39,610 nt of DNA. It comes from Negativicutes bacterium. GTDB lineage: Bacteria > Bacillota > Negativicutes > JAGOZY01. The stretch covers positions 1 through 39,610 of the forward strand of contig JAGOHU010000002.1 in assembly GCA_017995975.1 (NCBI GenBank), given 5' to 3'. The notes beneath the pieces are model-generated. The model saw only the letters and a list, made by a program, of their open reading frames with translations. It did no database searches and was not told the origin of the DNA. The translations under genes and the position numbers were made by a program. Within the stretch, counting starts at the first letter, position 1. Every line of letters begins with the position of its first letter. This document shows, one piece after another, positions 1 through 39,610 of the stretch.

Positions 1-431
1 TCTTAATGGCAATTTTGACTTATATCGTACAGAGCACTAAGATTGGAAAAGCGCTGAGAGCAGTTTCTTTTGATGTAGATGCGGCTCGATTGATGGGAAT
101 TCCAGTAGATCGGGTGATTGCTTTTACTTTTGCTTTGGGCTCTGCTTTGGCGGCTGCTGCAGGAGTATTGGTAGGGATTTATTACAACTCCATTGATCCA
201 CAGATGGGAGTTATGCCTGGCCTAAAAGCCTTTGTGGCGGCTGTACTCGGCGGGATCGGAGTGATCCCAGGCGCCATGGCCGGCGGACTACTTCTGGGGA
301 TTATCGAATCAATGGTGAGCGGTTTTTGGTCTTCTACTTTCCGAGATGCAGTGGCTTTTGGAATTTTAATTATGGTTCTTTTATTTAGACCGGCTGGTCT
401 TTTTGGTAAGAACACAAAAGAGAAAGTATAG
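1..431 (+). CDS. livH: Branched-chain amino acid ABC transporter permease, LivH type (C-terminal part; 5' end is outside the window)
   Basis: The ORF is open to the window edge. The polytopic hydrophobic sequence (GVMPGLKAFVAAVLGGIG) is typical of LivH-family permeases. It is followed directly by livM-livG-livF. Confidence 0.85.
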   Translation, partial: LMAILTYIVQSTKIGKALRAVSFDVDAARLMGIPVDRVIAFTFALGSALAAAAGVLVGIYYNSIDPQMGVMPGLKAFVAAVLGGIGVIPGAMAGGLLLGIIESMVSGFWSSTFRDAVAFGILIMVLLFRPAGLFGKNTKEKV

Positions 432-442
432 GAGGGAGAAAA

Positions 443-1399
443 GTGGAGCAATTACGAAAAAAAGATGGCATGGCTTTTCTGGGTGCAGCTTTTCTCTATG
501 GGATTTTATACTTTGCAATTGAAGAGCGAATTTTATCCCCTTTTTGGGCTTTGAATATCAAGCAGGTCTTGGTATTTATTATCTTGGCAGTGAGTTTGAA
601 TTTGATTAATGGATTTACAGGACAATTTTCGATTGGTCATGCAGGATTTATGGCCGTTGGGGCTTACATTTCGGCAGTTGCGACCACAAATTTTGATGTA
701 CCTTTTATTGGGGCAATTTTACTCGGGGCTTTGGCGGCTGGGGTGCTCGGCTTTTTGGTTGGCTTACCGACTTTGCGTCTTCAAGGGGATTATTTGGCCA
801 TTGCGACTCTCGGACTGGGAGAGATAATTCGAATTGTGATCTTGAATATCGAATATGTTGGCGGAGCTGCTGGTTTCAGCGGAATTCCAATTGAGACAAC
901 TTTTACTTGGGCTTTTTGGGCGATGGTGGTGAGTGTCTTTATTATCAAAAACTTTATTCGTTCCAATTATGGGAGAGCTTGTATTGGGATTCGGGAAAAT
1001 GAAATTGCTGCAGAAGCGATGGGAGTAAACACAACTTTTTATAAAGTGTTAGCCTTCACGATCGGTGCTTTTTTTGCAGGTGTAGCTGGAGCATTAGCAG
1101 CTCATCAGTATGGGATTGTCCATCCTTCTTCTTATACATTTGTTCAGTCTTTCTACATTTTGACTATGGTGGTTTTAGGTGGACTTGGTTCGATTACTGG
1201 TTCGATTGTTGGAGCCAGTTTGATTACCTTGGTCTCGGCGGCTTTATCTGACTATCCCCAAGCTCGGATGCTTATTTTCTCGGCTGGATTGGTTGGGTTG
1301 ATGAATTTCCGACCTCAAGGAATTATGGGAAGTAAAGAATTTGGTTTGTATATGATTCGTCGAATCTTCGGCAAAGGAGGCGATAAAAATGCTGCTTAA
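443..1399 (+). CDS. livM: Branched-chain amino acid ABC transporter permease, LivM type
   Basis: 318-aa polytopic membrane ORF with a GTG start 11 nt after the livH stop and a GGAGGGAG RBS. It contains the LivM-like [16 protein letters not shown] motif and overlaps livG by 11 nt. Confidence 0.85.
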
Positions 1400-2150
1400 G
1401 GTAGAAAATTTGTCGAAAGAGTTTGGCGGACTTCGGGCGGTAAATGAAGTATCAATGGAGATCGGAGAAAAAGAATTGGTCGGGCTGATTGGCCCAAATG
1501 GAGCGGGGAAAACCACCTTCTTCAATTTGGTGACTGGAGTTTATGAACCAACCGAGGGAAAGGTGTTTTTTGAGGACAAAGAAATTCAGGGCAAAAAGCC
1601 TTATGTAATTACTCAGGGTGGGATGGCTCGAACTTTCCAAAATATTCGCCTTTTTTCGGAGGTTTCAGTGCTAGATAATATCCGAACTGCTTGTAGCTTT
1701 CGGGTAAAATATTCGGTGGTAGAGAGTATTTTTCGCTTTGGCCGTTATATGGCGGAGGAAAAAGCGATCGTGGCAGAATCGCTTCAATTGCTAGAAATTT
1801 TTGGGCTGGCTCATAAAAAAGATGAGCTAGCCAAGAATCTTCCCTATGGAGAGCAACGAAGATTGGAAATTGCCAGAGCTTTAGCAACTCATCCACGGCT
1901 ACTTTTGTTAGATGAACCAGCGGCAGGGATGAATCCTCAGGAGACCAAAGAGCTTACCGAACTGATTCAGTGGATTCGAGAGAAGTTTGATTTAACGATT
2001 TTATTGATTGAACATGATATGTCTTTGGTGATGAAGCTTTGCGAGAGAATTTATGTTCTTGATTATGGTACGGTGATTGCCCAAGGGACACCTCAAGAAA
2101 TTCGAAATAATCCGCGGGTCATTCAAGCGTATTTAGGAGAGGAGGGCTAA
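1389..2150 (+). CDS. livG: Branched-chain amino acid ABC transporter ATP-binding protein, LivG type
   Basis: Walker [13 protein letters not shown] signature [13 protein letters not shown], Walker [11 protein letters not shown], and the LivG-type C-terminal tail [10 protein letters not shown]. Confidence 0.9.
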
Positions 2151-2151
2151 G

Positions 2152-2862
2152 ATGCTTAAAGTTGAAAATTTACATGTTCATTATGGAGCGATTCATGCCC
2201 TCAAAGGAATTTCAATTGAGGTGCCTCAAGGGAAGATTGTGACTTTGATCGGAGCAAATGGTGCGGGGAAATCGACAACCCTTCGAAGCTTGTCGGGTCT
2301 TTTAAAACCGAGCGAAGGTAGAATTCTTTTAGAGGGGAAAGAGATTCACAAATTGGCAGCTCAAGAAATTGTGAGCCTTGGTATGAGCCAAGTGCCAGAG
2401 GGCAGAAGAGTTTTTGCTAATATGACTGTTCGAGAGAATCTTGATCTAGGCGCTTACATCCGAAACGATAAGCAAGGAATCCAAGAAGATATGGATAAAA
2501 TATTTCTTCGTTTTCCTCGGCTAAAAGAAAGAGAAAAGCAAATGGCTGGAACTCTTTCAGGAGGCGAGCAACAAATGCTCGCTATGGGAAGGGCTTTGAT
2601 GAGTCGCCCCCGGTTGCTACTTTTAGATGAACCTTCGATGGGATTGGCCCCTCTTCTGGTAAAAGAGATTTTCCAGATTGTACGAGATATTAATACAACC
2701 GGTACAACAGTACTCTTGGTAGAGCAAAACGCCCATATGGCTTTGGGAGTAGCTGATTACGCTTATGTGCTGGAGACCGGTAAGATTAACTTAGAAGGCG
2801 AAGGCAAAGAATTAGCGAATTCTCCAGAGGTAAAGGCCGCCTATCTGGGCGGCGAAGAATAG
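2152..2862 (+). CDS. livF: Branched-chain amino acid ABC transporter ATP-binding protein, LivF type
   Basis: Walker A GANGAGKST, signature LSGGEQQMLAMGRAL, Walker B LLLLDEPSMG, and the tail SPEVKAAYLG. It starts 1 nt after the livG stop. Confidence 0.9.
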   Translation: MLKVENLHVHYGAIHALKGISIEVPQGKIVTLIGANGAGKSTTLRSLSGLLKPSEGRILLEGKEIHKLAAQEIVSLGMSQVPEGRRVFANMTVRENLDLGAYIRNDKQGIQEDMDKIFLRFPRLKEREKQMAGTLSGGEQQMLAMGRALMSRPRLLLLDEPSMGLAPLLVKEIFQIVRDINTTGTTVLLVEQNAHMALGVADYAYVLETGKINLEGEGKELANSPEVKAAYLGGEE

Positions 2863-2877
2863 AAAGGAGGAAAACAG

Positions 2878-3540
2878 ATGTTTGTAGCAGATCGAATGAC
2901 CCCGAATCCAGTGACGATCAGTCCCGAGACAACAGTGACAACAGCTCAGGAAATGATGAGGAAGAATCATTTTCGCCGTTTGCCTGTGATGGATGGGGAA
3001 AAATTAGTGGGCTGGGTGACTGAGGAAGATTTACGTCAAGTGGCTCCCTCTTCGGCGACCACTCTTTCGGTATATGAGATTAACTATTTATTGGCTAAAT
3101 TAAAAATTGTTGATGTGATGGTCAAAGATGTGATTGTGGTAAAAGCAGATGCTCCGATCGAAGAAGCTGCACTATTGATGCTTCAATATAAAATTGGTGG
3201 GATGCCCGTACTGGATGCAGATGAAAAAGTAGTCGGAGTTGTTACGGAGACCGATATTTTTAAAGCTTTCTTGGAGATGAGTGGAGTGGCTACGGATAAA
3301 ACAACTCGCTTTACTTTGAAAGTGTCGGACCGTGTTGGTGTGCTGGAAGCTTTAGGTGGATTGTTTGCTCGAAAAGGTTTGTCCATTGCATCGATTGCAG
3401 TTTATCAGACTACGGAAGATGCAGTAAAATTGATTTTGCGAGTCCGAGGTGCCGAGGAGGAAACTCGTGCGGCGATCCCAGACATTGAAAATTTAGGAAT
3501 TGAAATTATAGCAGTTCATTTTCTCGCAGGTGGAAAATAA
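2878..3540 (+). CDS. CBS-pair plus ACT-like domain protein (AcuB-like)
   Basis: 220-aa ORF with a GGAGG RBS. Two CBS-like repeats (RRLPVMDGEKLVGWVTEEDL and GGMPVLDADEKVVGVVTETDIF) are followed by a C-terminal ACT-like fold. It is the last gene of the liv operon. Confidence 0.7.
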   Translation: MFVADRMTPNPVTISPETTVTTAQEMMRKNHFRRLPVMDGEKLVGWVTEEDLRQVAPSSATTLSVYEINYLLAKLKIVDVMVKDVIVVKADAPIEEAALLMLQYKIGGMPVLDADEKVVGVVTETDIFKAFLEMSGVATDKTTRFTLKVSDRVGVLEALGGLFARKGLSIASIAVYQTTEDAVKLILRVRGAEEETRAAIPDIENLGIEIIAVHFLAGGK

Positions 3541-3541
3541 G

Positions 3542-3578
3542 AAAAACCGTTCGAACCATTGGGTTCGAACGGTTTTTT
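3542..3578. terminator. Bidirectional intrinsic terminator
   Basis: Perfect 16-bp stem AAAAACCGTTCGAACC / GGTTCGAACGGTTTTT with a 4-nt loop. An A-run lies 5' and a T-run 3', so it can terminate both strands. Confidence 0.85.
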
Positions 3579-3718
3579 AGTTGCAAACGATCAAGTAAAT
3601 GAGCTGGTTTAATTGTTTTGTGTGAATCCAAGTTTGGGATGATTTGATTAGCCCCATAGCTGACCTATGTTAGATTGCAGAAAAATTGGTATCGTTGAAG
3701 CCAAAGTCACTCTGGGTT

Positions 3719-4357
3719 TTATTTGACAGAGACAAGGGCGCCACCTAGCAAGGTAGTTTGGTACCAACTTTTGAAGTCAATTTCAAATAGCAGGCCGTTA
3801 TCAATAATTGTTGCCCAGCCATTTTTGTCGGACAAATCCTGGTATCCGACTATTGTAACCCAATGCCAAGAGTCTAAGTTTTTTAAATCGCCATTGGAAT
3901 AGTTTAAAAAGGCAATGGGATTTTTTGCTTCTAATTCATCTTTCAAGAACATTTCTACTTGTTCCCAAGGCATTTTTTCTGCCCATTGGTATGAAATATC
4001 TAGTATGCCAGTTTGTAGGGAAAGATTGTGGGATTTTCCGTAATTTTGTATTCCCCTAGAAAAATCGGAAAAAGAGTAAAGTCCAAGCCGCTTTGGGGTC
4101 ACAAAAGTCCATATTTTTTCCATCATTTGTTGATAGTCAGTTCCTGTATAATTTGGGCTTTCCCAAAGAGGTGCATAGTTTGGATGGACTTGGGAGAGAT
4201 ATGCCAAAATGTTTGTTGCGGTTGTGGGGCCACAACCAGCTTTGCGGTGAAAATTGGAACTAAGAAACCAATCCTGGTCAGCGCCCCAAGAAGGATCGGT
4301 ATTTGTTAAATTTGTTGTGGAAAAATAGTCTAAATTTGGTAAGGAGAATTTTGTCAT
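3719..4357 (-). CDS. Hypothetical papain-fold (C39-like) cysteine peptidase family protein
   Basis: The ORF was trimmed to the internal ATG at 4357, which lies 10 nt after the upstream stop. A candidate Cys nucleophile sits in AGCGPTTATNILAYL and a His in DSWHWVTIVGY, followed by IIDNG. There is no signal peptide. Confidence 0.5.
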   Translation of the reverse strand: MTKFSLPNLDYFSTTNLTNTDPSWGADQDWFLSSNFHRKAGCGPTTATNILAYLSQVHPNYAPLWESPNYTGTDYQQMMEKIWTFVTPKRLGLYSFSDFSRGIQNYGKSHNLSLQTGILDISYQWAEKMPWEQVEMFLKDELEAKNPIAFLNYSNGDLKNLDSWHWVTIVGYQDLSDKNGWATIIDNGLLFEIDFKSWYQTTLLGGALVSVK

Positions 4358-4367
4358 TGCAATAATC

Positions 4368-4946
4368 CTATTTATCTTTGCTACTGGTGACGATTTTTTC
4401 ACCATGATACTTTTCCCCATCATTATTTGGAAGAAGGCCATAGCGTTCTGCCCAGAGGGTTTTGTATTTTACTGCTTGAGCATGGGTCGAGTCGGTATTT
4501 TCTGGTAAGGTTTTTACGATTTTCCCAGGTACTCCGACCACCAGCGAGAAGGGTGGAACAATCGTACGTGGTGAGACTACTGCACCAGCGGCAACGATGG
4601 TGCCTCGTCCGATGACGGCTCCGTCCAGTACAGTAGAACCCATTCCGATTAGGCAATGATCTTCTACTGTGCAGGCATGGACTGTTGCATTGTGCCCTAC
4701 AGTGACATAATCACCAATGATGGTAGGGTGGCTGTCGGATACATGGACAACTGCATTATCTTGAAGATTGGTATAGCGACCAATTGTTATTTCATTTACA
4801 TCACCTCGGACAATTGCGTTGTACCAGACACTACTAAATTCACCAATGGTGACTTTTCCAAGCACATGAGCTCCCTGAGCAATAAAAACTTTTTCATCTA
4901 TTTGAGGTTTTTTTCCTTCAAATAGGATATCTGTATAGGTAATCAT
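4368..4946 (-). CDS. Gamma-carbonic-anhydrase-like / hexapeptide-repeat (LbH) family protein
   Basis: 192-aa ORF with a GGAGG RBS. It has left-handed beta-helix hexapeptide repeats and conserved His residues (VVHVSD, GHNATVHAC) typical of the YrdA/PaaY gamma-CA family. Confidence 0.8.
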   Translation of the reverse strand: MITYTDILFEGKKPQIDEKVFIAQGAHVLGKVTIGEFSSVWYNAIVRGDVNEITIGRYTNLQDNAVVHVSDSHPTIIGDYVTVGHNATVHACTVEDHCLIGMGSTVLDGAVIGRGTIVAAGAVVSPRTIVPPFSLVVGVPGKIVKTLPENTDSTHAQAVKYKTLWAERYGLLPNNDGEKYHGEKIVTSSKDK

Positions 4947-5106
4947 AACTATTCCTCCTTTGTTTGAATATCTTACTTTTATTATAATACAACCAAAGAA
5001 AAAAAACGAATGATCCTCTCATTTCGGGTTTTACAAAAAGTCCCTTTTCCTAATTATTAGTGATATTATAATAGTGAGATAAAGCGAGAAAGAAGGTGGT
5101 TGTTTT

Positions 5107-6510
5107 ATGAACAAATTGACTAAAACGTTACTCGTGGTTGGTGTCGGAATGATTATTTGGTTTATCCCTGTCCCATCAGGCCTTACAGTAAATGCTTGGC
5201 ATCTATTAGCTATTTTCGTGGCGACTATTCTGGGTTTTATTTTACAGCCCTTACCAATTGGTGGGGTCGCATTTATTGCGATTACTCTGGCGGTAGTGAC
5301 TCAGACAATTAAAATTGGCGAGGCTTTGAGTGGCTTTGCAGATACAACGATTTGGCTTATTGTGTGTGCATTTTTGTTTGCCAAAGGAGTGATTCAGTCG
5401 GGGCTCGGAAAACGAATCGCTTTTATTTTAATTGGTGCTTTTGGAACGAGTACCTTAAAACTAGCTTATGCTTTGGCAGCAACAGAATTGATACTAGCAC
5501 CAGCTACTCCTTCCAATACGGCTCGGGGTGGAGGCATTATGTTTCCCATTATCAAGAGTCTTTGTCTGGCTTTTAAGTCTGAGCCCGGTGAGACTTCCAA
5601 TCGTAAAATTGGGGCCTATTTGATGATGATGGGTCATACAGCCAATATTAATACGGCCATGATGTTTATGACCGCTTCGGCTGTTGGCCCTTTGATTGTT
5701 TCACTAGGAAGAAAAGTACTTGGTGTAGAGGTGACTTGGTGGATGTGGTTTTCTGCTGCTTCGTTACCTGCCTTGCTCTGTTTGGTCTTTTTTCCTTATT
5801 TTTTATATAAAGTGTATCCACCGGAGATAAAAGAGACCCCGGAAGCACCAGCACTAGCTAAAAAGGAATTGGCTGATATGGGGAGTGCGAGTCGAGAAGA
5901 AAAATCGGTAGCTCTTATTTTTCTGACTTGCTTGGTTCTGTGGGCAACTTCGTCTTTTTCGGGCCTAAGTGCTACTACCGTTGCGATGATTGGTGTCTCT
6001 GGAATGATTGGGGCTCAAGCTTTGAGCTGGCAAGATATTTTAGAGGAAAAGGCGGCTTGGGATGTTTTGATTTGGATGGGAGTTATTGTCGGGATGGCAG
6101 GGCTACTTGCTAAATTTGGAGTGGTCAATCTTTTTGCAATGACTGTAAAAAATGCAATTGGCCACTTGGATTGGCGGATCGCTTTCTTGATTGTTTCTTT
6201 GATTTATTGCTATAGCCAGTATTTTTTTGCTAGTGGTACTGCGAGAGTAACAGCGTTGTTCTCCACTTTTTCAGCAGTCTTGGTCGCATTAGGAGCACCA
6301 CCGCTTTATACAGTCTTGATGTTTGGTATAATCGGCGGAGTCGGATCGACGTTGACTCATTATGGCTCGGCAGTGACACCGATTTTCTTTAACGCGGGCT
6401 ATGTGCCACAAGGTACTTGGTGGAAAATTGGTTTTGCCATTTCAGCCATCAATTTTATTATCTCCTTTGGACTAGGAAGTCTGTGGTTACATTTCTTAGG
6501 GTATGTATAA
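5107..6510 (+). CDS. DASS/SLC13-family anion (di/tricarboxylate, 2-oxoglutarate/malate-type) permease
   Basis: 467-aa polytopic ORF with the DASS hairpin motif ATPSNTARGGG and a repeated architecture. Confidence 0.75.
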   Translation: MNKLTKTLLVVGVGMIIWFIPVPSGLTVNAWHLLAIFVATILGFILQPLPIGGVAFIAITLAVVTQTIKIGEALSGFADTTIWLIVCAFLFAKGVIQSGLGKRIAFILIGAFGTSTLKLAYALAATELILAPATPSNTARGGGIMFPIIKSLCLAFKSEPGETSNRKIGAYLMMMGHTANINTAMMFMTASAVGPLIVSLGRKVLGVEVTWWMWFSAASLPALLCLVFFPYFLYKVYPPEIKETPEAPALAKKELADMGSASREEKSVALIFLTCLVLWATSSFSGLSATTVAMIGVSGMIGAQALSWQDILEEKAAWDVLIWMGVIVGMAGLLAKFGVVNLFAMTVKNAIGHLDWRIAFLIVSLIYCYSQYFFASGTARVTALFSTFSAVLVALGAPPLYTVLMFGIIGGVGSTLTHYGSAVTPIFFNAGYVPQGTWWKIGFAISAINFIISFGLGSLWLHFLGYV

Positions 6511-6533
6511 AAAGATAGAAGGGGGAATTTGCC

Positions 6534-7700
6534 ATGGAATTTAAATGGAACGGCTGCAAAGACTTAAAAGAGTATGTGGTAGGGTTGCGAAGAGAATTTC
6601 ACCAATTTCCAGAGATTAGTGAAGAAGAGGTGAATACATCCAAACGAGTTCAAAAGGAACTAGATTCATTGGGAATCGCTTATGAAGTTTTTCCAAATCA
6701 CTATGGAATTATTGGGAAAATTGAAAATGGGGCTGGGCCAGTGATCGCTTTACGAGCTGATATGGATGCCCTTTCGGTGGTCGAGGAGACAGGTCTTCCT
6801 TTTGAGTCTTGCAATTCGGGAAAAATGCATGCTTGTGGACATGATGGTCATATGTCTATGCTTTTAGGAGCTGCGAAATTGCTGCTACAAAACAAAGATC
6901 AGTGGCAAGGAACAGTTAAACTGCTATTTCAACCAGCAGAGGAGCTGGCTCCAAAAGGGGGAGCTCACTATCTGATTGAGTCTGGTGCGTTAGAAGGAGT
7001 CGATTATATTTTTGGTTGCCATGTTTGGCCTGATTTGGAGGCTGGAAGCGTTGGAATCCGCAAAGGTTATTTGATGGCTTCGTCTGATCGCTTTTGGGTG
7101 ACCTTGAAAGGAAAAGCTTCTCATGCCGCATTGCCTCACCAAGGAGTGGATGCCATTGTGATGGCAGCAGAAGCAATCCAACAAATTTATATGGTACGAG
7201 CTCGTCAAATGGACCCAATTGCACCAGTCACAGTTAATGTAGGAGTCATCCAAGGAGGAAGTCGTTACAATGTGGTACCAGGGGAAGTGAAACTAGAAGG
7301 GACTGTGCGTACTCTTGATGCAGAGATGCGCAACCTTTATCCGGTACGTCTGAAAAGACAATTGGAACATTTGGCGCTAGGCTATGGTGGCGAGGCAATG
7401 TTAGATTATCAATTTGGTTATCCACCACTAAATAATAATGATGGGGCGGTTGATATTTTTGCAGAAGCGGCCTTGGAAGTGCTGGATCAAGAAAAGATCG
7501 ACCTAAATGTAAAGCCTGCTTTGCCGGCAGAAGATTTTTCTTTTTTCTTAGAAAAATGTGCTGGTGCATATTTTTGGTTGGGTTGCAAAAAAGAAGGTAG
7601 TGGGGCTCTTCATAATGGAACCTTTGATATGAGTGAAGAAATCCTGCCTTTAGGTGCAACTTTACTTTTTGAAACGGCCAAGAAAGGGTTAAATAAATAA
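6534..7700 (+). CDS. M20D-family amidohydrolase (N-acyl-L-amino acid amidohydrolase / hippurate hydrolase-like)
   Basis: 388-aa ORF with the metal-binding motif MHACGHDGH and FQPAEE. It lies 23 nt downstream of the DASS permease. Confidence 0.85.
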   Translation: MEFKWNGCKDLKEYVVGLRREFHQFPEISEEEVNTSKRVQKELDSLGIAYEVFPNHYGIIGKIENGAGPVIALRADMDALSVVEETGLPFESCNSGKMHACGHDGHMSMLLGAAKLLLQNKDQWQGTVKLLFQPAEELAPKGGAHYLIESGALEGVDYIFGCHVWPDLEAGSVGIRKGYLMASSDRFWVTLKGKASHAALPHQGVDAIVMAAEAIQQIYMVRARQMDPIAPVTVNVGVIQGGSRYNVVPGEVKLEGTVRTLDAEMRNLYPVRLKRQLEHLALGYGGEAMLDYQFGYPPLNNNDGAVDIFAEAALEVLDQEKIDLNVKPALPAEDFSFFLEKCAGAYFWLGCKKEGSGALHNGTFDMSEEILPLGATLLFETAKKGLNK

Positions 7701-7876
7701 AAAAACAGAAAAAGATATTTGATTTTTCTGATAAATAGGTTATAATTTGTGTATACAAGAATTATAAAAATTTCTTAAGGATATTTGGAAAATTCTTGTG
7801 AATCTAATCACATTGTTTACCTGATTTGAATAGTTAGCCTAGTGATTTTTTCAAAAAGGAAAGGAAAGTGTATAAA

Positions 7877-9133
7877 ATGAGTAACCATGAAATTTCGGCT
7901 TTAGACGTTGCCCACGAACAACTAGATAAAATTGCTTCTTTCTTGAAATTGGATCCTGCGATTCACGCAATTCTAAGAGAGCCACAACGCTGCTTAGAAG
8001 TAGCAATTCCTGTAACTATGGATGATGGAAGTATTCAAGTATTTACCGGATATCGTTCTATGCATTGCGATGCAATTGGACCTGGAAAAGGCGGAATTCG
8101 TTTTCACCAAAACGTAACGATGGATGAAGTAAAAGCATTGTCCATTTGGATGACTTTCAAATGCGGAGTTCTCAATCTTCCTTATGGTGGTGGAAAAGGC
8201 GGAGTTATTGTTGACCCAAGTAAACTTTCTCAAGCAGAGCTTGAGCGTTTGGCTCGTGGATATATCCGTGCAATCGCTCCTGTTATCGGCGAAAAAGTTG
8301 ACGTTCCAGCTCCGGACGTAAATACAAATCCGACAATCATGGGATGGATGCTCGATGAGTACATCAAAATTAAAGGAAATGATATCGGCGTTCTTACTGG
8401 TAAACCATTAATTTTAGGTGGTTCTGCTGGACGTACTGCAGCTACTGGACGAGGAACTGCAATTACGGTTCGGGAAGCACTGAAAAAATTAGGTATGGAT
8501 ATTAAAGGCGCTAAAGTAGTTGTTCAAGGATTTGGTAACGTAGGATCCTTCGCAGCACGCTTCATTGAAGAGCTTGGTGCTAAAATCATCGCTGTAAGTG
8601 ATGTAAATGGTGGAATCTTCAATGCTGATGGAATCAGTGTTGCAGCTCTTGAAAAAGAAATGGCTGAAAAGAAAACTATCGTTGGTCTAGCTGGAGTAAA
8701 ACAAATCAGCAACAGCGAGCTTCTTGAGCTTGAGTGTGATGTGTTGGTTCCAGCAGCTCTGGAAAACCAAATCACCAAAGAAAATGCAGAAAATATCAAA
8801 GCGAAAGTGATTGCAGAAGCTGCAAATGGTCCTACAACACCAGAAGCTGACGAAATTCTCCGCAAACGTAAAATTGTAGTAATGCCTGACATTCTCACCA
8901 ATGCAGGTGGAGTGACTGTGTCTTACTTCGAGTGGGTACAAAACCGTTATGGTCTCTACTGGACTGAAAAAGAAGTGAACCAGCGTCTGGAAGATGCAAT
9001 GGTTCATTCCTTTGAAAACGTATGGGCTATGTATCAAAAAAATATCAACGATGTAACTCCTCGTATGGCAGCTTACATGGTATCGATTGATCGTCTCGCT
9101 CAAGCAATTAAAGCTCGCGGATGGGTAAAATAA
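7877..9133 (+). CDS. gdh: Glutamate dehydrogenase (Glu/Leu/Phe/Val dehydrogenase family)
   Basis: Catalytic motifs GKGGIRFH and PYGGGKGG are present, with the dinucleotide fold VVVQGFGNVGS. The ATG at 7877 is preferred over the GTG at 7868 on RBS spacing. Confidence 0.9.
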   Translation: MSNHEISALDVAHEQLDKIASFLKLDPAIHAILREPQRCLEVAIPVTMDDGSIQVFTGYRSMHCDAIGPGKGGIRFHQNVTMDEVKALSIWMTFKCGVLNLPYGGGKGGVIVDPSKLSQAELERLARGYIRAIAPVIGEKVDVPAPDVNTNPTIMGWMLDEYIKIKGNDIGVLTGKPLILGGSAGRTAATGRGTAITVREALKKLGMDIKGAKVVVQGFGNVGSFAARFIEELGAKIIAVSDVNGGIFNADGISVAALEKEMAEKKTIVGLAGVKQISNSELLELECDVLVPAALENQITKENAENIKAKVIAEAANGPTTPEADEILRKRKIVVMPDILTNAGGVTVSYFEWVQNRYGLYWTEKEVNQRLEDAMVHSFENVWAMYQKNINDVTPRMAAYMVSIDRLAQAIKARGWVK

Positions 9134-9153
9134 GATAATCTATAGTAGTATTT

Positions 9154-9186
9154 GAAGGAAGAGTGCGAAGGCACTCTTCCTTTTTA
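9154..9186 (+). terminator. Intrinsic terminator of gdh
   Basis: Stem GGAAGAGTGC / GCACTCTTCC with a GAAG loop, followed by TTTTT. Confidence 0.85.
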
Positions 9187-9274
9187 CGTTAAACGGTCAT
9201 TTTGAATAATGGTATTGTATGACTTCCGGTGATTTGTTAAAATTTGAAAGGGAAATAAATAAGGGGGTATTATT

Positions 9275-9919
9275 TTGAAAAAAAAGACTCTATTAATGGT
9301 TGTATTGTGCTCGTTGCTCTTGGTCGCTGGTTGTAGTAGTGATAAAAAAGAAAATAAAGAGCCAGATAAGAAAGTAGAAACTACTCAATCCAAGGCAGAA
9401 GAAAAAACGGCTCAGTCGGGAATTGAACAAAGTAAGGTGTTTTCCGATAGTAAAGTAGCAGAAGCTTTGAAAGCCGAGATTAAAGAAAAAATTGGCTCAG
9501 CTAAGGTTTTTGAAGAGATTCAAATTACGGAAAATTTGGTCACCATTTCTTATCAAGACCCAACTAAAGCAACCAATGTGGATGCTTATAAAAAGCTCAA
9601 TGGTTCTTGGAGTGGACCTCATCCAGTAAAAATAACTTTAAGTGGTGGAAAAACCGATGACAAAGAAGCATTGGCTCGAGCCATTACAAATAGTTCTTGG
9701 AACATTGATGAATTTGATTTTAAAATGATTCCTAAACTCATGGAAGATGCCCAAAAGAAGGCAAAAGAAAAAGGAATTGAAGACCCAAAAGTAGATAAAA
9801 ATATTATTATTGGTCTTTACTTATCAGATAAACGGGTGATCCAAATTGGTGTAAAGGGAACTCGTGGAAATGCGACATACCGAGCAAATATGGATGGAAG
9901 TTTTGAGAGCCTCAATTAA
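9275..9919 (+). CDS. Lipoprotein, function unknown
   Basis: TTG start with a GGGGG RBS. Signal peptide with lipobox LLVAG-C, followed by a Lys/Glu-rich linker. Confidence 0.75.
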   Translation: MKKKTLLMVVLCSLLLVAGCSSDKKENKEPDKKVETTQSKAEEKTAQSGIEQSKVFSDSKVAEALKAEIKEKIGSAKVFEEIQITENLVTISYQDPTKATNVDAYKKLNGSWSGPHPVKITLSGGKTDDKEALARAITNSSWNIDEFDFKMIPKLMEDAQKKAKEKGIEDPKVDKNIIIGLYLSDKRVIQIGVKGTRGNATYRANMDGSFESLN

Positions 9920-9946
9920 TCTCATTCACTAAAAGCATAGATAATC

Positions 9947-9973
9947 AAAAAGAGTACTGATTTTCAGTACTCT
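9947..9973 (+). repeat. Left copy of a 27-bp direct repeat (terminator hairpin without its T-tail)
   Basis: AAAAAGAGTACTGATTTTCAGTACTCT is identical to 10491-10517. Here the hairpin is followed by CAGGCTG instead of a T-run. Confidence 0.9.
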
Positions 9974-10490
9974 CAGGCTGTATACGTAAGGGCTGACGAC
10001 TTTTTATAACGTCGAATTAGTGAGACTTGGCTTATTAATTTTGTGCATATCTGTACCTATTTTAGGTTGCAGAAAACAATTCGTTTTTCTTGTAGTACTT
10101 CCCTTCGGCTCAGTGTTAAATCACTACCTGCCAATTTATAAATGGACGGTAGTGATCCAACAAGCACCGTTATGAATAAACTCTGCCTTCGTAATAACTC
10201 GGCAATCGTTAACACTACGGTAGTGCTCTTTTTACTGCTCGCCATGCTTGCAGAGCATCGCAACTCGCCGCGAGCGGGAATACTACATGCTTCTAGGGCT
10301 ACGATTTGGTCGGGGAAATAATAAATTTTCTGCACCACCCACTGTTCAAAAAAAGTTTATAACGAGTAGTTTGAAGCTGTTTCGTATGGTTAATAAAAGA
10401 GACTTTGATTCCTACAATTTTTATATTACAAGGAAAAGGCAGGCCAAAAACAGATCATTTTTTTATTAACTTGCCTTTGGTCTACAGTCA
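9974..10490. mobile_element. ORF-less MITE-like insertion (517 bp) with imperfect terminal inverted repeats
   Basis: The element is bounded by the 27-bp direct repeats. Its ends, 9976-9991 GGCTGTATACGTAAGG and the reverse complement of 10474-10489 GACTGTAGACCAAAGG, match at 12/16 positions. It contains no credible ORF. Confidence 0.5.
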
Positions 10491-10522
10491 AAAAAGAGTA
10501 CTGATTTTCAGTACTCTTTTTT
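10491..10522 (+). terminator. Right copy of the 27-bp direct repeat, forming an intact intrinsic terminator
   Basis: Stem AGAGTACTGA / TCAGTACTCT with a TTT loop, followed by TTTTTT. An A-run upstream makes it potentially bidirectional. Confidence 0.8.
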
Positions 10523-10530
10523 GATATAAT
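10522..10530 (+). promoter_or_regulatory. Candidate extended -10 promoter element for the FAD oxidoreductase gene
   Basis: TGATATAAT (TGnTATAAT) lies 39 nt upstream of the ATG at 10569, which has an AAGGAGG RBS. Confidence 0.35.
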
Positions 10531-10568
10531 ATGAATAGATAAAATAGGCTAAGGACTAAGGAGGAAAA

Positions 10569-11633
10569 ATGATCTACGATGTTGCAGTTATCGGCCTTGG
10601 GCCAGCAGGCTCGACCTTGTCTAGACTTTTATCACCTAAACTAAAGGTGATTGGAATTGATAAAAAAAGTAACCAAGAGGAAAGCGGTTTTACTAAGTGT
10701 TGTGGCGGATTGCTTTCTGATGATGCTCAGCGCTCGATGGCTCGGCTGGGTCTGGTTTTACCAAAAGATGTTTTGGTGAATCCTCAAATCTTTTCGGTTC
10801 GAACAATTGATGTAAATCAAGAGGAGGAGAGATACTATCAAAGATTTTATTTAAATATGGATCGTCATGCTTTTGATCTATGGCTGATGTCTTTAATCCC
10901 CAATTCGGTAGAACTTCGAGAAAATACAAGTTGCACTGATGTTCGAAGATTGGCTGATGGAAATTATGAAGTGACGATTCTTCGAGATGGAAAGTATGAA
11001 AAAATTGTTGCTAAAATCGTAGTTGGAGCCGATGGAGCAGGCTCCATTGTTCGGCGAAAGATTGGTAGAGAGACTGGTGAAGTCTATGTAGCAATTCAGG
11101 AATGGTTCCATGCGCCGAATCAGAAGCCCTTCTATATCTCTTTATTTGATGAAAAGATTAGCGACTCCTATGGTTGGGCTCTTTCAAAGGATGAGTATTT
11201 TATTGCCGGGATTGCAGTTCCGATTGAAAACGCAAATCAGCGATTTGAAGTTTTTAAAGATCACCTTCGTGATCGAGGGTTTATATTGGACAATCGAGTG
11301 AAAAGAGAAGGCAGTCCTGTTCGCCTAACTCGATCTTTTGGGGATCAATATGTGGGTCAGGATGGAGTTTATTTTATTGGCGAAGCAGGTGGATTTATTA
11401 GTTCCAGCTCGTTAGAAGGTATGAGCTATGGAATGGATAGCGCTTCTTTACTTGGGACTGTGCTTAATGAGTCCTTGGATAATGTAACCTCTAGATATAG
11501 TAACGCCACTATTGGATTGCGAATGAAGTTGGCTACTCGAATCATGAAACGATTTTTCATTTACCGACCGACGATGCGAAAATGGGTCATGAAAAGTGGA
11601 CTTCAAAGTATAAAAGTGGATAGTGTGAAATGA
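10569..11633 (+). CDS. FAD-dependent oxidoreductase (geranylgeranyl-reductase-like flavoprotein family)
   Basis: N-terminal Rossmann motif DVAVIGLGPAGS, the CGG motif KCCGGLL, and a GADG motif VVGADGAGS. Confidence 0.7.
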   Translation: MIYDVAVIGLGPAGSTLSRLLSPKLKVIGIDKKSNQEESGFTKCCGGLLSDDAQRSMARLGLVLPKDVLVNPQIFSVRTIDVNQEEERYYQRFYLNMDRHAFDLWLMSLIPNSVELRENTSCTDVRRLADGNYEVTILRDGKYEKIVAKIVVGADGAGSIVRRKIGRETGEVYVAIQEWFHAPNQKPFYISLFDEKISDSYGWALSKDEYFIAGIAVPIENANQRFEVFKDHLRDRGFILDNRVKREGSPVRLTRSFGDQYVGQDGVYFIGEAGGFISSSSLEGMSYGMDSASLLGTVLNESLDNVTSRYSNATIGLRMKLATRIMKRFFIYRPTMRKWVMKSGLQSIKVDSVK

Positions 11634-11649
11634 TTCAAATCTGTAACGA

Positions 11650-12072
11650 TTCTGGCTGTGAACTTTTTAATGCTCATAGCCGAATGTTGCGAAAATGAAT
11701 CAATAGTACTTGTTGCAGGCCGAAAAAAAGAAGCAGAAATCAAGAAAAGTCTGGTGTCTTTATTCAAATAAATGGCTGTAGTGGGTAGTTTATTGGGGAT
11801 TTTATGGTCTAATGTGCTGCCCTTGGCGTGATGGGGACGAGAAAAGCTTTGGGCGGATCCGAAGTGCACTTTTCCCCTGGGGATCAAATACTCTGAGGGC
11901 TATTTTGTATTGGGCTCAAATAAAGTAGGAAAAGACTAGGTTCTTAAAAAGAGAAAAAAGCGAAGAAGATCAGCGGCAATCAATTCATCTTACTAAAATT
12001 GGAAACCAGATGGTTCGACAAGCTTTGCTTAAAGTAGAAAAAAGTGGAAATAACAAATTGAATGAAAGATAA
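11650..12072 (+). pseudogene. Decayed MarR-family regulator remnant
   Basis: One frame reads REKSEEDQRQSIHLTKIGNQMVRQALLKVEK, a MarR wing/helix pattern (D-x-R ... LT-x-x-G), and ends at the TAA at 12070-12072. Upstream MarR-like pieces (SNTLRAILYWAQIK) are separated by stop codons and frame changes. Confidence 0.35.
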
Positions 12073-12106
12073 AAAATCCCAGACTGCACTGAGCAATCTG
12101 GGATTT
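12071..12106 (-). terminator. Intrinsic terminator of the nitroreductase gene
   Basis: Stem AAATCCCAGA / TCTGGGATTT lies immediately after the stop codon at 12110-12112. On the minus strand it is followed by TTTTTT. Confidence 0.8.
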
Positions 12107-12109
12107 CTC

Positions 12110-12709
12110 TTATTTATAAACTTTGACTCGGCTGTCGATCGGTAGAAAGTCTTTTTCTCCTGGTGGAGCTGTTGGTGTACCGAAGGGCATCTGGGAGACC
12201 AATTTCCAATCGGAAGGGATGCCCCATTCCCGGTGGACTGACTCATCAATTACAGGATTATAATGTTGCAAACTTGCACCAATTCCTCGCTCCGCTAGGG
12301 CGACCCACATGGCATGTTGAACCATGCCAGCTGAGTGACTAGAGAAGGTTGGGAAGTTGTCTTTATAGAGAGGGAATTGTTGTTGTAATTTTTCAACAAC
12401 TTTTTGATCTTCGAAAAATAAAAGACTGCCACAGCCAGCTCGAAAAGATGCTATTTTTTCTTCGGTTGGAGCAAACTTATCAGCTGGAACTAATTTTCGA
12501 AGAGTTTCTTCAACGATATTCCACAGTTTTTTGTGTTGCTCTCCGAATAATACAATGACTCGGCTCGACTGGGAATTAAAAGCAGAAGGTGTGTGCTTGA
12601 CCACTTCTTGGACCAGCTCGATCAGTTGGTCATCGGAGCAGGGAATTTGGTTGGAAATTTGATAGTGGGTTCGGCGGTTTTTCAAAGTTTCGATAAAAGA
12701 TGGGTTCAT
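12110..12709 (-). CDS. Nitroreductase-family protein
   Basis: 199-aa ORF with a GGAGG RBS. The N-terminus LKNRRTHYQISNQ...VKHTPSAFNSQSSRVIVL is typical of the NAD(P)H nitroreductase fold. Confidence 0.8.
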   Translation of the reverse strand: MNPSFIETLKNRRTHYQISNQIPCSDDQLIELVQEVVKHTPSAFNSQSSRVIVLFGEQHKKLWNIVEETLRKLVPADKFAPTEEKIASFRAGCGSLLFFEDQKVVEKLQQQFPLYKDNFPTFSSHSAGMVQHAMWVALAERGIGASLQHYNPVIDESVHREWGIPSDWKLVSQMPFGTPTAPPGEKDFLPIDSRVKVYK

Positions 12710-12723
12710 TTGGGTATCCTCCT

Positions 12724-13494
12724 TTATTTGGGTAACTTTCTGAGATCAATTTGATAGATTGACCTAAACTTTCTGACTGCATCTTTTGTGATTTTAGCAA
12801 CTTCTGTATCCGGTGAAAGAGTTCTTCTGGTTGGAGGTTCAATAATTTCTTGATTGTAAATCCAATAGGATTTGTCGCCTTTTTCATTTTGGAGGGTAAA
12901 GCGAATTTCTACATTCGTATCAGTCAGAACTTCGGGTGGAATATACTCGGTGCTCACTGTGTTGGAAGGAATCCCAAAGCTGATCCCACTATTGTAATAA
13001 GGATAGTAGCCCCGTGAAGAATAGTAGCGGTGGGAACGATCCCCATAATAGCCGCCACGATAATATCGATTATCGTAATCATAGTAACGACTGGAATTCC
13101 AGTAGCCACCAACGACAACAGTGGGGGTTACGGTCTTTTCATAGCGCCCTTCGGTCTCGTGAATCCGGGTATCAAATTTTGTTACATTAATAATAAGCTT
13201 GGCTTGATTTGCGGTTAGTGTATGGGGTAGGTCTTGCTCTTCGGTCAGCCAATTGACAATAATCGGGAAATCTTTAAAATTATTTTGAATTTCTGTTTGA
13301 ATTCGCAATCGGGCAAAGTCATCAAGAGCTAAATTATCTTCATAGTTGATTGGTAGGATAAAGATTTGTTGAATTTCGGCAAGATTTTTCTCCGGATTTT
13401 TGTAATCGGTTACATAGGATTTTGCCTCAGTTTCGCTATAAGTAGAGAAAAGCAAGGTTCCTAAAATTGCAAGAAATAGGAATAATTTTTTCAT
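12724..13494 (-). CDS. Secreted protein of unknown function with a Tyr/Arg/Gly-rich low-complexity insert (paralog A)
   Basis: GGAGG RBS and a type I signal peptide (MKKLFLFLAILGTLLFSTYSETEA). It is paralogous to 13605-14261 and contains GGYWNSSRYYDYDNRYYRGGYYGDRSHRYYSSRGYYPYYNSG. Confidence 0.7.
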   Translation of the reverse strand: MKKLFLFLAILGTLLFSTYSETEAKSYVTDYKNPEKNLAEIQQIFILPINYEDNLALDDFARLRIQTEIQNNFKDFPIIVNWLTEEQDLPHTLTANQAKLIINVTKFDTRIHETEGRYEKTVTPTVVVGGYWNSSRYYDYDNRYYRGGYYGDRSHRYYSSRGYYPYYNSGISFGIPSNTVSTEYIPPEVLTDTNVEIRFTLQNEKGDKSYWIYNQEIIEPPTRRTLSPDTEVAKITKDAVRKFRSIYQIDLRKLPK

Positions 13495-13604
13495 ATTAGC
13501 GTCCTCCTTATCAGGATGTAAAGATAAAAGATTATTATTTATTCTAATCTAATTTGTAATTTTAAATGTGTCAAAAAAAGCAACACTAGGAAGAAATGAT
13601 TTTT

Positions 13605-14261
13605 TTAAGGAGTATCCTTCTTTAACTCTTTTGTAAATTGTTTTTTTGCTTCTTTTAGAATGGTTTGGAGACTTTTGTCAGGAGTCGATTTTTGACCATT
13701 GTCAAAGCGTTCTTGAGTATAAATCCAGTAATTAACTGTTCCTTCGTTATTTTGGAGGGTCATTTGGAGGGCTGCTCGGGCTCGCATATTTTCCTCTGGG
13801 TCTACATAATAAGTTCTCGAAATAGTTCTTGGAGCAATCCCCCAAGAATGTCGGCGACCCCGCTGATCCCAATAGTAGTCATCAATAATGGAGTCATAAC
13901 TGGTGGTAGAATAAGATTCATAATGTCCTGGTGATACGTAGCGATCCCAAGCATAATTTTTGAGGTAGATAATCAGGTAAGCCGGATTTTTGGCTTCTGG
14001 TATTGCGGTTGTATCAGACCTCCAATGAATCTTTACCGGAAAAGAGTGAAACTCTTGTTGAAATGCTGCTTCAATACGTTGCCGATCAAAGTCATCAATT
14101 TGAAGATTCGAGTCATAAATGAGTGGATCGATGACAATCAAATCAATATCGGTTAGATTGGTTTCGGGATTTTTAAAGTTAGATACAGCTGAGCGGGCAT
14201 CACTAACGGAGAAGATTCCAATAAATGAAATCAGTAGACAGAATAAAATCCATTTTTTCAT
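13605..14261 (-). CDS. Secreted protein of unknown function (paralog B)
   Basis: GGAGG RBS and a signal peptide. It shares blocks with paralog A: KNPE-NL--I, DDF-R-RI, FP, and YWIY-QE. Confidence 0.7.
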   Translation of the reverse strand: MKKWILFCLLISFIGIFSVSDARSAVSNFKNPETNLTDIDLIVIDPLIYDSNLQIDDFDRQRIEAAFQQEFHSFPVKIHWRSDTTAIPEAKNPAYLIIYLKNYAWDRYVSPGHYESYSTTSYDSIIDDYYWDQRGRRHSWGIAPRTISRTYYVDPEENMRARAALQMTLQNNEGTVNYWIYTQERFDNGQKSTPDKSLQTILKEAKKQFTKELKKDTP

Positions 14262-14332
14262 AGTTCCTCCTTATATGAATACCGAACTAAGTTTAGAAAC
14301 TTGTACTCTATTGATAGTTTCTTCAAATAAAT

Positions 14333-14376
14333 GAAAAGTCCTCTTATCAGGTTTGTGAAGCTTGATAAGAGGACTT
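14333..14376 (-). terminator. Intrinsic terminator of the ABC-2 exporter operon
   Basis: Perfect 13-bp stem AGTCCTCTTATCA / TGATAAGAGGACT. On the minus strand it is followed by TTTTCATTT, 8 nt after the permease stop. Confidence 0.85.
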
Positions 14377-14383
14377 AAAAAGA

Positions 14384-15136
14384 TTACTGAATGATTCTTC
14401 GGTATAACAGTCGTTCGGGCAGTAAAGCAAGAACTCCGATCATAGCAAAAAGCACAAGGAAGTGATAAATCCATTGGTCCGGCAGGGTGCCCAGTAGAAA
14501 ACCTCGGCACAAAGCGCCGCCATGATAGACAGGATTCAACCAAATCAGAAGTTGGGCCCAATCCGGTAAGGTCGAAATAGGGAAGAAAACTCCTGAAAAA
14601 AGGTAAGCCGGTGTAATAAATAGCAAAGTATAGAAATTGAAGTAATCAATAAAAGGTACAATTGCAGTGACTGAGAGAGACAGTAGTGCAAAGATAAGAG
14701 CTAGGAGGGCGATAGGGAGTAGAGCTACAGGGGCCATCCAAGAATTGATCAATCCAATGAGAACCAGAATGAAAATAACACCACTGGAGTAGAGAAGGCT
14801 CTTGATGACTGCTGAGAAAACTTCACCGATCACAATTTCTCGAATTCCAATCGGGGTGGTTAGCATGGATTGATAAATTTTTTGATAGTACATTCGGACG
14901 AACACATCATAGGTGCATGAGAAGGCTGCTTCATACATTGGAATCGAAGCAACGATTCCAGTGGCCACATAAGTTAAGTAGGAAACCCCACTCATTTCGT
15001 GGATGTAGGACCCGATCCCAGCTCCCATGGCAGTGATATAAAGGAATGGTTGGCTAAAATTTAAAGCAAATTTTACAATCCAACCTTTCCACAGGATGTG
15101 GAGACTACGTTTGATTAAAGGATAAAATTTTGGCAT
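14384..15136 (-). CDS. ABC-2 type exporter permease
   Basis: Six-TM ORF trimmed to the ATG at 15136, which overlaps the ATPase TGA by 1 nt (TGATG). ABC-2 family-like sequence. Confidence 0.8.
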   Translation of the reverse strand: MPKFYPLIKRSLHILWKGWIVKFALNFSQPFLYITAMGAGIGSYIHEMSGVSYLTYVATGIVASIPMYEAAFSCTYDVFVRMYYQKIYQSMLTTPIGIREIVIGEVFSAVIKSLLYSSGVIFILVLIGLINSWMAPVALLPIALLALIFALLSLSVTAIVPFIDYFNFYTLLFITPAYLFSGVFFPISTLPDWAQLLIWLNPVYHGGALCRGFLLGTLPDQWIYHFLVLFAMIGVLALLPERLLYRRIIQ

Positions 15137-16062
15137 CAACTTTCCGCTTCCTTTCCAGCTAATTTTAGATAAACATCTTCCAGATTTCCCGCTCTTTGGA
15201 CCAGATAGGCTGGGTTTAAGCCAGCGCAAATTAAGTTTTTGCGGGCTTCATCGGTGTCTTCTGCATAAAAGAACCAGCGGTCAGAGACCGAAAACCATTC
15301 GCCAGGTAAATGAGCAACACATTCACAGAAAGCTGGAGGCAGGTCGGCCATTTTGATTTCCAGTACTTGAGGCGTGGCATGACGCTGGATCAATTCAGCA
15401 GGAGAACCTTCGTCGAGGATGATTCCATCACTCATGACAGCGATTTGATCACATAGCATGGCTGCTTCTTCCATATAGTGAGTGGTGAGAAGTAAAGTTA
15501 CTCCTTGTTTTTTTAGCTCTTCCAGCTTCTGCCAGACTAATCTTCGAGCCGCCGGGTCTAAGCCGGTAGTAGGTTCGTCGAGAATGACCAATTCGGGATT
15601 TGAAATGAGGGCCCGAGCAATTACTAAGCGTCTTTTTAAGCCACCAGATAGGGAGTCGATGTGCACATCTTCGCGACCTGCCATTCCCATAAATTCAATC
15701 AATTCTTTGCCTCTGCGAGTGGCTTCTTGCTGACTTAGTCCGTAAAAAAGACCAAAATAGGAAAGGTTTTCTAAAGCCGAGAGCTCGTCATCAAGACCAT
15801 CTTCTTGGGTGACTACGCCGATTCGTTGCTTCACTGTTGGTGGAGTGAGTCGGGTGATCTGAGTGCCAAGTACTTCTAAATAGCCACTGGTCACCTCTGC
15901 GAGTCCGGTGATCATTTTCATGGTAGTTGTTTTTCCGGCCCCGTTATGTCCCAAGAAGCCATAGCAGGTATTTGGACTGACTTGAAAAGAAATTCCCTTC
16001 ACAGCTTCGAAAGAGCCATAAGATTTTCTTAAGTCTTTGACAATGATTGGGTATGTTTCCAT
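15136..16062 (-). CDS. ABC transporter ATP-binding protein (DrrA/NatA-like exporter ATPase)
   Basis: Walker A GHNGAGKTT, signature LSGGLKRRLVIARAL, Walker B LVILDEPTTGLD. The start was set at the ATG at 16062, behind AAAAGGAGG. Confidence 0.85.
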   Translation of the reverse strand: METYPIIVKDLRKSYGSFEAVKGISFQVSPNTCYGFLGHNGAGKTTTMKMITGLAEVTSGYLEVLGTQITRLTPPTVKQRIGVVTQEDGLDDELSALENLSYFGLFYGLSQQEATRRGKELIEFMGMAGREDVHIDSLSGGLKRRLVIARALISNPELVILDEPTTGLDPAARRLVWQKLEELKKQGVTLLLTTHYMEEAAMLCDQIAVMSDGIILDEGSPAELIQRHATPQVLEIKMADLPPAFCECVAHLPGEWFSVSDRWFFYAEDTDEARKNLICAGLNPAYLVQRAGNLEDVYLKLAGKEAES

Positions 16063-16380
16063 AGTGCCTCCTTTTAAAATGAGGGATTTTTTTATTGATA
16101 TCAATATGGTTTAGCTTAGAAGGATTAAAAATTTATGTCAACAAAATAAAATAGGAAAAATTCCAGTTTATTGATGAAAAAAGAACTAGGTTTAATCGTT
16201 TTGACGGAGATATAATATCCTTTTTGTATTGTTTTGTTAGAAAATTTGAAAGTAAATTCTTTGATAGAGTTAAATCGGAAGTAAAAAAAATATGAAGATA
16301 AAAAGGAAAATCGGCTAGAATAAAGAATCTGTTAAAGATAAAGTATGTCTAGGTAGACAAAGGAGAAAGGTGAGAAGAAC

Positions 16381-16716
16381 GTGGCAGAAGATAAAAACGA
16401 TATTAAAAATGTGCTAATTACTGATTCATATATAGGAAAGAGAATCATCATCTCGGTGATTATGATCGCTTGCGTGGGGATCGGATACTACGGTCAATAT
16501 GCAGATCCAGCCAATCTAACTTGGATCGGGCGAATCGGTGGCTACTTTAATATGGCTGTATTCCCGCTCTTTTTTCTCTATGGTTATTTTTGGTGGAAAG
16601 GCCGCCAAGAGCGCAAGCGTAAAGATGCGGCAAGAAGAGATGAGATGGAAAGGGAGTACCAACGGAAGGAAGAGCTTGCGAAAGCTCGATCGGAAAAAAA
16701 GGGAACAAAAATATAA
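16381..16716 (+). CDS. Small membrane protein with a highly charged C-terminal tail, function unknown
   Basis: 111-aa ORF with a GTG start after AAAGGAGAAAGG. It has two predicted TM segments and then an RQERKRKDAARRDEMEREYQRKEE tail. It has its own terminator. Confidence 0.5.
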   Translation: MAEDKNDIKNVLITDSYIGKRIIISVIMIACVGIGYYGQYADPANLTWIGRIGGYFNMAVFPLFFLYGYFWWKGRQERKRKDAARRDEMEREYQRKEELAKARSEKKGTKI

Positions 16717-16725
16717 ATTGAATCT

Positions 16726-16756
16726 AAAGATAGACTTGCCAAAGTCTATCTTTTTT
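16726..16756 (+). terminator. Intrinsic terminator
   Basis: Stem GATAGACTT / AAGTCTATC with a GCCA loop, followed by TTTTTT. Confidence 0.8.
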
Positions 16757-16814
16757 GGTAATATCTTATTAAGAATAATCCTAATAAGGAAAAATACTAA
16801 GATGGAGGATAAGG

Positions 16815-17834
16815 ATGAAAAAGGTAGTTGCTGTTTTATTGGTTGCTCTTTCTGTTGTGTCCTGTCGTGAAGCTTCAGCGATGCATGTCATGGAAGGATT
16901 TCTGCCAAGAGGAGAGAGTTTCTTTTGGTTTTTATTAGCCGCTCCAGTTGTTCTGTATGGTTTTTGGAAAATGAAGAAAGAAATTTCCTCTTATCCAGAT
17001 CGTAAGATGTTGTTGGCTTTGGCTGGTGCTTTTATTTTTGTATTATCTGCTTTGAAAATTCCCTCTTTTACTGGGTCAAGTTCCCATCCTACTGGAATTG
17101 GTTTGGCAGCGATTCTATTCGGTCCAGGAGTGGCGGCGGCTTTGTCAGTGATTGTATTGCTTTTTCAGGCTCTTTTATTGGCTCACGGTGGCTTGACTAC
17201 TTTGGGAGCCAATGTATTCTCAATGGGAGTCGTTGGTGGTCTCGTTGGATGGTTGGTTTTCCGTCTTCTAAAGGGAAAAGGTAATAAGCATGAAAAGGTA
17301 GCTGTCTTTTTCGCTGTCGCCCTCAGTGATTGGGCCACTTATATTACTACATCGGTTCAGCTGGCTTGGGCCTTCCCGGATAGCATTAATGGCTTCTATG
17401 GCTCTCTCGTAAAATTCATGAGTATTTTTGCAGTGACCCAGATTCCGCTAGCAATTATTGAAGGACTTTTGGCGGTAGTGGTCTACAATACACTGCTTCA
17501 TTATGGTAGTCAGGGGATTCTATCTCTTTGGTGGCGAGATCAGATGGATCAGGCGGTTTCGTTTTCAAAGCAAAATATGATGATCTTAGTTACTGTGGTT
17601 GGTCTGACAGTTCTGCCCTTGTTCTTTTTAAGAGAAGCAGACTTTGGGGGGGCTGACGGAAAAGCTCAGGATCAAATTCAAGAAATTGCGCCAGATTACG
17701 AACCTTGGTATACTCCAAAGTGGGAGCCAAGTGGTGAGACTGAGAGTTTGATTTTTGCACTACAAGCAGCGATTGGCTCGGGCATTATCTTCTATGCTTT
17801 TGGTTACTGGCGAGGAAAAAAACAAAAGAAATAA
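16815..17834 (+). CDS. cbiMN: Fused CbiM-CbiN cobalt (or Ni) ECF-transporter substrate-capture component
   Basis: A signal-like leader is followed by the CbiM N-terminus MHVMEGFLP and the CbiM core SSSHPTGIGL. The C-terminal ~90 aa carry the CbiN-like pattern (FGGADGKAQD ... EPSGETESLIFALQAAIGSG). Confidence 0.8.
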   Translation: MKKVVAVLLVALSVVSCREASAMHVMEGFLPRGESFFWFLLAAPVVLYGFWKMKKEISSYPDRKMLLALAGAFIFVLSALKIPSFTGSSSHPTGIGLAAILFGPGVAAALSVIVLLFQALLLAHGGLTTLGANVFSMGVVGGLVGWLVFRLLKGKGNKHEKVAVFFAVALSDWATYITTSVQLAWAFPDSINGFYGSLVKFMSIFAVTQIPLAIIEGLLAVVVYNTLLHYGSQGILSLWWRDQMDQAVSFSKQNMMILVTVVGLTVLPLFFLREADFGGADGKAQDQIQEIAPDYEPWYTPKWEPSGETESLIFALQAAIGSGIIFYAFGYWRGKKQKK

Positions 17835-17859
17835 CTTGGATAATAAAAGGAGAAAACTC

Positions 17860-18627
17860 GTGCTAGAATTAGATTATTGGGCCCAGCAAAATCGTTGGCG
17901 AGATATCAGTATTCCAGAAAAGGGCTTCTTATTTTTAGGAGCCCTTATTTTTGCTTTATTTTTGAAAAATCCTTGGATGCTATTTTTTCTCGGACTGAGC
18001 ATACACGGCCTCTTAATTTTTGGCGCTCGAATTCCCTTTTCGTTTTTTAGGCGTTTATGGATTGGGCCTTTACTCTTTTTGATGATTAGTTTGGTGACTA
18101 TTGCGATTTCGGTTGATTCGGATTCAACGAAATTTATCTACTCCTTTTCGATCGGCTCTTGGAATATAGGAGTCACTCTTCAAGGACTTCAGATGAGCAA
18201 GACCTTGTTCTTTCGAGCTTTTGCTTCGATTTCTTGTTTATTCGGTTTAGCTAGTACAACTCCTGCGTCTTATGGAGCTGCTTGGCTATCCAGATTTTCT
18301 TGGCTCCGGCCTTTAGCTGAGATTGGTCTGCTGACCTATCGATTTATCTTTATCACCTTTGCAACCTCTGGGCAAATTTATAAGGCTCAGCAATCTCGCT
18401 TGGGCTATCAAAATATGAAAAAGTCTGTCCGCTCTATTTCATTATTGGCTGCCAATTTAGGGCTTAAAAGCTTTTTGTCGGTTCGAGCGGTCTACTCGGC
18501 CTTGATCTCTCGTTGCTATCAAGAGCAACTTTCTTATCGGTATCCAGATTATCCTTTTTCAGGAAAGCGACTTTTTTTAATTAGTTTTTATTTAGGATTT
18601 TTTGCTGTAGGAGTGTGGCTGCAATGA
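17860..18627 (+). CDS. cbiQ: ECF transporter transmembrane (T) component CbiQ
   Basis: Polytopic ORF with a GTG start at 17860 after AAGGAG. It sits between cbiMN and cbiO and has a CbiQ-like ARG-rich loop (YKAQQSRLGY). Confidence 0.75.
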   Translation: MLELDYWAQQNRWRDISIPEKGFLFLGALIFALFLKNPWMLFFLGLSIHGLLIFGARIPFSFFRRLWIGPLLFLMISLVTIAISVDSDSTKFIYSFSIGSWNIGVTLQGLQMSKTLFFRAFASISCLFGLASTTPASYGAAWLSRFSWLRPLAEIGLLTYRFIFITFATSGQIYKAQQSRLGYQNMKKSVRSISLLAANLGLKSFLSVRAVYSALISRCYQEQLSYRYPDYPFSGKRLFLISFYLGFFAVGVWLQ

Positions 18628-19460
18628 GTGAGTCTCGAAAGATTATTCTGGAAATTGAGGACCTAGATTATTATTATCGATCCGATCGAAAAATCTTAGA
18701 AAATCTATCCTTGAAGGTAGAAAAAGGAACCCGAAATGTATTGCTTGGCTCTAATGGTGCTGGCAAATCAACCCTGTTCTTTCTGTTAAATGGAGTCTAT
18801 GAGCCTCGAAAGGGAAAGATATCTTTTGAAGGGCAAGAATATAACTATAGCCATAAAGGGAATAATTTTATTCGTCAGAAAGTGGGACTGGTGTTCCAGG
18901 ACCCAGATGTACAACTTTTTGCAAGCACTGTATTAGATGATGTTATCTTTGGCCCGATGAACTTAGGAATGGCTCTGCCAGAGGCAGAAGCGAAAGCTCG
19001 CTGGGCTTTGAAAGAAGTGGGCCTTGAGGCTTACGAAAATGAAGCTCCTCATATATTGAGTCATGGTCAAAAGAAGCGAGTTGCTATTGCGGGGGTACTT
19101 GCAATGGATCCGGAGATTATTTTGATGGATGAGCCTACAGCTGGATTGGATTTTGAAGGTACCGAATTATTAAATCATATTATTGATCGGCTAACCGCAC
19201 AAGGCAAGACTTTGTTGATCTCTACTCATGAGACGGATTGGGCATTAGGATGGGCCGATTATGTTTATGTCTTGGCAAATGAAAAAATTGCGGCCGAAGG
19301 GAAACCGGAGGAAATTTTAGGAAGCAAAAATTATCGAGAATTGGGCTTTGGTCAACCAATTCTTATTCGTATTTTTAAAGAATTATGGCAAAATACCTCG
19401 CAAGGCGGCCTGAAAACGATTGAAGGATTTGTTGAAAAATTGCGAAAAAAAGAATTTTAA
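18624..19460 (+). CDS. cbiO: ECF transporter ATPase CbiO
   Basis: ATGA overlap with the cbiQ stop. Walker A GSNGAGKST, Q-loop, signature LSHGQKKRVAIAGVL, Walker B ILMDEPTAGLD. Confidence 0.85.
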   Translation: MSESRKIILEIEDLDYYYRSDRKILENLSLKVEKGTRNVLLGSNGAGKSTLFFLLNGVYEPRKGKISFEGQEYNYSHKGNNFIRQKVGLVFQDPDVQLFASTVLDDVIFGPMNLGMALPEAEAKARWALKEVGLEAYENEAPHILSHGQKKRVAIAGVLAMDPEIILMDEPTAGLDFEGTELLNHIIDRLTAQGKTLLISTHETDWALGWADYVYVLANEKIAAEGKPEEILGSKNYRELGFGQPILIRIFKELWQNTSQGGLKTIEGFVEKLRKKEF

Positions 19461-19503
19461 AGAATGTATTTGTCAGAAAGACAGGCGGAGGGATATTTTC
19501 TAC

Positions 19504-19595
19504 TTATCCACAGGGAACTATGGTTATACACATAGTTCCGCACAGGAAAAGCTAGAAAAAGAGAGATATTCACAAAGTTATCCACACTATCCACA
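19504..19595 (+). promoter_or_regulatory. Cluster of DnaA-box consensus 9-mers
   Basis: TTATCCACA is perfect at 19504-19512 and 19578-19586. One-mismatch boxes are TTATACACA (19524-19532) and CTATCCACA (19587-19595). All are in the same orientation in the cbiO-cbiK spacer. Confidence 0.5.
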
Positions 19596-19658
19596 ATTGT
19601 CGAATGAATTTCCATGGAAGAATTCCACAGAAAAAAATGAAAAAAGGAGATGGATTTT

Positions 19659-20465
19659 ATGACGAAGAAGGGGATTGTGATCGTAAGTTTTGGAACTTCT
19701 TTTCCAGATGCAATTAAACGAGCAATCGAGCCTACGGAAAAAGTATTTTCGGAAACCTTTCCGGATTTTAAAATTTACGGTACTTTTACTTCGAAGCAGA
19801 TTCGGTCTAAAATTGTGAGTCGTGGTGAAATTGCGCCTTTGAGTCCAGAAGAGGTTTTTAATCAACTAAAACTGGATGGGGTCCAACAAGTGCTGGTTCA
19901 ACCTCTACAGTTTGTACCAGGAGAAGAGTATCGAAAAGTCAAAGAATTGGTAACTCGTTTGAGTCAGGAGAAGTTTTTCGATTCGATTCAAATGGGGAGA
20001 ACGTTACTTCACTTTAATGGACAAGAAGATAAGCCGGATGACTTTGAAGAAGTGATTGGCTATTTGAATCAAGTGATGCCGACTTTAGGCAAAACCGAGG
20101 GGTTGATCTGGATGGGTCATGGGTCCCCGGAAGCAGCCAATGTGGCTTATGAATTGCTCGGGTATCGACTGAGGGATAATAATAAGCAGGTCTTTTTGGC
20201 CAATGTAGAAGGCGGGCCTTCCATTGAGGATATCCTACCAAAACTCAAGCAAAGTGGGCTGACTAAATTTCATTTAGCTCCTTTGATGTGGGTGGCTGGA
20301 GATCATGCTCTCAATGATATGGCAGGAGAAGAAGAGGAGTCTTGGAAGTCCATCTTAGAAAAAGCAGGCTTTCAAGTAGAGTGTCATCTAAAAGGTCTGG
20401 GTGAATGGCCGATGATGAGAGAAATATTTATTCGCCGAGCTCAGGCAGAATTAGATAAAAATTAG
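19659..20465 (+). CDS. cbiK: Sirohydrochlorin cobaltochelatase CbiK (anaerobic pathway)
   Basis: The N-terminus KGIVIVSFGTSFPDA and the catalytic-His region WMGHGSPEAAN match CbiK. The ATG at 19659 is preferred on spacing from AAGGAGA. Confidence 0.8.
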   Translation: MTKKGIVIVSFGTSFPDAIKRAIEPTEKVFSETFPDFKIYGTFTSKQIRSKIVSRGEIAPLSPEEVFNQLKLDGVQQVLVQPLQFVPGEEYRKVKELVTRLSQEKFFDSIQMGRTLLHFNGQEDKPDDFEEVIGYLNQVMPTLGKTEGLIWMGHGSPEAANVAYELLGYRLRDNNKQVFLANVEGGPSIEDILPKLKQSGLTKFHLAPLMWVAGDHALNDMAGEEEESWKSILEKAGFQVECHLKGLGEWPMMREIFIRRAQAELDKN

Positions 20466-20491
20466 GTTTTAGGACAGGGAAGAGGAAAATT

Positions 20492-21295
20492 TTGGAAAAT
20501 CAGGTATTATTTGCTTTTGGGTTGGCACTTTTTGCAGCCTTAGCAATGGGAATCGGTAGTTTATTAGCTTTTGTGATTCGTCGGGATCAAACTCAGTGGT
20601 TATCCCTTGGATTAGGTTTTTCTGGGGGGGTTATGCTTTATGTAGCTTTAATGGATTTATTGCCGGAAGCGGTTGAAGCTTTATCAGAATTTGATGATAT
20701 CAATCCTTATTTATGGGGACTTGGTGCATTTGTAGTAGGTATGGTCTGTTATGCATTACTTGAAGGACTTGTTTTGCATGGGGCTCATTCTCATGCAGTA
20801 CATCCAGCAGAACAAGGAAAAGAAGGGCGTCAGTTAAAAATTGCAAAAATGGGTTTTTTAGCAGCCATTTCAATTGCTGGGCATAATATTGTCGAAGGGA
20901 TGGCAATCTTTATGGGAGGAATTCAGGGAGTGGATACTGGGCTTGCCATTGCAAGTGCAGTGGCTCTTCATAATATTCCTGTCGGCATTGCCGTGGCGAT
21001 CCCTCTGTATTTAACAACAGGTAGTCGTTGGAAGGCTTTCTTGCTCTCCATGGCAGTGGGGATGGGAGAATTTGTGGGAGCCTTATTGGCCTATTTCCTT
21101 CTCTATCCTTGGTTGACCGACCAAAGCTTAGCTGTACTCTTTGCGATTGTAGCAGGTATGATGGTTATGATTACTTTGGATGAGATCCTGCCAGCGGCTC
21201 AGGAATATGGTCAATCTCGCTGGGTCATGTATGGAATTATTTTAGGGATGAGTGTCTTTGCTATGCTTAGTGTGGTTTTGGGGCATCATCATTAA
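20492..21295 (+). CDS. zupT: ZIP-family divalent metal transporter (ZupT-like), copy 1
   Basis: TTG start. Eight-TM pattern with the ZIP motifs GHNIVEGMA and ALHNIPVGIAVA, and a His-rich loop HGAHSHAVHP. Confidence 0.75.
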   Translation: MENQVLFAFGLALFAALAMGIGSLLAFVIRRDQTQWLSLGLGFSGGVMLYVALMDLLPEAVEALSEFDDINPYLWGLGAFVVGMVCYALLEGLVLHGAHSHAVHPAEQGKEGRQLKIAKMGFLAAISIAGHNIVEGMAIFMGGIQGVDTGLAIASAVALHNIPVGIAVAIPLYLTTGSRWKAFLLSMAVGMGEFVGALLAYFLLYPWLTDQSLAVLFAIVAGMMVMITLDEILPAAQEYGQSRWVMYGIILGMSVFAMLSVVLGHHH

Positions 21296-21321
21296 GGGTT
21301 GGATTGAAAGGAGAGAGTCAG

Positions 21322-22119
21322 ATGAATGAATCAGTTCTTTTTGCATTAGGGCTTTCTTTGCTTGCTGGTCTGGCGACCGGGGTAGGGAGCTTGATTGCTT
21401 TTATCACTCATCGCACTCAGACCTCGGTTCTTTCGATTGGGTTAGGCTTTTCAGGCGGGGTTATGATCTACGTTTCCTTTATGGAACTTTTTCCAAGCGG
21501 ATTGGAAGTGATTCAACGATTTATGCCTGGCAAAGAAGGTCAATTATGGGGAATTGCTGCTTTTTTTGGGGGGATGGCATTCTTTTCTTTGATTGACCGC
21601 TTGCTCCCAGAAGAGACCAATCCTCATGAAGCTCATAGGGTGGAAGAAATGGACGAAAAAGAGAATCATCATCGGCTTCAGCGGATGGGGATTTTTACTG
21701 CCTTAGCTGTAGCAATTCATAATTTCCCCGAAGGGATGGCTACTTTTGTGGCAGCTTTAGAGAATCCCGAGATTGGAATTGCAGTAGCTGGCGCAGTGGC
21801 GCTTCACAATATCCCCGAAGGGATTGCAGTAGCGATTCCGATCTATTTTGCTACAGGTAGTCGCTTGAAAGCCTTTTCTTATTCTTTCTTGTCTGGGTTG
21901 GCTGAGCCACTCGGAGCATTGGTTGGCTATTTATTATTGAGCCCTTGGCTCGGAGGGATTGGCATCGGATTTATGTTTGCCGGGATTGCAGGCATGATGG
22001 TAATGATTTCTTTAGACGAGCTTTTACCCGCTGCGAGAGAATACGGAGAGCCTCATAAGGCCATGTATGGTCTTGCGGCAGGGATGCTGGTGATGGCCAT
22101 TGGGTTGGTTTATCTCTAA
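21322..22119 (+). CDS. ZIP-family divalent metal transporter (ZupT-like), copy 2
   Basis: ATG after AAAGGAGAG. Motifs IHNFPEGMA and ALHNIPEGIAVA, with a His/Glu-rich loop NPHEAHRVEEMDEKENHH. Confidence 0.75.
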   Translation: MNESVLFALGLSLLAGLATGVGSLIAFITHRTQTSVLSIGLGFSGGVMIYVSFMELFPSGLEVIQRFMPGKEGQLWGIAAFFGGMAFFSLIDRLLPEETNPHEAHRVEEMDEKENHHRLQRMGIFTALAVAIHNFPEGMATFVAALENPEIGIAVAGAVALHNIPEGIAVAIPIYFATGSRLKAFSYSFLSGLAEPLGALVGYLLLSPWLGGIGIGFMFAGIAGMMVMISLDELLPAAREYGEPHKAMYGLAAGMLVMAIGLVYL

Positions 22120-22193
22120 TGAATATGAAGACCAAGACTTGTCAGGCGATTTTAGTTAATGGTATAGTAGGAGAGTAAAAAAGTTAATATTTG

Positions 22194-22460
22194 CGATAAA
22201 GGTGCCTTAGGGCATAATAGGGAAGTTCGGTGTAAAGCCGACGCGGTCCCGCCACTGTGTAGGAGCTTGCATTTGCAAGGCTGATTCAAAAACACCACTG
22301 ATTTTTTTCGGGAAGGTTTGAATTGGATAATCCAAAGCCAGGAGACCTGCCTTTATGAGTGTCACCGATTGTACCTACGAGCGATAGGGAGGGGATGAGG
22401 GCGATCCTCGTCATGCCGTATTTTTCAAGGAGCAAGAGGAATGCTCTTTTTTTTATTCCA
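22194..22460 (+). promoter_or_regulatory. Cobalamin (B12) riboswitch with terminator expression platform
   Basis: The P1 helix pairs ATAAAGG (22195-22201) with CCTTTAT (22350-22356). The conserved core is AATAGGGAAGTTCGGTGTAAAGCCGACGCGGTCCCGCCACTGTG, including the B12 box GCCACTG. The downstream hairpin AAGGAGCA/TGCTCTTT is followed by a T-run (22428-22460). Confidence 0.85.
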
Positions 22461-22489
22461 AAAAACCAGAAGAGAAAGGAAGAGAAACT

Positions 22490-23230
22490 GTGGAAATGAA
22501 GAAAAATGAATTGTTTATTGGGGTGGGAGTCGGGCCGGGCGATCCGGAGCTAGTCACGGTAAAAGCGATGCGAGCGATTCAAAGTGCAGATGTAATTATT
22601 GCACCTCGTACAGAGAAAAAAGAGGGAAGCGTTGCTTTTGAAATTGCCAAAGTCTATATTCGCCCTGAGACCGAAGTACTTCAATTGATTTTTCCAATGA
22701 ACTTTGATGCAGACTCTCAAGATTTCTACTGGGAAGCTGCAAGGGATGAGATTATCCGCCAGATTGAAGCGGGAAAGAAAGTCGTTTTTCTCACTTTGGG
22801 AGACCCAATGCTTTATAGTACTTATATCTATGTATTCCGTCTTCTACAAAAGGCAGGAATTGAGGGGACTACGATCCCTGGGATTAATTCTTTTTCGGCC
22901 ATTGCTAGTCATTTGAATCAGCCTTTAGCTGAAGGAAATGATGTATTGACCATTATTCCTGGTACTATTAGCGAAGAAAAAATGCGTGCTGCGGTGAAGG
23001 CCACTGATAGTGCAGTTGTGATGAAAGTGTTCCGTAAATATCCTCAGATCAAAGGTATTTTATCCGAGGAAAATTTATTGGCTCAAGGAACCATGATTTC
23101 TCGCTGTGGATTGGACGGGGAAACTCGTTTTACTCACTTAGATCAAAAAGATCCGGAAGATTTGAATTATCTATCGACTTTGTTGACTCGTCGCCGAGGG
23201 TATGATGATACTCGCCCAGAAGAAGAGTAA
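22490..23230 (+). CDS. cbiL: Cobalt-factor II (precorrin-2) C20-methyltransferase CbiL
   Basis: GVGVGPGDPELVT, FLTLGDPMLYST and IPGINSF are class III tetrapyrrole methylase motifs. The overall pattern matches CbiL, including the C-terminal YLSTLL. Confidence 0.8.
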   Translation: MEMKKNELFIGVGVGPGDPELVTVKAMRAIQSADVIIAPRTEKKEGSVAFEIAKVYIRPETEVLQLIFPMNFDADSQDFYWEAARDEIIRQIEAGKKVVFLTLGDPMLYSTYIYVFRLLQKAGIEGTTIPGINSFSAIASHLNQPLAEGNDVLTIIPGTISEEKMRAAVKATDSAVVMKVFRKYPQIKGILSEENLLAQGTMISRCGLDGETRFTHLDQKDPEDLNYLSTLLTRRRGYDDTRPEEE

Positions 23231-23262
23231 GAAAGAGTTGTAAGGCAGAAAGGAAGAGTAGG

Positions 23263-24363
23263 ATGAATAAGGAAATGAAGTCGGGTTTGACGACAGGAAC
23301 TTGTGCTGCGGTTGCGGCGAAAGCCGCTCTTCTTGCTTTGCAAGGCCAAGAGCCAGATCTGGTAGAAGTGCGAAATCCTCAAGGCCAGACCTTGGCGATG
23401 AAGATCAGTGGCTTTGGTGTGACTTCTGAGTCAGAGGGGTGGGCTAAGGTCATCAAAGATGGTGGGGACGATCCGGATATTACCCACGGAGCAGAGATTG
23501 TGGTCCAAGTCCGCTTGACTGGTACAGAGGTTCATTTAATTGGTGGTACTGGGGTCGGAAAAGTGACAAAAAAGGGCCTACAAATTCCGGTAGGAGAAGC
23601 GGCGATTAATCCGGTACCGCGCCAGATGATCCTTTGGGCTGTCCAAGAGGTGCTCGAAAAAGGTCAGGGAGTCGAAGTGACTGTGATCGTCCCAGAGGGA
23701 GAAAAACTCGCTCTAAAAACTCTTAATCCTAGGCTTGGAATTGAGGGTGGGATATCGATTCTTGGAACGACCGGGATCGTTCGCCCTATGAGTGAAGAGG
23801 CTTTTAAAGAGTCGTTGCTTCCCCATTTGGAGATCATTCGAGCAAATGACTTGGCGACCGTCGTTCTTGTGCCAGGTGGCATGGGAGAAAAGTCGGCTGA
23901 AAAAATTGGCTGTTCCCCCGATATGATTGCTCAGATGAGTAATTTTGTAGGCTTTATGCTTCAACAATCTGTCGAACGCCATTTTAAAGAGGTGATTCTT
24001 TTTGGACATATTGGGAAACTAGCTAAAGTTGCGGCTGGGACCTTTCATACTCACAATAAGATGGGCGATGGCAGGCGAGAAGTGATTGCTGCTTTGGCTG
24101 CTCAAGCTGGGGCCTCTCCAAGTCTGGTCTCATCGCTTTTGGATGGGAACACAGCAGAAGAAACGCTAGAATTGTTAGACCAAGAAGGGTTATTGGCAAA
24201 AGTGACTCGAGCTGTAGCCGAGAGAGCCGCAAAAAGATCGGAAGAATATATATTTGGGGAGCTTCGAGTGGGGATTGTATTGACCCGATTGTCAGGAGAA
24301 ATTTTATCTTATGATTCAAATGCGGCAGAGATAGGGAGGCGATTGGGATGGACTCTCGATTGA
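23263..24363 (+). CDS. cbiD: Cobalt-precorrin-5B C1-methyltransferase CbiD
   Basis: The N-terminal SGLTTGTCAAVAAKAA, the DDPDITHG motif and GGISILGTTGIVRPMS are hallmarks of CbiD. Confidence 0.85.
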   Translation: MNKEMKSGLTTGTCAAVAAKAALLALQGQEPDLVEVRNPQGQTLAMKISGFGVTSESEGWAKVIKDGGDDPDITHGAEIVVQVRLTGTEVHLIGGTGVGKVTKKGLQIPVGEAAINPVPRQMILWAVQEVLEKGQGVEVTVIVPEGEKLALKTLNPRLGIEGGISILGTTGIVRPMSEEAFKESLLPHLEIIRANDLATVVLVPGGMGEKSAEKIGCSPDMIAQMSNFVGFMLQQSVERHFKEVILFGHIGKLAKVAAGTFHTHNKMGDGRREVIAALAAQAGASPSLVSSLLDGNTAEETLELLDQEGLLAKVTRAVAERAAKRSEEYIFGELRVGIVLTRLSGEILSYDSNAAEIGRRLGWTLD

Positions 24364-24971
24364 TTGTGATTGGTCTAGGGCCAGGACATCCAGACTACAT
24401 CTTGCCGATCGCTTTAAAGAAAGCAAGAGAAGTAAAATTTTTGATCGGTAGCGGTCGGGGCTTGCAGAGTTTTCCCGATTTTGAGGATCAAAGTCGAATT
24501 TTATTAAAAGGTAATATAGAGAATATGCTCTGCTCCATTGAAGAGTCGTGGCTTCAAGGCGATACGGCAGTTCTCGTCTCTGGTGATCCGGGCTATTATA
24601 GTCTTTTGGATGCAATGAAGGCCAAGTGGCCGGAAAAAGAAATCGAAGTGATTATTGGGATCGGCTCTTTGCCTTTGGCTTTTGCGAAAGTGGGAATTCC
24701 GTGGCATCATGCCACATTGGCTAGCTTTCATGGGCGGACCCCACCGAAAGAAGCACTTGAATATCAGGTGGATAAAAAATTAGGCTTATTAACAGACCCT
24801 AGAGAAAACCCAAGTAAAATTGGAGAAGCTCTTTTAAATATAGGCTGGTCTCAAGAGACCACTGTTTGGATTTGTGAGAATCTTACCTATGAAAATGAAA
24901 GAATAAGAAAATATAAGTTGGATCAGTTGCCTGAAAAAGTCGAGGGTCCAGCAGTATGGGTGGTGGAGTAA
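24348..24971 (+). CDS. cbiE: Cobalt-precorrin-7 C5-methyltransferase CbiE
   Basis: IGLGPGHPDY and VLVSGDPGYYS motifs. It overlaps cbiD by 16 nt and is followed by cbiT. Confidence 0.8.
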   Translation: MDSRLIVIGLGPGHPDYILPIALKKAREVKFLIGSGRGLQSFPDFEDQSRILLKGNIENMLCSIEESWLQGDTAVLVSGDPGYYSLLDAMKAKWPEKEIEVIIGIGSLPLAFAKVGIPWHHATLASFHGRTPPKEALEYQVDKKLGLLTDPRENPSKIGEALLNIGWSQETTVWICENLTYENERIRKYKLDQLPEKVEGPAVWVVE

Positions 24972-24972
24972 A

Positions 24973-25557
24973 ATGAAATATCAAATGGGAATTCCGGATG
25001 AAGACTTTATCCGGGGTGGAATTCCGATGACCAAAAGAGAAGTTCGTATTTCGGTGTTGGCAGAAGCGAATATTAAAGAGGATAGCAAGATTTTGGATGT
25101 AGGAGCTGGTACTGGATCCATATCGATTGAGGCCGCATTGCTTGCGCCAAAAGGCAAAGTATGGGCCATTGAGAAAGAAGCAGAAGGAATCGACTTGATT
25201 CGCCAAAATAGTGAAAAGTTTGGTGTGGAAAATCTGATTTCGATTGAGGGACTTGCGCCAGATGCAATGAGCCAGGTTTCCGAAGAGTTGGATGCAGTTA
25301 TTATTGGAGGAACTGGTGGTAGTTTGGAAGATATTTTGGATGAAAGCGGAAAGCTTCTGAAATCTGGCGGCAAAATTGTTGTCACCGCAGTTACTACCGG
25401 AACGGCAGATCGAGCAGCTCGCTACTTTATCGATCATAAAGAAGAATATGATTTTTGGGGCTATCAAGCTGCTTATACCCGATTGCGTCCAGTTGCAAAG
25501 CATTTTCTGTTTCAAGCCTTGAATCCAGTGTATTTATTGGTAGGAACTAAAAGATGA
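24973..25557 (+). CDS. cbiT: Cobalt-precorrin-6B C15-methyltransferase (decarboxylating) CbiT
   Basis: The N-terminus GIPDEDFIRGGIPMTKREVR and the SAM motif ILDVGAGTGSISIEAA match CbiT. It starts 1 nt after the cbiE stop. Confidence 0.85.
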   Translation: MKYQMGIPDEDFIRGGIPMTKREVRISVLAEANIKEDSKILDVGAGTGSISIEAALLAPKGKVWAIEKEAEGIDLIRQNSEKFGVENLISIEGLAPDAMSQVSEELDAVIIGGTGGSLEDILDESGKLLKSGGKIVVTAVTTGTADRAARYFIDHKEEYDFWGYQAAYTRLRPVAKHFLFQALNPVYLLVGTKR

Positions 25558-25636
25558 AAACGATCTTATGTAACTAAAAAAACCGATTGTCTAACTAAAA
25601 AAAACAATTTTACTCTTGGAAATGAGTTTTTTTTGT

Positions 25637-25665
25637 TTGAAATAACTACCGAAAAAGCGTACACT
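25637..25665 (+). promoter_or_regulatory. Candidate sigma-A promoter of the decarboxylase/carrier operon
   Basis: TTGAAA (25637-25642), a 17-nt spacer, then TACACT (25660-25665). Confidence 0.4.
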
Positions 25666-25671
25666 ATGGGC

Positions 25672-26006
25672 AGTAGCCTGCTTTAAAAAGTAGTAAGAAA
25701 AATCCCTACTATATGTGAGACTTTTTCACAATAGAGAGATAGCTTGCCAAAGCAGCGAAATGGGTACCCAATACTTATCAGTAGGAGGTGAAATGTAGGC
25801 CTTACTAAAAAGAGGGCAGAACCAGGTTGTAAAATCGAAGCCTCAGACCGGGTGAAATGGTATTCCTCCGGTGATGTTTCGAGGGCGGCCATGGAGGATG
25901 TCGTGGGCGAAAGCAATTGTTTCGTTTTTATTTTAGTGCCCGCTTCCAGAGCGCAAGCGAAAAAATTCACTAGAAATCAGGTCAACTGATTTACTACACG
26001 AGGAGG
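25672..26006 (+). promoter_or_regulatory. Long structured 5' leader, a candidate riboswitch or attenuator of unrecognised class
   Basis: About 335 nt without a credible ORF. Features are several local hairpins, three GAAATG(G) motifs (25757, 25789, 25854), a weak hairpin plus T-run at 25908-25934, and a hairpin at 25974-25992 next to the RBS. Confidence 0.4.
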
Positions 26007-26012
26007 ATGACA

Positions 26013-27215
26013 ATGGACTTATCTATTTTTGCATCGTTACAAGACGAGCTACTTATGGGCGTTAATGGAGTGATTGCAAACCCATTGGTTATGGTTATGT
26101 GGGCAATTGGGGCATTACTTATTTATCTAGCGGTATGGAAAGACTATGAACCGACACTACTTTTGCCAATGGGTGTTGGGGCAATTATTGCAAACATCCC
26201 TGGATCTATTGCGGCAATCGCAGTGGTTCACGACAGTGGCCAAGCTGAGGTTGGTTGGTTGAGACTTTTATATGATTTGGGAATTGCAACTGAATTATTC
26301 CCAGTTTTAATTTTTATTGCGATTGGTGCAATGTGTGATTTCGGACCATTAATGCAAAATCCGAAAGTAATGCTTTTTGCAGCAGCAGCACAATTTGGTA
26401 TCTTTGCTACCGCAGTAGCAGCAGCAGCACTTGGGTTTTCCATTTGGGAATCCGCAGCAATCGGGATTATTGGCGCTGCTGATGGTCCTTCAACCATCTT
26501 TGTAGGTAATAAATTTGCGAAGAATATGATTGCTCCTTTGTCAGTAGCGGCTTATTGCTATATGGCATTGGTACCAGTTATTCAACCGCCAGTTATTAAA
26601 GCGATTACTAGTTCAGAAGAACGTAAAATTCGAATGGACTTTACCGAACAAGCACCGATTTCACAACGGGCAAAATTTATTTTCCCTATTATGATTATTA
26701 TGGTGGCTGGTATTATTGCTCCAATCTCTGTAGCATTGATTGGTGCTTTGATGTTCGGAAACATCTTGAAAGAATCAAATGTAGTTCCAAGCTTGGCACG
26801 TTGTGCTGAAGGCGAACTATCCAACTTAGTTACTTTGTTCCTCGGAATTACTGTTGGAGCAACAATGACTGTGGGAGATTTTTTGACAGTGGATGTAATT
26901 AAAATCATGGCTTTGGGAGCAGTTGCTTTCGTATTTGACACTGTCGGTGGAGTTCTTTTTGCTAAAGTAATGAATCTATTTAGTAAAGAGAAAGTCAACC
27001 CAATGATTGGGGCTTGTGGAATTTCTGCTTTCCCAATGTCCGGTCGTGTTATTGCTAAGATGGCTTTGAAAGAAGACCCAACAAACTTTATCATTCAACA
27101 AGCTATTGGTGTAAACGTAGCAGGTCAAGTCGCTTCAGTAGTAGCAGCTGGTGTCGTTTTGGCTCTAGTTCCTGCATTAGCGAAAATGTTCGGCTTTGCC
27201 GGACCATTGATGTAA
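26013..27215 (+). CDS. Sodium ion-translocating decarboxylase beta subunit (OadB/GcdB/MmdB family)
   Basis: Polytopic ORF with the family motifs IIGAADGPSTIFV and NPMIGACGISAFPMSGRV. The ATG at 26013 is preferred on spacing from GGAGG. Confidence 0.85.
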   Translation: MDLSIFASLQDELLMGVNGVIANPLVMVMWAIGALLIYLAVWKDYEPTLLLPMGVGAIIANIPGSIAAIAVVHDSGQAEVGWLRLLYDLGIATELFPVLIFIAIGAMCDFGPLMQNPKVMLFAAAAQFGIFATAVAAAALGFSIWESAAIGIIGAADGPSTIFVGNKFAKNMIAPLSVAAYCYMALVPVIQPPVIKAITSSEERKIRMDFTEQAPISQRAKFIFPIMIIMVAGIIAPISVALIGALMFGNILKESNVVPSLARCAEGELSNLVTLFLGITVGATMTVGDFLTVDVIKIMALGAVAFVFDTVGGVLFAKVMNLFSKEKVNPMIGACGISAFPMSGRVIAKMALKEDPTNFIIQQAIGVNVAGQVASVVAAGVVLALVPALAKMFGFAGPLM

Positions 27216-27233
27216 GGGAAGGGAGAGGTTAAT

Positions 27234-27377
27234 ATGAATCCAGTTGTAGAAGCTGCCTTTATTATGATGGTGATTGCAGTACCACTTATGTTTATCGTTA
27301 TTGGAATTTTTATTGGACTGACTAAGATGTTGGTAAGTTTGTTACCACCAACAGCAGAGGAATTGGAAGACAACTAG
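27234..27377 (+). CDS. Small single-TM protein, OadG-like decarboxylase gamma subunit (not in the supplied ORF track)
   Basis: 47-aa ORF MNPVVEAAFIMMVIAVPLMFIVIGIFIGLTKMLVSLLPPTAEELEDN with a GGGAGAGG RBS, 18 nt after the beta subunit stop. Confidence 0.6.
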   Translation: MNPVVEAAFIMMVIAVPLMFIVIGIFIGLTKMLVSLLPPTAEELEDN

Positions 27378-27498
27378 TTTGTAAATGAAAATCGGCTGGA
27401 ATATTAATTAAGTTAGCATTCCGGCCGATAATTTCAAAAATAGGGTTATCTGAATGTTCAAAAATCAGAATATTCGAAAATTGAAAGGGGAAAAAATC

Positions 27499-28938
27499 AT
27501 GGAAGCTTTATCCGCGATTAGTCCAGCCGCTTGGGCATCAATTATTGCACTTTTAATTGTTGTTGTTATTTCATGTATTAATGAAGATTTGAATGTAGGG
27601 ATTTTATCAATTGCTTTTGCATTGATTGTGGGTAGCATTTTTGCTCCCGAAATTTTGAAATCGATTAATTTAGAATTAGCTGCAAAGAAGTTACCACTTC
27701 TTAAAGCATATAACGGAAAAACCATTATGGGATCCTTTCCTGTAGATTTATTTATGATTTTAGCTGGGGTAACCTTCTTATTCGGGATTGCTCAGACAAA
27801 TGGCACTATGGAAAAACTGACAGCTTATGCAGTGCGAATGGCTAAAGGAAATAACGCATTGATTCCAGTGATTGTTTATGTAGTTACTACAGTTTTGACA
27901 ACCATTGGGCCTGGTAACATTGCAGCAACAGCGTTACTTGCTCCAGTGATGATGGCCATTGCTACTCGAGTGGGGATGTCAGCATTTTTAATGACTCTTT
28001 TGGTAGTAGGAGCATCTAATGGTGCGGCATTCTCTCCTTTTGCTCCAACTGGAATTATTTCAAATGGAATTATCGCTAAAATGGCCGAAGAACTAGGGAT
28101 TGCTTCGACTTCTTTAGGTGGTCTTGCTTGGAAAATTCATTTTAACTCCATGTTGGCTCAAGGGATTGTCAATATTGGCGGATTTTTAATTTTTGGTGGT
28201 TGGGCATGGATTGCAGCACAAAAAGGTAAAACTGTAAATATTGATGAATTAGCACCAAAACCAGCGGCTTTTGATCGAAATCAAATGCTGACAATCGGTG
28301 CAGTTGCCTTGTTGATTTTAATGGTTGTACTCCCAGGTTTACCAATCTTTAAAGGTGTATTTCCAAAGTGGTTCTTAAGTATGGCAATTAACGTTGGTTC
28401 GGTAGCATTTATTCTGTCGGGCTTCCTCTTACTCTTCAGTGCTGGAGACAGCAAAGCGGCTATTAAAGCAATGCCTTGGGGCGTTATGATGATGGTTTGT
28501 GGAGTGACTGTATTGATTGATGTAATGGACAAATCTGGTGGTTTGAACGCATTAGTCAAAATGATTGGTTCGATTTCTGGACCAACCACAGTTAATTTCT
28601 GGCTTGGATTGATTCCAGGAGCCATTTCGGCTTACTCCAGTTCTTCTGGGGTAGTTATGCCAATGTTCTTGCCAATGGTACCTGGTTTGATTGAAGAAAT
28701 TGGAATTCCTGCTGCTGATCGAACTCAAGCTGCTTTAGCAATGATTTCTTCGATTGATGTAGGATCTCATTTAGTTGATACTTCACCGCTCTCTACTTTA
28801 GGAGCACTTTGTATTGCTTCTGCTGGTGAGAACGAAGACAAAGGAAAGCTCTTCAAAACATTATTGATTTGGGGCCTTTCGATGGCTGCTGTCAGCGGTA
28901 TTATTTGTTACATCTTGTTCGGACTTTTAGGATTCTAA
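27499..28938 (+). CDS. Ion-transporter-superfamily anion permease (MatC/dicarboxylate-carrier-like)
   Basis: 479-aa polytopic ORF from the ATG behind AAAGGGGA. The N-terminal region resembles the MatC-type dicarboxylate carrier fold, with two-fold repeated hairpin-like segments. Confidence 0.55.
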   Translation: MEALSAISPAAWASIIALLIVVVISCINEDLNVGILSIAFALIVGSIFAPEILKSINLELAAKKLPLLKAYNGKTIMGSFPVDLFMILAGVTFLFGIAQTNGTMEKLTAYAVRMAKGNNALIPVIVYVVTTVLTTIGPGNIAATALLAPVMMAIATRVGMSAFLMTLLVVGASNGAAFSPFAPTGIISNGIIAKMAEELGIASTSLGGLAWKIHFNSMLAQGIVNIGGFLIFGGWAWIAAQKGKTVNIDELAPKPAAFDRNQMLTIGAVALLILMVVLPGLPIFKGVFPKWFLSMAINVGSVAFILSGFLLLFSAGDSKAAIKAMPWGVMMMVCGVTVLIDVMDKSGGLNALVKMIGSISGPTTVNFWLGLIPGAISAYSSSSGVVMPMFLPMVPGLIEEIGIPAADRTQAALAMISSIDVGSHLVDTSPLSTLGALCIASAGENEDKGKLFKTLLIWGLSMAAVSGIICYILFGLLGF

Positions 28939-28957
28939 GAACTATTTCAAAACAGAG

Positions 28958-28992
28958 AAATAGAGATGATTTATTCATCTCTATTTTTTTTT
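28958..28992 (+). terminator. Intrinsic terminator
   Basis: 12-bp stem AAATAGAGATGA / TCATCTCTATTT with a 5-nt loop and a T-run. Confidence 0.85.
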
Positions 28993-29052
28993 GTTTATTT
29001 TTATAAAATGAATAATATGATAGAATGAACCAAATAGGAGGGAGGACTAGGG

Positions 29053-30162
29053 ATGTTTCTTTCTAAAACCGCACAAGAGCCGAATTCAACAAAACATCAA
29101 GAATATTCATTGCTTCTGGCTACCATTCTGATTGGGAGCTTACCTTTTTTCTATCCTTTTTTTTCGAATCACCTGATTAGCTTGTGGGGGATTTCTATTT
29201 TGGGCTTTCTGGTGATTGGTTGGAGCATCTTCTCGGTCTATCGTCATGGTGATGTGTTGGCTCATCGACTAGCTTATAGTTGGTTGATTCATGGGGGAAT
29301 TGGGGGCTTGTTGTTTGTAGGTTTAGTCGAATTATTTATGACTGCCAGTCCTTATGGTGATTTTTTATTAGGAGAAACTAGTTTTTCGATATTGATGCTT
29401 TTCATGGGTGGAAGTGGGGGAATCATTTCTTTTGTGATACCACGCAAAAAAACGAAGGCAGAAAAAGGGTCTTTTATTTTGCCTTATCTAGGATTTCTTT
29501 TTGTACTTTATTTATTAGTTTTTATCCTTCCCGGTTCATTTGTAGAAGTGGGATTGTCAAAGCTTCAGCTGGTGATTATTATCTTTTTTTGCTTATGTTC
29601 TTATGGCTGGTTGGTCGCCATTCACTCTCCAGAAGCTGAGAGAGTGGTTCTTTTTCCAAGTGAAGATGAGAGTTCAAAGATATTTGCTGTTGAATCAGAA
29701 TCGCCTTTTAGTAGTTACTGGCATAGTGGTTGGCTGGTGATCCATTTGGTTGCAGTTTTTTCAGTTGCTTGGGTTTTACTTCCTTATACAAAGAAGACGA
29801 TTTTGAGCGAAGCTTATTCGCCTCAGTGGATCGGGATGATTCTTGGGATTCTTTTAGTGGCTCCTATCAGCAAAGGGATGATTGGGTATGCTCGAGAAGG
29901 TAATTTTGCAGAAGCGATCCGGCTTGGTATTTTACTAGAAATTAGCAGAGTGTGCCTTGGAGTCTCGGCCCTTATCGGCTTTGCAATTTGGCTCAACCAA
30001 GGGATTGTATTAGCTTTCAATTTACCTCAGGCCATTTTGATTGGCAGTAGTTTTATTGTTCTTGGCCTTTTTACAGTAAGAGGCGAAGATGAGAAGTACC
30101 TGAAAATATTAGGATTTTGTTATTTTGGATTATTAGTGGGTTATCTATTACTTTTTTGTTAG
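29053..30162 (+). CDS. Polytopic membrane protein, function unknown
   Basis: 369-aa ORF with a GGAGGGAGG RBS and about 10 hydrophobic segments. No recognisable motif. Confidence 0.6.
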   Translation: MFLSKTAQEPNSTKHQEYSLLLATILIGSLPFFYPFFSNHLISLWGISILGFLVIGWSIFSVYRHGDVLAHRLAYSWLIHGGIGGLLFVGLVELFMTASPYGDFLLGETSFSILMLFMGGSGGIISFVIPRKKTKAEKGSFILPYLGFLFVLYLLVFILPGSFVEVGLSKLQLVIIIFFCLCSYGWLVAIHSPEAERVVLFPSEDESSKIFAVESESPFSSYWHSGWLVIHLVAVFSVAWVLLPYTKKTILSEAYSPQWIGMILGILLVAPISKGMIGYAREGNFAEAIRLGILLEISRVCLGVSALIGFAIWLNQGIVLAFNLPQAILIGSSFIVLGLFTVRGEDEKYLKILGFCYFGLLVGYLLLFC

Positions 30163-30261
30163 CTTTGTAATTTGAAAAACATCAGCATAGGACAAAGGTT
30201 TTTTTCGTTATTTAGCGAATATTGAAAATAGTTGATCAAAAATCAAAAAAGAGAAAGGAAG

Positions 30262-30999
30262 ATGAAAATGACAGAATCAGTGTTAAAAATAGCCAATTCG
30301 TTTGGGCTATGGATCATTGCTTTTTGTGTAGTCATTTTTGTACTAATCCAAGCAATCTTGTATACCAAATTAGCCTTTAAGACAGCAGAAGAAATGGGCT
30401 TTCCAAAAGAAAAATGTGTACAAGGATTTAAAAGTGGGATGATTTCTGCAATTGGTCCTGCAGTTGCGGTGTTTATCGTGATGGTTGGTATGATGACTGT
30501 GCTAGGGAATCCAGTAACTTGGATGTGGCTCACAATGATAGGGAGTGCAGCAACTAAATTAATTGCAGCTGATCTTAGTGCTCAAGCTATGGGAGTGAAA
30601 TTAGGAACTCCGAGCTTTACGGAGATTTCTTTAGCTAATGCTTACTGGGCGATGGCGATCAATGGGATTGGTTGGATTTTGTTTGTAGCATTTTTTGGAA
30701 GTAAAATGATGAGTATCCGAGAAAAAATTGGTGGAGGTGATCCGAAGTGGTTGGGAATTTTCGGCTTGTCTGCCAGTTTGGGTGCATTCGCATTCTTGAA
30801 TAGTAAGACTTTATTTAATTCTACGGTGGGTGTTCTTTCAAACAATCAAGGGGCATTAGGTCCTATGGGTGCCGTATTAGGTGGTATCTTAGGTATGATT
30901 TGTCTTCAACTGATCGCACGGAAAATGTTATGGCTTCGTGAGTATACATTAGGAATTGCAATGATTATTGGGATTGCTCTTGGGATGACCTTAGCATAA
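30262..30999 (+). CDS. Membrane protein, function unknown (DUF-type, operonic with the amidase)
   Basis: Polytopic ORF. Possible starts are the ATGs at 30262 and 30268, after GAAAGGAAG. It is followed after 12 nt by a second membrane ORF. Confidence 0.6.
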   Translation: MKMTESVLKIANSFGLWIIAFCVVIFVLIQAILYTKLAFKTAEEMGFPKEKCVQGFKSGMISAIGPAVAVFIVMVGMMTVLGNPVTWMWLTMIGSAATKLIAADLSAQAMGVKLGTPSFTEISLANAYWAMAINGIGWILFVAFFGSKMMSIREKIGGGDPKWLGIFGLSASLGAFAFLNSKTLFNSTVGVLSNNQGALGPMGAVLGGILGMICLQLIARKMLWLREYTLGIAMIIGIALGMTLA

Positions 31000-31011
31000 G
31001 GAGGGGAAGAA

Positions 31012-31698
31012 ATGAAACAAGTAGATTTTAGAAAACTTTGGGATCCACAGGTTAATCGAATTGGTAAAATGACATTATTTCCGGCAGTAATTTTGTGCTT
31101 TTTGCCGGTAATTTATTTATATTTTGTTTACGGGTTATTTCCTACGATGGATGTAGCTTTGGAGAGCTGGTTTAAAGTGGCTGTATTTTTTGGTCCTTTT
31201 TATATCATTGAGCCTTTATCTTATTTTCCTGTCTTGGGCTTAGCCGGAACTTATATGGCCTTTTTAAGTGGTAATATCGGGAATATGCGAGTGCCTTGTT
31301 CAGCGGTAGCTCAGGAAGTAGTTGGGACTACCCCCGAAACACCGGAAGCTGAAATCGTCTCTACCTTGGGTATTGCAGGCTCGATTATCACAAATATTAT
31401 TGCAGTTACCCTGGCAGCATTTGTAGGGACTCAATTATTAAATCTTTTTCCGCCAGTTGTTATTGCTGCAGTGAAAGCATATTCGGTGCCAGCGATTATT
31501 GGGGCAGTGTTTGGGCAATTTGCCCTACAATCGCCTCGAACTGCTTTAATTGCTCTTGCGATCCCTCTAACATTACTTTCGGTTGGAAAAGTCGCTGGGA
31601 TTGCTTTTTTACAGAAGGATTGGTTTTTAATGGTAGTGGGTATTTGTGGCACGATTTTGGTTAATCGCATTTTATATCAAAAAGAAAAAAATAAATAA
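31012..31698 (+). CDS. Membrane protein, function unknown (operonic with the amidase)
   Basis: 228-aa polytopic ORF with a GGAGGGGAAG RBS. Confidence 0.6.
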   Translation: MKQVDFRKLWDPQVNRIGKMTLFPAVILCFLPVIYLYFVYGLFPTMDVALESWFKVAVFFGPFYIIEPLSYFPVLGLAGTYMAFLSGNIGNMRVPCSAVAQEVVGTTPETPEAEIVSTLGIAGSIITNIIAVTLAAFVGTQLLNLFPPVVIAAVKAYSVPAIIGAVFGQFALQSPRTALIALAIPLTLLSVGKVAGIAFLQKDWFLMVVGICGTILVNRILYQKEKNK

Positions 31699-31722
31699 AA
31701 TTTCTTAGAAAGGGTGAGAGAA

Positions 31723-33162
31723 ATGACACAGATTACGAAATGGAATGCTCATGAATTGTCAGAGAAGATTCATCAAAAAGAGGTATCTTGCCACGAAGTT
31801 ATGGCTTCATATTTAGGTCATATTAATAAGGTAAATCCTGAACTCAATGCGATTGTGAGCCTACAAGATGAGGCTGGGCTTTTACAAGAAGCAGACCAAA
31901 AAGATAAGCAATTGGCAGAAGGTAAATCTATGGGCTGGATGCACGGCTTTCCTATTGCTCCGAAAGATTTAACAAATACTAAGGGAATAAAAACCACCAT
32001 GGCAAGTCTGCTTTTTAAAGATAATGTACCTACTGAGGATGGCTTGATGGCTTCTCGTATGAGAGGCAGTGGGGCAATTTTCATTGGAAAAAGCAACACC
32101 CCTGAGTTTGGTTATGGTTCTCAAACCTATAATTCTGTTTTTGGAACCACTGGTAATGCTTATGACCCAAGCAAAAATGCTGGCGGTAGTAGTGGTGGAG
32201 CTGCAGTGGCTTTGGCGACTCATATGATGCCTGTTGCCGATGGTAGTGATATGATGGGATCTCTCCGCAATCCAGCGGCTTACAATAATATTATTGGATT
32301 TCGGCCTTCCCAAGGACGGGTACCTTTTTACCCAGGGGCAGATGTTTTCTGTCAGCAATTAGCGACAGAAGGCCCAATGGGGCGTTGTGTAAAAGATGTG
32401 GCTATGCTCCTTTCGGTACAATCTGGTTGGGACCCTCGTACTCCAATTGCGATTAAGGAAGACCCAGCTCAATTTACTGCCCCACTGGATATGAATCTCA
32501 AAGGCACTAAAGTCGCTTGGCTTGGTGACTGGGGTGGCTATATGGCTATGGAGCAAGGGGTTTTGGATATTTGTCAAAATGGCTTAAAGGTATTGGAAAC
32601 TTTGGGATGTGATGTTGAAGCTGCCCAATTCCCATATTCTCCTAATCGGATGTGGGAAATTTGGATTGCTCTTCGTCAATATCAAAGTGCTTGTAACTTT
32701 AAAGCCTTAGCTGATGACCCAGAGAAAAAGAAATTGATGAAACCAGAAGCAGTTTGGGAAATCGAAAGTGGCGGAAAATTGTCTGTTGAAAGTGCGGGGA
32801 AAGCGATGCTTGACCGAAGTGCCATGTATCAAGCTGGAGTAGAAATGTTTAAGAAATATGACTATCTGGTTGTGCCAACGGCTCAATGTTTCCCCTTTGA
32901 TAAATCGATTCACTGGCCTAAAGAAGTGGCAGGACGTACAATGGACACTTATCATCGTTGGATGGAGGTTGTTATTTTGGCGAGTCTTATGGGCTGCCCT
33001 TCAATTAGTGTGCCAGTTGGGTTTAATGCGGATGGTTTGCCAATGGGTATGCAAATTATTGGTAGACCCCAAGGGGACTTTGAAACTCTTCAGATTGCTT
33101 ATGAATATGAAAAAGCAACTGAGTGGACGAAAAAATGTCCTTCTCCTTTTGCAACTAAATAA
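31723..33162 (+). CDS. Amidase-signature (AS) family amidase
   Basis: Amidase signature GGSSGGAAVALA with the upstream catalytic-Lys region FPIAPKDL and a Ser-cisSer-Lys layout. Confidence 0.85.
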   Translation: MTQITKWNAHELSEKIHQKEVSCHEVMASYLGHINKVNPELNAIVSLQDEAGLLQEADQKDKQLAEGKSMGWMHGFPIAPKDLTNTKGIKTTMASLLFKDNVPTEDGLMASRMRGSGAIFIGKSNTPEFGYGSQTYNSVFGTTGNAYDPSKNAGGSSGGAAVALATHMMPVADGSDMMGSLRNPAAYNNIIGFRPSQGRVPFYPGADVFCQQLATEGPMGRCVKDVAMLLSVQSGWDPRTPIAIKEDPAQFTAPLDMNLKGTKVAWLGDWGGYMAMEQGVLDICQNGLKVLETLGCDVEAAQFPYSPNRMWEIWIALRQYQSACNFKALADDPEKKKLMKPEAVWEIESGGKLSVESAGKAMLDRSAMYQAGVEMFKKYDYLVVPTAQCFPFDKSIHWPKEVAGRTMDTYHRWMEVVILASLMGCPSISVPVGFNADGLPMGMQIIGRPQGDFETLQIAYEYEKATEWTKKCPSPFATK

Positions 33163-33172
33163 GTAAATCTTA

Positions 33173-33207
33173 AAAGGCATCTGATTTTTTTGATCAGGTG
33201 CCTTTTT
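33173..33207 (+). terminator. Intrinsic terminator
   Basis: Stem GGCATCTGAT / ATCAGGTGCC (one G-U pair) with a T-rich loop, followed by TTTTT. Confidence 0.8.
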
Positions 33208-33292
33208 GAAGGAGAATCTCTGGTTTTGCAGAAGCTAGTAGTAATGTAGTCTTAAAATAAAATTTTATGATGAGAGTGTGAGGATGACCGCG

Positions 33293-34363
33293 ATGTATCC
33301 AAAACTTGTAACGGACTTAGATATCCTTCATGGTAATGCCAAAAATATTGTCCAGATCAGTAAGGACCTAGGAATTTCTATTATTGGAATTACGAAAGGT
33401 TTTTGTGGAGATATTCAAATTGCTAAAGTTCTAGAAGAATCTGGAGTTGCTGGTCTGGGAGATTCACGGATGAAAAATATTATCTCCTTGCGGGAAGGTG
33501 GGATTAAGGTTCCTCTCTGGTTGCTACGAATCCCTATGCAGAGCGAGGTGGATAAAATCGCTCATTATGTGGATGGGCTTTATATTTCAGAACTTTCTAC
33601 AGCCCAAAAGCTTTCGGAAGCAGCTCAAAAAGCGGGACGAGAAATTGATTTAATTTTAATGGTAGAAATGGGAGATTTACGAGAAGGAATTTTAAAGGAA
33701 AATTTATTTGAGGTTGCTCGGGAGATGTCAAAGCTTCCGAATCTAAACCTTCAGGGCATTGGCTCTAATTTTGCTTGCTATGGGGGAGTAATCCCAACAA
33801 CTGCTGTGCTCCAAGAGATGGTTGATCTACAAGAGAAACTTCGCAAAGAATTGGGCCTTCCTTTACCAATTTTATCAGGGGGGAATTCGTCTTCGGTAGG
33901 ACTTTTACCCTGGAAAGTCCCGGCTGGCGTGACCCAACTTCGCTTGGGAGAAGCAATTCTTTTTGGGCAAGAAGCGTGTGAGAGAAAACCAATTTCTGGC
34001 TCGAGCCAAGATGGGTTTACTTTATTTGCCGAAGTGGTTGAAGTCCAAATAAAAAATTCGATACCTACTGGAGAAATCGGTATTGATGCGTTTGGCAAAG
34101 TACCGCAATTCAAAGATCGAGGTTCCAGAAAAAGAGCAATTGTTGCGGTAGGACGGCAAGACACTGTGCCGGAAGATTTATTCCCTTTATGGGGAGGAGT
34201 AGAGATTTTAGGTGCAAGTAGTGATCACATGTTGTTAGATGTTGAAAACGCATCGCCCGAAGTGACTGTGGGGATGATTATTCCTTTTCGAATTCGCTAT
34301 TATAGTGGGATGTTGCAAGGATTTACTTCGGATTATGTAACCAAAGAATATAAACAAACTTGA
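33293..34363 (+). CDS. PLP-dependent amino-acid racemase-like protein (alanine racemase N-terminal fold; YhfX/ornithine racemase-like)
   Basis: TIM-barrel PLP fold with a candidate Lys in IIGITKGFCGD and about 355 aa. The start is ambiguous between 33278, 33284 and 33293. Confidence 0.65.
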   Translation: MYPKLVTDLDILHGNAKNIVQISKDLGISIIGITKGFCGDIQIAKVLEESGVAGLGDSRMKNIISLREGGIKVPLWLLRIPMQSEVDKIAHYVDGLYISELSTAQKLSEAAQKAGREIDLILMVEMGDLREGILKENLFEVAREMSKLPNLNLQGIGSNFACYGGVIPTTAVLQEMVDLQEKLRKELGLPLPILSGGNSSSVGLLPWKVPAGVTQLRLGEAILFGQEACERKPISGSSQDGFTLFAEVVEVQIKNSIPTGEIGIDAFGKVPQFKDRGSRKRAIVAVGRQDTVPEDLFPLWGGVEILGASSDHMLLDVENASPEVTVGMIIPFRIRYYSGMLQGFTSDYVTKEYKQT

Positions 34364-34374
34364 AAAGTGGAAAT

Positions 34375-34416
34375 AAAAAATCGGCTGATACTTAAAAATA
34401 TCAGCCGATTTTTTTA
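34375..34416. terminator. Bidirectional intrinsic terminator between convergent genes
   Basis: 11-bp stem ATCGGCTGATA / TATCAGCCGAT with an A-run 5' and TTTTTT 3'. Confidence 0.85.
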
Positions 34417-34448
34417 GTTCTACTTATTCTATTGGTTTCAGCACCGAT

Positions 34449-35606
34449 TTAGACTGCATCAATACAAAGGGCCAGTAATTTTGCTCTTTCCATGAATCCG
34501 TCAATGAGGATATATTCGTCGACGCTATGGTTGAGTCCACCGCGGGAGCCCATAGCACAGACTGTAGGTGCACCAGCTTGGACAGTTAGTGAAGCATCGG
34601 AACCACCGCCACTAACGAAGCCTTGGATATCAACTCCTAGTTTTTTGCCTTGTTCTTGAACTAGGGCAAAAAGGTTTTTTACACCTTCCGTAGTTTCCAT
34701 TGGAGGGAAAGAGGGAGCCATTTTTACCATAGTGGTTTCCGTTTTTGGTACATAGGTTTTTTCTGCGACTTTTTGTAGATTTTCGAGAGCTTTATTCATC
34801 TCGTCTAGAGTTAAGGCTCGGATATCAATTTCGAGGGTGGCATTATCTGGTACAGCATTGAAAACCACGCCGCCTTTGATTGTGCCTACATTGAAAGTGG
34901 TTCCTTTGGTGAGATCGGTCAGGTTGTGGATATCAATGATTTTTTGAGCTGCTTCAAGGATGGCACTGGCTCCTTTTTCAGGCTCATTTCCAGCATGGGC
35001 TCCAATTCCTTTAATAACCATTTTGGGGCTTGCAGTCCCTTTGCGGCCAATAATGACTCCGCCATCAGGGCGACCAGACTCCATATTGAAGACTGCGTCT
35101 TTTCCTTTGGCATACTCTAGGAAAAGTTCGGCTGCATTGGTATTTGGATGAGCTGTTTCTTCATCCCCACAGAAAAATACTGTCACATCTTTATCTTGCC
35201 ATTGGTTCATCAATAAAGCTTCCATGGTGAAAAGTCCAATGGTGATTCCACTTTTCATATCCAGTACGCCTGGTCCGAAAGCTTTATTGCCATCCATTTT
35301 GAAAGGTCTTGCTGCGGCAGTTCCTTTTGGAAAGACTGTGTCCATATGTCCAGAGATCATAACCTTTTTCGCATCTAGTGTATTGGCTTTTTTATGACCA
35401 AAGACATGGGTAGGAGCATTTGGCGTTTCGATTAGTTTTACTTCGTCAAAGCCAATTTGAGCTAATTTTTCTTTAATGAGAGAGGCTACTTGGTGGATTC
35501 CTTCCAAATTATCTTTTCCTGAGTCGATATTGACCAAGTTTTCGAGAAAAGAAATCATTTCAGGCTGTTTACTTTCCAAATATTGGAAAACTTTTTCTTG
35601 ATTCAT
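34449..35606 (-). CDS. M20-family metallopeptidase (carboxypeptidase G2 / ArgE-DapE-like)
   Basis: Motifs ISGHMDTVFP, GPGVLDMKSG and FCGDEETA (metal ligands), with a dimerisation-domain insert. Confidence 0.8.
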   Translation of the reverse strand: MNQEKVFQYLESKQPEMISFLENLVNIDSGKDNLEGIHQVASLIKEKLAQIGFDEVKLIETPNAPTHVFGHKKANTLDAKKVMISGHMDTVFPKGTAAARPFKMDGNKAFGPGVLDMKSGITIGLFTMEALLMNQWQDKDVTVFFCGDEETAHPNTNAAELFLEYAKGKDAVFNMESGRPDGGVIIGRKGTASPKMVIKGIGAHAGNEPEKGASAILEAAQKIIDIHNLTDLTKGTTFNVGTIKGGVVFNAVPDNATLEIDIRALTLDEMNKALENLQKVAEKTYVPKTETTMVKMAPSFPPMETTEGVKNLFALVQEQGKKLGVDIQGFVSGGGSDASLTVQAGAPTVCAMGSRGGLNHSVDEYILIDGFMERAKLLALCIDAV

Positions 35607-35631
35607 TTTAATTCCCCCTTTTATTTACTGG

Positions 35632-36102
35632 CTAAACAAAGAACATGGTGATCCACATACCAATTGCGGCGTCTAAGAGACAAGTGGCAATCAGTAGAGG
35701 ATGGTATTTTGGTAAGGCTCCAGAGACGACTACAATTCTCACATAGTGTCCAATCAGAGTCCCCATAAGGATTACAGCTGGGTATAGGACAGTTGCTTGT
35801 GCAGCAGTGATGACTCCTGAATTGTATAAAGAGGCCGCAGCACCAGCGCCGGCAGCTTTAGCAAAAAAGGCCGAGAGTAGAACAACTGAGGCTTCACCTG
35901 GGAGCCCCCAAAGGGCCATAACTGGAGCCATTACTTTTCCTAGGACGATCATGAGTCCTGTTTGTTGTAAGATTTGGATCAACACAAAAGCAAAAATCAT
36001 GGCAGGCATTATATGTTCTACTGCGATTTTAAAGCCTTTCCGACAACCGTCGATAAAAAGCTCGAGCATCATTTTTTCTTTTTTAACTTCTTGGGTACTC
36101 AT
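35632..36102 (-). CDS. Nucleoside-recognition (Gate) domain membrane protein, SpmB/YjiG-like
   Basis: 156-aa polytopic ORF that overlaps the upstream partner ORF by 4 nt. Confidence 0.65.
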   Translation of the reverse strand: MSTQEVKKEKMMLELFIDGCRKGFKIAVEHIMPAMIFAFVLIQILQQTGLMIVLGKVMAPVMALWGLPGEASVVLLSAFFAKAAGAGAAASLYNSGVITAAQATVLYPAVILMGTLIGHYVRIVVVSGALPKYHPLLIATCLLDAAIGMWITMFFV

Positions 36103-36752
36103 TGTGATCCCCCCTGTTCCTGAGCTTTTTGTTTTTTCTCAGCCAGATTTAGAATCAGACGAACCACATTGGCACCAATGATTTTTGCCAAAATTTGAAT
36201 CCCAATGATCACACCGGGTGCAAGTAAAGAGATCGGGATAAGCGCGCTTCCAGCCCCTAATGTATTTGTGATTGTGGCAGATCCAGCATACTGGTAAGCT
36301 ACAAAAACCGTTCTTTCTTTTTCTGTAAGTTCTCCTTCTTCACGCAATTGGCGAGTCATTACAGAGCCGACATCAGAGCTATTCAAGGAAGCAACAAATG
36401 CGAGCCCAGCTACACCTGGAATTCCCATCAAAGGACGGAAAAGAGGTTGGAAAATCTTTTGAGCAGCTCCTAAAGCGCCGTAATACTCAAAGATTTCAAT
36501 AAATCCGAGTGCAAGCATAATGGTTGGAAAGAGTACAAAGGCTTCCATGAAACCACGTCGAGCTCCTTCGGCTTTTCCTCCACCAACAAGCTCAGTACCA
36601 AACTTCCCAATCATCGAAGAGAAGTCCAGAGCCGCAAGCCATTCTAGTCCTGGGTATTTGGAGAGAGTTGGAATAAGTCCAGAGAAGAGAAAGATGAAGA
36701 CAAATAGTGAGAGCCATCCTCTCCAAGTTACTTGGAGTTCCGTTTTTTCCAT
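36099..36752 (-). CDS. Nucleoside-recognition (Gate) domain membrane protein, SpmA/YjiH-like
   Basis: Polytopic ORF with its start at the ATG at 36752, behind AAAAGGGGG. It is paired with the SpmB-like ORF. Confidence 0.65.
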   Translation of the reverse strand: MEKTELQVTWRGWLSLFVFIFLFSGLIPTLSKYPGLEWLAALDFSSMIGKFGTELVGGGKAEGARRGFMEAFVLFPTIMLALGFIEIFEYYGALGAAQKIFQPLFRPLMGIPGVAGLAFVASLNSSDVGSVMTRQLREEGELTEKERTVFVAYQYAGSATITNTLGAGSALIPISLLAPGVIIGIQILAKIIGANVVRLILNLAEKKQKAQEQGGSQ

Positions 36753-36878
36753 AATAATCCCCCTTTTCAAAATAAAATTTCTCTGCTTTTGTGGTTATCT
36801 CTATATTACTGAAAATTACAAAAACAAATTACTTCATTATAACAAAGAAAGAGCTTTCGATGCAAAGAAAAGAACCGG

Positions 36879-39610
36879 TTATTTTAATTGGATGGCTTGG
36901 TTTAAATGAAAACTATAAATCCAAATTTCTTTTATTGGCTTTGGTAGTATGGGATTTAAGGCTTCATAATATAGGTTCATTTGATGAAAGTATCGGTCTT
37001 TGAATTGGTCGCTATTTTTTAAATGGTCGCTTTTATAATCTAATAATACAAACCCATCAGGCTCTTCCATCAGCAAGTCGACTACTCCTTGGATGAGGAT
37101 GGGGTCGGTGATGCCATCCCAATCATTGAGTAATTTTTCGGCTGGAATGAGTCCACTAAAGGGAAGCTCTCTTTTTAAATTTCCTGCAAGCAATCGCTGA
37201 CCAAAGTCGCTTTTGATCAGCTTGGTAATGGAGAGGAGTGGGAGGGAGTCGGTACCGTGAGTGGGGAGAAGTCCTTTTTCAATTAAATGAGTCACTTGGT
37301 GGGCCACTTTATCGAGCTCATCGGCTTCTGAAAAATCAAGATGCTGCATCAAGCTATGGAGCTGAGTTCCTTTTTCCGCTGGAGTTAGCTCCGAGTTTTC
37401 TTGAATAAAGCGAGGTCTTTCGGTGACTGTTTTTGGAGAGTTTTTGGTTTCTAATTCGGGTAAGGTATCTTCTCTTTCCATCCACTCTAGTCGGCGTTTG
37501 AGCTCGGTGACGCTAGTTTTTCCTGGCTTTCCCACAGCTTCTTCATGGGAATATTGCCAGTGAAGGAGTGATTCGATCGGGGTTACGGGCTTGATGGGGA
37601 TGGGTTGTAAATTTTCGATGTAAGATCGCTCTAAAAATTCTTTGCGGCTTTGATCTTGGATATTTTCAACTCGGTCATGAAGGGAGATTTCCCAGACCGA
37701 ATCATCTTCGATAATCTCGCCAGTTTGAGGAGCCTTTACTTTTTGCAGTATAGGCTGCATAGATTTGTGCCGTACTAGCCCTAGGAGAAGCCATTCAAGA
37801 TAAGAACGGCTGGAGAGGACGAAGTGAGCAGGCAAAGTATTCTCTGGGTAATAAAGGGCCTCTAAGGCGGTCTGGGCGATCTGGTCCCTGAGGCTTGATG
37901 AGGAGCCGATGAGGACAAGCTTTTCTTCTGCTCGAGTGAGAGCCACATAGAGGACTCGGAGTTCTTCGGCTTTATTTTCTTTTTCGATGGCTTTTTGAAT
38001 CCCCAATCGGACACCGGTCGGATAGCGATAGCGAAGTTCTAAATCAGTGAGATATGGGCCAGCTCCTAGAGATTTATGAAAAAGAATGGGTGCGGCTGTG
38101 TCTTGCTGATTGAATTTTTTACCCAGATTGAGCAAAAAAACTGCGGGAAATTCGAGACCTTTACTTTTATGAATACTAAGGAGACGTACTACATTTTCGC
38201 CTTCTCCAAGGATTCGGGCTGGCCCCCAGTCGCTTCCTTTTTCACGAAGTTTCTCAATAAATCGTAGAAAGCGGGATAGACCACGCATACCAGAAGTCTC
38301 AAAATCTTGGGCTCTTTCTTGAAGGGCTTTTACGTTGGCTGCTCGCAAAGCGCCGCCCGAAAGGGCAGTGACCCAGCTATCATAGAGAGTGTCACCAAGA
38401 ATCTTCTGGATGAGGTGAGGCACACTCTCTCGGCGGCTGAGGGAACGCCAGGTATCATAAAAAGCGAGAAAGATTTCAATTTTTGTTCGAGTTTTTTCAG
38501 CTAGATTTTCATTGGTTCGGGCTTCTTTGAGGGCTTCCCAATAAGAGCCGTGGGTTTTTACGAGACGAATTTGGGCTAACTCGGGCTCTTTAAAGTCTCC
38601 AATGGGAGAGCGAAGGACTGCTGCGAGATGAATATCTTGATAGGGATTGTCAATTACCGCTAGGGTAGAGAGAAGGGTTTGCACTTCGGTTTCTTGAAAG
38701 TAGCCTTCGTCTAAATCAGCGTGACAAGGAATTTCATAAGACCGAAAAATTTCGAGCAAATCAGGGGTGCGACCTTTTACGGATCGGAGTAGAATAACTG
38801 CATCTCGCCACTGGAAATCTCGATAGAGGTTCGTTTTTTTATCAAAGACTTGCTTCTTTTCTTGATGCCATTTTTGAATGATTTGAGCAGTGAGATGGGC
38901 TTCTTTTCGAAAGTCCGTATCTTCGATGAAGCCGCTTTCGTCGATTTCTTCTTGTTCGTCGGAGGGTTTTTCGAGCAGATGAAGCTCAATGGGTCCAGCC
39001 AGAGTAGTGTCGTTCCACTCGGGATAATTTGCTCCCGGCTTTAATGATTCGGCTTCGCCATATTCCATTTCGGCACTGGCTTTGCTGAAAAGCTGAGTGC
39101 AAATGAAATTGATCCCCCAGAGAATTTCATTGCGACTGCGAAAATTTTGATTTAGATTGATCAATTCTGTTTCGGCCGATTCGGGATAGAAGAGGTATTT
39201 GGATAGAAATAGCTCTGGCTCGGCAAGGCGGAATTTATAGATACTTTGCTTTACATCGCCTACTTGGAACCGATAGGCTCCGTCTGGGTCGCAGAGGAAA
39301 GAAATGATACTTTCCTGTACCCCATTGGTATCTTGATATTCATCGACCATGACTTCTTTATATTTTTCTTGGAGTTCGAAGGCCACTTCGGAAGGCTGGC
39401 TCGGATCTGCTTCATCTCTTAGAAGGGAAAGGGCGCCATGCTCAAGGTCGGAAAAATCGGCAAAGCCTTCTTGGATTTTTGCTTGCTGATAGTATTCGGT
39501 GAATCGAAGGGTAAGCTGTACTAACATTTCGATTTGAGGGCCTGACTTGGCGAGCTCTTCAAAAAGTTCTTTGCTGGTTCGGGCAAAGTAGCGATGGAGT
39601 CGGGCCACGT
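36879..39610 (-). CDS. addA: ATP-dependent helicase/nuclease subunit A AddA (C-terminal ~909 aa; N-terminus is outside the window)
   Basis: UvrD/Rep helicase motifs VDEYQDTN and LLSIHKSKGLEFPAVFL, VLYVALTRAEEKL, and a C-terminal RecB-type nuclease motif GVVDLL...LLDYKSD. The ORF is open to the window edge. Confidence 0.9.
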   Translation of the reverse strand, partial: VARLHRYFARTSKELFEELAKSGPQIEMLVQLTLRFTEYYQQAKIQEGFADFSDLEHGALSLLRDEADPSQPSEVAFELQEKYKEVMVDEYQDTNGVQESIISFLCDPDGAYRFQVGDVKQSIYKFRLAEPELFLSKYLFYPESAETELINLNQNFRSRNEILWGINFICTQLFSKASAEMEYGEAESLKPGANYPEWNDTTLAGPIELHLLEKPSDEQEEIDESGFIEDTDFRKEAHLTAQIIQKWHQEKKQVFDKKTNLYRDFQWRDAVILLRSVKGRTPDLLEIFRSYEIPCHADLDEGYFQETEVQTLLSTLAVIDNPYQDIHLAAVLRSPIGDFKEPELAQIRLVKTHGSYWEALKEARTNENLAEKTRTKIEIFLAFYDTWRSLSRRESVPHLIQKILGDTLYDSWVTALSGGALRAANVKALQERAQDFETSGMRGLSRFLRFIEKLREKGSDWGPARILGEGENVVRLLSIHKSKGLEFPAVFLLNLGKKFNQQDTAAPILFHKSLGAGPYLTDLELRYRYPTGVRLGIQKAIEKENKAEELRVLYVALTRAEEKLVLIGSSSSLRDQIAQTALEALYYPENTLPAHFVLSSRSYLEWLLLGLVRHKSMQPILQKVKAPQTGEIIEDDSVWEISLHDRVENIQDQSRKEFLERSYIENLQPIPIKPVTPIESLLHWQYSHEEAVGKPGKTSVTELKRRLEWMEREDTLPELETKNSPKTVTERPRFIQENSELTPAEKGTQLHSLMQHLDFSEADELDKVAHQVTHLIEKGLLPTHGTDSLPLLSITKLIKSDFGQRLLAGNLKRELPFSGLIPAEKLLNDWDGITDPILIQGVVDLLMEEPDGFVLLDYKSDHLKNSDQFKDRYFHQMNLYYEALNPILPKPIKEIWIYSFHLNQAIQLK

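Follow-up and report, generated by a model that had tools for sequence, protein, structure and literature searches.

An ORF-less modular repeat family associated with intrinsic-terminator hairpins in a Negativicutes bacterium

Described elements closest to this locus

Class C group II introns are known for insertion directly behind terminator hairpins. Among insertion sequences, IS1272/TnSha1 of staphylococci always enter hairpins, confirmed as terminators by RNA-seq, with no sequence specificity, at the hairpin base or in the stem and in both orientations (PMC4923244), and the targets of IS1272 are inverted repeats of 21–85 bp (PMC5678879). IS1272/TnSha1 carry a transposase and short terminal inverted repeats (16 bp), make no target duplication and remove part or all of the hairpin. 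The IS1202 subgroup, which includes IS1202 of Streptococcus pneumoniae and ISSeq2 of S. equi, is the only group documented with 27–29-bp repeats (IS1202 27 bp, ISSeq2 28 bp, ISShal2 29 bp; 10.1101/2022.12.17.520857; PMC10132070). Its members are 1.3–2 kb long and have a 400–500-aa DDE transposase, imperfect terminal inverted repeats of about 18–25 bp with TGT or T(a/g)T tips, and Gram-positive hosts; copies without repeats are reported within the IS1202 family. Bacterial MITEs and modular repeats, such as BOX, RUP and SPRITE of pneumococcus, Correia and ERIC, are non-autonomous, intergenic, multi-copy and strongly self-pairing sequences of about 100–300 bp with inverted-repeat ends, and BOX elements are modular, their internal units being present in varying numbers (PMC3049150).

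The stretch analysed here, the window, comprises 39,610 nucleotides of contig JAGOHU010000002.1 from a Negativicutes bacterium and contains an ORF-less 517-bp element between two exact 27-bp direct repeats. Like the IS1202 subgroup, the element and its relatives have long direct duplications (27 bp here and about 30 bp at a second site), imperfect terminal inverted repeats and a host that looks Gram-positive; unlike that subgroup, they lack an ORF, have TCAG/CAG tips and mostly sit at terminator hairpins, a preference not reported for the IS1202 family in 10.1101/2022.12.17.520857 and PMC10132070, and two copies (G and H) are without a long duplication. With IS1272/TnSha1, also a Firmicute element, they share short terminal inverted repeats and a position at the hairpins of intrinsic terminators, whatever the hairpin sequence, shortly behind genes and in both orientations; they differ from IS1272/TnSha1 in having no transposase of their own and in leaving the hairpins intact, at times duplicated whole. 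By analogy, IS1272, of the IS1182 family, is as close a precedent as IS1202. The small repeats of the MITE kind resemble the element in being non-autonomous, intergenic, multi-copy, self-pairing and bounded by inverted repeats, and the modular build of BOX recalls the optional modules found here. Those repeats are shorter than the 410–840 bp seen in this family, whose interior is better conserved than its ends, and terminator-hairpin association with whole-hairpin duplication sets the family apart from them as they are described; a sequence match with a described family did not emerge. The left end of the element presumably bears a weak resemblance to the primer BOXA1R.

Judged from its sequence, the 517-bp stretch belongs to a hitherto uncatalogued, apparently terminator-seeking modular repeat family of the MITE kind, of which it represents a single copy. 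The repeats form a family with conserved ends that is associated with hairpins, and the site described here carries a direct duplication. We place at about 0.78 the probability that this is a multi-copy family of ORF-less modular elements that is moved in trans and targets terminator hairpins, with the whole 27-bp hairpin duplicated at this locus.

Insertion site, boundaries and neighbouring genes

The 27-mer AAAAAGAGTACTGATTTTCAGTACTCT occurs as two exact copies, at 9947–9973 and 10491–10517 (repeat search; 0 expected from 100 dinucleotide shuffles), and contains a terminator stem-loop with a 10-bp stem (9951–9960 paired with 9964–9973) and a 3-nt loop, so that the pair and its hairpin are as an earlier, sequence-only reading of this DNA had described them. 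That reading had also noted that the T-tail is lost on the left, and the right copy does run into a T-run while the left copy runs into CAGGCTG. The left copy (9947–9973) consists of an A-run and the terminator hairpin (-12.8 kcal/mol), ends exactly at the junction with the element and has no T-tail on the plus strand. Its 5' A-run is retained, which gives hairpin plus T5 on the minus strand, and in that sense the left copy is the sole terminator-like site found between 9200 and 10700 by a terminator scan. The right copy together with its T-run (10491–10522) is an intact bidirectional terminator with 17-nt perfect arms (-16.4 kcal/mol), in which six T's lie at 10517–10522 when the last T of the repeat is counted. 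The loop TTTT lies on the plus strand in both 27-mers, and they are therefore direct repeats and no extension of the inverted ends of the element.

The element itself, copy A, occupies 9974–10490 on the plus strand, with boundaries accurate to about 1–2 nt. Its right boundary lies at 10489/10490, exactly where the flank of a second copy diverges, and its left boundary was set by comparison with the left junctions of five further copies; a conserved TCAG tip may include the T at 9973. The left terminal inverted repeat, (T)CAGGCTGTATACGTAAGGG (9974–9992, plus strand), is conserved at eight left ends, and the right one, TTGCCTTTGGTCTACAGTCA (10471–10490, plus strand), provides the 3' arm for a subterminal hairpin that forms a perfect 19-bp stem in copy G. 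Within copy A the ends are imperfect, as had been noted: 9976–9991 matches the reverse complement of 10474–10489 at 12/16 positions (with up to 4 mismatches allowed). They are clearer across copies, where a 19-nt consensus, TCAGRYTGTAGACNWAAGG, is common to both termini, at eight left and five right ends, and 18 of 19 bases agree between the left end of copy E and the right end of copy B. Conservation of the ends among copies, on which the sequence-only reading had made its proposal depend, is thus found. Tips defined by the junctions read (T)CAGG... on the left and ...CAGTC(A) on the right, and TGT is set inward from them, by 5 nt on the left and by 4 nt on the right. The CAGnY outside TGT is conserved among copies and so belongs to the element.

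The longest ORF in the 517 bp encodes 93 aa (10057–10338, minus strand) and was rejected as a gene, in keeping with the noted lack of a credible ORF. Its database relatives are only ORFs in other copies of the element, none of which has a name or a Pfam domain; its start varies among copies, and its frame is broken by an optional module whose length is either 99 or 98 nt, depending on the copy. The ORF served as a handle for locating other copies. It is annotated by gene callers in public assemblies, where the element seeds a spurious "hypothetical protein".

Upstream lies a gene for a 214-aa lipoprotein-like protein (9275–9919, plus strand; signal ...LLVAGCSS), whose terminator is the target of the element. 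A Pfam search with this protein gave no match, and the exact protein occurs on many sewage and gut metagenome contigs. Downstream, a candidate extended -10 box, TGATATAAT (10522–10530, plus strand), read from the sequence, directly follows the terminator T-run, is untouched by the duplication and precedes a gene for a 354-aa FAD-binding oxidoreductase-like protein (10569–11633, plus strand; Pfam FAD_binding_3). A scan of species-representative genomes guided by the FAD protein returned one irrelevant archaeal match and nothing else. Since the T-tail is missing at the left hairpin, read-through from the lipoprotein gene into the element is plausible.

Copies of the family and their folded interior

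Relatives of the element were found in about a dozen insertion contexts on metagenome contigs of the same organism, a number counted over contigs and not per genome. The sequence-only reading had called the element non-autonomous and MITE-like and had tied that view to the existence of other copies or of an empty site; the copies are there, as a repeated, ORF-less family bounded by inverted repeats, and the listed contigs that span the lipoprotein–FAD site and encode the identical proteins all carry the element, with no empty site among them. Copies range in size from 0.41 to 0.84 kb and have optional modules. Metagenome contigs break or change copy within the element, and assemblies of this organism from metagenomes are fragmented and scrambled by it. 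Neighbouring genes are distinct at both flanks (lipoprotein, LUD-domain, 133-aa, encapsulin, Usp, MFS and permease on the left; FAD, QueC-like, ArgG, ABC-ATPase and SBP on the right), and the element is co-directional with the neighbouring gene in six cases and opposed in four, a mixed orientation that fits a DNA transposon with symmetric ends.

Searches for further members were negative in several collections. No second copy was detected within the window by BLAST with 7-nt words or by nhmmer with a family profile; BLASTN of three element versions against phage and plasmid collections gave no match; viral contigs probed with the end sequences of the element yielded nothing; and an exact 20-mer from the apparently most conserved stretch had no match in genome, metagenome or viral collections. 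A search with a 20-mer from the invariant core recovered one true partial copy (L022), two other hits (L021 and L023) being chance matches in GC-rich coding DNA. Neither the window nor the surroundings of any copy contained a transposase-bearing parent with TCAGRYTGTAGAC ends.

The choice of a terminator hairpin as target, proposed from the single site, recurs across the family: in 7/10 left flanks a hairpin with an energy of -9 kcal/mol or lower ends at the junction, compared with about 2–6% of random 32-mers, and 3/5 right flanks are a strong hairpin within 1–2 nt of the junction (2–6% of background 32-mers), the hairpins being unrelated in sequence within each set. The flanking hairpins differ at every copy, contrary to the possibility that each 27-mer is a terminator in its own right, the two enclosing a conserved gene that occurs elsewhere without the repeat. 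The 27-mer behaves as the target duplication that it had been taken for, since a second whole-hairpin duplication of 30 nt is found at copy B and a diverged third at the degenerate copy L019, whose flank pair is 27/40 identical and is the best non-self match among 12,266 positions. The two flanks of copy B come from two different chimeric contigs and could represent two single-sided insertions beside one hairpin. Copy G, seen in six independent contigs, splits one hairpin at its centre, with both halves retained, and has no duplication, and the flanks of copy H lack both a hairpin and a long repeat; one fixed stagger can therefore not account for all copies.

The interior of the element is built around a folded core (10089–10162 and 10262–10289) that is 91–93% identical among eight lineages, compared with 67–77% at the ends and in the sequence that follows the core. 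MITEs usually show the opposite pattern, and the difference hints that the interior does more than bind a transposase. A small conserved hairpin (10044–10071; helix 1 of the consensus fold, alignment columns 17–26/36–44) precedes the core, which is closed by a long-range helix between GTAGTACTTCCCTTCGGC (10091–10109) and GCCGCGAGCGGGAATACTAC (10267–10287), for which the consensus fold has 18 pairs, 13 being invariant across 10 sequences; the 3' strand emerged from both the repeat search and the consensus fold. The same two approaches identify the main core hairpin (10114–10162), of about 15 bp with an internal loop, in which copies A and G differ at both positions of two pairs (C-G to T-A and A-T to G-C). 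Optional modules always lie between helices. The one in copy A is 99 nt long (10163–10261) and is itself a long hairpin followed by TTTTT; it is missing in copies B, E/Q, G, L019 and L027 and measures 98 nt in copy H.

Six pairs in the alignment change on both sides, and the number of paired cells and the covariation score exceed those of all 500 shuffles, though the sequences are few and related and the shuffles overstate the support. Folding is more stable than in shuffled sequence for either strand (z = -3.7 and -3.0), the consensus-fold energies are similar (-42.9 vs -46.2 kcal/mol), and signals of strand are opposed: in the long-range helix and helix 5, G.U pairs speak for the plus strand, and in the main hairpin, A.C mismatches speak for the minus strand. 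On the minus strand near the right end, a weak promoter candidate, the -35/-10-like pair TTGRYC-16-TATAAA, recurs in copies A, Q and G with the final T absent. A plus-strand promoter candidate, TTAATA-17-TACAAT, was rejected as it is not conserved in copies Q and G. Rfam gave no match at E <= 1 for 9000–11500, which also ruled out an RNase P RNA on the minus strand suggested by a 10-nt identity; at gathering score, the sole match in the window was a cobalamin riboswitch elsewhere, and seven loci with longer copies gave noise only.

Alternative origins, proposed mechanism and significance

The source of the mobilizing activity can be sought in two insertion sequence families. The sequence-only reading favoured descent from an IS1202-type element, and the view that the repeat is an internally deleted derivative of the IS1202 subgroup, whose DDE transposase would make the 27-bp duplication, stands as a tentative minority possibility. 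The length of the duplication agrees with it (27 bp at copy A and about 29–30 bp at copy B, in the range documented for this subgroup alone), as do a host that resembles a low-GC Gram-positive, like those of IS1202 and ISSeq2, and the reported copies of that family without repeats. The ends agree less well: described IS1202-family ends start with TGT, or T(a/g)T on the left, whereas TGT lies inside both junctions here, and no repeat appears when the flanks are measured from the TGT/ACA positions. Copy G simply interrupts a hairpin centre without a 27-bp repeat, hairpin targets are absent from both cited IS1202 papers, and an IS1202-type transposase was not found in the window. Mobilization by an IS1182-family (IS1272-like) transposase that reads terminator-like stem-loops as structures seems doubtful. 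It would fit the varied hairpins, the mixed orientations and the hairpin-centre position of copy G, and the IS1182 family is tabulated with repeats of 0–60 bp. Yet IS1272 makes no duplication and deletes part of the hairpin, whereas hairpins are intact at seven left flanks and perfectly duplicated at copy A, and no IS1182-family transposase was found in the window or beside copies. The alternative of a small att-flanked element integrated by a site-specific recombinase, also raised by the sequence-only reading, is very improbable. The direct repeats here, 27–30 bp long and with dyad symmetry, have the usual size of recombinase core sites such as dif, but the flanking hairpins are unrelated in sequence between sites and so provide no common att core, the element has no hairpin copy beyond the duplication, and no recombinase gene lies nearby. 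An ORF-less class C group II intron or other retroelement is less credible still: in most copies the left end adjoins a terminator stem at its 3' base, as in those introns, which likewise lie directly beside terminator stem-loops, but Rfam returned no group II intron or other ribozyme, the element has neither a GUGYG 5' end nor a domain V, its ends are inverted repeats, its orientation relative to transcription is mixed, and retrohoming leaves no target duplication.

The conserved interior invites a different explanation, that the core is a structured non-coding RNA gene, possibly borne by the element, with the flanking hairpins serving as its terminators and insulators, and that the family persists because this RNA is useful to the element or its host. 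We regard this as unlikely. The excess of core identity over the surrounding sequence speaks for it, together with the long-range helix, the two double compensatory changes in the main hairpin, the position of modules between helices, the covariation and folding scores, the left hairpin that is a proper terminator on the minus strand, and the recurrent promoter-like pair near the right end. Against it stand the conflicting strand evidence with similar energies, a pattern that fits a DNA palindrome, the candidate -10 without a conserved final T, the unconserved plus-strand promoter, the small number of related sequences behind the covariation and the empty Rfam searches; RNA alone does not account for an exact 27-nt duplication or for hairpins that are different at each site. 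A further idea, that the near-invariant core takes an active part in transposition, either as RNA or folded single-stranded DNA that guides an enzyme, host-encoded or distant, to hairpins, much as bridge or seek RNAs guide IS110/IS1111, or as a module that exploits termination complexes, is a long shot. If the core does act in transposition, the family would represent a new class of structure-guided non-autonomous mobile element and could account for transposases whose target duplications match a hairpin in length.

Under the preferred reading of a trans-mobilized, hairpin-targeting family, the element would be incapable of moving itself, and a transposase encoded elsewhere would act on it in trans. 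This transposase appears to read intrinsic-terminator hairpins by shape and not by sequence. At the present locus, the element would have entered the bidirectional terminator between the lipoprotein and FAD-oxidoreductase genes, the target strands probably being cut on opposite sides of the hairpin in a staggered fashion, and repair of the gaps would have produced the whole 27-bp hairpin on both sides. The upstream gene would thereby be left with a hairpin without its T-tail, the downstream gene would have an intact terminator in front of it and keep its own promoter, and the hairpin on either side may insulate the element.

If this is true, the family would be a clean natural case of a mobile element that reads DNA shape, in the form of terminator hairpins, over sequence. 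Whole-hairpin duplications of 27–30 bp also suggest a physical reason for the long duplications of the IS1202 type, namely cuts at both bases of an extruded hairpin. Insertions of this kind would be nearly harmless because a terminator is restored on each side, and for that reason the element could spread in the intergenic DNA of its host and rewire termination and read-through of neighbouring genes.

Hairpin flanks and element ends

The 27-mer AAAAAGAGTACTGATTTTCAGTACTCT flanking the 517-bp element of the window (copy A, 9974-10490) occurs exactly twice, at 9947-9973 and 10491-10517, where shuffled sequence expects none, and it folds as a 10-bp stem with a 3-nt loop. The sequence-only reading took it for a terminator hairpin that keeps its T-tail on the right copy alone, and this is borne out: a T-run follows the right 27-mer and CAGGCTG the left. 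The left 27-mer retains its 5' A-run and, on the minus strand, is the sole terminator-like site reported by a terminator scan of 9200-10700. Both loops read TTTT on the plus strand, so the 27-mers are direct repeats and no part of an inverted repeat. A candidate extended -10 box for the downstream FAD-oxidoreductase gene, TGATATAAT (10522-10530), begins inside the right hairpin's T-run; promoter and terminator overlap here, and the duplication kept both. At the single base between right end and right repeat (window 10490; contig L002 position 5221), one population variant carries T for A (CAGTC-T-AAAAAG), which is nearer to the CAGTCTGA form of other copies.

The imperfect inverted ends proposed for the element are present at 12/16 positions and belong to a consensus, TCAGRYTGTAGACNWAAGG, found at both ends across copies; one mismatch in 19 positions separates copy E's left end from copy B's right end. 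At the right end of copy G (contig L030, about 930-990) a perfect 19-bp hairpin, TAGACCAAAGGCAGATTAC / GTAATCTGCCTTTGGTCTA, has the terminal repeat as its 3' arm, so that two end-like sequences stand inverted to each other with about 7 nt between them; the window copy (10436-10478) preserves just 7-8 bp of the hairpin. The left end at 9983-9999 reads ...TACGTAAGGGCTGACG and loosely resembles the pneumococcal boxA primer BOXA1R, which we take to be CTACGGCAAGGCGACGCTGACG; TACG, AAGG and CTGACG blocks are common to both with two indels, possibly by chance.

Hairpins are frequent at the junctions of other copies. Seven of ten left flanks fold as a hairpin of -9 to -19 kcal/mol with the last paired base at the junction, and three of five right flanks begin with such a hairpin within 1-2 nt of it, against a background in which 5.7% of all window 32-mers fold to -8 kcal/mol or better and 2.1% to -10 kcal/mol or better. 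These hairpins are unrelated in sequence, most have terminator-like A-runs or T-runs, and the element is mixed in orientation relative to neighbouring genes. Flank architecture is heterogeneous. The whole hairpin is duplicated around copy A (27 nt, on contiguous contigs) and copy B, where the 30-nt AACCCTTGATAGATTTTCTATCAAGGGTTT stands left of the element in contig L024 and right of it in L005; it is possible that the copy B pair reflects two one-sided insertions, L024 and L005 being different chimeric contigs. A diverged hairpin pair surrounds a degenerate copy on contig L019, matching at 27/40 positions; of 12,266 positions compared, none gives a better non-self match. Copy G, with an MFS gene on one side and an ABC ATPase gene on the other, shows one pair of flanks throughout six independent contigs; these, AAAAAAACTGAGCTTTT and TGAAAAGCTCAGTTTTTTT, are the two halves of one bidirectional terminator, with the element at the hairpin centre and nothing duplicated. 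Copy H (contig L028, 1413-1900) lies inside an amino-acid ABC-transporter operon, between binding-protein and permease genes, with neither a hairpin nor a long repeat in its flanks.

A dispersed and modular family

Copies were sought first on contigs encoding exactly both proteins that flank copy A. Four carry the same locus and four others stop inside the element; among the latter, contig L005 passes into a diverged copy in which 10163-10261 is missing and whose right end exits at 10489 into a different hairpin. Contigs with the downstream gene show three further left-hand contexts, each joined to it through a longer version of the element. Further copies were retrieved with a spurious 93-aa ORF as database handle, and a scan of metagenomes with an invariant 20-mer added one partial copy (L022), the only match of exact probes in JGI metagenomes. 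The additional copies that the sequence-only reading called for thus exist, in about a dozen distinct flank contexts on metagenome contigs. A profile search of the 205 kb of collected loci found no more, and the window holds only one. Exact probes had no match in species-representative genomes or viral contigs, phage and plasmid collections held nothing similar, and no Rfam family matched the element region even at E <= 1. By these searches the family is absent from Rfam as well as the phage and plasmid collections.

Copies measure 410, 448, 517, 615 and 840 bp, and they differ by whole modules: optional blocks of 99 nt (10163-10261), 102 nt (after 10048) and about 221 nt (near 10078). The optional modules (10163-10261 and the extra blocks of copies C/E/F on contig L015, 3842-4500) share the frame AGCACCGT ... 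CTACGGTAGTRCTC followed by T-runs and contain a motif resembling the right end of the element, AAGTCTACGGTAG; they may represent hairpin units present in repeats, or nested insertions of older date. On the reverse strand of L019 (1640-2500), a degenerate partial copy between two related hairpins is directly followed by a second copy without the left terminal module, whose end lies in a different terminator upstream of argG; the composite may be a nested or tandem insertion. Many metagenome contigs change from one copy to another within the element, so the pairing of left and right flanks is safe only where several independent contigs agree. Short-read metagenome contigs L005-L008, L010-L013, L015-L018, L024 and L031 stop inside the element or link one copy's left flank with another copy's right flank, which would reflect either chimerism at element repeats or real strain differences by recombination between copies.

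The view that the 517 bp hold no credible gene stands. The longest ORF (93 aa, minus strand, 10057-10338) has no Pfam domain, its start is unconserved among copies, and the optional module within it measures either 99 or 98 nt, depending on the copy. Public metagenome gene calls place a 60-110-aa 'hypothetical protein' here; since every one of the 13 database relatives of the ORF (P0001-P0013) is itself an ORF called within another copy of this non-coding DNA, the protein cluster is an annotation artefact.

A conserved core without a chosen strand

The core is nearly invariant, and conservation is greater there than at the ends. Across eight lineages, mean pairwise identity is 91% at 10089-10162 and 93% at 10262-10289, against 77% in a small hairpin upstream of the core and 67% in the DNA after it. 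The consensus fold joins 10091-10109 with 10267-10287 in a long-range helix and forms a 15-bp hairpin at 10114-10162, with the optional 99-nt module between the two. Two double compensatory changes in the core hairpin separate copy A from copy G. Both partners change in six pairs, and none of the 500 shuffles or the slid controls attains the observed covariation score, a support overstated by the small number and relatedness of the sequences. In the long-range helix and helix 5 the plus strand is favoured by conserved G.U pairs and by alternation of G.U with G-C, in the main hairpin some ten A.C cells point to the minus strand, and consensus-fold energies are similar (plus -42.9, minus -46.2 kcal/mol); therefore no strand is chosen. 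A DNA palindrome drifting by transitions would give such mixed signals. Three copies carry a promoter-like minus-strand pair, TTGRYC and TATAAA with a 16-nt spacing, which lacks the usual final T; a plus-strand promoter prediction was rejected as unconserved. Given the strand conflict and weak promoter candidates, no RNA product is claimed.

Proposed mode of insertion and local effect

The evidence best supports a non-autonomous DNA transposon that is mobilised in trans, and the proposal of a MITE that picked a terminator as its target gains support from the dispersed family, its conserved ends and the left-flank hairpins, and extends to the family as a whole. Because the hairpin differs at every site, a sequence-specific att site is excluded, as are paralogous RNA genes with their own terminators, and the att-flanked alternative previously offered is unlikely. 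The long duplications that the sequence-only reading gave for the IS1202 group are correct: that subgroup makes target duplications of 27-29 bp (10.1101/2022.12.17.520857; PMC10132070), and the length at copy A fits. IS1202 family ends start TGT or T(a/g)T (10.1101/2022.12.17.520857; PMC10132070), whereas, compared by published description, the element's TGT is displaced inward from the left junction by 5 nt and from the right by 4 nt, the outer bases being conserved element sequence. Copies G and H lack a duplication, and no transposase occurs in the window or adjoining any copy. These three points count against assigning the element to that family; IS1202 parentage is possible but fails one defining feature. 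Window genes concern cobalamin synthesis, transporters and a helicase. A full-length cobalamin riboswitch (22183-22368, plus strand; Rfam RF00174, 93.8 bits) lies downstream of CbiM/N and CbiK genes and just upstream of corrin-methylase and CbiD genes, and is an ordinary B12-regulated operon leader.

Other mobile DNA offers partial likenesses. IS1272/TnSha1 (IS1182 family) enters only hairpins, which RNA-seq identifies as terminators, inserting at the stem in both orientations with no sequence preference, deleting part of the hairpin and leaving no duplication (PMC4923244; PMC5678879). The present family shares the terminator hairpins of unrelated sequence and the mixed orientation, but has a duplication at copy A. 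Its modular build recalls pneumococcal BOX elements (PMC3049150). Class C group II introns likewise sit next to terminators, but none of their RNA signatures is present in the element.

Staggered cleavage followed by gap repair produces exact direct repeats of this kind, loop included. If the transposon's target strands were attacked one at each base of the stem, as would be natural on an extruded hairpin, the duplication would equal the hairpin; attack in the loop would yield an insertion of the copy G type. In the ancestral arrangement the lipoprotein stop codon would have been followed by 27 nt, then the hairpin, its T-run and the FAD gene's extended -10 box TGATATAAT. Once the element had inserted, the FAD gene would retain both terminator and promoter, and the lipoprotein gene a hairpin without its T-tail, which makes the predicted transcriptional read-through into the element plausible. 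In copy H, 10 nt separate the left end from the ribosome-binding site of the permease gene, and the element could there either provide transcription for the genes downstream or obstruct it.

Follow-up and report, generated by a model that had tools for sequence, protein, structure and literature searches.

A conserved array of DnaA-box-like sites directly upstream of cbiK-zupT in an uncultured Negativicutes bacterium and its relatives: a candidate non-origin DnaA operator

The window, which is the whole stretch of DNA analysed here (39,610 nucleotides, 39.6 kb), derives from an uncultured Negativicutes bacterium whose sequence source was wastewater metagenomes. It encodes an ECF cobalt transporter (cbiMNQO), followed by a cobaltochelatase gene (cbiK) and genes for ZupT/ZIP transporters. 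Matches to Pfam and NCBIfam families showed that the gene calls made around the cbiO-cbiK spacer in a preliminary description of this DNA (cbiO, cbiK, ZIP) were correct. The start codon of cbiK is located at 19650 or, more probably, at a second ATG at 19659, 10 nt past a GGAG motif. Two ZupT/ZIP paralogues occur in tandem in the window (20492-21295 and 21304-22119), as opposed to one in related loci. CbiM (residues 24-230) and CbiN (residues 254-319) are fused in a single 339-aa ORF and are encoded by separate genes in three relatives (L006, L008, and L013). Further upstream, the product of a small ORF (16381-16716) is a membrane protein of two helices that carries an invariant FWWKGxQER motif and for which no Pfam or NCBIfam match was found. 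In seven of the eight lineages compared, a small two-helix ORF of this kind (43-49% identity) directly precedes the cbiMNQO / cbiK-zupT module; the contig of the remaining one (L005) stops short of that position.

The features at the locus are given below. Box scores were calculated with a frequency table of DnaA boxes that had been derived experimentally for B. subtilis (PMC4447404, S3 Table).

16815-19460, + strand: cbiMN (fused, 16815-17834), cbiQ, and cbiO, the upstream genes; cbiO ends at 19460
19470-19499, + strand: weak candidate promoter of sigma-70 type (TTGTCA, 16 or 18 nt, GATATT or TATTTT), with its end just 5' of box 1
19504-19629 (126 bp), + strand: array of six conserved DnaA-box slots, directly 5' of cbiK-zupT
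19504-19512, + strand: box 1, TTATCCACA, perfect consensus, with the maximum PSSM score of 13.7
19524-19532, + strand: box 2, TTATACACA, 20 bp past box 1, fits TTATNCACA, score 11.0
19536-19544, + strand: box 3, TTCCGCACA, 12 bp past box 2, weak in the window, score 3.5
19566-19574, + strand: extra box-like 9-mer, ATATTCACA, score 10.2 in the window, no conserved slot
19578-19595, + strand: abutting tandem pair of box 5, TTATCCACA (19578-19586), and box 6, CTATCCACA (19587-19595), in a 9-bp register
19613-19621, - strand: degenerate inverted copy, CATGGAAGA on the + strand and TCTTCCATG on the - strand
19621-19629, + strand: last box (box 8), AATTCCACA, score 6.1, 34 bp past box 6 and 38 bp short of the probable start of cbiK
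19650-22119, + strand: cbiK and two ZupT/ZIP paralogues, by Pfam and NCBIfam matches

The seven 9-mers that had been listed for the spacer in the preliminary description were all found at their coordinates and in a single orientation (+ strand). Three of these had been called weak boxes. Two of the three, at 19536 and 19621, occupy conserved slots and score higher in most relatives than in the window, whereas the third (19566-19574) proved to be lineage-specific, its counterpart being ATTTTCACA in L005 and of the TTTTTAAAA type in every distant relative. At the box 3 position, scores in relatives ranged from 5.5 to 12.7 (at least 8.0 except in L005), at an identical offset of 32 bp from box 1. 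The last box reads AAATCCACA or ATTTCCACA in relatives, with scores of 8.5 to 9.2, and was lost in L006. The box 1 slot showed 96% identity over the eight lineages, and the tandem pair of boxes 5 and 6 was present in all eight, with box 5 invariant at eight of its nine positions. Box 2 is replaced at the same offset by TTATGCACA, TTTTCCACA, TTGTCCACG, or TTGTCCCCA, which indicated that most of its variation resides at positions tolerated by DnaA. The counterpart of the inverted copy is TGTGGAAGA in L006 and L008, as against TTGGATAAG in L013, and in L017 and L018 it is placed 3' rather than 5' of the last box; a TGGA...TCCA inverted repeat around the last box was nevertheless found in every lineage. 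Directly 3' of box 6, the window carries the motif TGTCGAA (19598-19604), whose sequence equals the core of a Spo0A box. Its counterparts are TGTCTAA in L005, TGTAGAA in L008, and TGTCAAA in L014, and it is absent from L006, L013, L017, and L018.

Over the window as a whole, sites with at most one mismatch to TTATCCACA were not enriched (14 observed versus 10 expected). Four of these 14 sites were packed within 92 bp, and the same 92 bp of the spacer contained five sites with at most one mismatch to TTATNCACA. Among 300 simulated versions of the window (first-order Markov model), none had more than two near-consensus sites in its densest 100 bp. The Poisson probability of encountering at least four sites was approximately 1.7e-8, or approximately 1e-5 once corrected for position. 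These results exclude a chance origin of the cluster, which the preliminary description had considered very unlikely. When the window was scored with the B. subtilis DnaA matrix, the array was the top 130-bp segment, with a summed score of 66.3 from six sites and a runner-up of 28.3. The proposed check for similar densities elsewhere yielded nothing comparable: in 114 kb, comprising the window and related loci, clusters of at least three boxes per 130 bp occurred at the array only.

A search with CbiK against GTDB genomes returned a single relative, a Negativicutes MAG with a CbiK that was 56% identical. The array was present in all of the contigs examined, which encoded CbiK homologues with 99, 88, 59, 57, 55, 50, 47, and 44% identity. 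Across eight lineages (CbiK 44-88% identical), the six slots were kept in both position and orientation, so that the boxes passed the conservation check in orthologous spacers that had been suggested earlier. Seven lineages shared offsets from box 1 of 0, 20, 32, 73-74, 82-83, and 116-117 bp. L013, whose sequence is that of L001, is the exception: 10 bp inserted between boxes 3 and 5 shift its later offsets to 84, 93, and 128 bp. Every slot offset lies within approximately 1.5 bp of a whole number of 10.5-bp helical turns, and the indel in L013, the only large one, corresponds to one turn. This helical phasing, together with the one-turn indel, suggests that proteins are positioned on one face of duplex DNA. 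Column identity amounted to 89% in the slots, 69% between the boxes, and 57% in the flanks (permutation p < 5e-5, for eight lineages that are related and therefore not independent samples). The distance from the last box to the cbiK ATG was 32-40 bp, with a fixed orientation, in all lineages. Judged by this conservation, the array is a real, functional, and conserved DNA element. The L013 sequence showed a further peculiarity (4475-4515), in that CCACA has become CCCCA in boxes 1, 2, and 3 and is intact in boxes 5, 6, and 8. The 10-bp insertion is located past box 3, and no model explains the three parallel A-to-C changes.

Two other explanations for the conservation of the spacer were rejected. 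A small coding ORF (80 aa, 19420-19662) is not conserved as an open frame: with indels of 1 and 10 bp, no frame was free of stops in all lineages. A structured cis-regulatory RNA was equally dismissed. An Rfam scan of the window at gathering thresholds detected nothing in the spacer and only a cobalamin riboswitch elsewhere, a permissive scan (E <= 5) of 16000-19750 yielded nothing credible, and RNAalifold found no conserved base pairs in eight sequences. A hairpin between boxes 1 and 3 (GGAACTATG...CATAGTTCC) is not kept in relatives, and the presence of six sense-strand copies with a single antisense partner makes a shared fold impossible. The same data bear on the idea that the repeats act in the transcript, either because a protein reads UCCACA in the cbiK leader or because the mRNA is stabilised or masked by a hairpin at the last box. 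In favour of this idea, the boxes lie without exception on the sense strand, and transcription may extend over them, given the lack of a terminator after cbiO and a candidate promoter that ends at box 1; the window sequence alone folds somewhat better than shuffled versions (z = -2.0); and the inverted repeat always includes the last box. Against these points stand the lack of conserved pairing and of an Rfam match, the imbalance between sense and antisense copies, the helical phasing and 10-bp indel, which favour duplex DNA, and the fact that the motif is a well-known DNA site. We therefore regard an action in the transcript as highly improbable.

Gene context indicated which of the flanking genes the array belongs to. 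In every lineage that carries the array, a cbiK-zupT pair is located 3' of it. In L014-L018, which are devoid of cbiMNQO, the array is retained between the small two-helix membrane ORF and cbiK-zupT. Its persistence in these loci ties the element to cbiK-zupT, not to the junction of cbiO with cbiK. The initial description as an element of the cbiO-cbiK spacer is refined in this respect. L014, L017, and L018 carry cbiK-zupT without any other cbi gene nearby.

The window contains a cobalamin riboswitch (RF00174, 22183-22368, 93.8 bits), followed by cbiL, cbiD, cbiE, and cbiT. It precedes only these four genes, which leaves cbiK, the ZIP transporters, and the ECF cobalt transporter outside its control. 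In relatives, too, the riboswitch was found only before cbiL onward. In an outgroup with a 43% identical CbiK (L020), a classical cbi operon headed by cbiK is situated behind a cobalamin riboswitch and lacks the boxes. From the position of the riboswitch in the window and relatives, combined with riboswitch-led cbiK in the outgroup, it follows that the array holds the regulatory position before cbiK in this clade.

Evidence on the identity of the ligand came from the boxes themselves. Base counts over the 48 slot instances correlated closely with the B. subtilis DnaA matrix (r = 0.955). Agreement extended to the tolerated alternatives, with A, G, or T at position 3, a free position 5, and C as the commonest base other than A at position 7. 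Positions 6, 8, and 9 were nearly fixed, while position 5 differed among slots. The CCCCA variants of L013 match the preference of this matrix for C at position 7. The exact abutting pair TTATCCACnnTATCCACA was encountered at more than 120 metagenome loci at the least. Among 114 ORFs flanking the listed matches to this pair, 15 belonged to the DnaB_2/DnaD family, 5 were DnaA, and 2 were DnaN. One of the contigs (L099) contains a dnaA-dnaN spacer with 12 boxes and another (L048) a region upstream of dnaA with 20. The pair also recurs in arrays flanked by a Mur-ligase gene and a dnaD-like gene, and the metagenome comparator arrays share 9-bp and 12-bp spacings with the cbiK array. No cbiK loci were present among the listed metagenome matches to the tandem pair. 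Slot variation that mirrors the DnaA matrix and the occurrence of the same pair beside dnaA, dnaN, and dnaD genes strengthen the interpretation that DnaA is the ligand. The preliminary description had proposed either a DnaA titration or regulatory site or a site for another factor that recognises CCACA(G); box match, specificity, and conservation lend partial support to the former, with DnaA as the presumed binder. A literature search for DnaA in connection with cbiK, cobalamin, or Negativicutes retrieved nothing on point.

The metagenome matches yielded observations beyond the cbiK locus. Spacers between Mur-ligase and DnaB_2/DnaD-family genes in five gut-metagenome Firmicute contigs (L031, 4552-4678; L038, 6151-6245; L046, 5277-5403; L062, 7796-7934; L091, 3027-3200) contain two abutting TTATCCACA pairs that are co-oriented with the downstream gene; in many cases a third box follows at a distance of 12 bp and an inverted box is situated between the pairs. 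These arrays look like a widespread predicted DnaA operator on a helicase-loader gene. A further contig (L090) carries 12 boxes around position 6682. Among the listed matches, the tandem pair was also situated beside genes for MgtC, hpf (S30AE, 8 ORFs), NlpC/P60 (7), MatE (3), and TsaD/gcp (2). Its occurrence beside such non-replication genes suggests that lineage-specific non-origin DnaA-box clusters are common in metagenomes.

A cis element confined to a single operon is more usually bound by a dedicated regulator, which counts against a DnaA operator. The sites might be read by another DNA-binding protein with DnaA-box-like specificity, either a metal- or B12-responsive regulator or a protein with a DnaA-domain-IV-like fold, encoded elsewhere. 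Such a protein would explain why the element is specific to one metal-handling operon and occupies the place of the outgroup's riboswitch. The TGGA...TCCA palindrome is kept even though its inverted arm swaps sides, as would be expected for a dimeric operator, and the concerted change from CCACA to CCCCA in three boxes of L013 points in the same direction. However, a shifted specificity should alter all boxes, and boxes 5, 6, and 8 of L013 are unchanged. DnaA specificity is, moreover, matched position by position, beyond a shared core, and the abutting 9-bp register is that of genuine origins and replication genes. No regulator gene was found in the 39.6-kb window, which fits a factor encoded elsewhere; a linked candidate regulator was lacking at all eight loci, which counts against a dedicated protein. 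Among known regulators, the 11-bp direct repeats of CarH type, the 9-bp repeats of LytTR proteins, and the boxes of Fur, Zur, NikR, and NrdR presumably do not fit in spacing or symmetry. On this evidence, a protein other than DnaA is an unlikely reader of the array.

The window was inspected for features of an origin of replication. As noted in the preliminary description, no replication gene is located near the array; neither dnaA, dnaN, nor any other initiation gene was found in the entire 39.6 kb. GC skew was positive along nearly the whole window, with a marginal dip (-0.03) near 35-37 kb, and showed no sign switch at or near the array. For DnaA-trios, the criterion was a minimum of three, no more than 16 bp from the proximal box. 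The longest run 3' of the tandem pair comprised two trios in the window and L005 and at most three in most lineages. Runs of 4-5 trio-like elements in L017 and L018 consisted of T tracts and carry no weight, since random sequence reaches at least three trios in approximately 32% of trials. With no trio run, dnaA/dnaN genes, or skew switch, a chromosomal origin or basal unwinding system was rejected.

DnaA could nevertheless bind the array in a role in replication control, as a sink or modulator similar to datA or DnaA-box clusters, with any effect on cbiK-zupT incidental. All evidence for DnaA as the ligand applies equally to this interpretation, the boxes could not be related to a defined promoter position, and some B. 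subtilis clusters restrain initiation without clear roles for the neighbouring genes (PMC3245932). A sink would, however, hardly account for the fixed orientation and the narrow distance between the last box and the ATG (32-40 bp) in all lineages, nor for the way in which the array tracks cbiK-zupT when its upstream neighbour changes. Six sites would, furthermore, make a small sink, and the 39.6 kb contain no origin feature. A primary role in replication control thus appears improbable.

Upstream of cbiMNQO, a canonical cbiM promoter was found at 16736-16764 (TTGCCA, 17 nt, TAATAT preceded by TG). Within 16719-16764, a terminator-like hairpin with a T run (AAGATAGACTT...AAGTCTATCTT), located past the small ORF, overlaps the -35 element of this promoter. 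The cbiMNQO genes are not preceded by a riboswitch. No terminator was detected 3' of cbiO, so that, with the canonical cbiM promoter upstream, the array is probably transcribed through. The candidate promoter at 19470-19499 showed 9 of 12 consensus matches, and similar elements are present in L005 and L008 and not in all lineages. A second candidate at 19569-19597, also with 9 of 12 matches, has -35 and -10 elements that straddle boxes 5 and 6. Neither a consensus scan nor inspection of the array and its surroundings revealed a convincing sigma-70 promoter shared by all lineages. In one metatranscriptome, two low-depth 151-nt contigs mapped within cbiK and none over the spacer.

From these sequence comparisons, we estimate an approximately even chance that the array is a non-origin DnaA array on double-stranded DNA that serves as an operator for cbiK-zupT. 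In the corresponding mechanism, domain IV of DnaA would occupy the strong boxes 1, 2, 5, and 6, after which ATP-DnaA would oligomerise cooperatively across the weaker, in-phase boxes 3 and 8 and the inverted copy. The resulting complex, which possibly bridges the upstream trio of boxes and the tandem pair, would span 150 bp directly before the cbiK ribosome-binding site. DnaA bound in this manner would be an obstacle to RNA polymerase, in that it would occlude an internal promoter or stop read-through from cbiMNQO. Cobalt chelation and uptake would thereby track the status of replication initiation, and some titration of DnaA would be a by-product. DnaA occupancy, promoter position, and the choice between repression and activation are inferred from sequence, with repression as the simplest model. 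A speculative rationale, by analogy with DnaA control of nrdAB, would be the need of B12 for nucleotide reduction (PMC8203912). It is conceivable, though rather doubtful, that DnaA directly gates cbiK-zupT in replacement of the B12-riboswitch control seen in the outgroup, perhaps feeding B12-dependent dNTP synthesis, and that it thus constitutes an undescribed branch of the DnaA regulon.

DnaA is best known as the initiator of replication. Its role as a transcription factor has been mapped in few model species, in which its targets are mostly cell-cycle or nucleotide-supply genes. If DnaA does act on cbiK-zupT, its regulon would come to include the homeostasis of metals and cofactors in a little-studied lineage of diderm Firmicutes. 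With an upstream trio, a four-turn gap, an abutting pair, and a proximal inverted pair, the array could provide a compact natural template for non-origin DnaA assembly. If another protein reads the sites, a regulator that mimics the specificity of DnaA would also be of interest.

In B. subtilis, non-origin DnaA-box clusters have been described at sda, ywlC, yydA, ywcI-vpr, gcp-ydiF, and thdF-jag; the genes beside them can be repressed or activated by DnaA, and the clusters may also act as sinks for the protein (PMC3245932; PMC4447404). The cbiK array resembles these clusters in comprising several consensus or near-consensus boxes in an intergenic position away from dnaA. It differs from them in being smaller (six slots in 126 bp), in being predicted from sequence, and in preceding metal and cofactor genes rather than cell-cycle genes or genes of unknown function. 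In relatives of B. subtilis, non-origin clusters are reported to precede different genes in different species (PMC3245932), whereas the cbiK array keeps the same operon across deep divergence, a difference that counts against its interpretation as a DnaA operator.

Promoters known to be controlled by DnaA include that of dnaA itself, which is autoregulated, and those of the nucleotide-supply genes nrdAB and guaBA in E. coli. At such promoters, strong boxes nucleate binding and weaker sites for ATP-DnaA tune it, which ties replication status to substrate supply (PMC8203912). The cbiK array shares with them a set of boxes of mixed strength near a gene start, while its targets, a cobaltochelatase and ZIP transporters, are unlike dnaA, nrdAB, and guaBA.

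In origins of replication, the commonest arrangement is that of tandem boxes of which the upstream one is nearer to consensus (PMC8287927). For incC of B. subtilis oriC, helical phasing is reported, along with a requirement for 44 bp or more between the distal box and the tandem pair 3' of it (PMC6669920). The cbiK array likewise combines a tandem pair with in-phase upstream boxes, across a gap of 41-42 bp (52 bp in L013), and the upstream member of its tandem pair is closer to consensus, as in incC and the basal unwinding system of B. subtilis. Unlike oriC, it has no DnaA-trios, AT-rich unwinding element, dnaA/dnaN genes, or skew switch. With the box module present and the unwinding features absent, the cbiK array resembles an origin minus its unwinding half.

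The murC-dnaD-like arrays (L031, L038, L046, L062, and L091) share with the cbiK array an abutting pair, boxes co-oriented with the downstream gene, and an inverted box nearby. They are followed by clear promoters with TG-extended -10 elements 60-90 bp downstream, whereas the cbiK array ends 20 bp before the ribosome-binding site, and they precede a replication-initiation gene rather than metal genes. The datA and DARS loci of E. coli type combine a box cluster with a site for IHF or Fis; they promote hydrolysis of DnaA-bound ATP or nucleotide exchange and are defined by that activity.

The cobalamin riboswitch (RF00174) offers a comparison of position rather than of mechanism. In the cbiK leader, the array occupies the place that the riboswitch holds in the outgroup L020, although, unlike the riboswitch, it lacks both a conserved RNA structure and an Rfam match. 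The array appears to replace riboswitch control for cbiK-zupT only.

Follow-up and report, generated by a model that had tools for sequence, protein, structure and literature searches.

A conserved structured leader RNA, and possible translational control element, upstream of a stand-alone decarboxylase beta subunit and carboxylate carrier cassette in Negativicutes

What occupies the long gap that separates cbiT from the oadB-like gene that follows it? The question arose in a contig (C105) of a 1.72-Mb, 78%-complete MAG of the Negativicutes (G000), and the whole stretch of DNA analyzed, 39,610 nucleotides, will be called the window here. The gap measures 449 nt, between the cbiT stop at 25557 and position 26007, where the oadB-like ORF has its first ATG. 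The initial annotation saw no credible ORF in it and took it for a long structured leader, a cis-regulatory RNA and possibly a riboswitch. The lack of genes was borne out by the ORF list, that contains only a 95-aa ORF on the minus strand (25683-25970) and a 45-aa ORF on the plus strand within the gap, neither of them with a Pfam match. The true start of the oadB-like ORF is probably ATG 26013 rather than ATG 26007, since the GGAGG at 26002-26006 lies 6 nt before it and the same AGGAGGATGAMAATGGA context is found in all the orthologs. This first gene codes for an OAD_beta / Na_pump_decarbB protein (Pfam, NCBIfam) and ends at 27215. It is followed by a 47-aa membrane peptide (27234-27377) and by a MatC_N/CitMHS carrier (probable start at 27499), and all close ortholog loci (L003-L007, L083) preserve the trio intact. 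Beyond the carrier there are genes for a ChaA/CaCA-like antiporter, a DUF5058 protein, a 228-aa protein, an amidase and an Orr-like racemase. The same genome has, on contig C14, a second cassette of beta subunit plus CitMHS carrier, located behind a CitA/DpiA-type two-component system.

We scanned species genomes and metagenomes for beta subunits and found two kinds of loci. The first comprised ordinary mmdB/gcdB genes placed after a biotin-carrier gene, with identities of 72% or less. The second was a stand-alone group with 73-80% identity (L003-L007, L083, L084), each member having a long upstream spacer. Further OadB orthologs exist at 98%, 87% and 86% identity, those at 98% being present on more than 200 contigs. 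The comparisons below involve three lineages: the window, the locus L004 (G001:C69:8334-8484) of G001, the only other species in this Negativicutes order and a member of a different genus, and the metagenome contigs L083 and L084. When the whole leader was used as nhmmer query only 25787-25913 aligned (with L004:3756-3884, L083:802-955 and L084:3498-3645), so that conservation affects only the central third of the leader, about 130 nt (Table 1). The first ~110 nt and the last ~100 nt could not be aligned among the relatives by nhmmer, and neither could a control spacer, the non-coding part between the 47-aa gene and the MatC-like carrier. Over the motif model the pairwise identity among the three lineages was 52-57%, and the OadB proteins of the motif-bearing loci are only 75-80% identical. 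The GC content was also distinct, with 0.51 over 25800-25949 versus 0.24-0.40 in the flanks. L083 and L084 differ from each other at four places, located in the flank or in loops or turning a U-U into a U-G. The covariance model R1 scored 141 bits on the window, over 25776-25928. A MAFFT alignment of six upstream regions was uninformative, and the string 'TTCGAG...GGAGGG.TG' seen in L005 and L007 was dropped as a sign of homology, having a different topology.

In all cases the motif is located directly upstream of the oadB-like/47-aa/MatC-like cassette and on the same strand. What precedes it varies (cbiT in the window, a LysR regulator in G001, other ORFs in L084), indicating that the element travels with the cassette. 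Each genome has a single copy, and the motif is present in both species of the order. R1 found no further copy in G000 and none in the Acidaminococcales paralog loci, and the leaders of these paralogs (L003, L005-L007) were not matched by nhmmer either. A lack of conservation upstream of orthologs had been named beforehand as an observation that would speak against a regulatory leader; the closest orthologs do conserve the core, and it is only the distant Acidaminococcales paralogs that have no match. In samples of 150 genomes of the class and 150 of the phylum R1 detected the motif only in G000 and G001, and a degenerate IUPAC pattern retrieved the same two among 401 genomes of the class; as these sets are samples, the motif is to be taken as not found in those searched. 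BLAST of the whole leader against 40 relatives gave only a 37-nt AT-rich match at chance level.

Table 1. Features of the leader and of the cassette behind it, with their positions in the window.
Feature	Position	Strand	Basis or remark
Intergenic leader, cbiT to oadB-like gene	25558..26012	+	ORF list
Promoter-like TTGAAA-17-TACACT, candidate only	25637..25665	+	9/12 positions match; not conserved in relatives
Conserved RNA motif: small 5' hairpin, then long irregular hairpin	25776..25905	+	nhmmer to L004, L083, L084
P1, 5' strand GGCA, pairs with UGUC 25899-25902	25815..25818	+	Consensus fold
P2, 5' strand, pairs with 25885-25890 and 25892-25894	25822..25830	+	Consensus fold
P3, 5' strand UCGAAGC, pairs with GUUUCGA 25876-25882	25835..25841	+	Invariant UCGA/UCGA core
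Apical P4/P5 stem-loop	25843..25874	+	Consensus fold
Putative anti-Shine-Dalgarno segment GUAUUCCUCC, hairpin apex	25860..25869	+	Best duplex partner of SD region in leader
SD-like GGAGGAUGUC, near copy of true SD region	25893..25902	+	Read from sequence
Hairpin with U-run, not a conserved terminator	25903..25943	+	-11.4 kcal/mol, z -1.8
7-bp hairpin abutting ribosome-binding site	25974..25992	+	L004 and L083 carry an analogous hairpin of other sequence
SD region GGAGGAUGAC and probable start codon ATG 26013	26002..26015	+	Sequence; AGGAGGAUGAMAAUGGA context in orthologs
Cassette: oadB-like beta subunit, 47-aa membrane peptide, MatC/CitMHS-like carrier	26013..28938	+	Pfam and NCBIfam matches

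Most of the short features listed by the initial annotation do exist, but the promoter, hairpins and repeats are by themselves not above chance. AGTAGG (25780-25785), CCTTACT (25800-25806), TCCTCC (25864-25869) and GGAGGA (25893-25898) are exactly where they had been placed, while three others had been given one position off, the true ones being 25689-25697 for AGTAGTAAG, 25704-25710 for CCCTACT and 25851-25859 for the second copy of GGTGAAATG. The segments offered as alternative pairing partners are real, but those at 25689-25710 are not conserved in the relatives, and the same is true of the GAAATG repeats. The promoter-like site is present, but one such site was found where shuffled sequences would lead one to expect 1.3. 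The whole leader folded marginally better than its shuffles on either strand (z -1.9 on the plus and -1.7 on the minus strand). Most of the pairings listed fall outside the conserved core. One of them, TCCTCC with GGAGGA, does point to a real feature, its first half being in all appearance the anti-Shine-Dalgarno segment described below.

A premature terminator had also been suggested near 25935, and this did not hold. The weak hairpin with a U-run at 25908-25934 is there, but it is not conserved, neither L004 nor L083 has a U-run at the matching place, and a terminator scan of the region called nothing. A GC-rich hairpin with U-run conserved between sensor and gene, as an intrinsic-terminator attenuator would have, was not found among the three lineages. 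Since the U-run hairpin is without counterpart in the relatives, transcription attenuation is not the conserved mechanism. The 7-bp hairpin that abuts the ribosome-binding site exists as described, although its sequence is not conserved. Start-stop ORFs that might have coded for a leader peptide (AGGAGG-N4-ATG-TAG at 25783-25798 and a GTG at 25903) were discarded, as they are not conserved in L004 and L083.

The motif could also have nothing to do with the cassette apart from its place upstream, as a small RNA gene in its own right or as what is left of a small-protein gene. Open frames of 102 aa in L083 and of 70 aa in L004 run across it, and in the window the promoter-like site and the weak U-run hairpin bracket about 260 nt. 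However, the window has a TAA and a TGA in the frame of those ORFs, the alignment of L083 and L004 shifts frame inside a conserved ATGTC block, the differences are evenly spread over the codon positions (19/50, 21/46 and 21/49) and neither ORF has a Pfam match. A coding function of the motif was rejected on these grounds, and with it the small protein that had been mentioned as an alternative explanation of the region. The absence of the U-run hairpin from the relatives, and the fact that in three different contexts the motif has one orientation and stays linked to the cassette, argue as well against an independent gene of either kind, which we consider highly improbable.

We have then to consider the core as RNA. 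The consensus fold obtained with RNAalifold on the three lineages consists of the small 5' hairpin and one long irregular hairpin made up of four stacked helices, P1 to P4. All the pairs of P1 (G-C, G-U/A-U, C-G and A-U) are kept in the three lineages. P2 is imperfect in L083, with two mismatches, and the apical P4/P5 helix is rebuilt with another sequence in L004 (CUGUUAG/CUAAUAG). Between the helices there are conserved internal loops, AGAA opposite GGAGGA and UGUGA/UAAAA opposite AAAGC/GGGC. Reading the loop between P2 and P3 as a K-turn or a loop-E was tried by eye and does not fit the consensus. The 5' hairpin has an alternative form, GCCUU/AGGGC in the window, GCCUU/AAGGC in L083 and ACCCU/AGGGU in L004, with two compensatory pairs recognized by eye and a register that differs.

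The single-sequence folds of the three cores had the same nested architecture. Taken alone, the core (25812-25905) was more stable than its shuffles in the window (z -2.97) and in L004 (-3.54), while that of L083 was no more stable than its own (-0.65). Paired cells in the alignment of the three lineages amounted to 87.5%, versus 42-50% when the partners were slid by one to three columns. Six pairs were changed on both sides, a number reached by 6 of 500 shuffles, in a comparison of three lineages from which the structure itself had been derived. Covariation of the helices is thus suggestive, and thin, because there are three independent lineages, most pairs of P1 and P3 are invariant and the structure comes from the sequences on which it was tested.

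The fold depends on the strand. On the plus strand RNAalifold found 38 pairs and -18.05 kcal/mol, on the minus strand 20 scattered pairs and -5.6 kcal/mol; it is the abundance of G-U pairs that ties the fold to the plus strand. This bears on the idea that conservation acts here at the DNA level, with the TCGAA...TTCGA arms serving as operator of a LysR-type or two-component regulator. A LysR gene lies immediately upstream of the leader in G001, the sister cassette on C14 is under a two-component system, and the invariant UCGA/UCGA arms are palindromic, so that they carry no RNA-specific signal. On the other hand, the conserved block is about 130 nt long and has the promoter candidates upstream of it, the spacing of 39-46 bp between the arms is unlike that of a dimeric operator, and no ortholog of that LysR was found in G000, the best match being 27% identical. 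Together with the strand-specific fold this makes an operator very unlikely.

The apex of the long hairpin provides the link to the downstream gene. It carries a pyrimidine-rich 10-mer complementary to the Shine-Dalgarno (SD) region located 135-165 nt downstream, and in all three leaders this apex was the best partner of the SD region anywhere upstream. In the window, GUAUUCCUCC would pair with GGAGGAUGAC with -14.0 kcal/mol (reached by 10 of 100 shuffles). In L083 the apical GUCAUCUUCU and the SD region GGAGGAUGAC gave -15.2 kcal/mol (1 of 100), and in L004 GUUAUCUUCU and GGAGGAUAAC gave -13.2 kcal/mol (4 of 100). The duplexes of L083 and L004 have 10 contiguous pairs each and differ by a compensatory change from C:G to U:A. 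In the window the outer G-C and U-A pairs are kept and two G-U become G-C, with a 2-nt internal mismatch. CU-rich stretches in general will form pairs with an SD. The 'AC' that pairs with the 'GU' of the apex appears in the motif-bearing genes only, four motif-less paralogs reading GAAAAUGG or GUAUAAUGG instead, and in the leaders of these four the best SD partner had only -8.2 to -9.5 kcal/mol, worse than the means of their shuffles. More than 130 nt with non-conserved hairpins lie between the putative anti-SD and the SD. In the full-leader minimum free energy structures the hairpin persists and leaves the SD free in the window and in L004, and in L083 the SD is paired with the apex. Neither a conserved terminator nor any other canonical expression platform was found by the terminator scan or in the folds of the relatives. 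A second purine-rich stretch, GGAGGAUGUC, places its GGAGG in the P1/P2 internal loop and its UGUC as the 3' strand of P1; it is conserved in L004 and replaced by GGCGAAUGUC in L083.

Altogether, the reading we prefer, at about even odds, is that this conserved cis-acting leader RNA of the cassette works through its apical anti-SD as a translational control. It could instead be a structured leader that does not switch, such as a 5' hairpin that stabilizes the mRNA, a processing site or a ribosome standby site. The predicted ground state of the window and L004, a formed hairpin with the SD free, would agree with this, and so would the apparent lack of a conserved terminator or of an alternative helix. 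It leaves unexplained, though, the conserved sequences of the internal loops and an apex that complements the SD region over 10 nt, with its compensatory change, and we regard it as decidedly unlikely.

The internal loops are equally typical of protein sites and of aptamers, and the hairpin might be bound in trans by a protein or a small RNA that alters access to the SD or the stability of the mRNA. A GGA binder resembling CsrA would be a candidate, as would an antiterminator or an sRNA rich in CU or GA. SD-like GGAGG stretches occur at 25783-25788, at 25893-25897 and at the ribosome-binding site, and the very narrow distribution would fit a lineage-specific factor. The central GGAGG is GGCGA in L083, however, and a GGA binder would not be consistently served. 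Besides, no protein-binding leader of Rfam matches and there is no candidate regulator among the cassette genes. A binder of this sort is in our judgment unlikely.

If the anti-SD at the apex does control translation, the leader would toggle between two states. In the ON state the hairpin would be fully formed, the anti-SD held in its own apical stem and the ribosome-binding site free. In the OFF state the apex would open, the anti-SD would pair with the SD region and initiation would be blocked. The assignment of the folded hairpin to ON and of the duplex between apex and SD to OFF is suggested by the position of part of the anti-SD within the apical stem. The balance might be set by a factor that binds the conserved internal loops. 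Our guess for the trigger is a small ligand, that would make of the leader a riboswitch-like ON switch, and the candidates are the carboxylate substrate of the cassette (of succinate, malonate or citrate type) or Na+. These were chosen because sister cassettes are under carboxylate-type protein sensors and Na+ riboswitches are found upstream of decarboxylase pumps. Cassettes of this kind seem to be metabolite-induced, judging from the CitA/DpiA-type system on C14, the LysR of G001 and the links of the Na+-I riboswitch to oxaloacetate decarboxylase genes. That the hairpin is a ligand-binding riboswitch is a tentative proposal, less likely than not. The more specific version is doubtful; in it the hairpin would serve as the aptamer of a riboswitch class not described before and would turn on the cassette, with the di- or tricarboxylate substrate of the carrier or Na+ as ligand.

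To find out if the leader belonged to a known class we compared it with Rfam. With gathering scores, cmscan against Rfam 15 found in the whole window only a cobalamin riboswitch (22183-22368) and nothing in the leader, so that the earlier impression that no known riboswitch class fits was confirmed with 4227 models. A permissive scan of 25500-26100 (E<=10) gave five matches at chance level, to unrelated sRNA and miRNA models and in the AT-rich flanks, and at this threshold the leader had no match to Li+-I/II, ydaO, T-box, cobalamin, FMN, SAM, glycine, lysine, M-box, ldh2 or any other riboswitch family, nor did RF03071 (Na+-I, DUF1646) match anywhere in 25500-26100. Over the whole genome the best score of RF03071 was 18 bits, on another contig, and its gathering score is 40.5 bits. 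The Na+, Li+ and ydaO classes are excluded on the basis that no Rfam family matches the leader even at E<=10, and the guess of a Na+/Li+-type ion class made from the gene neighborhood was not upheld. Membership, after strong divergence, in one of the known ion riboswitch classes (Na+-I/DUF1646 or Li+-I/II) would suit the sodium biology of the genes, and Na+-I riboswitches do occur occasionally upstream of oxaloacetate decarboxylase genes (PMC9337991), but with these scores and an architecture that differs we consider it extremely unlikely. The element did not match any of the catalogued families tested, and a literature search revealed no described motif for this gene context. It does have what is generally found in a riboswitch, a conserved structured domain in the 5' leader and on the coding strand of the gene presumed to be regulated. 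The initial reading as cis-regulatory RNA survives in the form of an uncatalogued class, that fits the conserved core, the shared fold and the fixed linkage, but without similarity to the ion classes that had been guessed.

The interest of the element depends on which of these readings is true. To our knowledge, no dicarboxylate-sensing riboswitch has been validated so far, and a dicarboxylate-sensing one at this locus would be the first. If the leader is a switch, it would add a new and very rare class of RNA sensor, possibly for a carboxylate, and would show how an uncultured Negativicutes lineage controls a module of detached Na+-pumping beta subunit and carboxylate carrier that may have a role in a succinate/propionate-type energy metabolism. 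As sister cassettes of this genome and of its relative use a CitA/DpiA-type two-component system or a LysR regulator, RNA-based and protein-based control could be compared directly at this locus. If it is merely a structural leader, its interest would be local.

The closest known systems share either the genes or the control step proposed here. Na+-I riboswitches are sometimes located upstream of oxaloacetate decarboxylase Na+ pump genes, activate expression when bound and fold into a pair of extended stems, P1 and P2, whose conserved nucleotides cluster at the P1 base and in the P2 loop (PMC9337991). Our element resembles them in being a cis-regulatory leader RNA of sodium-biology genes. In contrast to their two-stem layout, and to the 55 positions of the RF03071 model, the consensus here is one long P1-P4 hairpin of about 130 nt with a small variable 5' hairpin, it is not matched by that model and its leader is without conserved terminator. 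The nhaA-I motif, too, forms an extended hairpin whose internal loops are conserved. The Li+ riboswitches (nhaA-I motif and Li+-II; PMC9646797) are similar to our case in leading cation-transporter genes. They differ in that no Rfam match to them appears at E<=10 and that the genes downstream are not nhaA but those of a decarboxylase beta subunit and a carboxylate carrier.

Translational riboswitches that sequester the SD, such as thiM TPP, SAM-II and preQ1-II, would share with our element the control step, a competition for the SD between the ribosome and an anti-SD that belongs to the sensor fold. Unlike them, the putative anti-SD is located here at the apex of a hairpin, 135-165 nt upstream, and the sensor fold matches none of these classes. 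A last comparison comes from the Negativicutes themselves. The ldh2 motif is a three-stem junction found upstream of Ldh_2 genes, with 34 representatives, and is an orphan riboswitch candidate of narrow distribution that was detected in single-genome IGR surveys (PMC8632094). The element described here is an unbranched long hairpin known from three lineages and has no match in Rfam. Like ldh2, it is restricted to a class or order, located upstream of genes for carboxylate metabolism or transport and recognized by comparative evidence alone, and it is best read as a very rare new candidate family of structured cis-regulatory leader, clade-restricted and riboswitch-like.

Immediately 5' of the conserved leader motif, in the window as well as in the motif-bearing loci L004 (from the only other species in the order, G001) and L083 (a metagenome contig), we found a short box, (T)GCTTTAT(C/T)..AGTA, the window version of which is ATACTTATCAGTA. 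This box could be an extended -10 element or an operator. If it were the former, transcription would start right at the motif. The same box is also present in the upstream regions of the Acidaminococcales leaders L005 and L007, which carry no motif.

Features of the leader region and of related loci
Feature	Location	Strand	Remarks
Cobalamin riboswitch (RF00174)	window 22183-22368	+	93.8 bits; upstream of cbiL-cbiD-cbiE-cbiT
AT-rich hairpin with T-run, AAAAAACAATTTTACTCTTGGAAATGAGTTTTTTTT	window 25599-25634		3' of cbiT
Short box	window 25770-25783; L004 ~3720-3745; L083 ~770-790		immediately 5' of the motif
LysR-family regulator	L004:2537-3508 (G001, contig C69)	+	HTH_1 and LysR_substrate domains
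Second 'detached' cassette of the window's own genome	L167 (contig C14:2601-6683)	minus	

The hairpin that follows cbiT was 86% identical over 37 nt (E 4.6e-4) to L002 (G024:C5:440188-440224), which lies in the genome of a distant member of the class; this likeness may be due to chance or to a common terminator type. In G001, which represents the sister genus, the LysR-family gene is interposed between cbiT and the conserved leader. The best match to this regulator in the window's genome (G000) is a LysR protein that is only 27% identical and is encoded at another locus (L179).

Regarding the cassette itself, the ORF starts called mechanically (26007-26015 and 27454-27501) are probably too early. 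For the oadB-like gene, ATG 26013 is the most likely start, given that the Shine-Dalgarno GGAGG ends at 26006, and for the MatC-like carrier it is ATG 27499, which comes after GAAAGGGG and marks the onset of similarity to orthologs. Between the 47-aa ORF and the carrier, L083 has a spacer of ~490 nt (L083:2393-2870), compared with ~120 nt in the window. Two Acidaminococcales MAGs (L003, L005, L006 and L007) have at least two copies each of the beta/small-peptide/MatC-like cassette, with unrelated leaders. L003 and L006 have a conserved upstream region of their own in common (nhmmer E 5e-20); the start of a divergent gene may be part of this region. In the second detached cassette of G000, the OAD_beta gene codes for 387 aa and the CitMHS/Na_sulph_symp carrier gene that comes after it for 431 aa. 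An ORF-free spacer of ~480 nt precedes the pair, and genes for a DpiA-like response regulator and part of a histidine kinase lie upstream of this spacer. The covariance model of the leader (R1) gave no match in this ~480-nt spacer.

B12 biosynthesis genes adjoin the cassette in both G000 and G001, an arrangement that would fit a B12-dependent succinate-to-propionate metabolism.
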